64,000 bases of DNA. Origin: Eledone cirrhosa (Eukaryota). Made by a program: the position numbers and the translations under genes. Location: assembly GCA_964016885.1 (NCBI GenBank), contig OZ024744.1, positions 55,552,001 through 55,616,000 of the forward strand, written 5' to 3'. Shown here piece after piece: positions 1 to 64,000 of the stretch (position 1 is the stretch's first letter; each line of letters starts with the position of its first letter). The notes beneath the pieces are model-generated. The model did not search any database and was not told where the DNA came from. It was given only the letters and a program-made list of their open reading frames with translations.

Positions 1-890
1 TTCTATTTTCTGTTGCCATTGTTGTACCAGAAGCTCTATTCCAAGCTTATACCATTTGGTTGGTTTAGAAGGAAAAAAACTCCTTACACCTGTTTTCCAC
101 ATTGTTGAACTTCTGCACAGGAAATGAGCTATGGCTTGGAAAAGGTAGTAGTAACCTGATAGTGCAAGGTCTGGATGGTAGGCAGGGTGAAGCAGCACTT
201 CCAACCCTCAACTTCCTTAAGTTTGTGCTGTAATAGTGTGTGTCTTCAATTGATCAGTGCTGGGTCGCAAGCTTTCAAAGCATCATATACTTGTTGTAGT
301 TGTACATAAAGGTCAGCATCCACAGTATGACCATCTGGGTCAAACACAAAGTGGAACACAACCTTGAAAAAAACACACATGACCTACTGTTCATATCTCT
401 CTATTTGACAGCAGGTTCTGAAGCCTGACCAGAACAAAGCCATCGATTTCTCTCATTAGAATTATGAAAATAGATCCATTTTTCATCCCCCGTTTGAATT
501 TGACGCCAAGCAAAATGTTCACACATCGTTGAGCCTGGTCATTCGTCATTTCATGAGGTACTTCTGTTCACAAAGCTGAGCTTATGGAAATGTCAATTGA
601 TGGTGTTTTGTGAAAGAACAAGTTCTACTGACTATGTATGCGTGCTTGTGCTTGGTTGTTGTTTAACCATTTCAAGCAAGGTTTCATCTTTTACAACAGA
701 AGGTCTCTCTGACCTTAGTTTGTCTTCGAGGCTGGTGTTGCCTTCTTTGAAACACCTGAACCATACATTTGTTGACTGTTCCTGGGCCTTCTGCAAAGTT
801 TAATTTCTTTTGCTGCTTCCCTTGTACTCAGTCCTGTTTTTCTACAGGTAGCGTAAAATGGCTCTAATTGCAATTTTTTCACCACTCATT
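1..890 (-). mobile_element. Degenerate mariner transposase pseudogene (runs off window start)
   Basis: Manual minus-strand translation gives WFRCFKEGNTSLEDKLRSERPS, TGDEKWIYFHN, GHTVDADLY and HPAYHPDLA, matching mariner motifs; stops and frameshifts are present. Confidence 0.85.
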
Positions 891-1077
891 GTCAAAGTTG
901 TAAAATAAATAATAAACAGTTAATGTTTGTTATATATGAAAATATAGAATGAATAACTCAGCAACGATTGGACAACAAATTTATCAAATTAATGATATAA
1001 CATGGAGATATCAGTGAAAATCAAAAAAAAAATTTCACTCAACCTGCTGTACGTGTTGCATGTGTAGATTGTTGACA

Positions 1078-1222
1078 GCATCGCTGAATGACTAAGAAGT
1101 TTGCTTTGCAATCATTAGATACTGGGTTTGATTCTATAGTATGGCATCTTGGGAAAGTGTCATTGACCATAGTCTTGGTTTGACCCAATGTCTTGTGAGT
1201 GAAATTGAGTAGATGTAAACTG
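1078..1222 (+). mobile_element. Old tRNA-derived SINE fragment
   Basis: Degenerate A/B-box-like head followed by 'ttgggaaagtgtc...ttgtgagtgaaattgagtagatgtaaactg'; related reverse copies near 8040-8170 and 13955-14080. Confidence 0.5.
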
Positions 1223-1433
1223 TTTGCAAGAGCATTTGATGATGGACTGTACCTGTAAATCAAAGGGTTAGTCTTGACATAGTGTTTTGCTGAGTCTCTT
1301 AGAATTGTGTTAAGGGCGCATATGTCTAGGGACTGCTCAGCCACATTTCATGAGCCAGCTGTTCCATTAATTGAACTGGAATACTCATCTTTGAAACTGA
1401 CAGAGAACCATTCATTCATGCATGTATATATGA

Positions 1434-1720
1434 AGGCATGTAGTTTAGTTGTTAGGGTGCTCAGCTCATGACCATAGGATCATGGTTTCAATTCCCAGTG
1501 CTGTTTTGCACATTTGAGCAACACACTTTATTTCATGTTGCTCCAGTCCACTCAGGTGGCAAAAATGAGTAGTAAATGTAATTCAAAAGGCCAGCCTTGC
1601 CACCCCCTGCGCCATGAGAACTATGTTAAGAGTACATGTCTGTGGACTGCTCAGCCACATATTAATTTCATGAGCGGGCTGTTTCCCTTGATTGCATCAA
1701 TTGTAACATTCTTCATTGGA
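1434..1720 (+). mobile_element. Old tRNA-head SINE
   Basis: 'ggcatgtagtttagttgttagggtg...ggtttcaattccc...ttgagcaacacactttatttcatgttgctccagt' resembles the head and body of the young SINE at 22660. Confidence 0.6.
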
Positions 1721-1977
1721 TTTGATAGAGGTCTAATACCATGTATGTGCGTGGGAGGGAACAGGATGTAATAAAATAGTGGTAAAATTATGTGTATTTG
1801 GTAACTGCCATTACTAATGTTAGTGTAGAAATTTCTCAGGTGCAATAGAAGACTAATGATAATTAGTCTTAGTCTCTTAGGGTAGGAACCATTTGTGATG
1901 TAATATAAACTAACCTCCTCATCATTAAGCAGGTATGTGGAACATAATTTAGCAAAGGTTCTTATAAAAAAAAATTA

Positions 1978-2116
1978 GAGGAAGACCACGAAAAACATGG
2001 GCGGAGGTGGTGAGAGCTGATCTTGGACTGTGATGAATGGAGAGATGCTGTGCTGAATAGGACCCATCCCACCCTTGCAAGCAGGGAAAAGCGGATGTAA
2101 AATGATGATGATGATA
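1978..2116 (+). mobile_element. Old 3' end fragment of RTE family A
   Basis: Ends 'cccacccttgcaagcagggaaaagcggatgtaaaatgatgatgatgat', nearly identical to the RTE-A terminus at 19445-19500. Confidence 0.8.
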
Positions 2117-4103
2117 TAATGGAAGTTTTTATATACCAAGGATAGTTTCAGGCAGTTGGGTATCAAAAGAGTTAGGTAGTGCTGGAAAGAAACTGTTTTA
2201 GTAAAATGACTTGGTTGGTTGTAGTAGTGAAAACAGTATAATTGTATAAGTAAAGCTAGAATACTGTTTTACTTGGTCAACGACATATGTGTGTTATAAA
2301 TTTGCTGAAGCAAAGCCGACCAGGGCTACCACTCACGTTTAGATCAACCACTTTTTTTTAATATGTTGTCTTTGTCCAAATGAGTGTGTAAAGACATTAA
2401 ATGGATAATACTGATGATAATAATAATAGCAATTATTATTATTATTATTATTATTATTATAATGACAATAATGGTGGAGATGGTTTTTCAAAAAAGGAAA
2501 TTGCATGTTACTGTAGTCATACCTGGTCTATGTTGGTGAAACAAGTTCTACTGCTCTCTGGTGTTTATATTACACACAATACGCACTCACATACTCACAT
2601 TACACAATTCACAAATTCTCAAGACAATTTGAGAAGATCAGGAAAGTGATAGTCATTTAGTAATTAAAATCTCATAAAATCTCAGGTTGAATTCTTTTCT
2701 CAGATGATATTAAGTAATTTTTATTGGTTCTTCTGCAAGTTATATATTGCTTCTCTGTACTCTCTCTCTCTTGTACTTCTTCCTCACTATTGTTCTCAGT
2801 TACTTCTCTCTCCTATTATGTGGTTCTTTTTATTACTCCCATGTACAGTCTCTCTCCCTCTTTTACTATTGTACTTTCTCTATCTCTCATATATTTTCTC
2901 TCATGTAGTTTCTTTTTCTCCTTTGTTTCTGTTGTGTACTTCTTGTTCTCTTTCTCTCTCACTTTCCACATCACTCAGTCTACCTGTACATCGACATTAA
3001 GTGTATTTAATGACTCATTTCTCTTCTAAAGCAGGTGATGAGATAGCTGCACATACTTCATACAAGTCGTAGTCATGCATTAAGACAAGCTGACCTCTCT
3101 CATTCCATCTCTCTCCCTCTATTTCTGTGTTTCTCTCTTTCATTGTTTCCCTTCTTCCTCACTCATATATGATATGAGTATTGAGAAAGTATTTTTCTTC
3201 TATAACAACACACAGAAATCCAGCAGTCATTTATGAAATCTCTCTTTTTTTTTTCTTCGGAAGAATTACTTATCATTTCAAAGAATTTTGGTTTGTAAAT
3301 ATGTTCTTTCTCTTTTTGTTTTGTTTTTCATATTAACTTCATGTTTTCATTTATTTATTGTTGTTTTTTTACATTGTGAAATTTGTACTTTTACTGCTGT
3401 GGTTTATGGTTTCTTGATAACTGCTGTGTAAAAATTTTACTATTTACCTGTTTCCAGCCCACAGGTTGTGGCCATGCTGGGGCACTACCATTTTATCTTT
3501 TTTCCTTTTTTTTTTTAATGGTTGAATGGTTGTGGGGATGAGGGGGCATAAGTTATAACACTTCATTGTTTAGTGACATCACTTGTGTGTTGTGATATTC
3601 ATCCTATTTCTTAAAGATGTTAGTAAATGTTTTTAAAATGAAAAAGTTCTAAGTTAGGAATTGAAACCTGATTTGCAGATCTCTTTGTTGGGAATTCAAT
3701 TTCATACCACAGCACCCACCATATGAAAACTTTGAGGATTTACAAAAAACAAATTGTGTTACATATTTCTAATGAATACACTATTTGAATTAACAAAGAA
3801 TTTGAAAGGATTTATTAAAATAATTATTTCATTAAGATGGTATTTATAACTTCATAAAATTTTCTTATATAAAATTGTTGGAAGATTTTGATTTAATTAG
3901 GAACCTTTTAAAAATGGGTGGTTTTGTTTTATAAAACGAAGCAGTTTTGGGTGGGTTGATATCAAAAGAATTAATATTTTGTACAAGGCAAGTAAAATGC
4001 CACATATACTCGTATATGTCACTCACACTTCCATTATTGCATACAACATTCTTGGCTCAGTACTTGACTCACTCGCAAGGTTTTGTCAGTTCAGTAGATA
4101 AGT

Positions 4104-4137
<34 letters not shown>

Positions 4138-7100
4138 GGTGCAACTTATACAGGAGTGTATTTGGTATTAACTGTTATTAAATTTGATTGCTAGTAATAA
4201 AATTTAACAACATTCTAAGAATTCTAGATAATTTGAAATAATCTTCAACTAAGCTATGGAATTAGTAGCAGTATCTTCAGTGCCTTTACAAATTAATTTA
4301 TTATGATTGAATTTAGAAAATTTTGTGAACAAATGTTTTTATTTTTGTTGAATTTTTTACTACTTATTACAATTTAATTAAATCTTTTAATAGTAAATTT
4401 AGATTGGAGCTGTTCATATCATGATTTTGTCTATTTAATAAAATGAAATATCTGAAATATGAAGTTATCTTGACAACAGCTTATAAATATATTTTTTATG
4501 TACCATTTGTAATTTTACTTTCTGACATTCTCTAGTGCGAGAATGAGTATTTGATACAGAAGTAGTTTAATAATGTGAATTTTATACAAGACACAATTTG
4601 TTATGTAGAATTGTACTCTTTTCTGATGCCATCGTCCATTGCATATTTATTCCAATTCCATCAGTCTGCAGAATTACAGAAAACCTTGCATTACTATTGT
4701 CGATGAACAGCTGTTGTTTCTTTTTGCTTTTATAATCATCATCATTAAATGATGGTGATTATATATAGAAATTTGTTTTAATGTAAAAAGGTTTATTTAG
4801 GTTATTAAAGGAAATGAAATTTACCACTTGTGCAAATTTAGTTGGCCTCATACAAAGTTGTATCCCATAGGTTTCTCAGGTGTTTTAATGTCCCAGTCCT
4901 ATTCTGGAAAACAATGTGAAATGAAGCATCTTTATTGCTTAAAAACAGAAATTGTAGCCTGGTCCAGGAATTAAACGCAAATCTTTAGCATGAGTTCAAT
5001 ACCCTAATCACTGGTCACACACACCTTCACTTGTTATTAAATCTGATGAAAGGGGAAAATAATTTTCTGTAGATTAGTGTTTTTCCTAAAGTGGGTTCTG
5101 CAAGGAAATTTTGGGATTCTGTAAGTTAAAGTGTCTTTTAATAAAATTGGTAGGTTTAGATATATGTAGCTGTATATATATGTATACAAAATTCAACATC
5201 AGTGTTTTCCAAATTGGTTTCTGTCAAAAAATTCTGATATTCCTTGAGGTAATTTTCTTTTAATAAAATTTTATTTTATTTTTCCCTTTTTATATAAGTA
5301 AATTCTCTCAATAAAACAATTTTTGTTTCATTTAATGTCTTATTAAAATTAGGGTGGTGGATTGTCTGTAAAATATAAGTATGGGTTCTGCTATTTTGGG
5401 GAATTTGTATTATGGTTCTGTGACAAAATAAGTTTGAAAACTGCTAATGTAGATAATGAGAAATCTATAATGATAGATTTATTTTGTAATACATTCACAG
5501 CACCACTCACTTCCATTTAATTTTTTTTAAAGAGGTCCTAACCTCAAAATTTGAAATAAGGTAAAAAGTATGAACTGTTTTGTTTTTCTTACTTTACTCT
5601 AGTTTTCACTCTATCTTATTTGCATTGTACTAGCTTTCTCAAAACAATCATAACTCATTGTTTTGAAATCTGTTCAATAATTAATTTTGACTTCTTACTC
5701 TGTGATAAATGTACCGTTTCTAATTTGGATTATCGTATATAATTAGATTCTTAAAGCTAAGGTGAACTCTAAGGAATTGGTGTGTCAAGGCAATACTCTA
5801 CCACATTTTGAATTAGTCTCTAGGCGAAGTTCATGTATTTTTACTACAATTATCATACTAAGGTTACTTTTTATACATTTTTATCTTCCTTCCTTACTTG
5901 AGAAGGGCTACTTATTCAGCATTTCTAGAAAATAAAAACAAAATAAGAAGTAATTATCCACTGAACTTTTGACAGTTAATGATATGGAGATTTTGGTCCA
6001 AGCAACTATTGAGTCTTCTTATTGAAGATGATGACATTTGTTGAGCCCTCCTCCCCCATCCCATCTAAAAATAGGCTTAAACAAAGCAGGCTGTAGTGTT
6101 AGTGGTGATGGTTGTAGTAGTAGTAGTAAAAGTAGCAGTGGTGGTGGTGGTGGTAATGGTAGTAGTGGTGTGGAACATTAGTTTTGAAAGTGCAAGGTAG
6201 TTCAGTATAAGGTGATCATTAAGAAAGGACTGTAAAATTGTAAGAGTGTGGGTGTGGATTAAAGTAGAAAACACTACATTGACTGTGGCTGATAAACTTA
6301 TTTCTTGTAGTGGTTAAAGAGATAATTTCATATATTAGTTTTTTTTTAATTCTTTCTTTCAATAAGCAATGACAAATACATAATTGGAAAGTAAATTAAT
6401 AACTTTCTTCTTTATCTGCACTAATCTAATAACTTAATTATTTGGCCTCTCATGAATAGCAAACAAATCTCCCCCCCTCTCCACCCCAATCTATTTGATT
6501 TAAAAGTTGGAAAAATTGGCATGACTCATTAATTTCACATATTAAATCAGTTGTATACAGGAAAATAAAGTAAATATCAACTTATAAAATCAGCCATATT
6601 TTAATATTTGTTGCAAAATCCTTTTGTTACCATATTTATTATGAGACATTACCTTACGATTTTCAAAAATAAGAATTGGAAAGATTTAGTAATATTATCA
6701 AAGTGGTCGTGTTGGTGTCACAACAAAAAGCACCCAGTCCACATTGCAAATGTGATTGACTTTAGGAAGGACATCTAGCTGTAGAAACCAAGCCAGAAAT
6801 AGTTCTGTATGAGCAAGACACTGTCGTCTGATCTGGCTTACCTCATAACGAGACAACTCGTCTAACCCATGCTAGCTTGGAAAAATGGATGCTAAATGAT
6901 GACGATAATGAATTAACTCTCCCATTAAGCTGGGGTTTGGAACATAAATGTTAATCCATAAAATTAGCATACATTTTTTGTCTTTAAGCTGTGGTAGGAT
7001 CATAGCTACTTCAGTGCCTCTGTAAGAGCACTGTATTTCTGGATTTTTTTTGTCCATAGCCAGCAATTCTTAATCCATGATTCTGAGATAGGACAATATA

Positions 7101-7384
7101 TTCTTAAAGATTTTGTAAACAAACTTCTTTGGCTGGCTAGAATTAATTTGTGATAGTATTAATTCAGTGTGTTTCCGAACAAAGGCATAATGAACCCATA
7201 CACAATGTTTACGGATGATAGGCATACATTTTGTCTTGGTGTGATTAATAGTTTATTCAATCATATTAACCCTCAGTACTTAGTTTTTTGAAGTCTGGTG
7301 ATCTCTATTTTGTTGAATTGCTATGATACAGGACATAAACAGCACCAATTGTTAAGTAGTGTCATAAACTCACCTCTCTCTCTC

Positions 7385-8030
7385 ATCACCATTTAATGTC
7401 CATTTCCTAGCATGGCTTAGATGAGTTATCCCATTGAGACAAGTTTGATCTGGTGACCATGTTTTGCACATATAGAACTGTTTTGGGCTTGGTTTCTGAA
7501 GCTGCATGCTGTTCCTGATACCAATCACATTTACAGAGTGGATTGAGTGCTTTTTATCATGGCACCCAAAATAACAACCTTACAGAGTGGACTGTGCTGT
7601 TTGTTGTCACCAACATGACCACTTTACCAGGTGAACTAGGTGCTTATTTGTCACGTCACCAACATGACCACTTTACCAGGTGGACTGGGTGCTTATTTGT
7701 TGTGTTGCCAGCATGACCACCTTACAGGGTGGACTAACAGCTTTTAACCATTTCGCTAACATTGTGGGAGAGCATGTCCAACTTTGCATGTTTGTATGCA
7801 TGAGTTGAACAAGAGGTAGGGAAGGAGAAATGGTGCCTACTAGCATCCTTTAGATATTTGCTTCATCCTGCATAGATGAGAAAGCAGCCCCTCTACTACT
7901 GCATATCACCAGAGATCTTGATCCTGTGCCATCACCTTTGAGAGGTTTGATTGGAGGGGGGGGGGGGGGTCTGCTTTTATCACTTCATCCCATGGTTTCT
8001 TAGGTCTTCCTCTTCTACAGTTACTTTACT
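7385..8030 (-). mobile_element. Old RTE 3' fragment with ~47-bp tandem repeats (7530-7740)
   Basis: (CAT)-like tail, degenerate 'ggatgccttcctaacacc' domain, repeated unit 'tcaccaacatgaccactttaccaggtg..ctgggtgcttattt'. Confidence 0.55.
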
Positions 8031-8461
8031 GAACAGGCTTCCATGCAGTCTCCATCTACCAAATTCCACTCACATGTAGAAGACACTTACTTACCTAAGA
8101 TGCTCTGTAATGGGACTGAATCTGAAATTATGTATTTGTAGCATGAACTTTTAAAATATGGAGCTGTGCCTGTGTATATGTTAATTTTTTTTAAATTAAA
8201 AAAATGTTTTTATTATAGTACATTGTATATAAAATACATGCAAATGAGTTACAAGATTTTTTGCTGAATTATGAAGTCAGCTGTCTGATTATTCATTGAA
8301 CGACAGAGAAGGTTTTTTTTGTTTATGTTGTGCATCCACCCACCCTATTCCTCTCTTGTGAACCCATGGAATAATTTAAGTTTAACAACATGACTTAATT
8401 ATTTTGATGTTAAACCACCTGAAACTACCTCTAATTCTTTGATAATATTGCTTATTTTAAA

Positions 8462-8572
8462 GTATGTATGTATATATATATATATATATATGTATATGTA
8501 TATATGTATATGTATATATGTATATGTATATATGTATATGTATATATGTATATGTATATATGTATATATGTA

Positions 8573-8603
<31 letters not shown>

Positions 8604-8608
8604 ATATG

Positions 8609-8643
<35 letters not shown>

Positions 8644-8668
8644 GTGTATATATATATGTATATATATG

Positions 8669-8701
<33 letters not shown>

Positions 8702-8972
8702 GTATATATATATGTATATATATATATATGTATATATATATATGTATATATATATATGTATATATATATATATGTATATATATATATGTATATATATATA
8801 TGTATATATATATATGTATATATATATATGTATATATATATATGTATATATATATATGTATATATATATATGTATATATATATATGTATATATGTATATA
8901 TGTATATATGTATATATGTATATGTATATATATGTATATATGTATATATATGTATATATATGTATATATGTA
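8462..8972. repeat. Compound (TA)n/(TATATG)n microsatellite
   Basis: Directly visible. Confidence 0.98.
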
Positions 8973-10872
8973 TAACTTTGAATAACTTTGAAATGTTTTG
9001 GCCAGTATTGGCCCAGGCCATGTCTAACTTAATAGCACCACCTGGCGAAGTCTTTCAATTCAGGATTTGGGCACCATGGCCCATTCGAGAAGAGAATTAC
9101 TGTTTGCGGAGACATATCCGGGTGTGGGTGGTTTGTCCGGGATTACTTGGAGGAATTTGTCCAAAGACTTCTTGAATTTTGTGTGGTCAGTTTCTGTTTT
9201 GACGTGTCCTGGTGTGATGTTGAAGAGAGCAGGGCCGATTGAGGTGAAATAATTGTGCCGTATTGTTGTTATGAGTTGCGATTTAGATTTTTGAATGGGA
9301 CGGATAGCACGGGGCCCAAGCCTTGGGTGTATCTTGAAGGCGATGCCAACATCATTTGGGCAGTGATGATGGAACATTTTCCACATCATGCAGATAATAT
9401 AACGCTCACGGCGACGTTGGAGTGAGTAAAGTTTCAGGTTTTCCAATCGACCCCAGTAGTCAAGGTCTGACATGCCATCTATCTTTTTCGTGATTGCCCT
9501 TTGAGGAGCTTCAAGTTTCATGATACTTTGTTTCGTGTGGGGAGACCACAGTGGACAACAGTATTCAAGGTGTGGTCGGGCGAAAGTAGAGAAGAGAAGG
9601 ATAATGGTGCGGGAATCTCTCGACTGGAAGGTTCTGAGGATCCAGGAACACATTCTGCGGGCCATGTCAACTTTGCTGCTTATATGCGTGGTCCAGCTTA
9701 TGTTGCTGTCCACGGTTACTCCCAAGTCTCTGATGTTGTTAGATGCCACGAGAGTTTCCCCGGAGGGAAGGGAGTACGGGAGTTTCAGAGCATCCTCTTT
9801 TCCAAAGTGGATCAGTTCGAATTTGTCTTCGTTCAGTAACATGTTGTTCTTTTCTGCCCATTGGGTAACAGCCAGTAGGTCTGACTGAAGGCTTATCCGG
9901 TCATCCACGCCATTGATGACCTTTTGGAGCTTGGAATCATCAGCGAAAATTTTAATGTTGCTGTGTTTGATGATGTCAGTGATGTCATTAATATAGATGA
10001 TGAAGAGAAGTGGGCCCAACACAGTGCCTTGTGGGACTCCACTACTGACTTTGGCTGGGCTTGATTTGACTCCCTCAACTACAACATGTTGGGTTCTGTT
10101 TGACAGGAAGCTCTTGATCCACTGCAGCAGCTTTCCAGTGACACCAATATTGGACAGCTTTCTCAGTAGAATGTTATGATCAACCCTGTCAAAGGCCTTG
10201 CTGAAATCAAGGTAGATAACATCAGTGTTGGAACCCTCTCCCAAGGCTCTCAAAATGTCATCAAAGTGATGCAGTAGTTGCGTCAGGCAATCCCTTCCAT
10301 TACGGAATCCATGCTGGTTGGAGTTCAGCATATTGTTACTCTCAAGGAAGTGGGTCATTCGCGATCTCACCACTCGCTCAAATACCTTAATGATATGAGA
10401 GGTGAGTGAGATTGGACGGTAATTCACGGCAAGGGATTTGTTTCCCTTTTTGAAAACTGGGACAACAGACTGGGATAGAAGGTTTTCTGGCACATATCCA
10501 GCATCCAGTGAGTTCCGCCACAGATTGGCAAGAGGAGAAGCAAGTTGGTGTTGACACGCCCTCAAGACACAAGCAGGGAACCTATCGGGACCTACTGCTG
10601 AATTATGCTTGATTTCCTTTATTGCCGCCAAGACATCAGGGGCGCCAAACGTTATGTCCGATAAGGTGTAATGGGGAGTAACATCGCCGATACAGCCCAG
10701 ATCGGCCATATCAGGATTGCTGAAAACAGAGCAGTATTGTTTCTGCAGTATCTCACCCATGGTTTTAGCATTGTCTTGAAGAGTGCCATTTTCATCAATT
10801 AGAGGGCCAACAGTAGAGCCAGTGATTTTGTGTTTTTTTGCAAATGAAAAGAACACTTTGGGATTGAGTTTG
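8972..10872 (-). mobile_element. 5'-truncated CR1-group LINE, copy 1, with an uninterrupted RT frame (9060-10872)
   Basis: [46 protein letters not shown] motifs; 3' end with (TTCAAAGTTA)-type tail. Confidence 0.93.
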
Positions 10873-10938
<66 letters not shown>

Positions 10939-10947
10939 GTATATATG

Positions 10948-10985
<38 letters not shown>

Positions 10986-11107
10986 TGTATATGTATATGT
11001 ATATATATGTATATGTATATATATGTATATATGTATATATGTATATGTATATATATATATGTATATGTATATATATATGTATGTATATGTATATATGTAT
11101 ATATATG
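10873..11107. repeat. Compound (TA)n microsatellite
   Basis: Directly visible. Confidence 0.98.
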
Positions 11108-11240
11108 TCACACACACCTCTCCAAGACAATGTCACTGGACCGAGACCTTTGGCGGTACTCAGTAACAGAGAAGACCCGCCTTACCTAAATACATAGTAA
11201 AACCTACTACAGCCAGTAGGCATCTAACAAAATACCCCCC
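11108..11240 (+). mobile_element. Short internal fragment of RTE family B 3' region
   Basis: Nearly identical to 33767-33905 ([24 protein letters not shown]). Confidence 0.9.
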
Positions 11241-11650
11241 TAAATTCACTGGTGTCATTTTGAACTTAGTTTTCTCCATCAACATTCTGGTTTTTATGGA
11301 CATACTTTTTAGCAATGTGGGATACTTCACACTTCTGATCCTCATGTTGTAAGACAATAACAAACCTGCTTTTAACTCTTTTTGCATGCTATGTATACCT
11401 ATTGTTTAGTTTCTACCTGGTTCTGATCTTTGCTTGCTGCCTTCATTTTTCTTGTCTTTCTACAGCTGTTTTTTCTTTTTTGAAAGCTCTCTCCACAGTA
11501 CTGTTCCACCACCAGGTACTTTGCTCCAGCCACATGTCTGTTTCATCAGTAGCCTGCAGTGGGTTGTCTCAAAGAAACTTCCAATTCTCCTCTGTCGTGT
11601 ATCTAACTCCTTTTCCCTCGTCATATGTGTCATGTAGACGAAGCCTTTGA
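11240..11650 (-). mobile_element. Old degenerate RTE internal fragment
   Basis: 'ctgttccaccaccagg...ctccagccaca..tttcatcagtagcctgca' matches RTE-A 21527-21600 (TCGWS..WWWNS region). Confidence 0.7.
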
Positions 11651-14504
11651 AGCCGGTCATGTGTGTTTGTTTCTCTCTTACTTCTTGTTAACTAAGGTAC
11701 TGATATTTATTAACATCCACATAAACAGATGTGTCACTCTGCATTGATTAGACTTAAAAGTGATGGTTAGCCTCAGAAAGGATATCTGGCTGTAGAATAC
11801 TACTTCAAAATGTCTCATCCAACCCATGCCAGCAATGGAGGTGCTGGATGGTAGTTTTGCAGACATGCTTATTTGTGCTGTCTAAATATGTTTGAAGATT
11901 AACAAGACTTTAAAGTGATGTTGATATATTGCACTTGTTAATTAGAAACTGTATGTCTAAAGTGTCCATATGTGTGAGGGGAGGTGTCTCTTGACCAATT
12001 AGTAAAATTGTTGAAACCCTGCATTGCAAATAAACATTATTCTGAATCTGAGGCCAGGAAATGTATGTATTAATAGGTCAGCTGATATGATGGAAGGAGG
12101 CTTTCAGAATTTACTGTTGGATAGAAAACACAAAAGATGGCAGTAATAGTTAGGACAATTTCAGTTATTTCTTTCAGTTTCTAATTCCAAAAACTTGAAT
12201 AATTATTTCTTTTTTGGTACAAATACTTCTGCCTACTGTTAATGTTTAGCCCATGGCCAGTTCTAATTGAGTAAACCTATAATCAAAGTTGTCTAAGCAA
12301 GGGCCATCATATATTTTTGTAGAGTATCTAAGAACTACATTATTCAATGTTTTGTATTTTTTAAACAAAATAGGGTGTGGCCTGAGGGAAATTTGACTAT
12401 TAATTTAGGAAAGCTAAGCAATCATTTAGGTTTTCTTGTTGACTTTTGAGTAGTTATGTTTAAAAAGAGGATTGTAAGGTTTCCTCAGCATATTACAGGT
12501 ACTTATTTTACTAACCAAAACTTGCTGAAAGACAAATTAAACAATACAGGTTTTCAATTCTGTTATTTATTTAGTGAAGTGTTTTGAAGAATTCTTTTCA
12601 CTGATTTCTTTGAATAATGTTTTCAATAGATACTTTGAAGAATATTTAATGTCTTCATAATTAAATTTTTGAAGTTAAATCTTTGTTGTTCTCTACAAAC
12701 ATTTTGTTCTTCAGTAATTTTGTATTTTATTAGTGCTGTTTAGAATTGAACCAAAGTCTTTATTGTATTAAAGACTACAAGTTTTTAACAGCAACAAGGA
12801 AGTTGTCTTATGCAGCAGACAGGAAATAAATCAATTACTGGGTTGATTAATGGGTTCTCAGGTGATAGTATATTCTTTGTTGGTTCAGAAAAACTAGCTA
12901 TACCTTTACTATATCAGTTACACTGGAATAGCAAACATAGACTAGGTCATTGAATTTTTCAGATGACATGCTAAAAGTGAAAGATATTTTCTGTTATATA
13001 GGTAACATAATTATTACAGGATGTAGAACATGTACATTGTGGTCAGTTAGATAGATGTGAAGGCACATGGCTTCAATGTTTAGGGTGTTGGCCATATTAT
13101 AATTGTGAGTTTGATTATTGGACTAGGCGACATGTTGCTCCAGTTCTCTCAACTGGAAAAAATGACTTGCAACTAGCACATGATATATGTGAAGAGTGGT
13201 GTAGTACATTGGAATATGTTAGTGTATGCAAAGGGTTTGAATAAGCTGGGGAGGAATTAGATTAGAGTGATATGGACAATGTGCAATACTAAGTTGAGAC
13301 AAAGATAAAATGATTCAGACAATAAGCAGATATTTAGACAACTGATGTAAATAGAGAATTAAAAAATAGTAAAGTGTTGAAATATTGGCTGTGAGGAAAG
13401 AAGCATGACTGATTTGAGAACTGATTTGATCGTTCAAGAGAGATTTTTTCAGGACCAAGGTGTGGATTGTTACTGTAGTAATTGGTGAACCTATGCAACT
13501 CATGTCAGCTCTGGAAATAAGAATGTTACCTTCAGCAATAAATTGTTTAGTAGAACTTTCTGTTATAGGTGGTTATCAAGACACGTGTCAAAGAATATCA
13601 TTGATTAATCAAGATATCATAATAGGTTTACAGTAATATCATTGACACTATTATTACTGTTTTAATTTGGGCTCTGTAGAAACAAGTAATTTTTACATCT
13701 GCTTTTTCTATGCTTGCTTTGGTTGGAACAAGATGTTTTGAGGCAAGTTTTTCTATGGTTGGATGCCCTTTGTGGTGTTAACTCATATCTTAGTTTTTAA
13801 TTTGCAATATTGTATATACTACTGAGCTCTATCAAACAGCTACACTGTAAGACATATTGTTTATTATGGACATAAACATTTACACTGCACGTTTTTAAAA
13901 ATAGTGTCATGATGTTTACAATGACTGACATAAACACACACTGACACAAAAGGCTTAGTTTCCATCTGCCAGATTCACCCATAAATTATTGATCAACCCA
14001 AGGCCCAAGGCACCATATATTGGGACTGAACCACAAACCATGGGTGTATTTCGAAAATGAATTTCTTTACAACACAGCAATATATGAAGAAAAGGCAAAG
14101 AAAGGAGTTTTAGGTATTCAAACACTATAACTCAATTATACCCATAAGGCATTAACAAATCACACGCACACTGCAGTACAGATATTTGGCATAACCATCA
14201 ATGACATCTTATAGTGATCATATTTATTACATGCTGGCAATATTGTATCACAGGAGGAGGAGTCCTTTTCAAGACCAGAAAACACTTCATAGTTGTTGAC
14301 ATACTTTCAACAGACTAAAAAAGGTCTTCCTGGAGTACCAGCTCCATACCTAAGATAGTTATCCTCTCATCACTCATATGCTTAACCCTTTGGATACCAA
14401 ACCATCTAAATCTACCCTTAGTTCTATGATACAAAACTCTGTTTTAAAATGTTTAGATTTATCTATCTAAAAATCTTTCACCATAATTTATGTAATAATT
14501 GTTT

Positions 14505-14685
14505 CTACGTTAGGCACAAGGCCAGCAATAACCCAGTGTATTACTGGTACTTTATTTTATCGACCCCGTAAGGATGAAAGGCAAAGTTAACCTCGGTGGG
14601 ATTTGAACTCAGAATGGCAAGGGCCGTAACTCTACGCGTCAAAGCATGGTGTCCGACCCTCTACTGATACTGCCAATCCACTCCA
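14505..14685 (-). mobile_element. tRNA-derived SINE with Deu/Nin-like central domain
   Basis: Reverse strand has a B box 'gagttcaaatccc' then 'ctttgcctttcatccttacggggtcgataaaataaagtacca', recalled as similar to the Deu/Nin domain core. Confidence 0.6.
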
Positions 14686-16469
14686 ATCATCAGCTTAATA
14701 TTGAGAAAGTTAGTCGTATAATTAAATCCTTCCAAATTCTTGATTATTTTTAAAGTGGTTTGAAAATTACAGGCAGTGTCTAATCCATGCAAACTTGGAA
14801 AATGAATGATAAATGATGATGATGATGTCTTTTCATTAAAAATTTGATAATGAAATGGTTAAGTGGTTAGTTTTTATTCTCTAGTTGTATTTTCTCCCCC
14901 AACTCTCTTTTAAAAACTTTAAACATTATTTACTACAACAGCAAGTCTGAATTTGCTCAATCAAGCTCTGTATGGCATCTTAGATGTTATACCTCACATT
15001 CAACACCAGTGATGGAAATAAGAATGGAAGTTACACAATGGAAGTTACAGACAAAACGATGGTGTTCCCCTACTTTTTAGATTCCAGGAGTAGTGGTGGC
15101 TTATAGCATCCACTATGCTCCTTCCCAATCTCAGTCCAAAAATCTATTTTCATCACAGGTCATAGTCTAATTTTTCCACCTCAATTCTACATTCATGTGA
15201 AGGTACACAGCCCCTTTGATTCAAGATTGTAAGGTCATAAATTTGATTCTTTTTGATGTCAATCAGTATTGAGATCAGTATAATCCCCCATCCCCCACTC
15301 CCATCTACACACAACTGTGTGCCTAAATTAGAAACCTTTATTTACTGTATGTTACTACAATATATGAGTTGCTCATCCTAGGTCAATTGAATTTTACTAT
15401 GTACATGAAATTATCAATGTTTTATGACTTTTTTTCAAGCTTGTATGGGTTGGACAGGTCTTTTCTAGTTCAGCTTCCCTCCACTTATGTTCCTTTGCCA
15501 TCTCATCTGTGAGGTTCATTGTGTTGAGATCAACTCTAATTATCACCACCTAGTTTTTTTATTAGCATAAAAGTTAAAACTGATGAAATAATGGTAGTTA
15601 GTGATAATATTTAATGTAGCACCAAAAATATAATTAGAAATGCTATTTATGTGGCAAGGAAAAGACAATATTAGCTCAATGACTAACATTATTTTCAACA
15701 AATATAGGTAGCAATTCTGAATATCTTATTAGACCACCTCAGCAACTTATCAAAGTTATATTAAAATATTTACCATGGAGACTTTTCCTTGCCATATAAG
15801 TATTTGCAATTTATTATTTAATGTTCTACTTTAAAAATGTTAACACTACCTTAACTATTGTTTTTCATGCAGGTAGTATCTTTGAGTAATTAATCTCATT
15901 TACTCTATAAATATGCTAATTTATCACACTGTCATTGAATTAATGTTGCCTTTTAATCTAGATTTTTATGCCCACTACATTAAATGGTATATAGTTTTAT
16001 GTCTGTGTTCCATGTTAGCATGGTTAGACTAAACTGTCTCATCTCAAACTGAGATAACCAAAGAGATTCCATCTTGCTCATATGTTCCAGATTTGCAATG
16101 GTTTCTATGGTTGAATGTGCTTCTTAACAGCAACCACCTTACTGAGTGCATTTTGTCATGGCACCGGCACTAACACTTTACATTGTACTGGGTGTTATTG
16201 TGTCACTACCCCTAGAAAGTTGTCATATGCTCAGTCAAATTAGAGTCCTCTCTACTCTATATTGTCTCCATTCGATTACTGACCACTTAACAGTGTACTG
16301 GGTGCATTTTATGTCATCAACACTAGAGAATTTGTCAAGTATTCAATAGTCTCATTTGTAAAACATTGTTTTTGTGTTTATGTATACAAAAAGAAAGAAG
16401 CAAACAAAAAACGTGGTTCTGGTGTTGACACAATAGAGCAACTGAGCTACTACTTGGCCTTCACTATAT

Positions 16470-16640
16470 ATCTATATATATAAAGTTGTAGTTCCTGTTT
16501 GTTTGTTTGTTTGTTCACAAACTCCTCCTATGGGTTTGGAGATAGACCCCCATAACTGTAAATATTCTGAAACTACAGGGTACTTTGATAAGTATATTTC
16601 ATTTTTCAAAGGGTTACCCGGGAGCACAAACTCCCACTGA
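16470..16640 (+). mobile_element. Possible non-autonomous Helitron 5' end
   Basis: 'A|TCTATATATATAAAG' start followed by (GTTT)n, a common Helitron 5' pattern; no 3' CTRR hairpin identified. Confidence 0.35.
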
Positions 16641-17939
16641 AAATTAACAAGAAAATTATTTACAAGAAACAAAATAGGAAAAAGTTCTAAGGAAAGCAAC
16701 AGAGAGATATCAAGTCATCATACAGAGAGAAATACTATAGAGGGGGGGGGGGCAATGAAAATTTTACGTCATGTCATATTAAGTTGAGTTAACAATTTAT
16801 ATGAAATGAATAATAAAAATATAAGTATCAATATTCATGAATGGGACATAGATATATAATATGAGAAATTAAACATTGATCAATAATGACTATATGTTTA
16901 GTTTAGAAACTTGAGATCAATATATCAAAATCTGAGTTCAAAATGTACCCTTGCTATAGAGATCAGTATTTTATGCAAAGACATACAAATATATATGTAC
17001 ATATAGATACGCACGTCCTGAAAATAGAAATTGTTTACTCAAGCCAACAATATAGCCATACAAAACGTAAATGATTTCTCTTAATCACTGCTATACATTC
17101 TCTGTGTTATAAAAATTTCACAGTATATATATATACAAATATATACGATTAACATTCATGTCCCCATATATACGATTACCATTCATGTGTTTAATATTAT
17201 GCATATCTGCAACATACCTCCCAACCACATAGATATATACACATACATATATACACATACATATGTATAAATAAATATTTGCGTACGTCGTCACGCATCA
17301 CTCATGTATATATATAGACATATATAGACACACAAAAACCTATAATACTTTTTATGCATGTTAATATACACATATGCATTTGCATAGAGATAATCAAATA
17401 TCAATATTTCACTAAAGGATTATAAACATAACCATAACAAAATAAATTTAAAATACCAAAGGAGTATATTCTGGAAATGCAGCTATATCAGTATAGACAA
17501 AGGAAATCTAGAAATATCAAAGCATTAAATATCTTTAAAACACTATAGAGTATCTAAAGTTAAAATATGTTTTATATATTTAGTATAGAAATTTATCCTA
17601 CGTATATCTCAATCAAGATATTGAAAGGGTAGACATATGAAAGTTATGAGAAGCTATCATAATCAAAACAAATAAATTAAAATAATTTAAAAGATTTTAA
17701 AAAAAAACAAAAAACCTAATGATTCTACAGATAACCTTATATTTAGTATAGAAATTTACCTTACGTATATTTTATTTAATACATTGGAAGTATAGACATT
17801 TTAGAGTAGTTTATTATATCCTTGTTTATATTTAGGAAGAAAGTTTAAAAAGAAAAAGGTGAAGGAAGCTAATGATTTATTGACAGGTTCCATATATTAA
17901 CTAAAATTACTTAATTATTTATATTACATTTTAAATTTA

Positions 17940-19352
17940 TATTTATATTTAAACGTTGAGTTCAATCTATGTCTGCAGCAGCTGAATAAATTGTTCCTTA
18001 AATTAAGGGAATTTTTGGACTTTAATATAAAGAATATTTCTTCAATACAAAGATCACAATTCTCTGAAGAGGAATTAAAAGGAGTAGCTTATGAAATAAT
18101 ATTCCAATTCATCGAATATTTAATATTATCTCGTTTTAGGTCCCATAGTAGGCTAGATAGCGAAGTTGAAGATTTTTTTTTGGGGTTTGGATCTGTGAAA
18201 GAATTCTTATGATTATTGAAGCGAAATTTAAATTCTGTAGAGGTGGAACCAACATAATTTAAATTAGTGAATTTAAATTAGTTTTAACATTACAATTATA
18301 CACTACATTTTTAGCTAAGCAATTGTTATTTAACGGACAGTTAGATTTATTTCTACAGTTACAGTTATTTAAGTGAATATTATTATTATTGGTATTTTGG
18401 TTAGGTTTTAAATTCCTATTATTAATTCTATTAATATTTTGTGCTAAATTTTTGGTGAACGAGTAAGTTAATTTTATAGTGTGTCTATTAAAAATTGAGT
18501 AATATTTATGTGTTCTAGGGAAGCGTGTGTCAAGAGCTTTAAAGAATAGTTTAGCAATAGGGGTTTTAATATTTAGTGAGAAAGGGGGAGCAAACCATAA
18601 TATATTTCTAGTTCTATTTCTTTTTCGGCTTTTGGAATTATTGTAATGTTTTCTATTATAGTTGTTAAAGTTGTTACTGTAATTGAAATTGTTATTATTT
18701 TGGTTAGTTTGCTTATTATTATTATTATCGATGTATTTAATTTTATTTCTATATCCAGCTCTACCTAACGCATCGTTGTAATACTGTGCTTTTTCATCAA
18801 ATATATTTTTATTAGATGAAATTCTTGAAATTCGTTCTTGAACAGAGTTCACTATAGTATTTTTAACAGATCTGGGGTGATTAGAGTTAAAGTTGACATA
18901 ATTCAAGTTCTCATTTAGTTTGTGAAATGGATAGTGAAGACATGTGTTGAGATTTAGTGTTACATCAAGAAAATTGACTATTCTATGGTTATTCTCTATT
19001 TCTATTTTTAGATTAAGGTAATTAAAAAATTGTATAATTTGTTTTCTTTTTCTATTTAGTTCACAGCTATTATTTTCTATAAGTAAAAGCATGTCATCAT
19101 GATATAATCCTCCGGTTACATCTGGTATTTTTCTATGTAGCGAATTAATTATGAATAGGCCCACAAGGTCCGTTACCTGAGCTGAGTCTGATGATCCCAT
19201 AGTTATGTCGAAATTATTATTTCTATCTGCACTAGTCCAGAGTTGGTTATTAAATTCTATCAATGTTTTCCTTGCCGATAATATAATGTGCATTTCATTG
19301 CTAGTTAGGTCAGTATGTTTAAATGCGTAATTTAGTGCCTTATTCAGTAGAT
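17940..19352 (-). mobile_element. 5'-truncated Penelope-like element (RT C-terminal part + GIY-YIG endonuclease), probably Naiad-type
   Basis: ITMGS, GLYHDD, VNFLDVTL, SNHP, WFAPPFS, CNCRNKSNCPLNNNC, NVVY; after a frameshift near 18259, VGSTSTEFKFRFNNHKNSF...CDLCIEE...CRH. Confidence 0.88.
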
Positions 19353-19444
19353 TATATATATATATATGTATAATATATATATATATATATATGTATAATA
19401 TATATATATATATATATGTATAATATATATATATATATGTATAA

Positions 19445-22400
19445 TCATCATCATCATCATTTTACGTCCGCTTTTCCCTGCTTGCAAGGGTGGGACGGGT
19501 CTTATTCAGCACAACATCTCTCCACTCGTCACGGTCCCTCGTCATCTCCACCGTGAGCTTCAATGATCTGAGGTCTGTTCTCACCACCTCCGCCCATGTT
19601 TTTCGTGGTCTACCTCTACCACGTCTTCCTTCAACTGGCATTTCCTGGCACTTCTTCACCCATCGGTCATCCTCCATGCGCATCACATGTCCATACCACC
19701 TCAGTCTCCTCTCCCGTACACTACATTCTATCCCTCTCAGACACAGTTTCTCTCTCAACACATTTATGCTGGGTCGTTCACGCACATTTACACTGCACAT
19801 CCAACGGAGCATGCTTGCCTCATTTCTCTCCAGCCGTCGCATATCCTCTGCGGTTGCTGCCCATGTCTCACTACCATGCAGCATCGCGCTCCTCACACAG
19901 GCATCATACAACCGGCCTTTCATACGCAGGGAGAAACCCTTCTTCGTCAACAGAGGAAGCAGCTCCCTAAACTTCTTCCAACCCGTCCTTATTCTCGATA
20001 CTATGGCCTCGGAACACCCTCCTCCTATGCTAATCTGATCTCCTAGGTACCGGAAGCTATCCACCACTTCTATAGCGCCCTCTCGCATTTGAAAAATGTG
20101 TCTATCAGTGCGACTTCTACTGTCTAATTTCCCTGTACATCTACTGCATACATATTTCTCCCTACCTGTTAGTTTGCCTGCTATCCCGCTACATCTCTTG
20201 TGTACCCAGGACCTGCATTGTGTGCATTTTATAGAATTTATGCCAGTTCCTTTTCTGCATATCGAACATGGCCATTTCCCTGACGGAATCAGGGTTTTGT
20301 CCTCTTTTCTACTCATCAACACTTTTGTCTTAGCTAGATTTACTCTGTCCTCTTGCTTCCAACTGCTGTTTCCATAGCTGGAATTTATTCTCTAGCTCCT
20401 CTACTGATTCTGCTATAAGAGCCAGATCGTCAGCATAGAGAAGTTCCCATGGACAGCCAGTCTTAAACTCCTCTGTTATGGCTTGGAGGACTATAATGAA
20501 CAAGAGCGGGCTGAGGACCGAACCCTGATGTACTCCTACTTGTATCTGGAATTCCTCACTAAACTCCATTCCTACCCTGACTTTACTGAGAGTACCTCTG
20601 TACAAAGTTTGCACTGTCCTCACAAGCCATTCCTCAACACCTAGCTTCCTTAGGGACCACCAGATGACAGATCGGGGTACCCTATCAAAGGCCTTCTCTA
20701 GGTCAACAAAGGCTAAGTATAGTGGCTTATTCTTCTCTAAGAACCTCTCTTGCATTTGTCTCACCAAGAAGAAGGCATCTGTTGTACTCTTCCCAGGCAC
20801 AAAACCAAACTGCATCTCATCTAGTTTGACCCTTTCTCTAATTAGTTGTGCTAAAATCCTTTCTGCCACTTTCATAACCTGATCTATCAGTTTTATACCC
20901 CTATAATTGCTCCTCTCCAAAGCATCCCCTTTACCTTTGTAGCAATTTATGAGAATACTGCTGCACCAGTCTTTGAGTATGACACCACCATATATAGCCT
21001 GATTGATGATGCGTGCAACCAGTTTAGTGCCTACGTCCCCTGATGCCTTCAGCATCTCAGCAACTATTCCCGATGGTCCGGCCGCCTTACCATTTTTCAT
21101 TTCCCTAATCGCCTCTTGGACCCTATATTCGTCAATCTCAATAGCTGGTCCCTCTGTCGGATCTACCAAGGGTAATTTCTCTCTCTCCCATTCGTTCTCC
21201 ACATTCATCAGTCTCTCATAATGACATTTCCAGGCCTCCTTTTTCTGGTCATTCGTGACACTAAGTACACCGGCATCATCCCAGACACATTTATCTCCAA
21301 CAACATCCTGATTTGCATTGACACACTGCCTTGCAATGTGGAACACCGCACGCCTCTGATCTTCCCTTCGCAGAACATTGGCAAACCTCCTACTCTCTGC
21401 CTCCCTGCGTGCTAAGTACACCTGACGTCTAGCTTCTCTCTTAGTGGCTGTATATTCTTCCCTACTCCCACCCTTTTTTCAAGCCTTCCATGCTAGTCTT
21501 TTGTCTCTAATAGCCTTATCTACTGTGCTGTTCCACCACCAGGTCACTCTCTGTCTGGTTGGAGCTCTGCTCCAGCCACAGGTTTCATCAGTAGCCTGCA
21601 GCAAGTTGTCACGTAAGAACTTCCAGTTATTATCTATGTCATACGTCTCTAAATCGTCTTCTTTTTCGTCATATACATCTTGAAGGGCTTTCCTAAATTT
21701 GTATTTTAGTGAAAGGTCTTTTAGCTTCCAGACCTTTCTTCTCCACACCGTCCTATATGTCTCATTCCATCTCTTGCTTACTGAGATATCACTAACAACT
21801 AACCTATGCTGTGGGGTACATTCTTCCCCAGGGTATGCCTTGGTATTAGACACTATCTGCCTGTCCCGCTGCCTAACTAGCAGGAAGTCAATCTGGCTTA
21901 TGTGCTCACCAGATTTGTAGGTTATTAGGTGATTGGCAGGTTTCTGGAAGTTTGTTTTGCAAATAGTCAATGTACCTGCATCACAAAATTCAAGAAGTCT
22001 CACTCCGTCATTTCTTGAGCCGTAACCGTTTACCCCAGTGTAACCATCCTGGAGCTGTCCAACATGACCATTGAAGTCTCCTGCTAGCATAACGATGTCT
22101 CCGTCCTCTGTCATTGTGGTTGTTTGCAAAAGTTGCTCATAAAAGCAGTCTTTCTCATCTTTGCCTAGGCCTGCTTGGGGAGCATAGACCGAGATGATTG
22201 TCAGTAGTCTCCTACCTACAACTAATCTAAGCTTAATTATTCGATTACTAACTCGAACTACCTCTATTGTCTTATTGATCCATTTCTCAGCCAGGAAAAT
22301 GCTTACTCCCCCTAACCCATCATCCTTACCTACCCAGAATAGCTTATAGCTAAGACGCTTGCCTACGACTAGTCTCGCAGAGGCACCTCTCCATCTCACT

Positions 22401-22447
22401 TCTTGCACGCAGCACACATCCACCTGCCTTCTCTCCAGCATCTCCGC
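19445..22447 (-). mobile_element. RTE-clade LINE family A, near full length, disrupted into three ORFs (APE 21479-22441, RT 20330-21421, C-terminus 19462-20322)
   Basis: VQEVRW, SVYAPQ, GDFNGHVG, SQIDF; NYRGIKL, QFGF, FVDLEKAFD, GVHQGSVLSP, YADD; GRPRKTW; (ATG)n tail. Confidence 0.95.
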
Positions 22448-22659
22448 TATTTCAGCAGATAATATATATATATATATATGTATAATGTATATATATATAT
22501 ATGTGTATAATGTATATATATATATATGTGTATAATATATATATATATATGTATAATATATATATATATGTGTATAATATATATATATATGTGTATAATA
22601 TATATATATATATATATGTATAATATATATATATATATATATCTGGAGGATATATTAAT

Positions 22660-22970
22660 GGAGGCACATGGCTTAGTGGTTAGAGCATTGGCCTTGCAAT
22701 CGAAAGGTTGTGAGTTCAATTCTTAGACCGGGTGATGTGTTGTTTCCTTGAGCAAGACACTTTATTTCACATTGCTCCAGTTTACTCAGCTGGGGTCCCT
22801 ATCATTCCACTGTAAAGTGGTCGTGGAGGTGCCACGGCAAAAAAGCACCCAGCACTCACTGTAAATGAGGTTGGTGTTAGGAAGGGCATCCAGCTGTAGA
22901 AATCAAGCCAAAATCAGTTCCCGTCCCACTCTTGCAAGCAGGGAAAAAGCGGACGCGTGATGATGATGAT
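22660..22970 (+). mobile_element. Young tRNA-head SINE with RTE-A-derived 3' tail (copy 1, small internal deletion)
   Basis: A box tggcttagtgg, B box gagttcaattc; ends 'ccgtcccactcttgcaagcagggaaaaagcggacg' + (TGA)n. Confidence 0.9.
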
Positions 22971-23089
22971 TGTAGATGTCACTAGCTGATATCACATATA
23001 TAATGTTAGGTACATTTTTAGTTTACAGCTTAAAAGTAGAATATCACACTACTAACTAGAACCTCAATGTTACAATGCATACTTTTTTT

Positions 23090-24374
23090 TACATGTGTAT
23101 GTATATATGTATTATATATATGTATAATATATATATATGTATAATATATATATGTATAATATATATATGTATAATATATATATGTATAATATATATATGT
23201 ATAATATATATATGTATAATATATATATGTATAATATATATATGTATAATATATATATGTATAATATATATATGTATAATATATATATGTATAATATATA
23301 TATGTATAATATATATATGTATAATATATATATGTATAATATATATATGTATATGTATAATATGTATATGTATAATATGTATATGTATAATATGTATATG
23401 TATAATATGTATATGTATAATATGTATATGTATAATATGTATATGTATAATATGTATATGTATAATATATATATGTATAATATATATATGTATGATATAT
23501 ATATGTATGATATATATATGTATGATATATATGTATGATATATATATATGTATGATATATATATATGTATGATATATATATATGTATGATATATATATAT
23601 GTATGATATATATATATGTATGATATATATATATGTATGATATATATATATGTATGATATATATATATGTATGATATATATATATGTATGATATATATAT
23701 ATGTATGATATATATATATGTATGATATATATATATGTATGATATATATATATGTATGATATATATATATGTATGATATATATATATGTATGATATATAT
23801 ATATGTATGATATATATATATGTATGATATATATATATGTATGATATATATATATGTATGATATATATATATGTATGATATATATATATGTATGATATAT
23901 ATATGTATGATATATATATATGTATGATATATATATGTATGATATATATATGTATGATATATATATGTATGATATATATATGTATGATATATATATGTAT
24001 GATATATATATATGTATGATATATATATATGTATGATATATATATATGTATGATATATATATATGTATGATATATATATATGTATGATATATATATATGT
24101 ATGATATATATATATGTATGATATATATATATGTATAATATATATATATATGTATAATATATATATATATGTATAATATATATATATATGTATAATATAT
24201 ATATATATATGTATAATATATATATATATGTATAATATATATATATATATGTATAATATATATATATATATGTATAATATATATATATATATGTATAATA
24301 TATATATATATATGTATAATATATATATATATATATGTATAATATATATATATATATATGTATAATATATATAT

Positions 24375-24406
<32 letters not shown>

Positions 24407-24843
24407 ATATATATATATATATATGTATAATATATATATATATATATGTATAATATATATATATATGTGTATAATATATATATATATATGTGTATAATAT
24501 ATATATATATGTGTATAATATATATATATATATGTGTATAATATATATATATATATGTGTATAATATATATATATATGTGTATAATATATATATATATAT
24601 ATGTGTATAATATATATATATATATGTGTATAATATATATATATATATGTGTATAATATATATATATATATGTGTATAATATATATATATATATGTGTAT
24701 AATATATATATATATATGTGTATAATATATATATATATATGTGTATAATATATATATATATATGTGTATAATATATATATATATATGTGTATAATATATA
24801 TATATATATATATATGTATAATATATATATATATATATATATG

Positions 24844-24875
<32 letters not shown>

Positions 24876-24990
24876 AATATATATATATATATATATGTAT
24901 AATATATATATATATATATATATATATGTATAATATATATATATATATATATATATATGTATAATATATATATATATATATATATATATG

Positions 24991-25059
<69 letters not shown>

Positions 25060-25110
25060 AATATATATATATATATATATATATATGTATAATATATATA
25101 TATATATATA
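23090..25110. repeat. 2-kb compound array of TGTATAA(TA)n / TGTATGA(TA)n units
   Basis: Directly visible; variant units occur in homogeneous blocks. Confidence 0.98.
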
Positions 25111-25128
25111 TCTGGAGGATATATTAAT

Positions 25129-25414
25129 GGAGGCACATGGCTTAGTGGTTAGAGCATTGGCCTTGCAATCGAAAGGTTGTGAGTTCAATTCTTAGACCGG
25201 GTGATGTGTTGTTTCCTTGAGCAAGACACTTTATTTCACATTGCTCCAGTTTACTCAGCTGTAGAAATGAGATGATAGGGACTGGGGTCCCTATCATTCC
25301 ACTGTAAAGTGGTCGTGGAGGTGCCACGGCAAAAAAGCACCCAGCACTCACTGTAAATGAGGTTGGTGTTAGGAAGGGCATCCAGCTGTAGAAATCAAGC
25401 CAAAATCAGTTCCC
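25129..25414 (+). mobile_element. Young SINE copy 2, 3'-truncated
   Basis: Same sequence and same 5' flank as the copy at 22660. Confidence 0.9.
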
Positions 25415-25639
25415 TGATATATATGTATAAAAATCAGTTCCCCATATATATGTATAATATATATATATATATGTGTATAATATATATATATATATGTGTA
25501 TAATATATATATATATATGTGTATAATATATATATATATATGTGTATAATATATATATATATATGTGTATAATATATATATATATATATATGTGTATAAT
25601 ATATATATATATATATGTATAATCTATCTATATATGTAT

Positions 25640-28600
25640 TATATATCTATCTATCTATCTAAGGCGGGTAAAATTCCCGAGATCCATGGACGAGTTCTCT
25701 CCAGCGGTCTCTGTCCCTCATTATCGCTGCCATATCCTGCATCACCAACAGACCAGTGTCTGTCCTTAGGGCATCAACATATGTTAACCTTGGTCTTCCT
25801 CTTCTAGTGTGTCCATGTAGGGGCTCCCAAAGGAGCACTGAGTGCAATGTAAACTCTGGATGTCGGTGAGCATGTCCAGCCAACCTCAGTCTCCTCTGTG
25901 TCACTTTTGAGGTGACTTTTGGGATGCTCCCATAGAGCTCTGAGTTTTTCATCCTCAGTGTATACTGATTAATGTTCAGAGCCATCCTCAGTATTCTCGT
26001 GTAGCACCCATCCACCATCTGAGTGAGTCTCTTGGTCAGTGTCCAAGTCTCAGACCCATACAGCAGCACATACTCCACTACAGCAATGAAGAGGCGGATT
26101 TTCAGGTCTCTACAAAGGTCCGACTTCCACACCGATCTCAAGCTGTGACACGCCGCCCAGGCCTTGCTCTTCCTCCCAACCACATCATCTTCCGTATTCC
26201 CAATCTTTGCTCCCAAATACAGGAAGTCCTCAACCAATTCCAGCGGCTTCCCGCCTACATTAGTGATCCCCTCTGGCTTCTCAACATTCTCCACCAGATA
26301 TTTTGTTTTAGTCCCATTCATTCTCAGCCCCACACTCATCGACACAGTCTCAACCTCCCGCATCAAATCCTCTGCCTCCTTCACTGTATTTGTCACCAAA
26401 ACTATGTCGTCGGCAAATTCAGCATCCGATACCTTTTTCGCCCCAACTCTCCTGCTCTGAGCCGGTGCTACAGTAAAGCCAGTGTATCTCCTGGAGCACT
26501 CCAGCCAGTATCTCAAAGAACTCTGTCATCCCATCAGGTGTAATGACTTGGGTGTTGGTGTAGAGCAGTGATATCAGGTCCACTATCCTCTTGGGGATTC
26601 CATAAGCCTGTAAGATCTTCATCAGGCAGTAACGGTCCACAGAATCAAAGGCCTTCCTAAAGTCAATGAAAACCATGACCGCAGGAAGGCACTTTGCTCT
26701 AGCTCCCTCTAATATCCTCCTCAGCATCAGGATGTGACTGGTGGTTGATCTACCCTCTCTGAAGCCGTTCTGGTTGTCCCTGAGCTTCTTCTCCATCTCA
26801 GGCTGGATCCTGTTAAGAATCATCCTGTTGAGGGTCTTTGCCACAAGTGACGTCAGTGAGATCCCCCGGTAGTTGTTGGTGTTAGAGAGATCTCCCTTCT
26901 TTGGCACTGGGATGATGTTACTGATCCTCCACTGATTCGGGGCAACTCCTTTCTCCAGTGCTCCGTTACAGAACCCCAGGATGATGTCATCAAAATCACA
27001 CCTCTTCATCACCTCTGATGCCACTCCATCCTCTCCATGAGCCTTGCCCTCCTTGATCTTCTTCTTGGCTCTCTGAAGCTCCTCTCTGGTGAAGGGCTCT
27101 GTCTCAACATCCAGTTCCTCAAACAGCCGCCTGATCTCCCCACTGCTCTGGGCTGTGGAGGGTGGCTCTCCTAGTAGGGTCCTAAAATGGTCTAGCCATT
27201 TCCTCTTCCTATCCTCGGGCCCCGTTCCCTGGATCTGACTCGAACACCTTTTCTTCCTCCCTGTGATCTCGTTGATGATCATCCAGCTCTCCTTACATCC
27301 AGATCTGTCAACCGCTCTCTCCACACTTCTGATCTTCTCTATCAGTGCCTCCTCTCTGACCTCAGTGTAAGCGGTACAGAGCTCTTCCCTCATCACCTCC
27401 ACAGTCTCCATCCTCTCCTCCGTAGGATCAGCATAGAATTGGTCCCTGGCAGCTTTCAGGTGTTCTCTGGCTGCACACACTTTTGGGTTTGCAGAGCTGA
27501 CGTGCTTCCCTTTGTTCTTTTTCCTCGGCACCAGGGTTTCACTTGCTTTCGCCACTGCATTGGTGAAGTGCCCGTACCTCCTCGTCACACTCTCCTCAGT
27601 CCATCCAATCTCTCTCTCCTCTGACTCTCCACACAGAGCACTAAACCTGTTTCTCACTTCCACTGTGAACCTCTCCTGTAGCTTATCATCTTCCTTGAAA
27701 GCTCCCCAGTCATAGATTGTTCTCCGGGGCTGAGCCTTGCTCTTTCTTAAGCTCACGCGGACCTCACTCATAACAAGCCGGTGGTCACTACCCAGTGTAC
27801 TGAAATAGCTGTATGGTTCCGTGTTCAGAACACTATTCCGCCACTTTTTCCTCACCAGAATGAAATCAATCTGGGACTTGGACAGGTGCATATCTGAGAT
27901 GTAGGTCCACATCTTCCCCAGATTCTTCCTAAACCTTAGGTTGGTTGCCATCAAGTTCGCCTCCAGCAGGGTGTCTCTCAGTAGTCTTCCATTTCGGTTG
28001 GTGTTGTTATGGAAGTACCAGCAAGGATCTTCACTGCCCTCCTTACTCAGATGTGCATTGAAGTCCCCCAAAACAAGCAGGATATTGTGTGCCTGAGTGG
28101 TGTTGACAGCCCCACACACCTCCTCATGGAACTCCTCGGCATTCACATCACTGTCCCCCTCGGTTGGACTATAGGCTGAGATGACTGTCAGTCTTGGGTT
28201 TCCATTGAAGGTCACCATCAACACTCGCGGGGAGATAGGCATTATTTCCCTCACCAACAGATTGGTTTTTGCACTGAACACAAAACCCACTCCTCCTACT
28301 GCAGCATTTGTTGTGTTCTTCACTGCCGATGTAGTGATGAGCTGGCTCTTCCTCCCGATCATCACACTCCTCACGGGCTCATCGTGTAGAATCCTGTGTT
28401 CTTGGATCGCAAGTATCTGTATACCACTCTCCTCGAACAGATGTCCCAACTCCTCTCTCTTCTCCAGCGTTCGAATAGTCCTCACATTCAAAGTGCCCAT
28501 TTTGATGGCTCTTCTGCAGGACAAAACTGCATTCTTTATATTTGTCTCAGAGACAGCTGATCCATCATCCACTGGCCCTCTCTGTGGCTCTAAGCCAGCA

Positions 28601-28892
28601 GAGTCATAACGACCAGGCTGCTCCTTGACAGTGTAATTAGGGGCTCTAACCCTAGTGCTGTTAGATCGACTCTCCATATTTCTTTTCAATGGCTGACAAT
28701 ACCTTACCGGCGCCACTCGAATAAGGTAGTTATTTAACCCATAAATGGAGCCCTAACAGGTACTACCACCCCGGGCCAGGGCAGACCTGGGAGTCATGAC
28801 AACTAAGGGGTAACTCCACATTCCCCACATCTCCTGAACTCCCGAACTGGAGCCTTGCCACTGGATGTAGTTTAATGTCATACCCAGGACAG
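25640..28892 (-). mobile_element. RTE-clade LINE family C, near full length (APE + RT), with an internal deletion/frameshift near 26480
   Basis: GTLNVRT, AIQEHR, SAYSPT, GDFNA, SDHR; NYRGISL, QNGFR, FIDFRKAFD, FADD, FLYLG; (TAGA)n tail; ~170-bp 5' UTR. Confidence 0.93.
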
Positions 28893-29194
28893 TATTATAT
28901 ATATATATGTATAATATATATATGTATTATATATATATATGTATTATATATATATATGTATTATATATATGTATTATATATATATATGTATTATATATAT
29001 ATATGTATTATATATATATATGTATTATATATATATGTATTATATATATATATATATATATATGCAAAAGTTTTATTTAAAATTGTTGGGTTACAACAAG
29101 TAAATATTTTATAACTGATATAAAGCACTCAACAAGTTTTTGGAGTAGATATACGATATTAAACAAATGGAAACTATATTTATAAAACCATATT

Positions 29195-29260
29195 TATTTC
29201 ATTATAGATATTTCAGGGATACCATATTAAAAATATGGCATGCCTTCGTCAGATAAAGTA
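29195..29260 (-). ncRNA. Type I hammerhead ribozyme motif (HH-1)
   Basis: Reverse complement of 29398-29463 with one stem I change. Confidence 0.7.
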
Positions 29261-29397
29261 CAATATATAACCAGTTTTATAAATAATTTTGACGTACCAT
29301 AAATATAGCGACCATAAAGGTAGGAGGCTGGCTCTTACCTTTATGGTCGCTATATTTATGGTACGTCAAAATTATTTATAAAACTGGTTATATATTG

Positions 29398-29463
29398 TAT
29401 TTTATCTGACGAAGGCATGCCATATTTTTAATATGGTATCCCTGAAATATCTATAATGAAATA
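29398..29463 (+). ncRNA. Type I hammerhead ribozyme motif (HH-1)
   Basis: tattttat-CTGACGA-[aggcatgccatatt ttt aatatggtatccct]-GAAA-tatcta-TA-atgaaata; stem I 8 bp, stem II ~13 bp, minimal stem III. Confidence 0.75.
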
Positions 29464-29509
29464 AATATGGTTTTATAAATATAGTTTCCATTTGTTTAAT
29501 ATCGTATAT

Positions 29510-29601
29510 ATATATATGTATAATATATATATATGTATTATATATGTATAATATATATATATGTATAATATATATATATGTATAATATATATATATGTAT
29601 A

Positions 29602-29635
<34 letters not shown>

Positions 29636-29713
29636 GTATTATATATGTATATATATATGTATATGTATATATATATATGTATTGTATATATATGTATATA
29701 TATATGTATTGTA

Positions 29714-29744
<31 letters not shown>

Positions 29745-29847
29745 ATGTATATATATGTATATATATGTATATGTATATATGTATATGTATGTATATATGT
29801 ATATGTGTATATGTATATATATATATATATATGTATATGTGTATATG

Positions 29848-29882
<35 letters not shown>

Positions 29883-30078
29883 GTATATATATATATATGT
29901 ATATATGTATATGTGTATATGTATATGTGTATATGTATATGTATATATGTATATGTATATGTGTATATGTATATGTGTATATGTATATGTATATGTGTAT
30001 ATGTATATGTGTATATGTATATATGTATATGTATATATGTATAATATATATATATATATATATGTATATGTATATATG

Positions 30079-30116
<38 letters not shown>

Positions 30117-30127
30117 ATATATGTATA

Positions 30128-30170
<43 letters not shown>

Positions 30171-30808
30171 ATCTAAGGCGGGTAAAATTCCCGAGATCCA
30201 TGGACGAGTTCTCTCCAGCGGTCTCTGTCCCTCATTATCGCTGCCATATCCTGCATCTCCAACAGACCAGTGTCTGTCCTTAGGGCATCAACATATGTTA
30301 ACCTTGGTCTTCCTCTTCCAGTGTGTCCATGTAGGGGCTCCCAAAGGATATATATATATACATATATATATATGTGTATATATGTATATATATATGTGTA
30401 TATATATATGTATATATATATATGTATATATATATATGTATATATATATATGTATATATATATATGTATATATATATGTGTATATATATGTGTGTATATA
30501 TATGTGTATATGTATATATATATATGTGTATATATATATATATGTGCATATATATATGTGCATATATATATATGTGTATATATATATATGTGTATATATA
30601 TATATGTGTATATATATATGTGTATATATATATATGTGTATATATATATATGTGTATATATATATATGTGTATATATATATATGTGTATATATATATGTG
30701 TGTATATATATATGTGTGTATATATATATGTGTGTATCTATATATGTGTATATATATATATGTGTATATATATATGTGTATATATATATATGTGTATATA
30801 TGTATATG

Positions 30809-30839
<31 letters not shown>

Positions 30840-30850
30840 GTATATATATA
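29510..30850. repeat. Compound (TA)n array interrupted by an RTE-C 3' fragment
   Basis: Directly visible. Confidence 0.97.
30168..30347 (-). mobile_element. 3' terminal fragment of RTE family C
   Basis: Nearly identical to 25652-25833. Confidence 0.93.
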
Positions 30851-30892
30851 CAATATTAAATAAATGGAAAACTATATTTATAAAACCATATT

Positions 30893-30958
30893 TATTTCAT
30901 TATATATATTTCGGGGATATCATATTAACAATATGCTATGCCTTCATCAGACAAAATA
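30893..30958 (-). ncRNA. Type I hammerhead ribozyme motif (HH-1b)
   Basis: Reverse complement of 32754-32819. Confidence 0.68.
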
Positions 30959-32368
30959 CAATATAAACAGTTTTATAGATAAATATATTCGACATACCGT
31001 AATAAACATCGACTTCATTTAAAGAGGTTTACTCTAGCAGTGAAAATACAGAGAGAAAGAAAGAGAGAAAAAAAAAAAGGGAGAAAAAAAGAAAGAGACA
31101 AAACGAAGAAAAGGAAGAAAAAGAAAAAGAAGAAAAGAAAAAGAAGAAATGCATGGAACAAAATAGAGAGATGGAAAAATAGATAAAGCGAAGAGCTTCA
31201 TGTAAAGAAACAGAAAGAGATATATATATAGAGAGAGAGAGGAAATAGAGATAGATACATATATATATATAGAAATTTAGTTTGATTTGTGTTTATATGA
31301 GAACTAGCCGATAAATTTTTTGATTCCTAAATCTTTGATTCCCTCTTTTTACTCTTTTTTTATTGTTTATTTTATTTTATTTATTTTTATTTTTATTTTT
31401 ATCTAAACATTCCTCATGAAAAATTAAGCTACCCTAAAAGCCGATGCTCCAAATTTTTTGAATTAACCTTACACTAGATAAACTTCTATATTAAATATAG
31501 GAACATATGTAGACATAATTGGACTTCATAATCTTTTTGAGATGTTCTTTGCTAGATGTGATTTGATAGATAATTTTTGGCTTTGTCTTGTAATGAACTT
31601 GGCAATATATTGTCAATTAACTTTGAAGGGTTGTTCTTTGTGGTTTATTTTTATTTTTATTTTTATTTTTATTTTTATTTTTATTTTTATTTTTATTTTT
31701 ATTTTTATTCTTTTAGTATTGTAGTATTCTATAATATTTTTTATTTTTTATTTTTATTTTATTTTTAATATTTTTAATATCTTTAATATGTAAATTTTTA
31801 ATACGTAATATTTTTTAATACGTAGTATTTTTAATATGCAATATTTTTATTATGTAATATTCTTTCGTAATATATAATTTTTTTAGTTTTCTATTCTATA
31901 TTTTTACTTATTATTATCATTATTGTTATCTTTTTATTTTTAGTTTTGTTTATAATATAATATATATTTTTGATTGGTATATTGAAATCTGCTCTCTATT
32001 TCTGCTTGATAGATAATCTTGTAGAGTAATCGCAAGAATAATAATACGCTCAAATTTTTATACCACATTGACAATGTTTTCCGGTAACCTAGAGTTTGCA
32101 GAGTGAATCAGTTGGATTCACATTGATGTTTGTAGCTGTCACATAAACATATGAATTTTTTAAAACTAAACATAAGATAATGAATTTTCACACATTATGG
32201 ATACTTGTTTCATTCAGGAATACTGATATTTACAATATAGTGTAAGTTTTATAAATACTAATACATTAAAACATAGGGTTTTCTACGCCTCGAATATGTC
32301 TGGCTATTTTTAAATTTTTTTCTCTCTCTATATCTCTCTATATATCTCCCTTACATTAATACTTGAGC

Positions 32369-32399
<31 letters not shown>

Positions 32400-32753
32400 A
32401 TGTATCATTGATACACTTACTCAAAATGACCTCCCACTACCTAATTTTCTATATATATATATATGTATCTATCTCTATTTCCTCTCTCTATATATATATA
32501 TCTCTTTCTGTTTCTTTACATGAAGCTCTTCGCTTTATCTATTTTTCCATCTCTCTGTTTTGTTCCATGCATTTCTTCTTTTTCTTTTCTTCTTTTTCTT
32601 CCTTTTCTTCGTTTTGTCTCTTTCTTTTTTTCTCCCTTTTTTTTTTCTCTTTCTTTCTCTCTGTATTTTCACTGCTAGAGTAAACCTCTTCAAATGAAGT
32701 CGATGTTTATTACGGTATGTCGAATATATTTATCTATAAAACTGTTTATATTG

Positions 32754-32819
32754 TATTTTGTCTGATGAAGGCATAGCATATTGTTAATATGATATCCCCG
32801 AAATATATATAATGAAATA
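32754..32819 (+). ncRNA. Type I hammerhead ribozyme motif (HH-1b)
   Basis: tattttgt-CTGATGA-[aggcatagcatatt gtt aatatgatatcccc]-GAAA-tatata-TA-atgaaata; palindromic stem III loop. Confidence 0.68.
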
Positions 32820-32969
32820 AATATGGTTTTATAAATATAGTTTTCCATTTATTTAATATTGTAAATATACTCCAAATATTTGTCGAGTGCTTTTATATCA
32901 GTTATAAATATTTACTAGTTGTAACCCAACAATTTTAAATATAACTTTACATGTATGTATATATATATG

Positions 32970-33001
<32 letters not shown>

Positions 33002-33003
<2 letters not shown>

Positions 33004-34248
33004 AAGACCAAAGTACTAGTTTGTAGGAAAGAAAACAAGGCGGCGGTCCCTTCTGGGAAATGGTCGTGCTCGGTGTGTAGGAAAGGCGTAGGTAGAAACT
33101 CCATTTTATGTCCTAAATGCAAAGTATGGGTGCATAAAAGATGTAGTGGGATCACAGGTAAGCTAACTAAGAACATAGATTTTACATGTGGCCGGTGCTC
33201 TGGTGCAATAAGTAGCAGCAACTGCCCACAAACTACTAGCTCTTTCAATTGCGCAGAGGGTTCTATAGAAATAGTGGACAGCTTCCGTTACCTGGGCGAT
33301 AAAATCAGCAGTGGGGGAGGGTGCTCTGAAAGTACTGTAGCTAGAGTCAGAACTGGTTGGAAAAAGTTCAGAGAGCTTATACCACTATTAGCTGCTAAAG
33401 GGTTCTCACTAAAAATGAAAGGCAGGTTGTACGATGCCTGCATACGAACAGCAATGCTGCATGGCAGTGAGACCTGGGCATTGTGTGCAGAGGATATACG
33501 CAGACTAGAGAGGAACGAAGCTTGCATGCTCCGCTGGATGTGTAACAGTAATATACGTGAACGGCAAAGCATAAACGAACTAAGGAATAAATTAGAGATA
33601 AGAGGGATCAGATGTTGTTTACTCGAGAGAAGGCTACGTTGGTATGGACACGTGATGCGCATGAAAGTCGATAGCTGTATAACAAAGTGCAGGGCAATAA
33701 AGATAGGCGGTAGTCTCGGAATAGGCAGACCTAGAAAAACCTGGGACGAGCTGATAAACTCCGACATCACACACTTACACCTCTCCAAGACAATGTCACT
33801 GGACCGAGACCTTTGGCGGTACTCAGTAACAGAGAAGACCCGCCTTACCTAAATATATAGTAAAACCTACTCCAGCCAGTAGGCATCTCTAACAAAATAC
33901 ACCCCGTCCCACCACCCCCACCCCCACCCCATCCACACCACCCCGTTCTATGTAAAGTTATGTTGGTGCCGCACCATCGAGGCCGAAACAAATGAGATCG
34001 TGTAGGTGTCACGACAAAAAAACACACAGTCCACGCTGTAATGTGGCCGTGTAGGCAACACGGTAAAAACCTCCCAGACCCACACTGTAAATGTGGTTGG
34101 TGTTAGGAAGGGCATCCAACTGTAGAAAACCTGCCAGACAGTCCTATGCGAGCAAGACAATCACTCTTGCCTCAAGTGGGACTACCCCCGTCCAAACCCA
34201 TGCAAGCGTGGAACACGGACGTTAAACGTTGATGATGATGATGATGAT
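33002..34248 (+). mobile_element. RTE family B 3' part, open frame 33002-33852 plus ~390-bp 3' UTR and (GAT)n tail
   Basis: PHD-like finger, FRYLGD, RLRWYGHV, GRPRKTW. Confidence 0.93.
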
Positions 34249-34265
34249 GTATATATATGTATATG

Positions 34266-34312
<47 letters not shown>

Positions 34313-34354
34313 GTATATGTATATATATATATATGTATATATATGTATATGTAT

Positions 34355-34422
<68 letters not shown>

Positions 34423-34511
34423 ATATGTATATATGTATATATATATATATGTATATATGTATATATATATATATGTATATATGTATATATATATGTATAT
34501 ATGTATATATG

Positions 34512-34542
<31 letters not shown>

Positions 34543-34724
34543 GTATATATATATATGTATATATGTATATATATATGTATATATATATATGTATATATAT
34601 GTATATATATATATATGTATATATATATATGTATATATATGTATATATATATATATGTATATATATATATGTATATATATGTATATATGTATGTATATAT
34701 GTATATGTATATATGTATATATGT

Positions 34725-34774
<50 letters not shown>

Positions 34775-34821
34775 ATATGTATATATGTATATGTATATAT
34801 GTATATATATATATGTATATG

Positions 34822-34866
<45 letters not shown>

Positions 34867-34942
34867 GTATATATATATATGTATGTATATATATATATGT
34901 ATATATGTATATATATATGTATGTATGTATATGTATGTATGT

Positions 34943-34983
<41 letters not shown>

Positions 34984-35035
34984 TATGTATGTATATGTAT
35001 GTATGTATATATATATATGTATGTATATATGTATG

Positions 35036-35067
<32 letters not shown>

Positions 35068-35137
35068 TATGTATATATATATATGTATATATATATGTAT
35101 ATATATATGTATATATATATATGTATATATATATATG

Positions 35138-35210
<73 letters not shown>

Positions 35211-35282
35211 GTATATGTATGTATGTATATATATATATATGTATATATATATATGTATATATATATGTATATATATATATGT

Positions 35283-35344
<62 letters not shown>

Positions 35345-35423
35345 GTATATGTGTGTATGTATATATATGTGTGTATGTATATATATGTATGTATGTATGT
35401 ATATGTATGTATGTATATATATG

Positions 35424-35494
<71 letters not shown>

Positions 35495-35617
35495 GTATAT
35501 ATATGTATGTATGTATATATATGTATGTATGTATATATATGTATGTATGTATATATATGTATGTATGTATATATATGTATGTATGTATATATATGTATGT
35601 ATGTATATGTATGTATG

Positions 35618-35649
<32 letters not shown>

Positions 35650-35895
35650 TGTATGTATGTATGTATATGTATGTATGTATGTATATGTATGTATGTATGT
35701 ATGTATGTATATATATGTATGTATGTATATATATGTATGTATGTATATATATGTATGTATGTATATATATGTATGTATGTATATATATGTATGTATGTAT
35801 ATGTATGTATATATATGTATGTATGTATATGTATGTATGTATATGTATGTATATGTATGTATGTATGTATATGTATGTATGTATGTATATATATG

Positions 35896-35934
<39 letters not shown>

Positions 35935-36146
35935 GTATATGTATGTATGTATGTATATGTATGTATGTATATATATATATATATGTATGTATATATATAT
36001 ATGTGTGTATATATATATATGTGTGTGTATATATATATATGTGTGTGTATATATATATATGTGTGTGTATATATATATATGTGTGTATATGTTTATATAT
36101 GTATATGTATAATATATATATAATATATGTATAATATATATATATA
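34249..36146. repeat. 1.9-kb compound (TA)n/(TATG)n array
   Basis: Directly visible. Confidence 0.98.
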
Positions 36147-36878
36147 TCATCATCATCAGGTTTAGCGTCCGTGTTCCACGCTTGCATGGGTTTGGACGGG
36201 GGTTTTCCCACTTGAGGCAAGAGTGGTTGTCTTGCTCGCATAGGACTGTCTGGCGGGTTTTCTACAGTTGGATGCCCTTCCTAACACCAACCACATTTAC
36301 AGTGTGGGGCTGGGAGGTTTTTACCGTGTTGCCTACACGGCCACATTACAGCGTGGACTGTCTGGCGGGTTTTCTACAGCTGGATGCCCTTCCTAACACC
36401 AACCACATTTACAGTGTGGGGCTGGGAGGTTTTTACCGTGTTGCCTACACGGCCACATTTACAGCGTGGACTGTGTGTTTTTTGTCGTGACACCTACACG
36501 ATCTCATTTGTTTCGGCCTGGATGTTGTGGGACCAACATAACTGTACATTGAAAGGGGCGGTGTGGATGGGGTGGAGGTGGTGGGACGGGGGGGTGTTTT
36601 GATAGAGATGCCTACTGTAGTAGGTTTTTACTTTGTATTTAGGTAAGGCGGGTCTTCTCTATTACTGAGTACCGCCAAAGGTCTCGGTCCAGTGACATTG
36701 TCTTGGAGAGGTGTAAGCGTGTGAGGTCGGAATTTATCAGCTCGTCCCATGTTTTTCTGGGTCTGCCTACTCCGTGGCTACCGTCTATCTTTATTGCCCT
36801 GCACTTTGTTATACAGCTGTCGTCTTTCATGCGCATCACGTGACCGTACCAACGTAGCCTTCTCTCGAGTAAACAACA
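36147..36878 (-). mobile_element. RTE family B 3' fragment with a 112-bp internal tandem duplication
   Basis: Reverse complement of 33612-34248; 36243-36354 is repeated from 36355. Confidence 0.92.
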
Positions 36879-37480
36879 ATATATGTATAATATATATATA
36901 ATATATGTATAATATATATATATATATATGTATAATATATATATATATATATATGTATAATATATATATATATATATATGTATAATATATATATATATAT
37001 ATGTATAATATATATATATATATGTATAATATATATATATATATGTATAATATATATATATATATGTATAATATATATATATGTAGAATATATATATATG
37101 TAGAATATATATATATATGTAGAATATATATATATATATATATGTAGAATATATATATATATATATATGTAGAATATATATATATATATATATGTAGAAT
37201 ATATATATATTTATATATTATATATATATTTATATATTATATATATATTTATATTTATATATTATATATATATTATTTATACATTATATATTATTTATAC
37301 ATTATATATTATTTATATATATATTATGTATATATTATATATATATTATGTATATATTATATATATATTATGTATATATTATATATATATTATGTATATA
37401 TTATATGTATATTATATGTATATTATATGTATATATTATATATATTATATATTATATTTTATATATATTATATATATATA
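36879..37480. repeat. Compound TGTATAA(TA)n / TGTAGAA(TA)n / ATT-rich array
   Basis: Directly visible. Confidence 0.97.
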
Positions 37481-39803
37481 ACTTTGATAACTTTGATAGG
37501 TATCGGCCAGTATTGGCCCAGGCCATGTCTAACTTAATAGCACCACCTGGCGAAGTCTTACAAATCAGTGTTTGGGCACCATGGCCCACTCGAGAAGAGA
37601 GTTATTGTTTACGGAGGCATATCCGGGTGTAGGAGCCTTATCCGGGATTTCTTGAAGGAATTTATCCAAAGACTCCTTGAACTTGATGTGGTCTTTCTAT
37701 GCTTTGATGTGTTTTGGTGTAATGTTAAAGAGTGCAGGGCCAATTGAGGTGAAATAATTGTGCCCTATTGTTGTTATGTGATGCGAGTGGGATTTTTGTC
37801 GTGGGCGGATAGCACGGTGCCCAAGCCTTGGGTGTACACTAAAGGTGATGCCAACATCATTTGGGCTAAGCTGATGGAATATTTTCCACATCATACAGAT
37901 AATGTAGCGCTCACGGCGATGTTGAAGAGAATAAAGTTTGAGCTTTTCTAAACGACCCCAATAGTCGAGGCCTGTCATGCCAACTATCTTTTTGGTAATT
38001 GACCTTTGGAGTGCTTCAACTTTCATGATACTTTGTTTCGTTTGAGGTGACCACAGTGGACAACAGTATTCAAGGTGGGGTCGGGCAAAAGTGGAGAAGA
38101 GAAGGACAACAGTGTGGATATCTCTCGACTGGAAAGTTCTGAGAATCCAGGAACACATTCTGCAGGCCATATCAACTTTGCTGTTTGTATGAGTGGCCCC
38201 ACTTATATTGTTGTCCACAATTACTCCAGGTCTATGATGTTATTGGAAGCCACTAGTGTTTCACCCAAAGGAAGAGAGTATGGTAGTTTCAAGGCATCCT
38301 TTTTTCCAAAGTGGATTAGTTCAAATTTATCCTCATTCAACAGCATATTATTCATCTCTGCCCATTGGATAACAGCCAGTAGGTCTGACTGAAGGCAAGT
38401 CCGGTCACCCACCTCATTGATGACCCTTTGGAGCTTGGAATCATCTGCGAAGATTCTGATGTTACTGTGTTTGATGATATCAGTAATGTCATTAATGTAG
38501 ATGATGAAAAGAAGTTGGCCCAACACAGTGCCTTATGGGACGCCACTGCTGACTTTGGCAGGGCTGATTTTACTCCTTCGACTACAACATGCTTGGTTCT
38601 GCCTGTCAGGAAACATTTGATCCACTGTAGTAAAGACACCAACATTGGATAGTTTTTTTCAGTAGAATCTTATGATCAATCCTGTCGAAGGCCTTGCTGA
38701 AATCAAGGTAGATGACATCAGTGTTGGAGCCCTCTCCCAAGGCTCTCAAAACATCGTCAAAGTGATGCAGGAGCTGCGTTAAGCAGTCTCTTCCATTACG
38801 GAACCCATGTTGGTTGGAGTTCAGCAGGCCGTTGCTTTCAAGAAAGTGGGTTATTCGTGATCTCGCCACCCTCTCAAATACCTTGATAATATGAGAGGTG
38901 AGTGAGATCGGATGGTAGTTCACTGCAAGGGACTTATTTCCCTTTTTGAAGAGTGGGACAGAAAGTTTTCAGGAATATAGCCAGTGCCCAGTGAGTTCCT
39001 CCATGGATTAGCAAGAGGAGTTGCAAGTTGGTGTCGACACACTTTCAGGACACAAGCAGGGAACCTGTCGGGGCCTACTGCTGAATTGTGTTTGATGTCT
39101 TAGCGACAATAAAAGAAATTAGAGGCGCCAAACGTTATGTCTGATATAGTGTGTTGGGGGTTAATATCACTGATACGGCCCAGATCGGCCATATCAGGAT
39201 TGCTGAAAACAGAGCAGTATTGTTTCTGCAGTATCTCACCCATGGTTTTGGCATTGTCCTGGAGTGTGCCATTTTCATCAACTAGGGGGCCAAAGTGGAG
39301 ATAGTGACCTTGTGCTTTTTAGCGAATGAGAACACTTTGGGGTTGAGTTTGATTTTCTCAATGGCCCACCTCTCTTCAGCTATTCTCTGGTCATCATGCA
39401 TTGCTGGAGGTTATATTTTTTTGACTCAAGCAGGATGATAGCCATTGAATGTGTGTTGCTGTTGGCAGTATTTTAGTGTGTGAATTTTTTTGTTTGTTCT
39501 TTTTATTTTTCTGATAATTGTTTTTCTGTTTTGAGGGATACTGCACTTGGTTTTGTTCACAGGTTTTGGTGGGGTGTGTTTTGTACATATATTTGTGACA
39601 GTGTCTACAAAGATCTGCTAAGATGTTTTGATGTTGGTAGAAGTGTGTGTGTGTGTGTAAAAGACCAGTCGACATGTGATAGTTCATTCATAATTGCATC
39701 CCAGTTGGCATTGTAGAGATCCATGTTATCAAATGGGTGGGCTGGAGAGAGGACCCTGGGAGTAGCTTTCGGCTGGTGGAATCTCAGGTTACAAAGAACC
39801 ATG

Positions 39804-39869
<66 letters not shown>

Positions 39870-40880
39870 GTGTGTTGTTGGAGTTGTTGTTGTTTCTGGT
39901 GGCATCCACTGAGTTGTGTTGAAATCTGGTGGCATCCACTGAGATATATATATATATATATATATACATATATAGACACACATGGTGGCTGCCAACTCGT
40001 TTTCGAGTACGGCCACTACTTTATATCCATGTAGGAGAACCCCAACCGATACGCTGAACGAGTGTGACTTTTTAGTCCAGCCAGCGACTTGAAAACTCTG
40101 GTACAAACACTACACCTGTGACAATTATTGACACATAGTGCTGGGCCCATGGTACCATGTGACAAGTGCAGAGAGATCTCCAGATATAAAGCAATGCCTG
40201 TGCCGTGAAGCTTTTATAGTGAGCAAAGGCACTGCACAAAGCCAGTCCCACTCTCTTAACCAAGATGATATTTACCAAAAAGAAGAACAAGTCAACATCA
40301 TTGGATACCATCAGGGTTGCAGGTGTTATATCAGAGTTTTCCTTCTCCTAGAATTCTGCCTTGACAAAGGCTAAGGGGGTCATCTCTCCCGGTGATTTTG
40401 GATGGCCATTGACTCTTAAGAGCTCCTTTGCCCTTTGACAGGTTTTGCTTTTAGTCCTGCAGGATGTCCAAAGTCACCCTCCTCACCAAGAAATCTTGGT
40501 GGGGTTGCCAGTTTAGTTGCCAACGACCCGACCATGAGACAGGTTGTACTGAAATACATGTTACCAGTAGCACCAACTGGTGACCTGACTGACACACATA
40601 CATATATACACACACATTCAACACAGAGAAAGGAGTTCGGAGTTTGTCAACAGGTCAGACACCTTAGTGTAGATAGGGTAATGACTTACGTGGTGGTGGC
40701 TGGGAGCGAGTGAAGCTGTTATTGTGGTGGCGGGAGGGCAGTGAGATGTATCAAGTTCATAGTTCACTTGTCCCTTTTCCTCTCTTTTCAAAATTTGAAT
40801 TCATGGCCATTTTGCAATGAGGGACAAGTAAACGTAAAATGTAAAATTTTAAATAGAGATTGCTCTGGAAAAATATATGG
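37481..40880 (-). mobile_element. CR1-group LINE copy 2, longer and degenerate, interrupted by (TA)n at 39806-39975
   Basis: Homologous to 8972-10872 over ~1.9 kb with the same 3' terminus; frameshifted RT fragments; upstream sequence extends toward the endonuclease region (5' boundary approximate). Confidence 0.85.
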
Positions 40881-40917
<37 letters not shown>

Positions 40918-40944
40918 TATATCATACATGGCTTACACATGGCA

Positions 40945-42260
40945 CACAAGGCATCATATAACCGGCATTTTGTACGCAGGGAGAAACCCTTCTTTGTCAG
41001 CAGAGGAAGGAACTCCCTAAGCTTCTTCCAACCCGTCCTTATTCTAGATACTATGGCCTCGGAACGCCCCCTCCCATGCTAATCTGATCTCCTAGATACT
41101 GGAAGCTATCAACCACTTCTATAGCACCCACCTGCATTTGAAAAATGTGTCTATCAATGCGACTTCTACTGTCTAATTTCCCTGTACATCTACTGCATAC
41201 GTACTTCTCCCTACCTGTTAGTTTGCCTACTATCCCACTACATCTCTTGCGTACCCAAGATCTACATTGTGTGCATTTTATAGAATGTATGCCAGTTCCT
41301 TTTCTGCATATCGAACATGGCCATTTCCCTGACGGAATCAGAGTTCTGTCCTCTTTTCTACTCATCAACACTCTTGTCTTAGCTAGGTTCACTCTCAGTC
41401 CTCTTGATTCCAAATGTTGTTTCCATAGCCAGAATTTATTCTCTAGCTCCTCTACTGATTCTGCTATAAGAACCAGATCGTCAGCATAGAGAAGTTCCCA
41501 TGGACAGCCAGTCTTAAATTCCTCTGTTATGGCTTGGAGGACTATAATGAACAAGAGCTGGCTGAGGACCGAACCCTGATGTACCCCTACTTGTATCTGG
41601 AATTCCTCACTAAACTCCATTCCTACCCTCACTTTACTGACAGCACCTCTGTACAAAGTTTGCACTGTCCTCAAACCATTCCTCAACACCTAGTTTCCTT
41701 AGGGACCACCAGATGACAGATCGGGGTACCTTATCAAAGGCCTTCTCTAGGTCAACAAAAGCTACGTATAGTGGCTTATTCATCTCTAAGAACCTCTCTT
41801 GTAGTTGCCTCCCTAAGAAGAACATTCCCGTCGCAGAACATTGGCTAACCTCCTACTCTCAGCCTCCCTGCGTGCTAAATACACCTGACGTCTAGCTTCT
41901 CTCTTAGCGGCTGTTTATCCTTACCTACTCCCACCCTTTTTCCAAGCCTTCCATGCTAGTCTTTTGTCTCTAATGGCCCTATCTACTGTGCTGTTCCACC
42001 ACCAGGTCACTCTCTGTCTGGTTGGAGCTCTGCTCCAGCCACAAGTTTCATCAGGAGCCTCCAGTAAGTTGTCACGTAAGAAATTCCAGTTATCATCAAT
42101 GTCATACGACTCTAAATCGTCTTTTTTTTCGTCATACACATCTTGAAGGGCTTTCCTAGATTTGTATTTTAGTGAAAGGTCTTTTAGCTTCCAGACCTTT
42201 CTTCTCCACACCTTCCTGTATGTCTCCTTCCGTTTCTTGCTTACTGAGATATTACTAACG
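40945..42260 (-). mobile_element. RTE family A copy 2, truncated at both ends, with a ~600-bp internal deletion near 41825
   Basis: High similarity to 19895-20775 joined to 21365-21798. Confidence 0.92.
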
Positions 42261-42802
42261 CAGTTATTGCGATATATATTTATTGCTGTGCTCATAATTG
42301 TTTTAGCATTGATACACTAGTTAGATGCCCTTCCTAACACCAGTGCCACTTTACAGCATGGACTGGGTGCTTTTATTCGTGCCACCAGCACTAGAGAGGA
42401 TGTCTTACTGGTCTCATGGGCCCTCTCTACCCCTCCATTTTACCGCATGGTCATAACAATAATAATAATAACACTATTATTAATTATTAATTAATGCAAT
42501 CGTGCAATGCCTGTGGATGAAGAATATTTTTTTAAAGTGAGGAAAGACTATGCACTGAGCCAATCCGACTCTCTGAGCGACAGTAACTATAACCTGAAAA
42601 GAAGAAAGGTCAACATCATCGGTAACTACTGAGCCGCAGGTTTTATGTCAGAGTTAACCCAGTTTCCTAAGATGACTTGTCCTAGAAGAATGCTCTCACA
42701 AGGGCTAGGGTACCTTCACTCCCAGTGGTTTAACTGTGTGATCGGGTATGCAGCCCAATTATTGCTATGTCGTCGTCGTCCCCCCCCCCAAATATTTATA
42801 TA

Positions 42803-42845
<43 letters not shown>

Positions 42846-43120
42846 GAGAGGTATAGAGATTGTTTTAGCAAGAAGCTAACGGCATTCTATAACATATATG
42901 CGACTATAACGTCAAGATGGGAAAAGTAGTTAACGAAAGATTTAGGAAAAATAACTCAAACTCATCTCAAAAGAGAATCAGGATATAAATTCATCCACAG
43001 AATTTAGTAAAATCCAGGGAAAAATCTATAGACCTTTAACTCATGATAAAATAAAGTTTGAAACACTTATCCTTCAATTTGGAATAACATCAAATGCTCT
43101 GTATAGTCTTAAAAGACTAT

Positions 43121-43230
43121 GAAAAAGTATGACCCCGGCGGCAGAGCTCAAGCTGTTTCGACGGCTATTTCTGGATTCAGAAATAGCTGTCGAAACGGCT
43201 TGAGCTCTGCCGTCGGGGTCATACTTTTTC
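43121..43230. repeat. 110-bp GC-rich palindrome containing the 3' half of a hammerhead-like motif
   Basis: 53-bp arms with 3 mismatches and a GATT loop; right arm reads GAAA-cggc-ttgagctct-gccg-TC-gggg. Confidence 0.85.
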
Positions 43231-43339
43231 CTATTTCCCACTCTACTACCCTAAGTTTGGATTACTCTGGTGCGTTATGGTCCATCTGGTTCCTTACCAC
43301 AATTCCTTTGTTATATGTATATATATATATTTATATTTA

Positions 43340-46300
43340 TCATCATCATCGTTTAACGTCCATATTCCACGCTTGCATGGGTTTGGACGGGAGTTTTCCC
43401 ACTTGAGGCAAGAGTGGTTGTCTTGTTCGCATAGGACTGTCTGGCAGGTTTTCTATGGCTGGATGCCCTTCCTAACACCAACCACATTTACAGTGTGGAA
43501 CTGGGAGGTTTTTACCGTGTTACCTACACGGCCACATTACAGCGTGGACTGTGTGTTTTTTTGTCGTGACACCTACACGACCTCATTTGTTTCGGCCTGG
43601 ATGTTGTGGTCCCAACATAACTTTACATTGAAAGGGATGGAGTGGGGGTAGTGGGACGGGGGTGTATTTTGTTAGAGGTGCCTACTGACTGTAGTAGGTT
43701 TTACTTTGTATTTAGGTAAGGCGGGTCTTCTCTATTACTGTGTAGCGCCAAAGATCTCGGTCCACTGACATTGTCTTGGAGAGGTGTAAGTGTGTGAGGT
43801 CGGAATTTATCAAGTCGTCCCAGGTTTTTCTGGGTCTGCCTACTCCGTGGCTACCATCTATTTTTATTGCCCTGCACTTTTTTATACAGCTGTTGTCTTT
43901 CATGCGCATCACGTGACCATACCAACGTAGCCTTCTCTCGAGTAAACATCTGATCCCTCTTATTTCTAATTTTTCCCTTAGTTCGTTTATGCTTTGCCGT
44001 TCACGTATATTACTATTACACATGTAACGGAGCATGCAAGCTTCGTTCCTCTCTAGTCTGCGTATATCCTCTGCACACAATGCCCAGGTCTCCCTGCCAT
44101 GCAACATTGCTGTTCGTATGCAGGCATCATACAGCCTGCCTTTCATTTTTAGGGAGAACCCTTTAGCAGCTAATAGTAATATAAGCTCTCTGAACTTTTT
44201 CCATCCAGTTCTGACTCTAGCTACTGTACTTTCAGAGCACCCTCCCCCACTGCTGATTTTGTCACCCAGGTAACGGAAGCTGTCCACTATTTCTATAGAA
44301 CCGTCTGTGCAATTGAAAGAACTAGTATTTTGTGGGCACTTGCTGCTACTTATTGCACCAGAGCACCGGCCACATATAAAATCTATGTTCTTAGTTAGCT
44401 TACCTGTGATCCCACTACATCTTTTATGCACCCATAATTTGCATTTGGGACATAAAATGGAGTTTCTACCTACTCCTTTCCTCCACACTGAGCATGGCCA
44501 TTTCCCGGATGGGACCGGCGCCCTATTTTCCTTCTTACAAACTAGAACTTTAGTCTTAGACAGGTTAATTTTAAGGCCTTTTGATTCTAGGCCATGCTTC
44601 CATGTTTGGAATTTCTTTAGTTCGGCCATTGATTCAGCTATGAGCGTTAGATCATCTGCGTATAGGAGTTCCCATGGGCAGCCGGTCTTGAACTCCACTG
44701 TTATAGCCTGAAGGGCAATAATAAATAGTAGGGGGCTAAGAACGGAGCCCTGATGAACACCAACTTTTACGCTAAACTCTTCACTATATTCGTTGTTAAT
44801 TCTAACCTTGCTGACTGTTTCTTTATACATGGCTTGTATAGCTCTCACAAGCCATTCATCAACACCTAGTTTTCTAAGAGCCCACCAGATAATGGAACGG
44901 GGGACTCTGTCGAAGGCTTTCTCCAAGTCAACAAAAGCTAAGTATAGGGGTTTACTTTTAGCTAGGTACTTCTCCTGTAGTTGTCGTACAATGAAAAGAG
45001 CGTCTGTGGTACTTTTGCCCGACACAAACCCGAACTGCATTTCATCTAGGTCAATTCGCTCTGTGATTAGTTGCGCTATTACTTTTTCTGTGACCTTCAT
45101 GACCTGGTCAATAAATTAATGCCTCTATAGTTTCCCCTATCTATGACATCTCCTTTACCCTTGTAGCAGTTAATGATGATGATGCTACGCCAGTCCTTTG
45201 GTACGACCCCATTCTGTATGACTTGGTTTACTATCCGGGTGACCATGGTGTGTCCCACCGTTCCAGAAGCTTTCAGCATGTCAGCAACTATTTCCGAAGG
45301 CCCAGCCGCCTTACCCGTCTTTGTATCTTGATTGCCTTACTTATTATAGCTACCTTCTTATCAGCGTCAGTGATAGCAAGTACACCATCATCATTAAGTA
45401 CACACTTCTCCCCGATAATATCACGGTTTTCCTTGACACATTGCCTAGCAATCCTGAACACCTCACGTTTTTGGTCCTCGCGTTGTAGAACATGCTTGAA
45501 CTTTCTTTCCTCTGCTTCCCTTCTTGCGAAGTACACTTGTCTCCTAGCTTCCCTCCTGGCCACTTGATAGACTTCTCTACTTCTCCCATCCCGCCATACT
45601 TTCCAAGCCTGCTTTTTGGCTTTAATTGACTCCTCCACCTTACTGTTCCACCACCATGTTACTCTCCTCCTGCCTATAGGCCTGCTCCAGCCATAGACTT
45701 CGTCTGCCGCCATCAGCAGGTTTGCTTTCAGGAATTCCCACTGTTCCTCTATATTGTACGACTCTAAGTGCTCTTCCTTACTGTCGAAAGCATCAAGTAA
45801 TATGCTTTTAAATTTATTTCTCAAAGTGGGGTCCTTTAGCTTCCATATTTTTCTCCTGAGGATAGTCCTTCTGCTGTCGAGTATGTCTCGTCCTGACTAT
45901 GAGGTCGCTAATTATGAGTCTGTTGGGAGGTGCATTCTTCATGGGGGAGGGATTTAGTGTTTACAACAGACACTCTGTCAGGTCTTCTGGTAAGGATATA
46001 ATCTACCTGGCTGGTATGTTCCCCTGATCTGTAGGTGATCAAGTGATTGTCTCGTTTTTTGAAGTTAGTGTTACAGATAGTTAGGTTATTTGTGTCACAG
46101 AATTCCAGGATTCTGGAGCCTTCCTCATTTCTAGTACCAAACCCATAGCCTCCATGGATTCCATCATAGCCGTCACAATGTTGTCCAACGTGACCATTTA
46201 GGTCGCCAGCAATAATTATATAGTCACTGTCGGTTATTTGGGAGGTTGTGAGCATCAGTGTCTCATAGAAACTGTCTTTTATAGCACCAGACAGTCCGGA

Positions 46301-47200
46301 TTGGGGCGCGTACGCAGATACTACCGTCAGTAGTTCTATTTAGAACAAGTCTTATTTTAATTATTCTGTCATTCACTCTATTTATGTCTATTATCTTATC
46401 CACCCATTATTCTGCTAACATGATTCCTACCCCACCCAGCCCATTGTCATTTCCCACCCAGAAAAGCTTATAAGCATCGTTTTTTACCCACAATGAATCT
46501 AGCAGACCCGCCCCTCCACCTGGTCTCTTGGATACAGCAAAAATCAACCTCCTTACGTTCAAGCATTTCTACAACCTCGTTAGCGCAGCCTTTTAAGGTG
46601 CCTACATTCATGGTACCAACTCTGAAGTTTTGGATTGCGTTTGGTGGGTGGGGCGCAGGGAGAGGTGAGGGGGTTGGGGTTATGTTGGCCATCCGCGGCC
46701 GCAACAAAGAGGAGGGGGGCCTTGCCCTTTCGTCCGGCAGCATGAGGTGAATTTGTCGTTATCTTTGGCATTGTCTTCGAGTGTCCAGATTCTTCACTCT
46801 CCAGAAATTCCTTAGTCCATCCATCATATCGAAAAGCAACCAGAAGTGATAGCATAGGCCGTTGACTTGTGATTGGTCCAAATAATGAAGGTGGAGAGTG
46901 GGGGCGGGAGGGAGGAGTATGGGGTAGTTAGCGAGGAGCAGGCTTATTTATATTTGTTGCGTAGGGATTGAGAGCGAGTGAGAGGGAGATTGAGAGAGCG
47001 ACGTATATGATAGAGAAAGTGGGGGTTTTTTGAGGGCCGAGAGAGAGAGAGAGAAGCCATTTTTATGAATCCTTGAAAAAAATTTTTTTTTTCGTCCAAA
47101 TGGTAACGAGAAGATTATTTACACATAACAAGCGTGGAGAAGATTTTTAGAACAGTGAGACAGAATTATAGAAAAACAATTATGAATAGGATTTTGATTC
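43340..47200 (-). mobile_element. RTE family B near full-length copy, frameshifted (largest ORF 43712-45100)
   Basis: GTMNVGTL, IQETRW, GDLNGHVG, QFGF, DLEKAFD, GVHQGSVLSP, YADD, PHD-like finger, long 3' UTR, (GAT)n tail. Confidence 0.93.
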
Positions 47201-47204
47201 TGGG

Positions 47205-48352
47205 CGATTATAGATATATGGATGAATGAACCGAAGGGTGGAGAGTTTGATTGTCTTGATTTTTGAAGTTTGTGTTACAGATAGTTAGATTATTTGCGTC
47301 ACAGAATTCCATGATTCTGGAGCCTTCTTCATTTCTAGTACCAAACCCATAGCCTCCATGGATTCCGTCATAGCCGTCACAGTGTTGTCCAACATGACCA
47401 TTTAGGTCACCAGCAATAATTTTATAGTCACTGTCGGTTATTTGGGAGGTAATGAGCATTAACGACTCATAGAATCTGTCTTTTATAATGCCAGGCAGTT
47501 TGGGTTAGGGTGCATACGCAGATATTATTGTCACAGTAGTTCTATTGAGGACAAGTCTTATTTTAATTATTCTGTCGTTCACTCTATTTACATCTATTAT
47601 CTTATCTGCCCACTTTTCTGCTACCATGATTCCTTCTCCACCCAGCCCATTGTCATTTCCTACCCAGAAAAGCTTATAGCATCGTTTTTTACCCACAATG
47701 AATCTAGCAGACCCACCCTTCCACCTGGTCTCTTGAATACAGCAAGCATCTCTACAACCTCGTTAGAGCGACCTTTTAAAGTACCTACATTCATGGTACC
47801 AACGTTTGGTGGGTGGGAAGGACAGGCGCAGGGAGGGGTGAAAGAGATGGGGCTGTGTTAGCCTTCCGCGGCCTAAATAAAGAGGAGTCCTTGGCATTGT
47901 CACTGAGTGCCCAGATTTTTTCAGACTCTCCAGAATTCTTTAGTCCATCCATCATATCGAAAGGCAACCAGGTCTAAACTTAAGTGATAACATAGGCTGC
48001 TGACTTATGATTGGTCCAAATAATAATGGTGGTGAATGGGGCGGGGTGAGGGATCTGGGGTAGTTAGCGAGAAGGTTATAAAATAAAACCCACGAAATTT
48101 TGGCCATAATCGAACGAGCATATAACTGTAATAAGGGAAGAATTATGGGATTTTAAAATATAAGGTTCTCAAATAAAATCCACGAAATTTTGGCCATAAT
48201 CGAATGAGCATATAACTGTAATAAGGGAAGAATTATGGGATTTTAAAATACAAGATTATTTTGAACGATCAGACAGAATTATCGAATAGCATTGAAAAAT
48301 AAAAGGTTATATTCTGGATGATATGATACAGATAGATGAATGGACCAGGGAG
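47205..48352 (-). mobile_element. 5' fragment (UTR + APE) of an RTE-B-related subfamily, with a 90-bp tandem duplication at 48081-48250
   Basis: Parallels 46045-46935; 'aaataaaa.ccacgaaattttggccataatcg' recurs at 48081 and 48171. Confidence 0.85.
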
Positions 48353-48373
48353 ATATATATATATATATATATA

Positions 48374-48767
48374 TCATCATCGTTTTACGTCCGTTCTTCC
48401 ACGTTACCATGAGTTAGACGGGTTGTCCTGTTGCGGGCAGTGTCCAGTCGGTTGACCTTGTCTTGCTCATACAGGAACTGATTCTGGCTTGGTCTCTCAT
48501 TTACAGTGAGTGCTGGGTGTCTTTTTCCGTGGCACCTATACAGTGTGGACTGGGTGCTTGTTTGCCGTTCCACCTCCACAACCACTTTGCAGTGGGAGGG
48601 TGTGGGGGCATATTGTCTATCTGCTTCAGCTGCAGCTTGTTCCTGTGAGGGGTTCGGGTCTTTTGTATTACTGTGCGACGCCAGAGGTCACGGTCGTGTG
48701 TCATTGCTCTTGAGAGGTGTTTATCACCTCATCCCAGCTCTTCTTGGGTCTCCCTACTCCGAGGCTT

Positions 48768-48768
<1 letters not shown>
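48374..48768 (-). mobile_element. 3' fragment of RTE family D
   Basis: GVGRPKKSWDEVI and MTHDRDLWRRTV; tail 'ggacgtaaaacgatgatgat'; a small terminal piece also at 57603-57660. Confidence 0.8.
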
Positions 48769-48822
<54 letters not shown>

Positions 48823-48825
<3 letters not shown>

Positions 48826-49682
48826 GGTGCAGGCGATATTTGTTCTCAAGATTACTGTCTAGGAAAAAATAACACAGTAGTTTTATTTTTTAAGATATAT
48901 TTATCAAACTTGGGTCAGTTTGTCTTCATGACTTGTTCTTTCGACCTCACTCGATAAACCCACCATTGGCTTTGATGGCGGCCTCGGAACTGGCTACAAG
49001 CCTTTGTCACTGTCTCCCGACTTAGGCCCCTAAAGGCACTTGTGATCCTGGCCTTCAGATCGTCTTTCGTATTGCAGCTAGATCTGTTGGTGTCTCGTTC
49101 CACTGCGCCCCACAGAAAGTGGAGGGGGTTGCAGTCAGGCGAGCTGGGAGGCCAGATGTCAGATGAAGTGTGGTCGACAAAGTTCTCTGACAGTCAGGTT
49201 TGGGTCTTTCGGCTGGTATGGCAGGGCGCTGAGTCTTGCTGTCACACGTACGGCCTACCTGCAGCTACCTGGTCGATCCAGGGCTTTACTACCTCGCTCA
49301 GAACGCGGTTGTAGCCATCGGTGTTCAGCTTGAGGCCCTCAGGGAAGAAGTGAGGTGGCATGACGATACCTAAGACCAATGTTGTCGATGGAAACTTTGT
49401 CTGCATGACTCTGGGCACGTCTTTGGATGAGACACCATCCTCCTGCTGACGCTGAGAAAGTCTGAAATTTCCTTATTTGTCCTCCCGGCGCGGATTCCAA
49501 GAAGAACTCCGTGTCTCTTCCACAAATTTAGAGGTTCAAAATAATTCATAATCAATTATTCTGAAAATAAATAATGGAAATATAGTCACTGTTTTTATGA
49601 AGACAAGAGTGACAACGGAAGGAGAAAAAATTTGCATAAAATTAGCAGTTGAAAATTGCAAACAAATATCGTCCTCACCCTG
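48823..49682 (-). mobile_element. Internally deleted Tc1/mariner-superfamily transposon (maT/DD37D-like)
   Basis: Imperfect ~22-bp TIRs CAGGGTG...CGATATTTGTT flanked by TA; QQDSAPCHTSRKTQ, WPPSSPDCNPL, DDLKARITSAF; N-terminal HTH remnant. Confidence 0.88.
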
Positions 49683-49717
49683 TATATGTATGTATGTGTG
49701 TGTACATAGAGAGAGAG

Positions 49718-50052
49718 AGAGGCACATGGCTTAGTGGTTAGAGCATTGGCCTTGCAATCGAAAGGTTGTGAGTTCAATTCTCAGACTGGGTGACGTGTTG
49801 TTTCCTTGAGCAAGACACTTTATTTCACATTGCTCCAGTTTACTGAGCTGTAGAATTGAGATAAGGATTGAAGTCCCTATCATTGCACTGCAAAGTGATC
49901 GTGGAGGTGCCATGGCAAAAAAACACCCAGCACTCACTGTAAATGAGGTTGGTGTTAGGAAGGGCATCCAGATGTAGAAATCAAGCCAGAATCAGTTCCC
50001 GTCCCACCCTTGCAAGCAGGGAAAAAGCGGACGTGAAATGAAATGATGATGA

Positions 50053-50055
<3 letters not shown>
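49718..50055 (+). mobile_element. Young SINE copy 3, full length
   Basis: A/B boxes, RTE-A-type terminus, (ATG)n tail. Confidence 0.9.
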
Positions 50056-50094
<39 letters not shown>

Positions 50095-51110
50095 GAATTA
50101 GTTTTGCGAGGTTTTTTATATGAAATCGTGTGTCGAAAAAAATATTGTTATACTTGGGGAGGGTCATATTTGTGTAATATTGCCAGAATTAATAACAGAA
50201 CACACTCACTGTTTGGTTGGTTTTCGCTTTTCGCTTCTGTGTCTTTTATATCGGTAATCTAATTTATTCGGTCCTCAATGTTGCCATTGACTGACCAACG
50301 GTAAAAAATAATACAGATACAATATAGACACAAACACATATATATAGTTTATTAAAGTTCTTTCGTTGCACATCTGCAACATCGTCAGTGGTGCTATTGT
50401 TTCCTCCCTTTACATTGTATTTTCTACGCCATCTTTATTTAGTCTGTTTATATATTTATTTATTTGTTTATTTTATTTTGTCTTCTTTGCGCATGCGTTT
50501 GCGTGTGTGTATAGTGTTTTGTTTGATGTGTGTTCGTGATTGGGTGACTGTGTATTGGTTAATGTATTCTATCTTTACTAGTATGTGTTTATATGTGTTT
50601 GTTGTTATTGTGCTTGTGTATGTATTTATTTATTTATCTATTTATTTATTTATTTATACTTCTCTTAGGTCAGTGTTGTTTGTTTGGGTGTTGTTATTCC
50701 ATTCATTCTTTCTGTTTAGCCTTGGGCTTCTAAGTTCTATTTCACTGGCCTTTCTGATTTGCCTATCTGCTGGGTCATTTCTATGTTTAGATATTATTCT
50801 GATTTCTATGTTGTCTATGTTACCGTTGTGTTGTTGTCTGGCATGTTCGTATAGTACTGACCCGTTTTTTCATCCTTTTAGTTCCCCCCAGTGTTGGTCT
50901 ATCCTTTCACCTATGCTACGAGCTGTCTCACCTATGTATGTTGTTGTCATGTTTCTGCAAGTACCCTCTGTACATCTTATGCTATAGACTACGTTTCTAG
51001 TTTTACAGTTTATCCGGAGGTTTACCTTACATACGATACATTTCCTATTAGTACAGTGGGTTTTCTTAAAAGGGTAGGTTTTGCTGATCAGGGATTTTAT
51101 CAACGAATGC
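50095..51110 (-). mobile_element. Penelope-like 3' fragment (Neptune-like GIY-YIG with Cys linker and CCHH) plus downstream non-coding region
   Basis: CTNRKCIVC...CKTRNVVYSIRCTEGTC..YIGETARSIGERIDQH; frameshifted SVLYEHARQQH...LNRKNE; terminal segment related to 55905-56015. Confidence 0.85.
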
Positions 51111-51209
51111 CTTCAGCAGTGCAGCCCAAGCAGTCGACAAATAAATATATATATATTTATTTATATATATATATTTATTTATATATTTATATATATATAT
51201 ATATATATA

Positions 51210-52075
51210 TTGGACATCTATGAAGTCCAAGATCACTAGTTCAAATCATACAAGAACAAATCCAGGATGCAGTTGCAGGAAGCCGGATGAATGCCCATTG
51301 CAGGGTAAATGTAACACCAAATCTGTTGTTTATGAGGCTAAAATAACACCGGTAATCAACAACCAGCCAGCCAGGAGTGAGCGATATATCGGTATGACCC
51401 AGGACAGGTTTAAAACCAGATTTTACTCACATGTCGCTTCTTTTAAGCACTCCGATAAACGAACATCAACGGCCCTCGCAAGTAAGGTGTGGGAATTCAA
51501 GGATAGTAACATCCCGTATTCTATCGATTGGTCTATCTTAGACCATTCATAGGGAGTACCAAAGGGGCACGAAGAATTGTTCTTTGTGTAGCACAGAAAA
51601 ATATAGGATTTTGCTAAACTTGAGAGCCACTTCTGCTTGCCTAAACTTAAAGACAGATCTTCAGATGTTGTCCTCATCTGAAATCACATCTGATCTGTAA
51701 CTGGATTGACACTCCTATGATAAATCAACCGCCTTGAACTCCTTCTCTGCTCTTTACTTCTGCTACGGTTTCTTTTTATTTGCTGAATCCACGTTCTGTA
51801 CTCTTTTCTTTTTCTCCCTTATATTTCACCTTTTTCTATGTCTTTGCCCCCCCCCCCCATATATTCTTTTTGCCTTACCCTTCACATACCAAAATGTATG
51901 TGTATGTATATGTATGTGTATATATATATATATATATATGTGTGTGTATATATATGTATATGTAGATAGACCAGGTTTTTTTCATTCTGATGATTGAAGG
52001 CAAATTTTTTTGCTTTTAAGAAACCATTGGTGAATGGAATAATTGCCTTATGTTTATTACATTACTACTATATAT
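51210..52075 (+). mobile_element. Penelope-like 3' fragment (Naiad-like GIY-YIG) followed by a hammerhead-containing terminus
   Basis: CSCRKPDECPLQGKC, VVYEA, YIGMT, FKTRFYSH, STALASKVW, then CSLCSTEK in a shifted frame. Confidence 0.85.
51980..52039 (+). ncRNA. Type I hammerhead motif (HH-2), cleavage triplet is GUG
   Basis: tttcatt-CTGATGA-[ttgaaggcaa..ttgcttttaa]-GAAA-ccattgg-TG-aatggaa. Confidence 0.7.
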
Positions 52076-52128
52076 ATGTATATATAAGGTTCATATGAAT
52101 TATCTAAGATTGAGTTTTACACACACAC

Positions 52129-52192
<64 letters not shown>

Positions 52193-52847
52193 GTATATAT
52201 ATATGTGTATATATATATGTATATATATGTATATATATATATGTATGTGTGTGTGTTTGTATTTGATTGTGCATGTTTGTGATATGTACGTATTTGTATG
52301 TGTATAATTGTATAGCTACGTATGTATGTGTGTGTGTATGTATATATATGTGTATGTGTTATATATGTATATATGTGTATGTATATATGTATATATGTGT
52401 ATGTGTATATGTGTATGTATATATGTGTATGTGTATATGTGTGTGTATATATGTATATGTGTGTGTTTGTGTATGGATGCGTTTATGTATTTGTATATTT
52501 GTGTGAGTGTGTGTATGTATTTACTTTTTCGTACGTATGTGTACGTGCATTTGTGTGTATTGCTTACCACGCGTGTCTGTTCATCTACTCGTCGCTTGTA
52601 TCGCTCTCAACTGTATAATAGTCTTTATTTTTTATATATATTTTTCTTGTATTTGCGTGTGTGAATATGTAGAGGTGTGTATATTTTTCTAATTTTGTAC
52701 ATGCATATGTACGCATTTATGTATGTGTATGTATGTACGTCTGCATATAGGTATGATTGTGTGCATGTATGTATGTATATGTATGTGTGTATGGCTATGT
52801 ATGTGTATGCATGTATATATATATATGTGTATCCATGTATATATATA

Positions 52848-52906
<59 letters not shown>

Positions 52907-53153
52907 TTCTATTTCTATATATATATGTGTGTGTGGTTGTATATATGTATGTGTATTTATATACACATATGTGTATATGTGTGTGTATGTATGAGTGTAT
53001 ATATATATATATGTGTGTGTGTATGTATGCTTTTGTGTGTGTTTGCATGTGTGGTTTTATTTTATTTTTCCTTTCCTTCTTTCTCCAGCCACACTTTCAT
53101 ATAGATTGCATTTTTGTTTTTAAAATGCAAATTCAATAAACAGACCAGGATTT

Positions 53154-53215
53154 TTTCATTCTGAGGATTGAAAGCAAAAAACTTTTTGCTTTTCAGAAAC
53201 CACTGGTAAATGGAA
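53154..53215 (+). ncRNA. Type I hammerhead motif (HH-2), GUA site
   Basis: tttcatt-CTGAGGA-[ttgaaagcaaaaa..tttttgcttttca]-GAAA-ccactgg-TA-aatggaa. Confidence 0.75.
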
Positions 53216-53860
53216 TAATTGCCTTATGTTGTTTATTACATAACTATTAAGCTCTGTTACCTACATAGAGCACTCTTTTTTCCTGGACTTTTCCAATGGA
53301 ATTACTTCATTTATATATATATATATATATATATATTTATTTATATATATATATATAAATATTTATTTATATATATATTTATTTATATATTTATATATAT
53401 ATTTATTTATATATTTATTTATATATTTATATATATATTTATCTATATGTTTATATATATATTTATATATATAATATATATATTTATATATATATATATT
53501 TATTTATATATATTTATATATATATATATTTATTTATATATATATATATATTTATTTATATATATATATATTTATTTATATATATATATATTTATTTATA
53601 TATATTTATTTATATATATTTATTTATATATATTTAAACAATTAAGTTAAAAATGTACATCCACATATGTATACTGAAATACTAGTATGCATATGAATAC
53701 ACACACGTGTACATATGTAGATGTACCGAGTTTTTCACTGGACACTTTACTGTGAGTGTCCAGCTATTCTGTATGTAAACACACAGACAAACCGGTTTTT
53801 AGAGTCATACTGGTTTTCGAGGAAACACCTTTCCTCTATTCTCCAGAAAGCCAGACAAGG

Positions 53861-53905
53861 AATATTGGACTAGTTTCGATGTTGTTACATCTGATCAGCA
53901 ATATT
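53861..53905 (-). ncRNA. Minimal hammerhead (HH-3), core mutated (CTGATCA)
   Basis: Reverse complement of 54710-54754 except G8>C. Confidence 0.75.
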
Positions 53906-54709
53906 TACCTATCTTCCGGCCTTTCTAGAGAATCGTAAAAGCACATATCGTTATATGCTTTTTCTATGAAAATTAGTAGTGGGCAGACTAATTTGCATAG
54001 AGCGTGAGTACATACCGGTTCAGCGGAGACGATAAAAACAAATAACGAAACGAAATTAAATTTCGTTTTGTTTGTAACTCACTTTTGTATGACTGACGCT
54101 TAAACAATTAAGTTAAAAATGTACATCCACATATGTATACTGAAATACTAGTATGCATATGAATACACACACGTGTACATATGTAGATGTACCGAGTTTT
54201 TCACTGGACACTTTACTGTGAGTGTCCAGCTATTCTGTATGTAAACACACAGACAAACCGGTTTTTAGAGTCATACTGGTTTTCGAGGAAACACCTTTCC
54301 TCTATTCTCCAGAAAGCCAGACAAGGAATATTGGACTAGTATGACTCTAAAAACCGGTTTGTCTGTGTGTTTACATACAGAATAGCTGGACACTCACAGT
54401 AAAGTGTCCAGTGAAAAACTCGGTACATCTACATATGTACACGTGTGTGTATTCATATGCATACTAGTATTTCAGTATACATATGTGGATGTACATTTTT
54501 AACTTAATTGTTTAAGCGTCAGTCATACAAAAGTGAGTTACAAACGAAACGAAATTTAATTTCGTTTCGTTATTTGTTTTTATCGTCTCCGCTGAACCGG
54601 TATGTACTCACGCTCTATGCAAATTAGTCTGCCCACTACTAATTTTCATAGAAAAAGCATATAACGATATGTGCTTTTACGATTCTCTAGAAAGGCCGGA
54701 AGATAGGTA

Positions 54710-54754
54710 AATATTGCTGATGAGATGTAACAACATCGAAACTAGTCCAATATT
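54710..54754 (+). ncRNA. Canonical minimal type I hammerhead ribozyme (HH-3), predicted cleavage after 54747
   Basis: aatattg-CTGATGA-gatgt(aaca)acatc-GAAA-ctag-TC-caatatt; perfect stems I and II, palindromic ACTAGT stem III. Confidence 0.9.
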
Positions 54755-55141
54755 CCTTGTCTGGCTTTCTGGAGAATAGAGGAAAGGTGTTTCCTCGAAA
54801 ACCAGTATGACTCTAAAAACCGGTTTGTCTGTGTGTTTACATACAGAATAGCTGGACACTCACAGTAAAGTGTCCAGTGAAAAACTCGGTACATCTACAT
54901 ATGTACACGTGTGTGTATTCATATGCATACTAGTATTTCAGTATACATATGTGGATGTACATTTTTAACTTAATTGTTTAAGCGTCAGTCATACAAAAGT
55001 GAGTTACAAACGAAACGAAATTTAATTTCGTTTCGTTATTTGTTTTTATATATATTTATTTATATATATATATATTTATTTATATATATTTATTTATATA
55101 TATATATTTATATATATTTATATATATTTATATATATATAT

Positions 55142-55830
55142 AATTAAGTTAAAAATGTACATCCACATATGTATACTGAAATACTAGTATGCATATGAAT
55201 ACACACACGTGTACATATGTAGATGTACCGAGTTTTTCACTGGTCACTTTACTGTGAGTGTCCAGCTATTCTGTATGTAAACACGCAGACAAACCGGTTT
55301 TTCGAGTCATACTGGTTTTTGAGGAAACACCTTTCCTCTATTCTCCAGAAAGCCAGACAAGGAATATTGGACTAGTTTCGATGTTACATCTCATCAGCAA
55401 TATTTACCTATCTTCCGGCCTTTCTAGAGAATCGTAAAAGCACATATCGTCATATGCTTTTTCTATGAAAATTAGTAGTGGGCAGACTAATTTGCATAGA
55501 GCGTAAGTACGTACCGGTTCAGCGGAGACGATAAAAACAAATAACGAAACGAAATTAAATTTCGTTTCGTTTGTAACTCACTTTTGTATGACTCTAAAAA
55601 CCGGTTTGTCTGCGTGTTTACATACAGAATAGCTGGACACTCACAGTAAAGTGACCAGTGAAAAACTCGGTACATCTACATATGTACACGTGTGTGTATT
55701 CATATGCATACTAGTATTTCAGTATACATATGTGGATGTACATTTTTAACTTAATTGTTTAAGCGTCAGTCATACAAAAGTGAGTTACAAACGAAACGAA
55801 ATTTAATTTCGTTTCGTTATTTGTTTTTAT
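55142..55830. mobile_element. Retrozyme-like cassette 2: ~1 unit fused to ~0.5 inverted unit
   Basis: Same unit as cassette 1; inversion at GTATGACT 55586-55593. Confidence 0.9.
55363..55404 (-). ncRNA. Minimal hammerhead (HH-3), intact core, stem II 3 nt shorter
   Basis: aatattg-CTGATGA-gatg(taa)catc-GAAA-ctag-TC-caatatt on the minus strand. Confidence 0.87.
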
Positions 55831-55841
55831 ATATATATATT

Positions 55842-55877
<36 letters not shown>

Positions 55878-56215
55878 TATATATATATATTTATATATAT
55901 ATATTTCGTTTCTGAATTTGTTTAGCAAGATTCTTTATCTGAAATCGTGTGTTGAAACCGATATTGTTATACTTTGGGAGGGTCATGTTGTCAATAAGAA
56001 ACACACGCACCAGTTGCTTTCACTTCAATTTATTATATATTTATAAATTTATAATTTATAAATTTCTGGTTGGTTGGTTGGTTCCACAACCAGATAGTTG
56101 TTTATATATAGTCATAGTTCTTTCGTCACAGTTCTTTCGTAACAGCCGTACTAAGAGTGGGAATTTCATTTCATTTCAATTTTTCCGTATATATATATAT
56201 TTATATATATATATA

Positions 56216-56248
<33 letters not shown>

Positions 56249-56464
56249 TTATTTATATATTTATTTATATATATTTATTTATATATATTTATTTATATAT
56301 ATATTTATTTATATATATATTTATTTATTTATATATATATTTATTTATTTATATATATATTTATTTATTTATATATATATTTATTTATTTATATATATAT
56401 ATATATTTATTTATATATATATATATATTTATTTATATATATATAAATATTTATTTATATATAT

Positions 56465-57055
56465 GGTCACGTAATGCGCGTGAAGGACGATAGCTGTATA
56501 ACAAAGTGCAGGGCAATAAAGATAGACGGTAGCCACGGAATAGGCAGACCCAGAAAAACCTGGGATGAGCTGATAAACTCCGACCTCACACACTTACACC
56601 TCACCAAGACAATGTCACTGGACCGAGACCTTTGGCGGTACTCAGTAATAGAGAAGACCCGCCTTACCTAAATACATAGTAAAACCTACTACAGCCAGTA
56701 GGCATCTCTAACAAAATACACCCGCGTCCCACCACCCACACCCCATCCACACCACCCCTTCCTATGTAAAGTTATGTTGGTGCCCCAACATCCAGGCCGA
56801 AACAAATGAGATCGTGTAGGTGTCACGACAAAAAAACACAGTCCACGCTGTAATGTGGCCGTGTAGGCAACACGGTAAAAACCTCCCAGTCCCACACTGT
56901 AAATGTGGTTGGTGTTAGGAAGGGCATCCAACTGTAGAAAACCTGCCAGACAGTCCTATGCGAGCAAGACAATCACTCTTGCCTCAAGTGGGACTACCCC
57001 CGTCCAAACCCATGCAAGCGTGGAACACGGACGTTAAACGTTGATGATGATGATG

Positions 57056-57056
<1 letters not shown>
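56465..57056 (+). mobile_element. RTE family B 3' fragment
   Basis: Nearly identical to 33645-34245. Confidence 0.93.
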
Positions 57057-57725
<669 letters not shown>

Positions 57726-57726
57726 A

Positions 57727-58057
57727 TCATTTCATTTTACGTCCACTTTTCCCTGCTTGCAAGGGTGGGACGGGAACTGATTCTGGCTTGATTTCTACAG
57801 CTGGATGCCCTTCCTAACACCAACCTCATTTACAGTGAGTGCTGGGTGCTTTTTTGCCGTGGCACCTCCACGACCACTGTACAGTGGAATGATAGGGACC
57901 CTAGTCCCTATCATCTCATTTCTACAGCTGAGTAAACTGGAGCAATGTGAAATAAAGTGTCTTGCTCAAGGAAACAACACATCACCCGATCTGAGAATTG
58001 AACTCACAACCTTTCGATTGCAAGGCTAATGCTCTAACGACTAACCTATGTGCCTCC
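57727..58057 (-). mobile_element. Young SINE copy 4, full length
   Basis: Reverse complement of the 25129/49718 SINE. Confidence 0.9.
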
Positions 58058-58242
58058 ATGTGTTTCCTATGTTTATATATATATACAGACAGTCCTATGC
58101 ATGCAAGACAACTACTCTTGCCTCAAGTGGGAAAACTCCCATCCAACCCCATGCGAGCGTGGAATATGGACGTTAAACGATGACGATGATGATGATGATG
58201 ATGATGATGGTGATATTTATATATATATATATATATATATAT

Positions 58243-58381
58243 GTAGGTAACAGAGCTTAATAGTTATGTAATAAATATTAGTTAATAGTTATGTAATAAC
58301 TATAAATAATAAGCTGTTACCTACATAGAGCACTCTTTTCTCCTGGACTTTTCCGACGGAATCACTTCATTTATATATATT

Positions 58382-58412
<31 letters not shown>

Positions 58413-59070
58413 TTATATATATTTATATATATATATTTATATAGTTATGAAATAAACAACATAAGGCAATTATTCCATTTACCAGTGGTTTCTTAAAAGC
58501 AAACAATTTTGCTTTCAATCCCCAGAATGAAAAAAATTCTGGTCTGTTTATTGAATTTGGATTTTAAAAACAAAAATGCAATCTATATGAAAGTGTGGCT
58601 GGAGAAAGAAGGAAAGGAAAAATAAAACAAACACACACACACACACACGCGCACGCACATACGCACATAAATATCAACACATATATATATAGAAATATAA
58701 ATATATATATACCTATATATATATATATATATATACATGCATACACATACATAGCCAAACACACATACATATACATACATACATGCACACAATCATACCT
58801 ATATACACACGTACATACATACACATACCAAAATGCGTACATATGCATGTACAAAATTAAAAAAATATACACACCTCTACATATTCACACACGCAAATAA
58901 ATATAAGAAAAAATATATATTAAAAATAAAGACTATTATACAGTTGACAGCGATACAAGCGACGAGTAGATGAACAGACACGCGTGGTAAGCAATGCACG
59001 TACACATACGTACAAAAAGGTAAATACATACACACACACTCACACATAAATATACAAATACATAAACGCA
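58243..59070 (-). mobile_element. Inverted copy of the HH-2 repeat (52475-53265), with a rearranged tail
   Basis: Reverse-complement similarity; hammerhead at 58473-58532 with mutated core CTGGGGA. Confidence 0.85.
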
Positions 59071-59408
59071 TAGGACTGTCTGGCGGGTTTTCTACAGTTG
59101 GATACTCTTCCTAACACCTATTTATATATATATTTATATATATATATTTATATATATATATTTATATATATATATTTATATATATATTTATATATATATA
59201 TTTATATATATATTTATTTATATATTTATTTATATATTTATATATATATTTATATATATATTTATATATTTATTTATACATATATTTATTTATATATATA
59301 TTTATATATATATATATATTTTATATATATATTTATTTATATATATATATATATTTTATATATATATTTATTTATATATATATATTTATTTATATATATA
59401 TATTTATT

Positions 59409-59459
<51 letters not shown>

Positions 59460-59638
59460 ATATATTTATTTATATATATATTTATATATATAGTATTATC
59501 CGTAGTGTTGTAATATGAATATTATACACAGTAGATGGACAGCTCACGTAGGGTTTGCTCGACGTTTCCAGTTGTAGTTTCAAAAGTAATCCAGAGAAAA
59601 TAGAAGGATTTAAATGGATACAGTTCAGTAAAAGGAAT

Positions 59639-59759
59639 TTATTGACACGTGTTTCAATAACAGTTATATAACCTGAAAACAGCTGCTATCTACAAAGTAT
59701 TAATTATGCAGACACTCACTATTTCAATGTTATTTTCAACTACCATTTCATCAGAATAA
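59639..59759 (-). ncRNA. Type I hammerhead motif (HH-4) with a 92-nt stem II region
   Basis: ttatt-CTGATGA-aatggtagtt...aactgttatt-GAAA-cacgtg-TC-aataa; palindromic ACACGTGT stem III. Confidence 0.72.
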
Positions 59760-59981
59760 TATCATTGAGAACTTGTTTGGTTTTTATAGAGAATATTAAG
59801 AGGGAGGAGTGAAGTTGTTAGAAGAATAGTTAAGGGAGTGGATATGTACATATATACATGTACATATATATATATATATACATATATATATGTACATACA
59901 TACGTATTCATGTATATACACTTTCATACTCTACTTATCTTCATATACACACATATATACATACATACTCCTGTCCATGTG

Positions 59982-60013
<32 letters not shown>

Positions 60014-62054
60014 CACATACCTATTTTTCTTAAATAAGTATCAGTCGCACTCACTCAATTGTTAAATTCCCTAACTATATTTCTGTTTACTCTCAAAAGA
60101 AATAAATGCTCTGTTGAATTTAAAGTAGACAAAGGAAAGCTGATTGTCAGTTCACACTAAGGAAACCGTTCCCATTGACTTTTCCTTTTTTCAGTCTACC
60201 TGTCAGTTGCAACTCCTGACAAAAAGAGGCAGGATTTAAGCTCATGAGGCAATATTGATCCAATTTACCACCTTAAAATAGAATCCATTATATCATTATT
60301 GTCATCATCACATTGACTTTTCCATGCTGGTTTGGTTTAGATGGGACTTTTTGTCGCAGTGTTTTATAGCCAGATGTCCTTCCTGACCCCCATCCCTTTT
60401 AGTCACGACATGCAGGGATATGGTGTACCTATTTTAAACAGGATATACAGCGCGTGCGCATGTGTGTGAACTATTGCACTTATCTAGCTCTACCTTCTCA
60501 GTACTTATGTCATTTAAGAGCAAATAAAAGCACCATTACGTGGAGTGAGTCATTGGAAATCATTATTTGCAGGAAGGTTTTTCATTGTGGGATCCATTAG
60601 CAACATATTGTTTCATGCACTTGAAATACAACTTGTCCATCTTACTCATTATATAGCTTCAGTATTAGCTAATATTTATATTAATACTTAGATCTTATCT
60701 TATACACCAACCAAGAGTTGAATTGTGTAGACTACTGTATGAAGACAAATGCTCACCCAATCTCTCTTTCTATACCATTTTGATTAGAGGAATTGGAAAC
60801 TAATATAATGTCCCTTTTTTTTCTCTTGTAACCTGAGAATCTGCTAAAACAACATGGTCATCGACATCAAACTGGTTACTTATTTCGATTTGACTACACC
60901 CATACTTTATACACACACCTACACACACCATGCTCATCGTTTTGTCTGTTTTTCATGCCGGCATGGGTTGGACGTGGCATTGTAGTCTGAGATTAGATAG
61001 GTTGGGGAGGCATATCTTGTCCCTGTATATGTGTGTATGAAATGTATTTGTGTCATCATTCACCACATTTTCTTTGCTAGCAAGGGTTGAATTCTGTGTG
61101 TTTGTAAATATGTATGCATACCCTTGCAAACATATAGTCCTGAGTGCAAGACAAGGAGAGAATGTATGAGTTGACTTATTCTATTTGCATCATTGTAATA
61201 GTTATCATGTAGATATGTCTAACATTATGAACTGCACTAGCAACTGTTATGACTAAATCTATTGATTATTTCCCCCTTTCCCATAGTAGCCTTGCTTGCA
61301 GATAGAAACAACAGGCTAGACAGTTTGAATGGAGTTGTTTTGTCTTTAAAAATAAAAAAAAGTATTTTTCGTACTTTCATATGTATGTGTGTGTGTGTGT
61401 GTGTTTGTGTGAATAATAATGATTTCTAACTTTAGCATAACACTACATACTTAACAGGGAGTGAGAATATGTCAGTTATTTCAGCTGCAGTATATGACTG
61501 GTACTAATTTTATTGGATATACAGTGTAAAATTAACAATTGATGAATTGATATCATTAATAGTTATCAACATATAAGAACAGTACAAACTAAATATTTAA
61601 AAAAATCTTTAAAATATGTAAGTTGATAGTGAATTTTTTTTTTTTTTTTTTTTTTTTTTAATTAACCATTTAAAATTCTAAATTTCTTTATAGTATAAGA
61701 ATGGCTAAAAATGTGTCTTTACTTATATATTACACATATAAATATTTGTATAAATGTAAAGGCATGTGGCAGAGTAGTTAAACTATTGGAATTTCGATCA
61801 TAAGGTTGTAGGTTCAATTCCTGGACCAGGCAGTGCATTGTGTTTTTTCATGATAGGCTTGGGGTTCCCTAACATTTTAATACTCAAGAAACCTATGAGA
61901 TGTAGCTTCATATGAGGCCAGTTTAACTGGCATGGATGTAATCTGTAAATTTAATTTTTAATTTTATTACACACACAAATCAGGATGGATTCAGTTTGAA
62001 ATTGCTTAGACCATTACTCAACAGTACTTGATACTTGTAGTAGTAGAGTATGGT

Positions 62055-62122
62055 TATATTATAAAGAGTTGAGACCCCGATGACTGAGCTCAGCCATTGC
62101 AATCTCAACTCTTTATAATATA
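62055..62122. repeat. 68-bp hairpin / miniature inverted-repeat element
   Basis: Perfect 20-bp inverted repeats tatattataaagagttgaga / tctcaactctttataatata. Confidence 0.8.
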
Positions 62123-63004
62123 CATTTACACGCGCACACATACACTAAAGGAGTGGTTTTATGCATAAGTGTACATAAAACGTTCAGACATTAACTAAAT
62201 GAGTAGTAGTTCTCAATGTATGTGAGCAGAGTATAGGTTTTATTTTTCAAACAAAGCAGTGGCAGTGGCAGTGACTTCAGACTTTCTGAAGAGACAGCAA
62301 CACCAAAACTTCAAAGTCACTACCACCTTTTCCTTTCTGAAAATAAAAATATATATTTACTAAGGTGAACTAAATTCTATTTCTGCTTATGCCAGATGGA
62401 GGGGGAGGGGGGCAAGGAGCAAAGTTGTGATAATCCAGAACATTATTTATTATTTCTATTCAAGTAGGTTGCTAGGATAATCCTTTTAAATCCTGTTACA
62501 GCTTACCTAAAACTCTTAATTAAATCTATTTTTAATGCTTTTTCATTCTGGCTTACACTCCCCCTTCTGCTTTTAATGAATTTGTCTTTACCTATTATTG
62601 CGTTGTTGGTCAGCCTCACTTACTACTATCATTCTTAAACTTGTCCCATGTCCTATGTAGCTGATTTTAATAAATTTAGAGTGGAGAGTGACTTGTTTCT
62701 TGGTTTAAAATCAGAAAAAAAAATTATTTGAGAAGTGACATGCTATGGATTATTTATATTCCACTCATTGTTTTTCTTTTTGTATATTGTGTGCGTATAT
62801 GCATGTATGTGTGTGTGTGCGTGTTTACGCATGTGTATTGTAGAATGACCAGAAGGAATTTAAACTAGAATTAATTTTATTGATTCTGATTGAATGTTTT
62901 TTGTTGTATTTTTTTTTTTTTTCTCGAATGGGACAGATTACATTTATCAAAGTTTGACAATCCTGACATTGTTTATAAACGTTTTATTTTTCTGCTTTTA
63001 TCAG

Positions 63005-63016
63005 ATATTTATTAAG
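63005..63016 (+). other. Candidate 12-nt microexon (ATATTTATTAAG)
   Basis: cctgac branch-like site, pyrimidine tract containing TGC, cag acceptor, AAG|GTAAGC donor. Confidence 0.45.
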
Positions 63017-64000
63017 GTAAGCATCTTTCTGTAGAATAGGTTCTTTGCTACTAATTCTTTTCATTAATCTTTAAATTTATTTTTGCATGGTACCTTTACC
63101 TTGCATCTCTTCGAAAAATCATTTTGTTATTGTATAAATCATTTACTTTAATTTTTTTAAATTTTGTTTTCCCCCAAAGTCATGCTTGTACGGATATTTT
63201 ATAATTTTTGATAAAAAGATAACTCTTCATATTGAAAACTCATCAGATTTATTCTTTTTTATCATTAAAATATTTTTAAATTCTGGATTTTAATTTAACA
63301 AAACCTTGATTGATTGATGCTAATTTTGTGTTCAAATACATTTTGGTGTGTTTGTGTTCATATTTCTGTATGAGAGTAACGGTTTTTGTTTTTTTCTTAC
63401 ATATGAATAATATATGATTAAAAGTTTTCTTTTTTCTCCTTCGTATTTTCTTTCTTACAGTTTATATTTTCAGATTTTCATTTTCTTTCATTTTTAGTGT
63501 ATTGGTTAAGATTTTTAGTTTTGTAGTGTTTTGTTGGGGCTTTTTTTACTTTAAATCTATATCATGTCTGCATGTTTCTGAAGACTTACATTGCCAAATT
63601 TAATTAATATTTTAACAATTTGTTTAGATATGAATAAAACATTCCTTCAATGAAATGTTTATTCCATTATCCCTTTCTTCCTCTTTTTTATTCTTTTCTC
63701 TTTATTTTCCTTCCTAATCAGAATATATATATATATATAATCTTATGAATTAGTAATGTGCTGAGTGATTTGAAAATGTAAGAATCTCGGATGCAGAAAA
63801 TAACTAATAACAGTTGACCTTTATAAATATTTGCTTAGAAAATTGGGTAAAATACCCCTAAAAATGGACAAAGTGTCTTGCAGCCACTACAGAGAATCAA
63901 ACTTCATCTCTCAAACAACCAATGCACTTGTACACAATTTTCTAAACTATTTTTGTAATAGCAATCGACTGTTATAGTTCTTTTCTGCATTTAGGATTAC

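Follow-up and report, generated by a model that had tools for sequence, protein, structure and literature searches.

A young 466-bp hammerhead retrozyme family in Eledone cirrhosa with two fixed insertion ends and genomic evidence for Penelope mobilisation

The genome of Eledone cirrhosa (3.0 Gb) contains a young family of 466-bp hammerhead units, spread genome-wide in thousands of copies, whose insertions carry the footprint of Penelope-like elements (PLEs). We are highly confident that the 466-bp unit is a PLE-mobilised retrozyme as far as the class assignment alone is concerned, and the genomic evidence for Penelope mobilisation of the family is strong. By comparison with the literature, this is a new family of animal non-LTR retrozymes. 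A more specific version of this reading, in which a PLE reverse transcriptase/endonuclease wrote a probably circular RNA into TA microsatellites by copying it from either side of a break, is in our judgement probable. The analysis started from a window of 64 kb (C28:55,552,001-55,616,000), and coordinates given without a locus name refer to this window. A sequence-only reading of the window had proposed a candidate retrozyme, and this proposal is supported on every feature that can be tested on DNA.

Throughout, phase 1 denotes the base 3' of the predicted ribozyme cut (position 54748), and 5' and 3' are given for the ribozyme strand. The period of 466 bp is exact, as had been claimed: the minus arm at 53634-54340 matches itself at a distance of 466 with 241 of 241 bases identical, and the plus arm, at 54335-55049, is 99.86% identical over 715 nt to a tandem dimer of the unit. 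What had been described as a single tandem array is, however, two independent two-armed insertions with different haplotypes (53634-55049 and 55142-55830), each made of a minus and a plus arm that diverge outwards into TA tracts. Insertion 1 has a (TA)n-type microsatellite (53312-53633) as its left target flank and consists of a site-A arm (53634-54340, minus strand; 1.52 units, phases 460 to 234, 3' end at 53634) and a site-B arm (54338-55049, plus strand; 1.53 units, phases 57 to 302), which overlap by 3 nt at the inversion junction. It is separated by another (TA)n-type tract (55050-55141) from insertion 2, whose site-A arm (55142-55593, minus strand; 0.97 unit, phases 240 to 228) carries the haplotype 50A, 85C, 126A and whose site-B arm (55586-55830, plus strand; 0.53 unit, phases 58 to 302) is flanked on the right by a (TA)n-type microsatellite at 55831-55904. 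The variants 85C and 126A are common to both arms of insertion 2, and the haplotype of insertion 1 differs. The 8-nt overlap between the arms of insertion 2 corresponds to both strands of a predicted helix (58-65/240-247). TRF returned no entry for the unit because no arm in the window reaches two units. Elsewhere in the window, a tRNA-like match (49725-49788, plus strand; 29.9 bits) is presumably the head of a tRNA-derived SINE, and fragments of RVT_1 retrotransposon ORFs are found at 9060-11132, 20330-21478, 26419-28752 and 43712-45115, all on the minus strand, one with an endonuclease domain and one with a PHD finger. No PLE protein match was detected in the 64 kb.

The unit has a GC content of 36.5%, i.e., below 50%, and, in agreement with the sequence-only reading, lacks a credible ORF (the longest ATG-initiated frame spans 19 aa in sense and 50 aa in antisense) and contains all the hairpins named there. 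Its linear fold is computed to be far better than that of shuffled sequences (z of -11.7), and the predicted circular fold (-156.5 kcal/mol, z of -10.3, against -134.9 for the antisense strand) is closed, branched and highly self-paired, with stems I and II formed and the ribozyme left free. A dimer fold in which the palindromes are paired is predicted to lie within 0.4 kcal/mol of the optimum. Predicted pairs are broken by 11 of the 48 changes fixed within arrays (21 of these 48 occurring only at one locus, which belongs to the 469-nt subfamily) versus 59 of the 109 singletons (P 4e-4). Covariation is limited to three pairs changed on both sides, one of them in stem II, and related sequences inflate such counts. 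None of the loci that we read presented an LTR layout.

Four hammerheads had been claimed in the window. The one at 54710-54754 (plus strand) is indeed an intact type I hammerhead, with a 7-bp stem I bearing a loop-1 bulge and extension, the core segments CUGAUGA and GAAA, a stem II of 4-5 bp, a 6-nt palindrome replacing helix III and a predicted cut after GUC at 54747/54748. The mutated copy at 53861-53905 (minus strand) shows a single core change (CUGAUCA, i.e., G8C at position 53893) and is predicted to be inactive; the same G8C change abolished cleavage in the PLE ribozyme assayed in PMC11167929. The truncated copy at 54327-54340 (minus strand), which keeps the palindromic helix III, the cut site and the 3' strand of stem I, was broken off by the inversion junction. 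The copy at 55363-55404 (minus strand) had also been called intact, which is true of its core only since 3 nt are missing from loop 2. Searches with Rfam models returned no hammerhead in the window at the gathering level; the match to Hammerhead_HH9 at 54699-54770 aligned the full model with an E-value of 1.2e-7 (38.9 bits, for a gathering score of 52), a second match at 53845-53916 had an E-value of 2.4e-6, and sub-threshold matches to miRNA and sRNA models were rejected as hairpin noise.

The description of the ribozyme as a canonical minimal hammerhead stands in one sense and fails in another: it is a canonical metazoan type I hammerhead with a vestigial helix III, but it is not the "min-HHR" of PLEs as defined in PMC4209133. 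The latter is described there with a helix II of 7-8 bp, a helix I of 4-5 bp and an extra base between positions 9 and 10.1, whereas in the ribozyme of the unit helix I has 7 bp and a loop 1, helix II has 4-5 bp and position 10.1 is not preceded by an extra base. The two are alike in their palindromic positions around loop 3 and their predicted dimer activity, as far as PMC4209133 describes them, and hammerhead variants with U3-A8 are found in coding PLEs of this genome instead. The hammerhead of the unit is predicted to self-cleave, to be active as a dimer and to give rise to a circle of 466 nt. Two other kinds of hammerhead-like motif were seen in the window. One, with a long stem II, has two related copies just left of the TA tract holding insertion 1 (53161-53220, plus strand, with a GUA triplet; 51987-52046, plus strand, with UG). 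The other belongs to a family of repeats whose helix III has an AT palindrome (29252, minus; 29406, plus; 30950, minus; 32762, plus). The pair at 29.15-29.5 kb is arranged head to head as a perfect palindrome that ends in a TA tract, and the family has relatives at many other loci.

Across the genome, the exact 30-nt hammerhead core was found in 2,603 copies, versus 0 for the reversed control. A DNA search with the whole unit, in which 40 of 356 candidates were scored, yielded at least 257 matches, and the 150 listed are 98-100% identical. Genomic copies keep their catalytic core, which is intact in 113 of the 114 cut-to-cut units of the first 18 regions. The genome-wide search for tandem arrays that had been called for revealed head-to-tail arrays of 1 to 70 units. 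This resolves an earlier caveat, namely that the window holds no pair of intact same-sense ribozymes one unit apart: two or more consecutive complete type I hammerheads are present elsewhere in the genome, though not in the window. The family comprises subfamilies of 466 nt (with GUC and GUU cut triplets), 465, 463 and 469 nt, the last being ~91% identical to the 466-bp unit and equally young. Loci were picked by likeness to the unit or by their position on C1, and young, long copies are over-represented as a result of the choice by likeness. We also observed a sister tandem family of ~480-515 bp (L096:7218-9501; also L098, L075 and L121-L149), which is two-armed and matches the unit with ~65% identity across 300 nt. 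It shares the helix III palindrome of the unit, its stem II is mismatched at the base, and it contains a variable (TA)n tract internally. A short stretch of the window (56170-56187) resembles the 3' end of this sister family and adjoins the next TA tract. Finally, an unrelated 310-bp hammerhead tandem (L036:3006-5501), two-armed and nearly invariant, lies ~470 bp from an array of the 466-bp family.

The support for Penelope mobilisation comes from the ends of the copies. End statistics were based on 96 loci with 172 arms of at least 40 nt and 169 scorable 3' ends. Two positions account for nearly all of these 3' ends: 78 fall at site A (phases 227-234; window 54974-54981, plus strand), 80 at site B (phases 296-303) and 11 elsewhere. 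The stretch from site A to site B (54982-55049, plus strand), which we call the tail, measures ~70 nt and holds a 13-bp hairpin. Among the 66 diverging pairs of arms, 8 have a rearranged end and all 58 classifiable pairs combine one A end with one B end, none being AA or BB (P 7e-18 versus 0.5). TA repeats adjoin 150 of the 158 A/B ends. In contrast to these fixed 3' ends, 5' ends are spread evenly over the unit (chi-square P 0.16); a cluster at phases 454-460 (9/172, nominal P 0.001) was discarded as a post hoc signal that does not clearly survive the ~66 windows. Both arms exceed one unit in 33/66 pairs, and 41/66 overlap by 1-4 nt at the junction. Target duplications, which are unresolvable in TA tracts, were seen at both of the two inverted insertions located outside microsatellites (~10 bp at L042 and 11-14 bp at L196).

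This anatomy is close to that of known PLEs. Insertions of EN+ PLEs are described as a pLTR and an inverted 5'-truncated copy with a tail of 30-40 bp on one end and a bias towards (TA)n (10.1101/2021.04.23.441226). In vitro, purified Poseidon_Ac nicks AT-rich DNA on both strands and extends them, starting at two sites within the RNA whose distance from each other equals the tail (PMC11167929). The 466-bp family shares with the EN+ PLEs of these two papers the inverted arms, the tail on one end and the AT-rich target, and with Poseidon_Ac, as described in PMC11167929, two starts downstream of the hammerhead inside the RNA and the priming of both strands. It differs from the EN+ PLE insertions described there by the absence of an ORF in the unit, a tail of ~70 nt and arms that are often both multi-unit. 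By analogy, we infer that sites A and B are probably the starts of reverse transcription, one per strand. PLE mobilisation, which the sequence-only reading had merely cited, is thus supported here by two fixed ends.

What molecule served as the template can be partly read from the arms. Reverse transcription of a cut linear monomer is expected to give arms whose 5' ends lie at phase 1 and whose length does not exceed 302 nt. However, 141 of the 158 arms cross the cut site, 123 are longer than one unit and none of the 172 5' ends falls at the ribozyme cut (phases 464-3). The template was therefore not a cut linear monomer, which leaves a circle or an uncut multimer. In 13 of the 58 inverted pairs (both arms of at least 200 nt), a variant absent from all other sampled loci is present in every covering unit of both arms. 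One such variant, 432G, has 30 matches genome-wide, of which 17 are all the units of the two-armed locus at C4:301.1 Mb and 13 lie at four other loci on other haplotype backgrounds. Likewise, 68 of the 74 matches of 259G belong to the 70-unit locus at C1:81.8 Mb, and the remaining 6 lie at three loci on other haplotype backgrounds. Each variant, on its own background, is thus confined to one locus in the assembly; their recurrence on other backgrounds counts against the circle, as does the chance that a single assembly lacks a parent locus. At C5:63.09 Mb, the first units of both arms are of haplotype A, and haplotypes A and B alternate strictly along the plus arm, which is the pattern predicted for a dimer template; the haplotypes of this array (C5:63,088,070-63,095,490; L221, L222) differ at 7 or more sites, and recombinant units occur in the middle of the long arm.

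The fixed private changes are also enriched in A>G on the ribozyme strand (9 of 29, 11 of the 29 coming from two diverged loci, versus 22 of 256 singletons; Fisher P 0.0015). The strand bias is weak (9 versus 4 T>C, P 0.12; 6 versus 1 among both-arm changes, P 0.058). It is possible that this A>G excess is a scar of A-to-I editing of the template RNA, and the variants fixed in both arms together with the A>G enrichment fit one circular, possibly edited RNA. Candidate circles from sequencing runs were rejected: the closed loops of 465/466 nt in runs X4 and X6 (one each, of unrecorded run type) can be explained by tandem DNA. A genomic array at C14:27.5 Mb has exactly the haplotype of the X4 loop, so that tandem DNA accounts for this loop and its additional A>G letters were rejected as editing.

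The same element and enzyme might alternatively have used as template a linear multimer, transcribed from an existing array and left uncut, with a ribozyme that is slow or serves another step and with homogeneous arrays produced by later expansion in place. This scenario accounts for arms that cross the cut site, and it also accounts for the 7 of 58 inverted pairs that share a variant polymorphic in both arms; such a variant, being present in some units only, cannot come from one monomer circle. Local periodic duplication is evident in the 31- and 70-unit arrays, which indicates that arrays grew after insertion and that the number of units does not equal the number of turns round a circle. Moreover, unprocessed RNA was the dominant substrate of the PLE enzyme in vitro and the ribozyme was not required (PMC11167929), and eight of nine Xenopus retrozyme dimers showed no cleavage in vitro according to 10.64898/2026.07.22.740005. 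On the other hand, a variant fixed in both arms and absent elsewhere on that background would need a one-unit bottleneck, in a linear multimer a change arising in the RNA would be confined to a single unit, and conservation of the closed fold extends over the whole unit. We therefore regard an uncut multimer as a possible but rather unlikely template, and the circle as roughly twice as probable.

A search for the GIY-YIG domain, in which 150 of 10,596 candidates were scored and 50 loci read, revealed many PLEs in this genome. Autonomous elements are present, with RT and GIY-YIG ORFs of 938 and 477 aa; another ORF of 1096 aa combines an RT (Pfam scan) with a GIY-YIG domain (genome search). The 1096- and 938-aa ORFs carry an RT, a cysteine motif and an endonuclease, and these elements are Neptune-like judging by the description of that group in 10.1101/2021.04.23.441226. 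The 3' regions of coding PLEs contain hammerheads with other palindromes, often with U3-A8 cores, followed by two alternative ends in TA tracts. Coding PLEs carry hammerheads of their own, target TA tracts and show inverted copies as well as two ends, as in the footprint of the 466-bp family. One of them has a tail of ~66 nt (read by eye), compared with ~70 nt here, without sequence likeness, and none of the seven PLE families compared by eye among the 50 loci shares sequence or sites with the unit. A pattern describing PLE-type cores with the palindrome of the unit gave 284 matches versus 71 for the control; of the 100 matches listed, most belong to the sister repeat. A GIY-YIG match located 3 kb from an array (L081) was rejected as a partner and represents a separate element with its own ribozyme. 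Separately, the 70-unit array, which lies in a short TA tract, adjoins an open PLE RT frame (L104:700-1850, minus strand) that is 26-28% identical to three PLE queries and represents a further PLE family.

The resemblance to PLE insertions (10.1101/2021.04.23.441226) also raises the question of whether the unit is the pLTR of a yet unseen autonomous PLE and its copies truncated insertions, and the sample of GIY-YIG candidates leaves some room for such an element. Nevertheless, pure arrays reach 70 units, the coding families have different ribozymes and the unit occurs in the 50 GIY-YIG loci as inserted copies only. PLE protein matches flank 10 of the 104 unit loci but none is continuous with the unit (L041, L096 and C1:81.8 Mb by eye; the others from coordinates). 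In this partial sample of 50 GIY-YIG and 104 unit loci, no copy of the unit was the pLTR of a coding element, and we consider this explanation very improbable. Non-autonomous PLEs of the Chlamys clade such as MRC1 have a 3' end resembling that of their autonomous partner, and the clade is reported to be without hammerheads (10.1101/2021.04.23.441226); the 466-bp unit differs from these in its hammerhead and in that homology to a partner was not found. A DNA-level satellite or rolling-circle DNA element with the hammerhead as a passenger is more improbable still: arrays do grow at the DNA level, but the fixed 3' and random 5' ends in the ribozyme sense, the target duplications, the conserved core and the lower fold energy of the sense strand (-156.5 versus -134.9) all speak against it, and the A+B pairing of 58/58 inverted pairs disfavours it strongly.

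Returning to the circular template, we propose the following sequence of events. Arrays would be transcribed, and neighbouring hammerheads are predicted to pair their 6-nt palindromes and to cut after GUC or GUU, releasing monomers and sometimes dimers. These would be ligated into circles, as suggested by the retrozymes of coral, mussel and axolotl. A PLE protein acting in trans would then nick both strands of an AT-rich target and start reverse transcription from site B at one nick and from site A at the other; the enzyme is proposed from PMC11167929, and the end pattern is seen in the genomic copies. Both cDNAs would extend past the cut site by varying lengths before joining head to head, and both the run-through and the short-overlap joins are seen in the copies. 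Long arrays would further extend in place by local duplication, as the periodicity of variants shows. In its most specific form, for which we see about even chances, the two RTs of a Penelope-type dimer start at two fixed sites of the same closed RNA circle (monomer or dimer, sometimes A-to-I edited) and roll round it.

The family conforms to metazoan non-LTR retrozymes, as described in PMC7229834 and 10.64898/2026.07.22.740005, in its short non-coding tandem unit with one type I hammerhead each, its weak palindromic helix III, its GC content below 50%, its long target duplications (above 4 bp where visible, as in those retrozymes), its self-paired fold with a free ribozyme and its co-existence with PLEs. 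The length of 466 bp is slightly above the 150-450 bp given in PMC7229834 and within the 51-972 bp of 10.64898/2026.07.22.740005. Two-armed insertions, fixed double 3' ends and microsatellite targeting are not described in the accessible text of these two sources, which deduce mobilisation by PLEs from their co-occurrence and from pLTR homology and describe the mechanism as open; for the 466-bp unit, by contrast, no pLTR homologue was found in the PLE loci that we read. We found no cephalopod retrozyme in the literature, although the supplement of PMC7229834 may list such a family, and the word "ribozyme" is absent from the main text of the Octopus vulgaris repeat paper (PMC13282606). Proposals that PLEs copy retrozyme circles into tandem DNA date from 2014 and 2020; the 2026 preprint (10.64898/2026.07.22.740005) continues to treat such copying as open, and our literature search found no work showing it from insertion ends.

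Because the family is young and abundant, the products of its insertion serve as an experiment, which names two start sites and rules out a cut linear monomer as the template. With these end statistics and variant patterns, the open mechanism becomes directly testable, and the family supplies a defined 466-nt RNA for the existing in vitro PLE assay. A reverse transcriptase that starts inside a structured RNA, primes on both strands and maybe rolls round a circle is also a potential tool. If the proposed copying of one closed circle from two fixed sites is true, it would constitute genomic evidence for rolling-circle target-primed reverse transcription, and it would explain both the arrays of retrozymes and the tandem and inverted layout of Penelope elements through a parasite that needs no homology to its helper.
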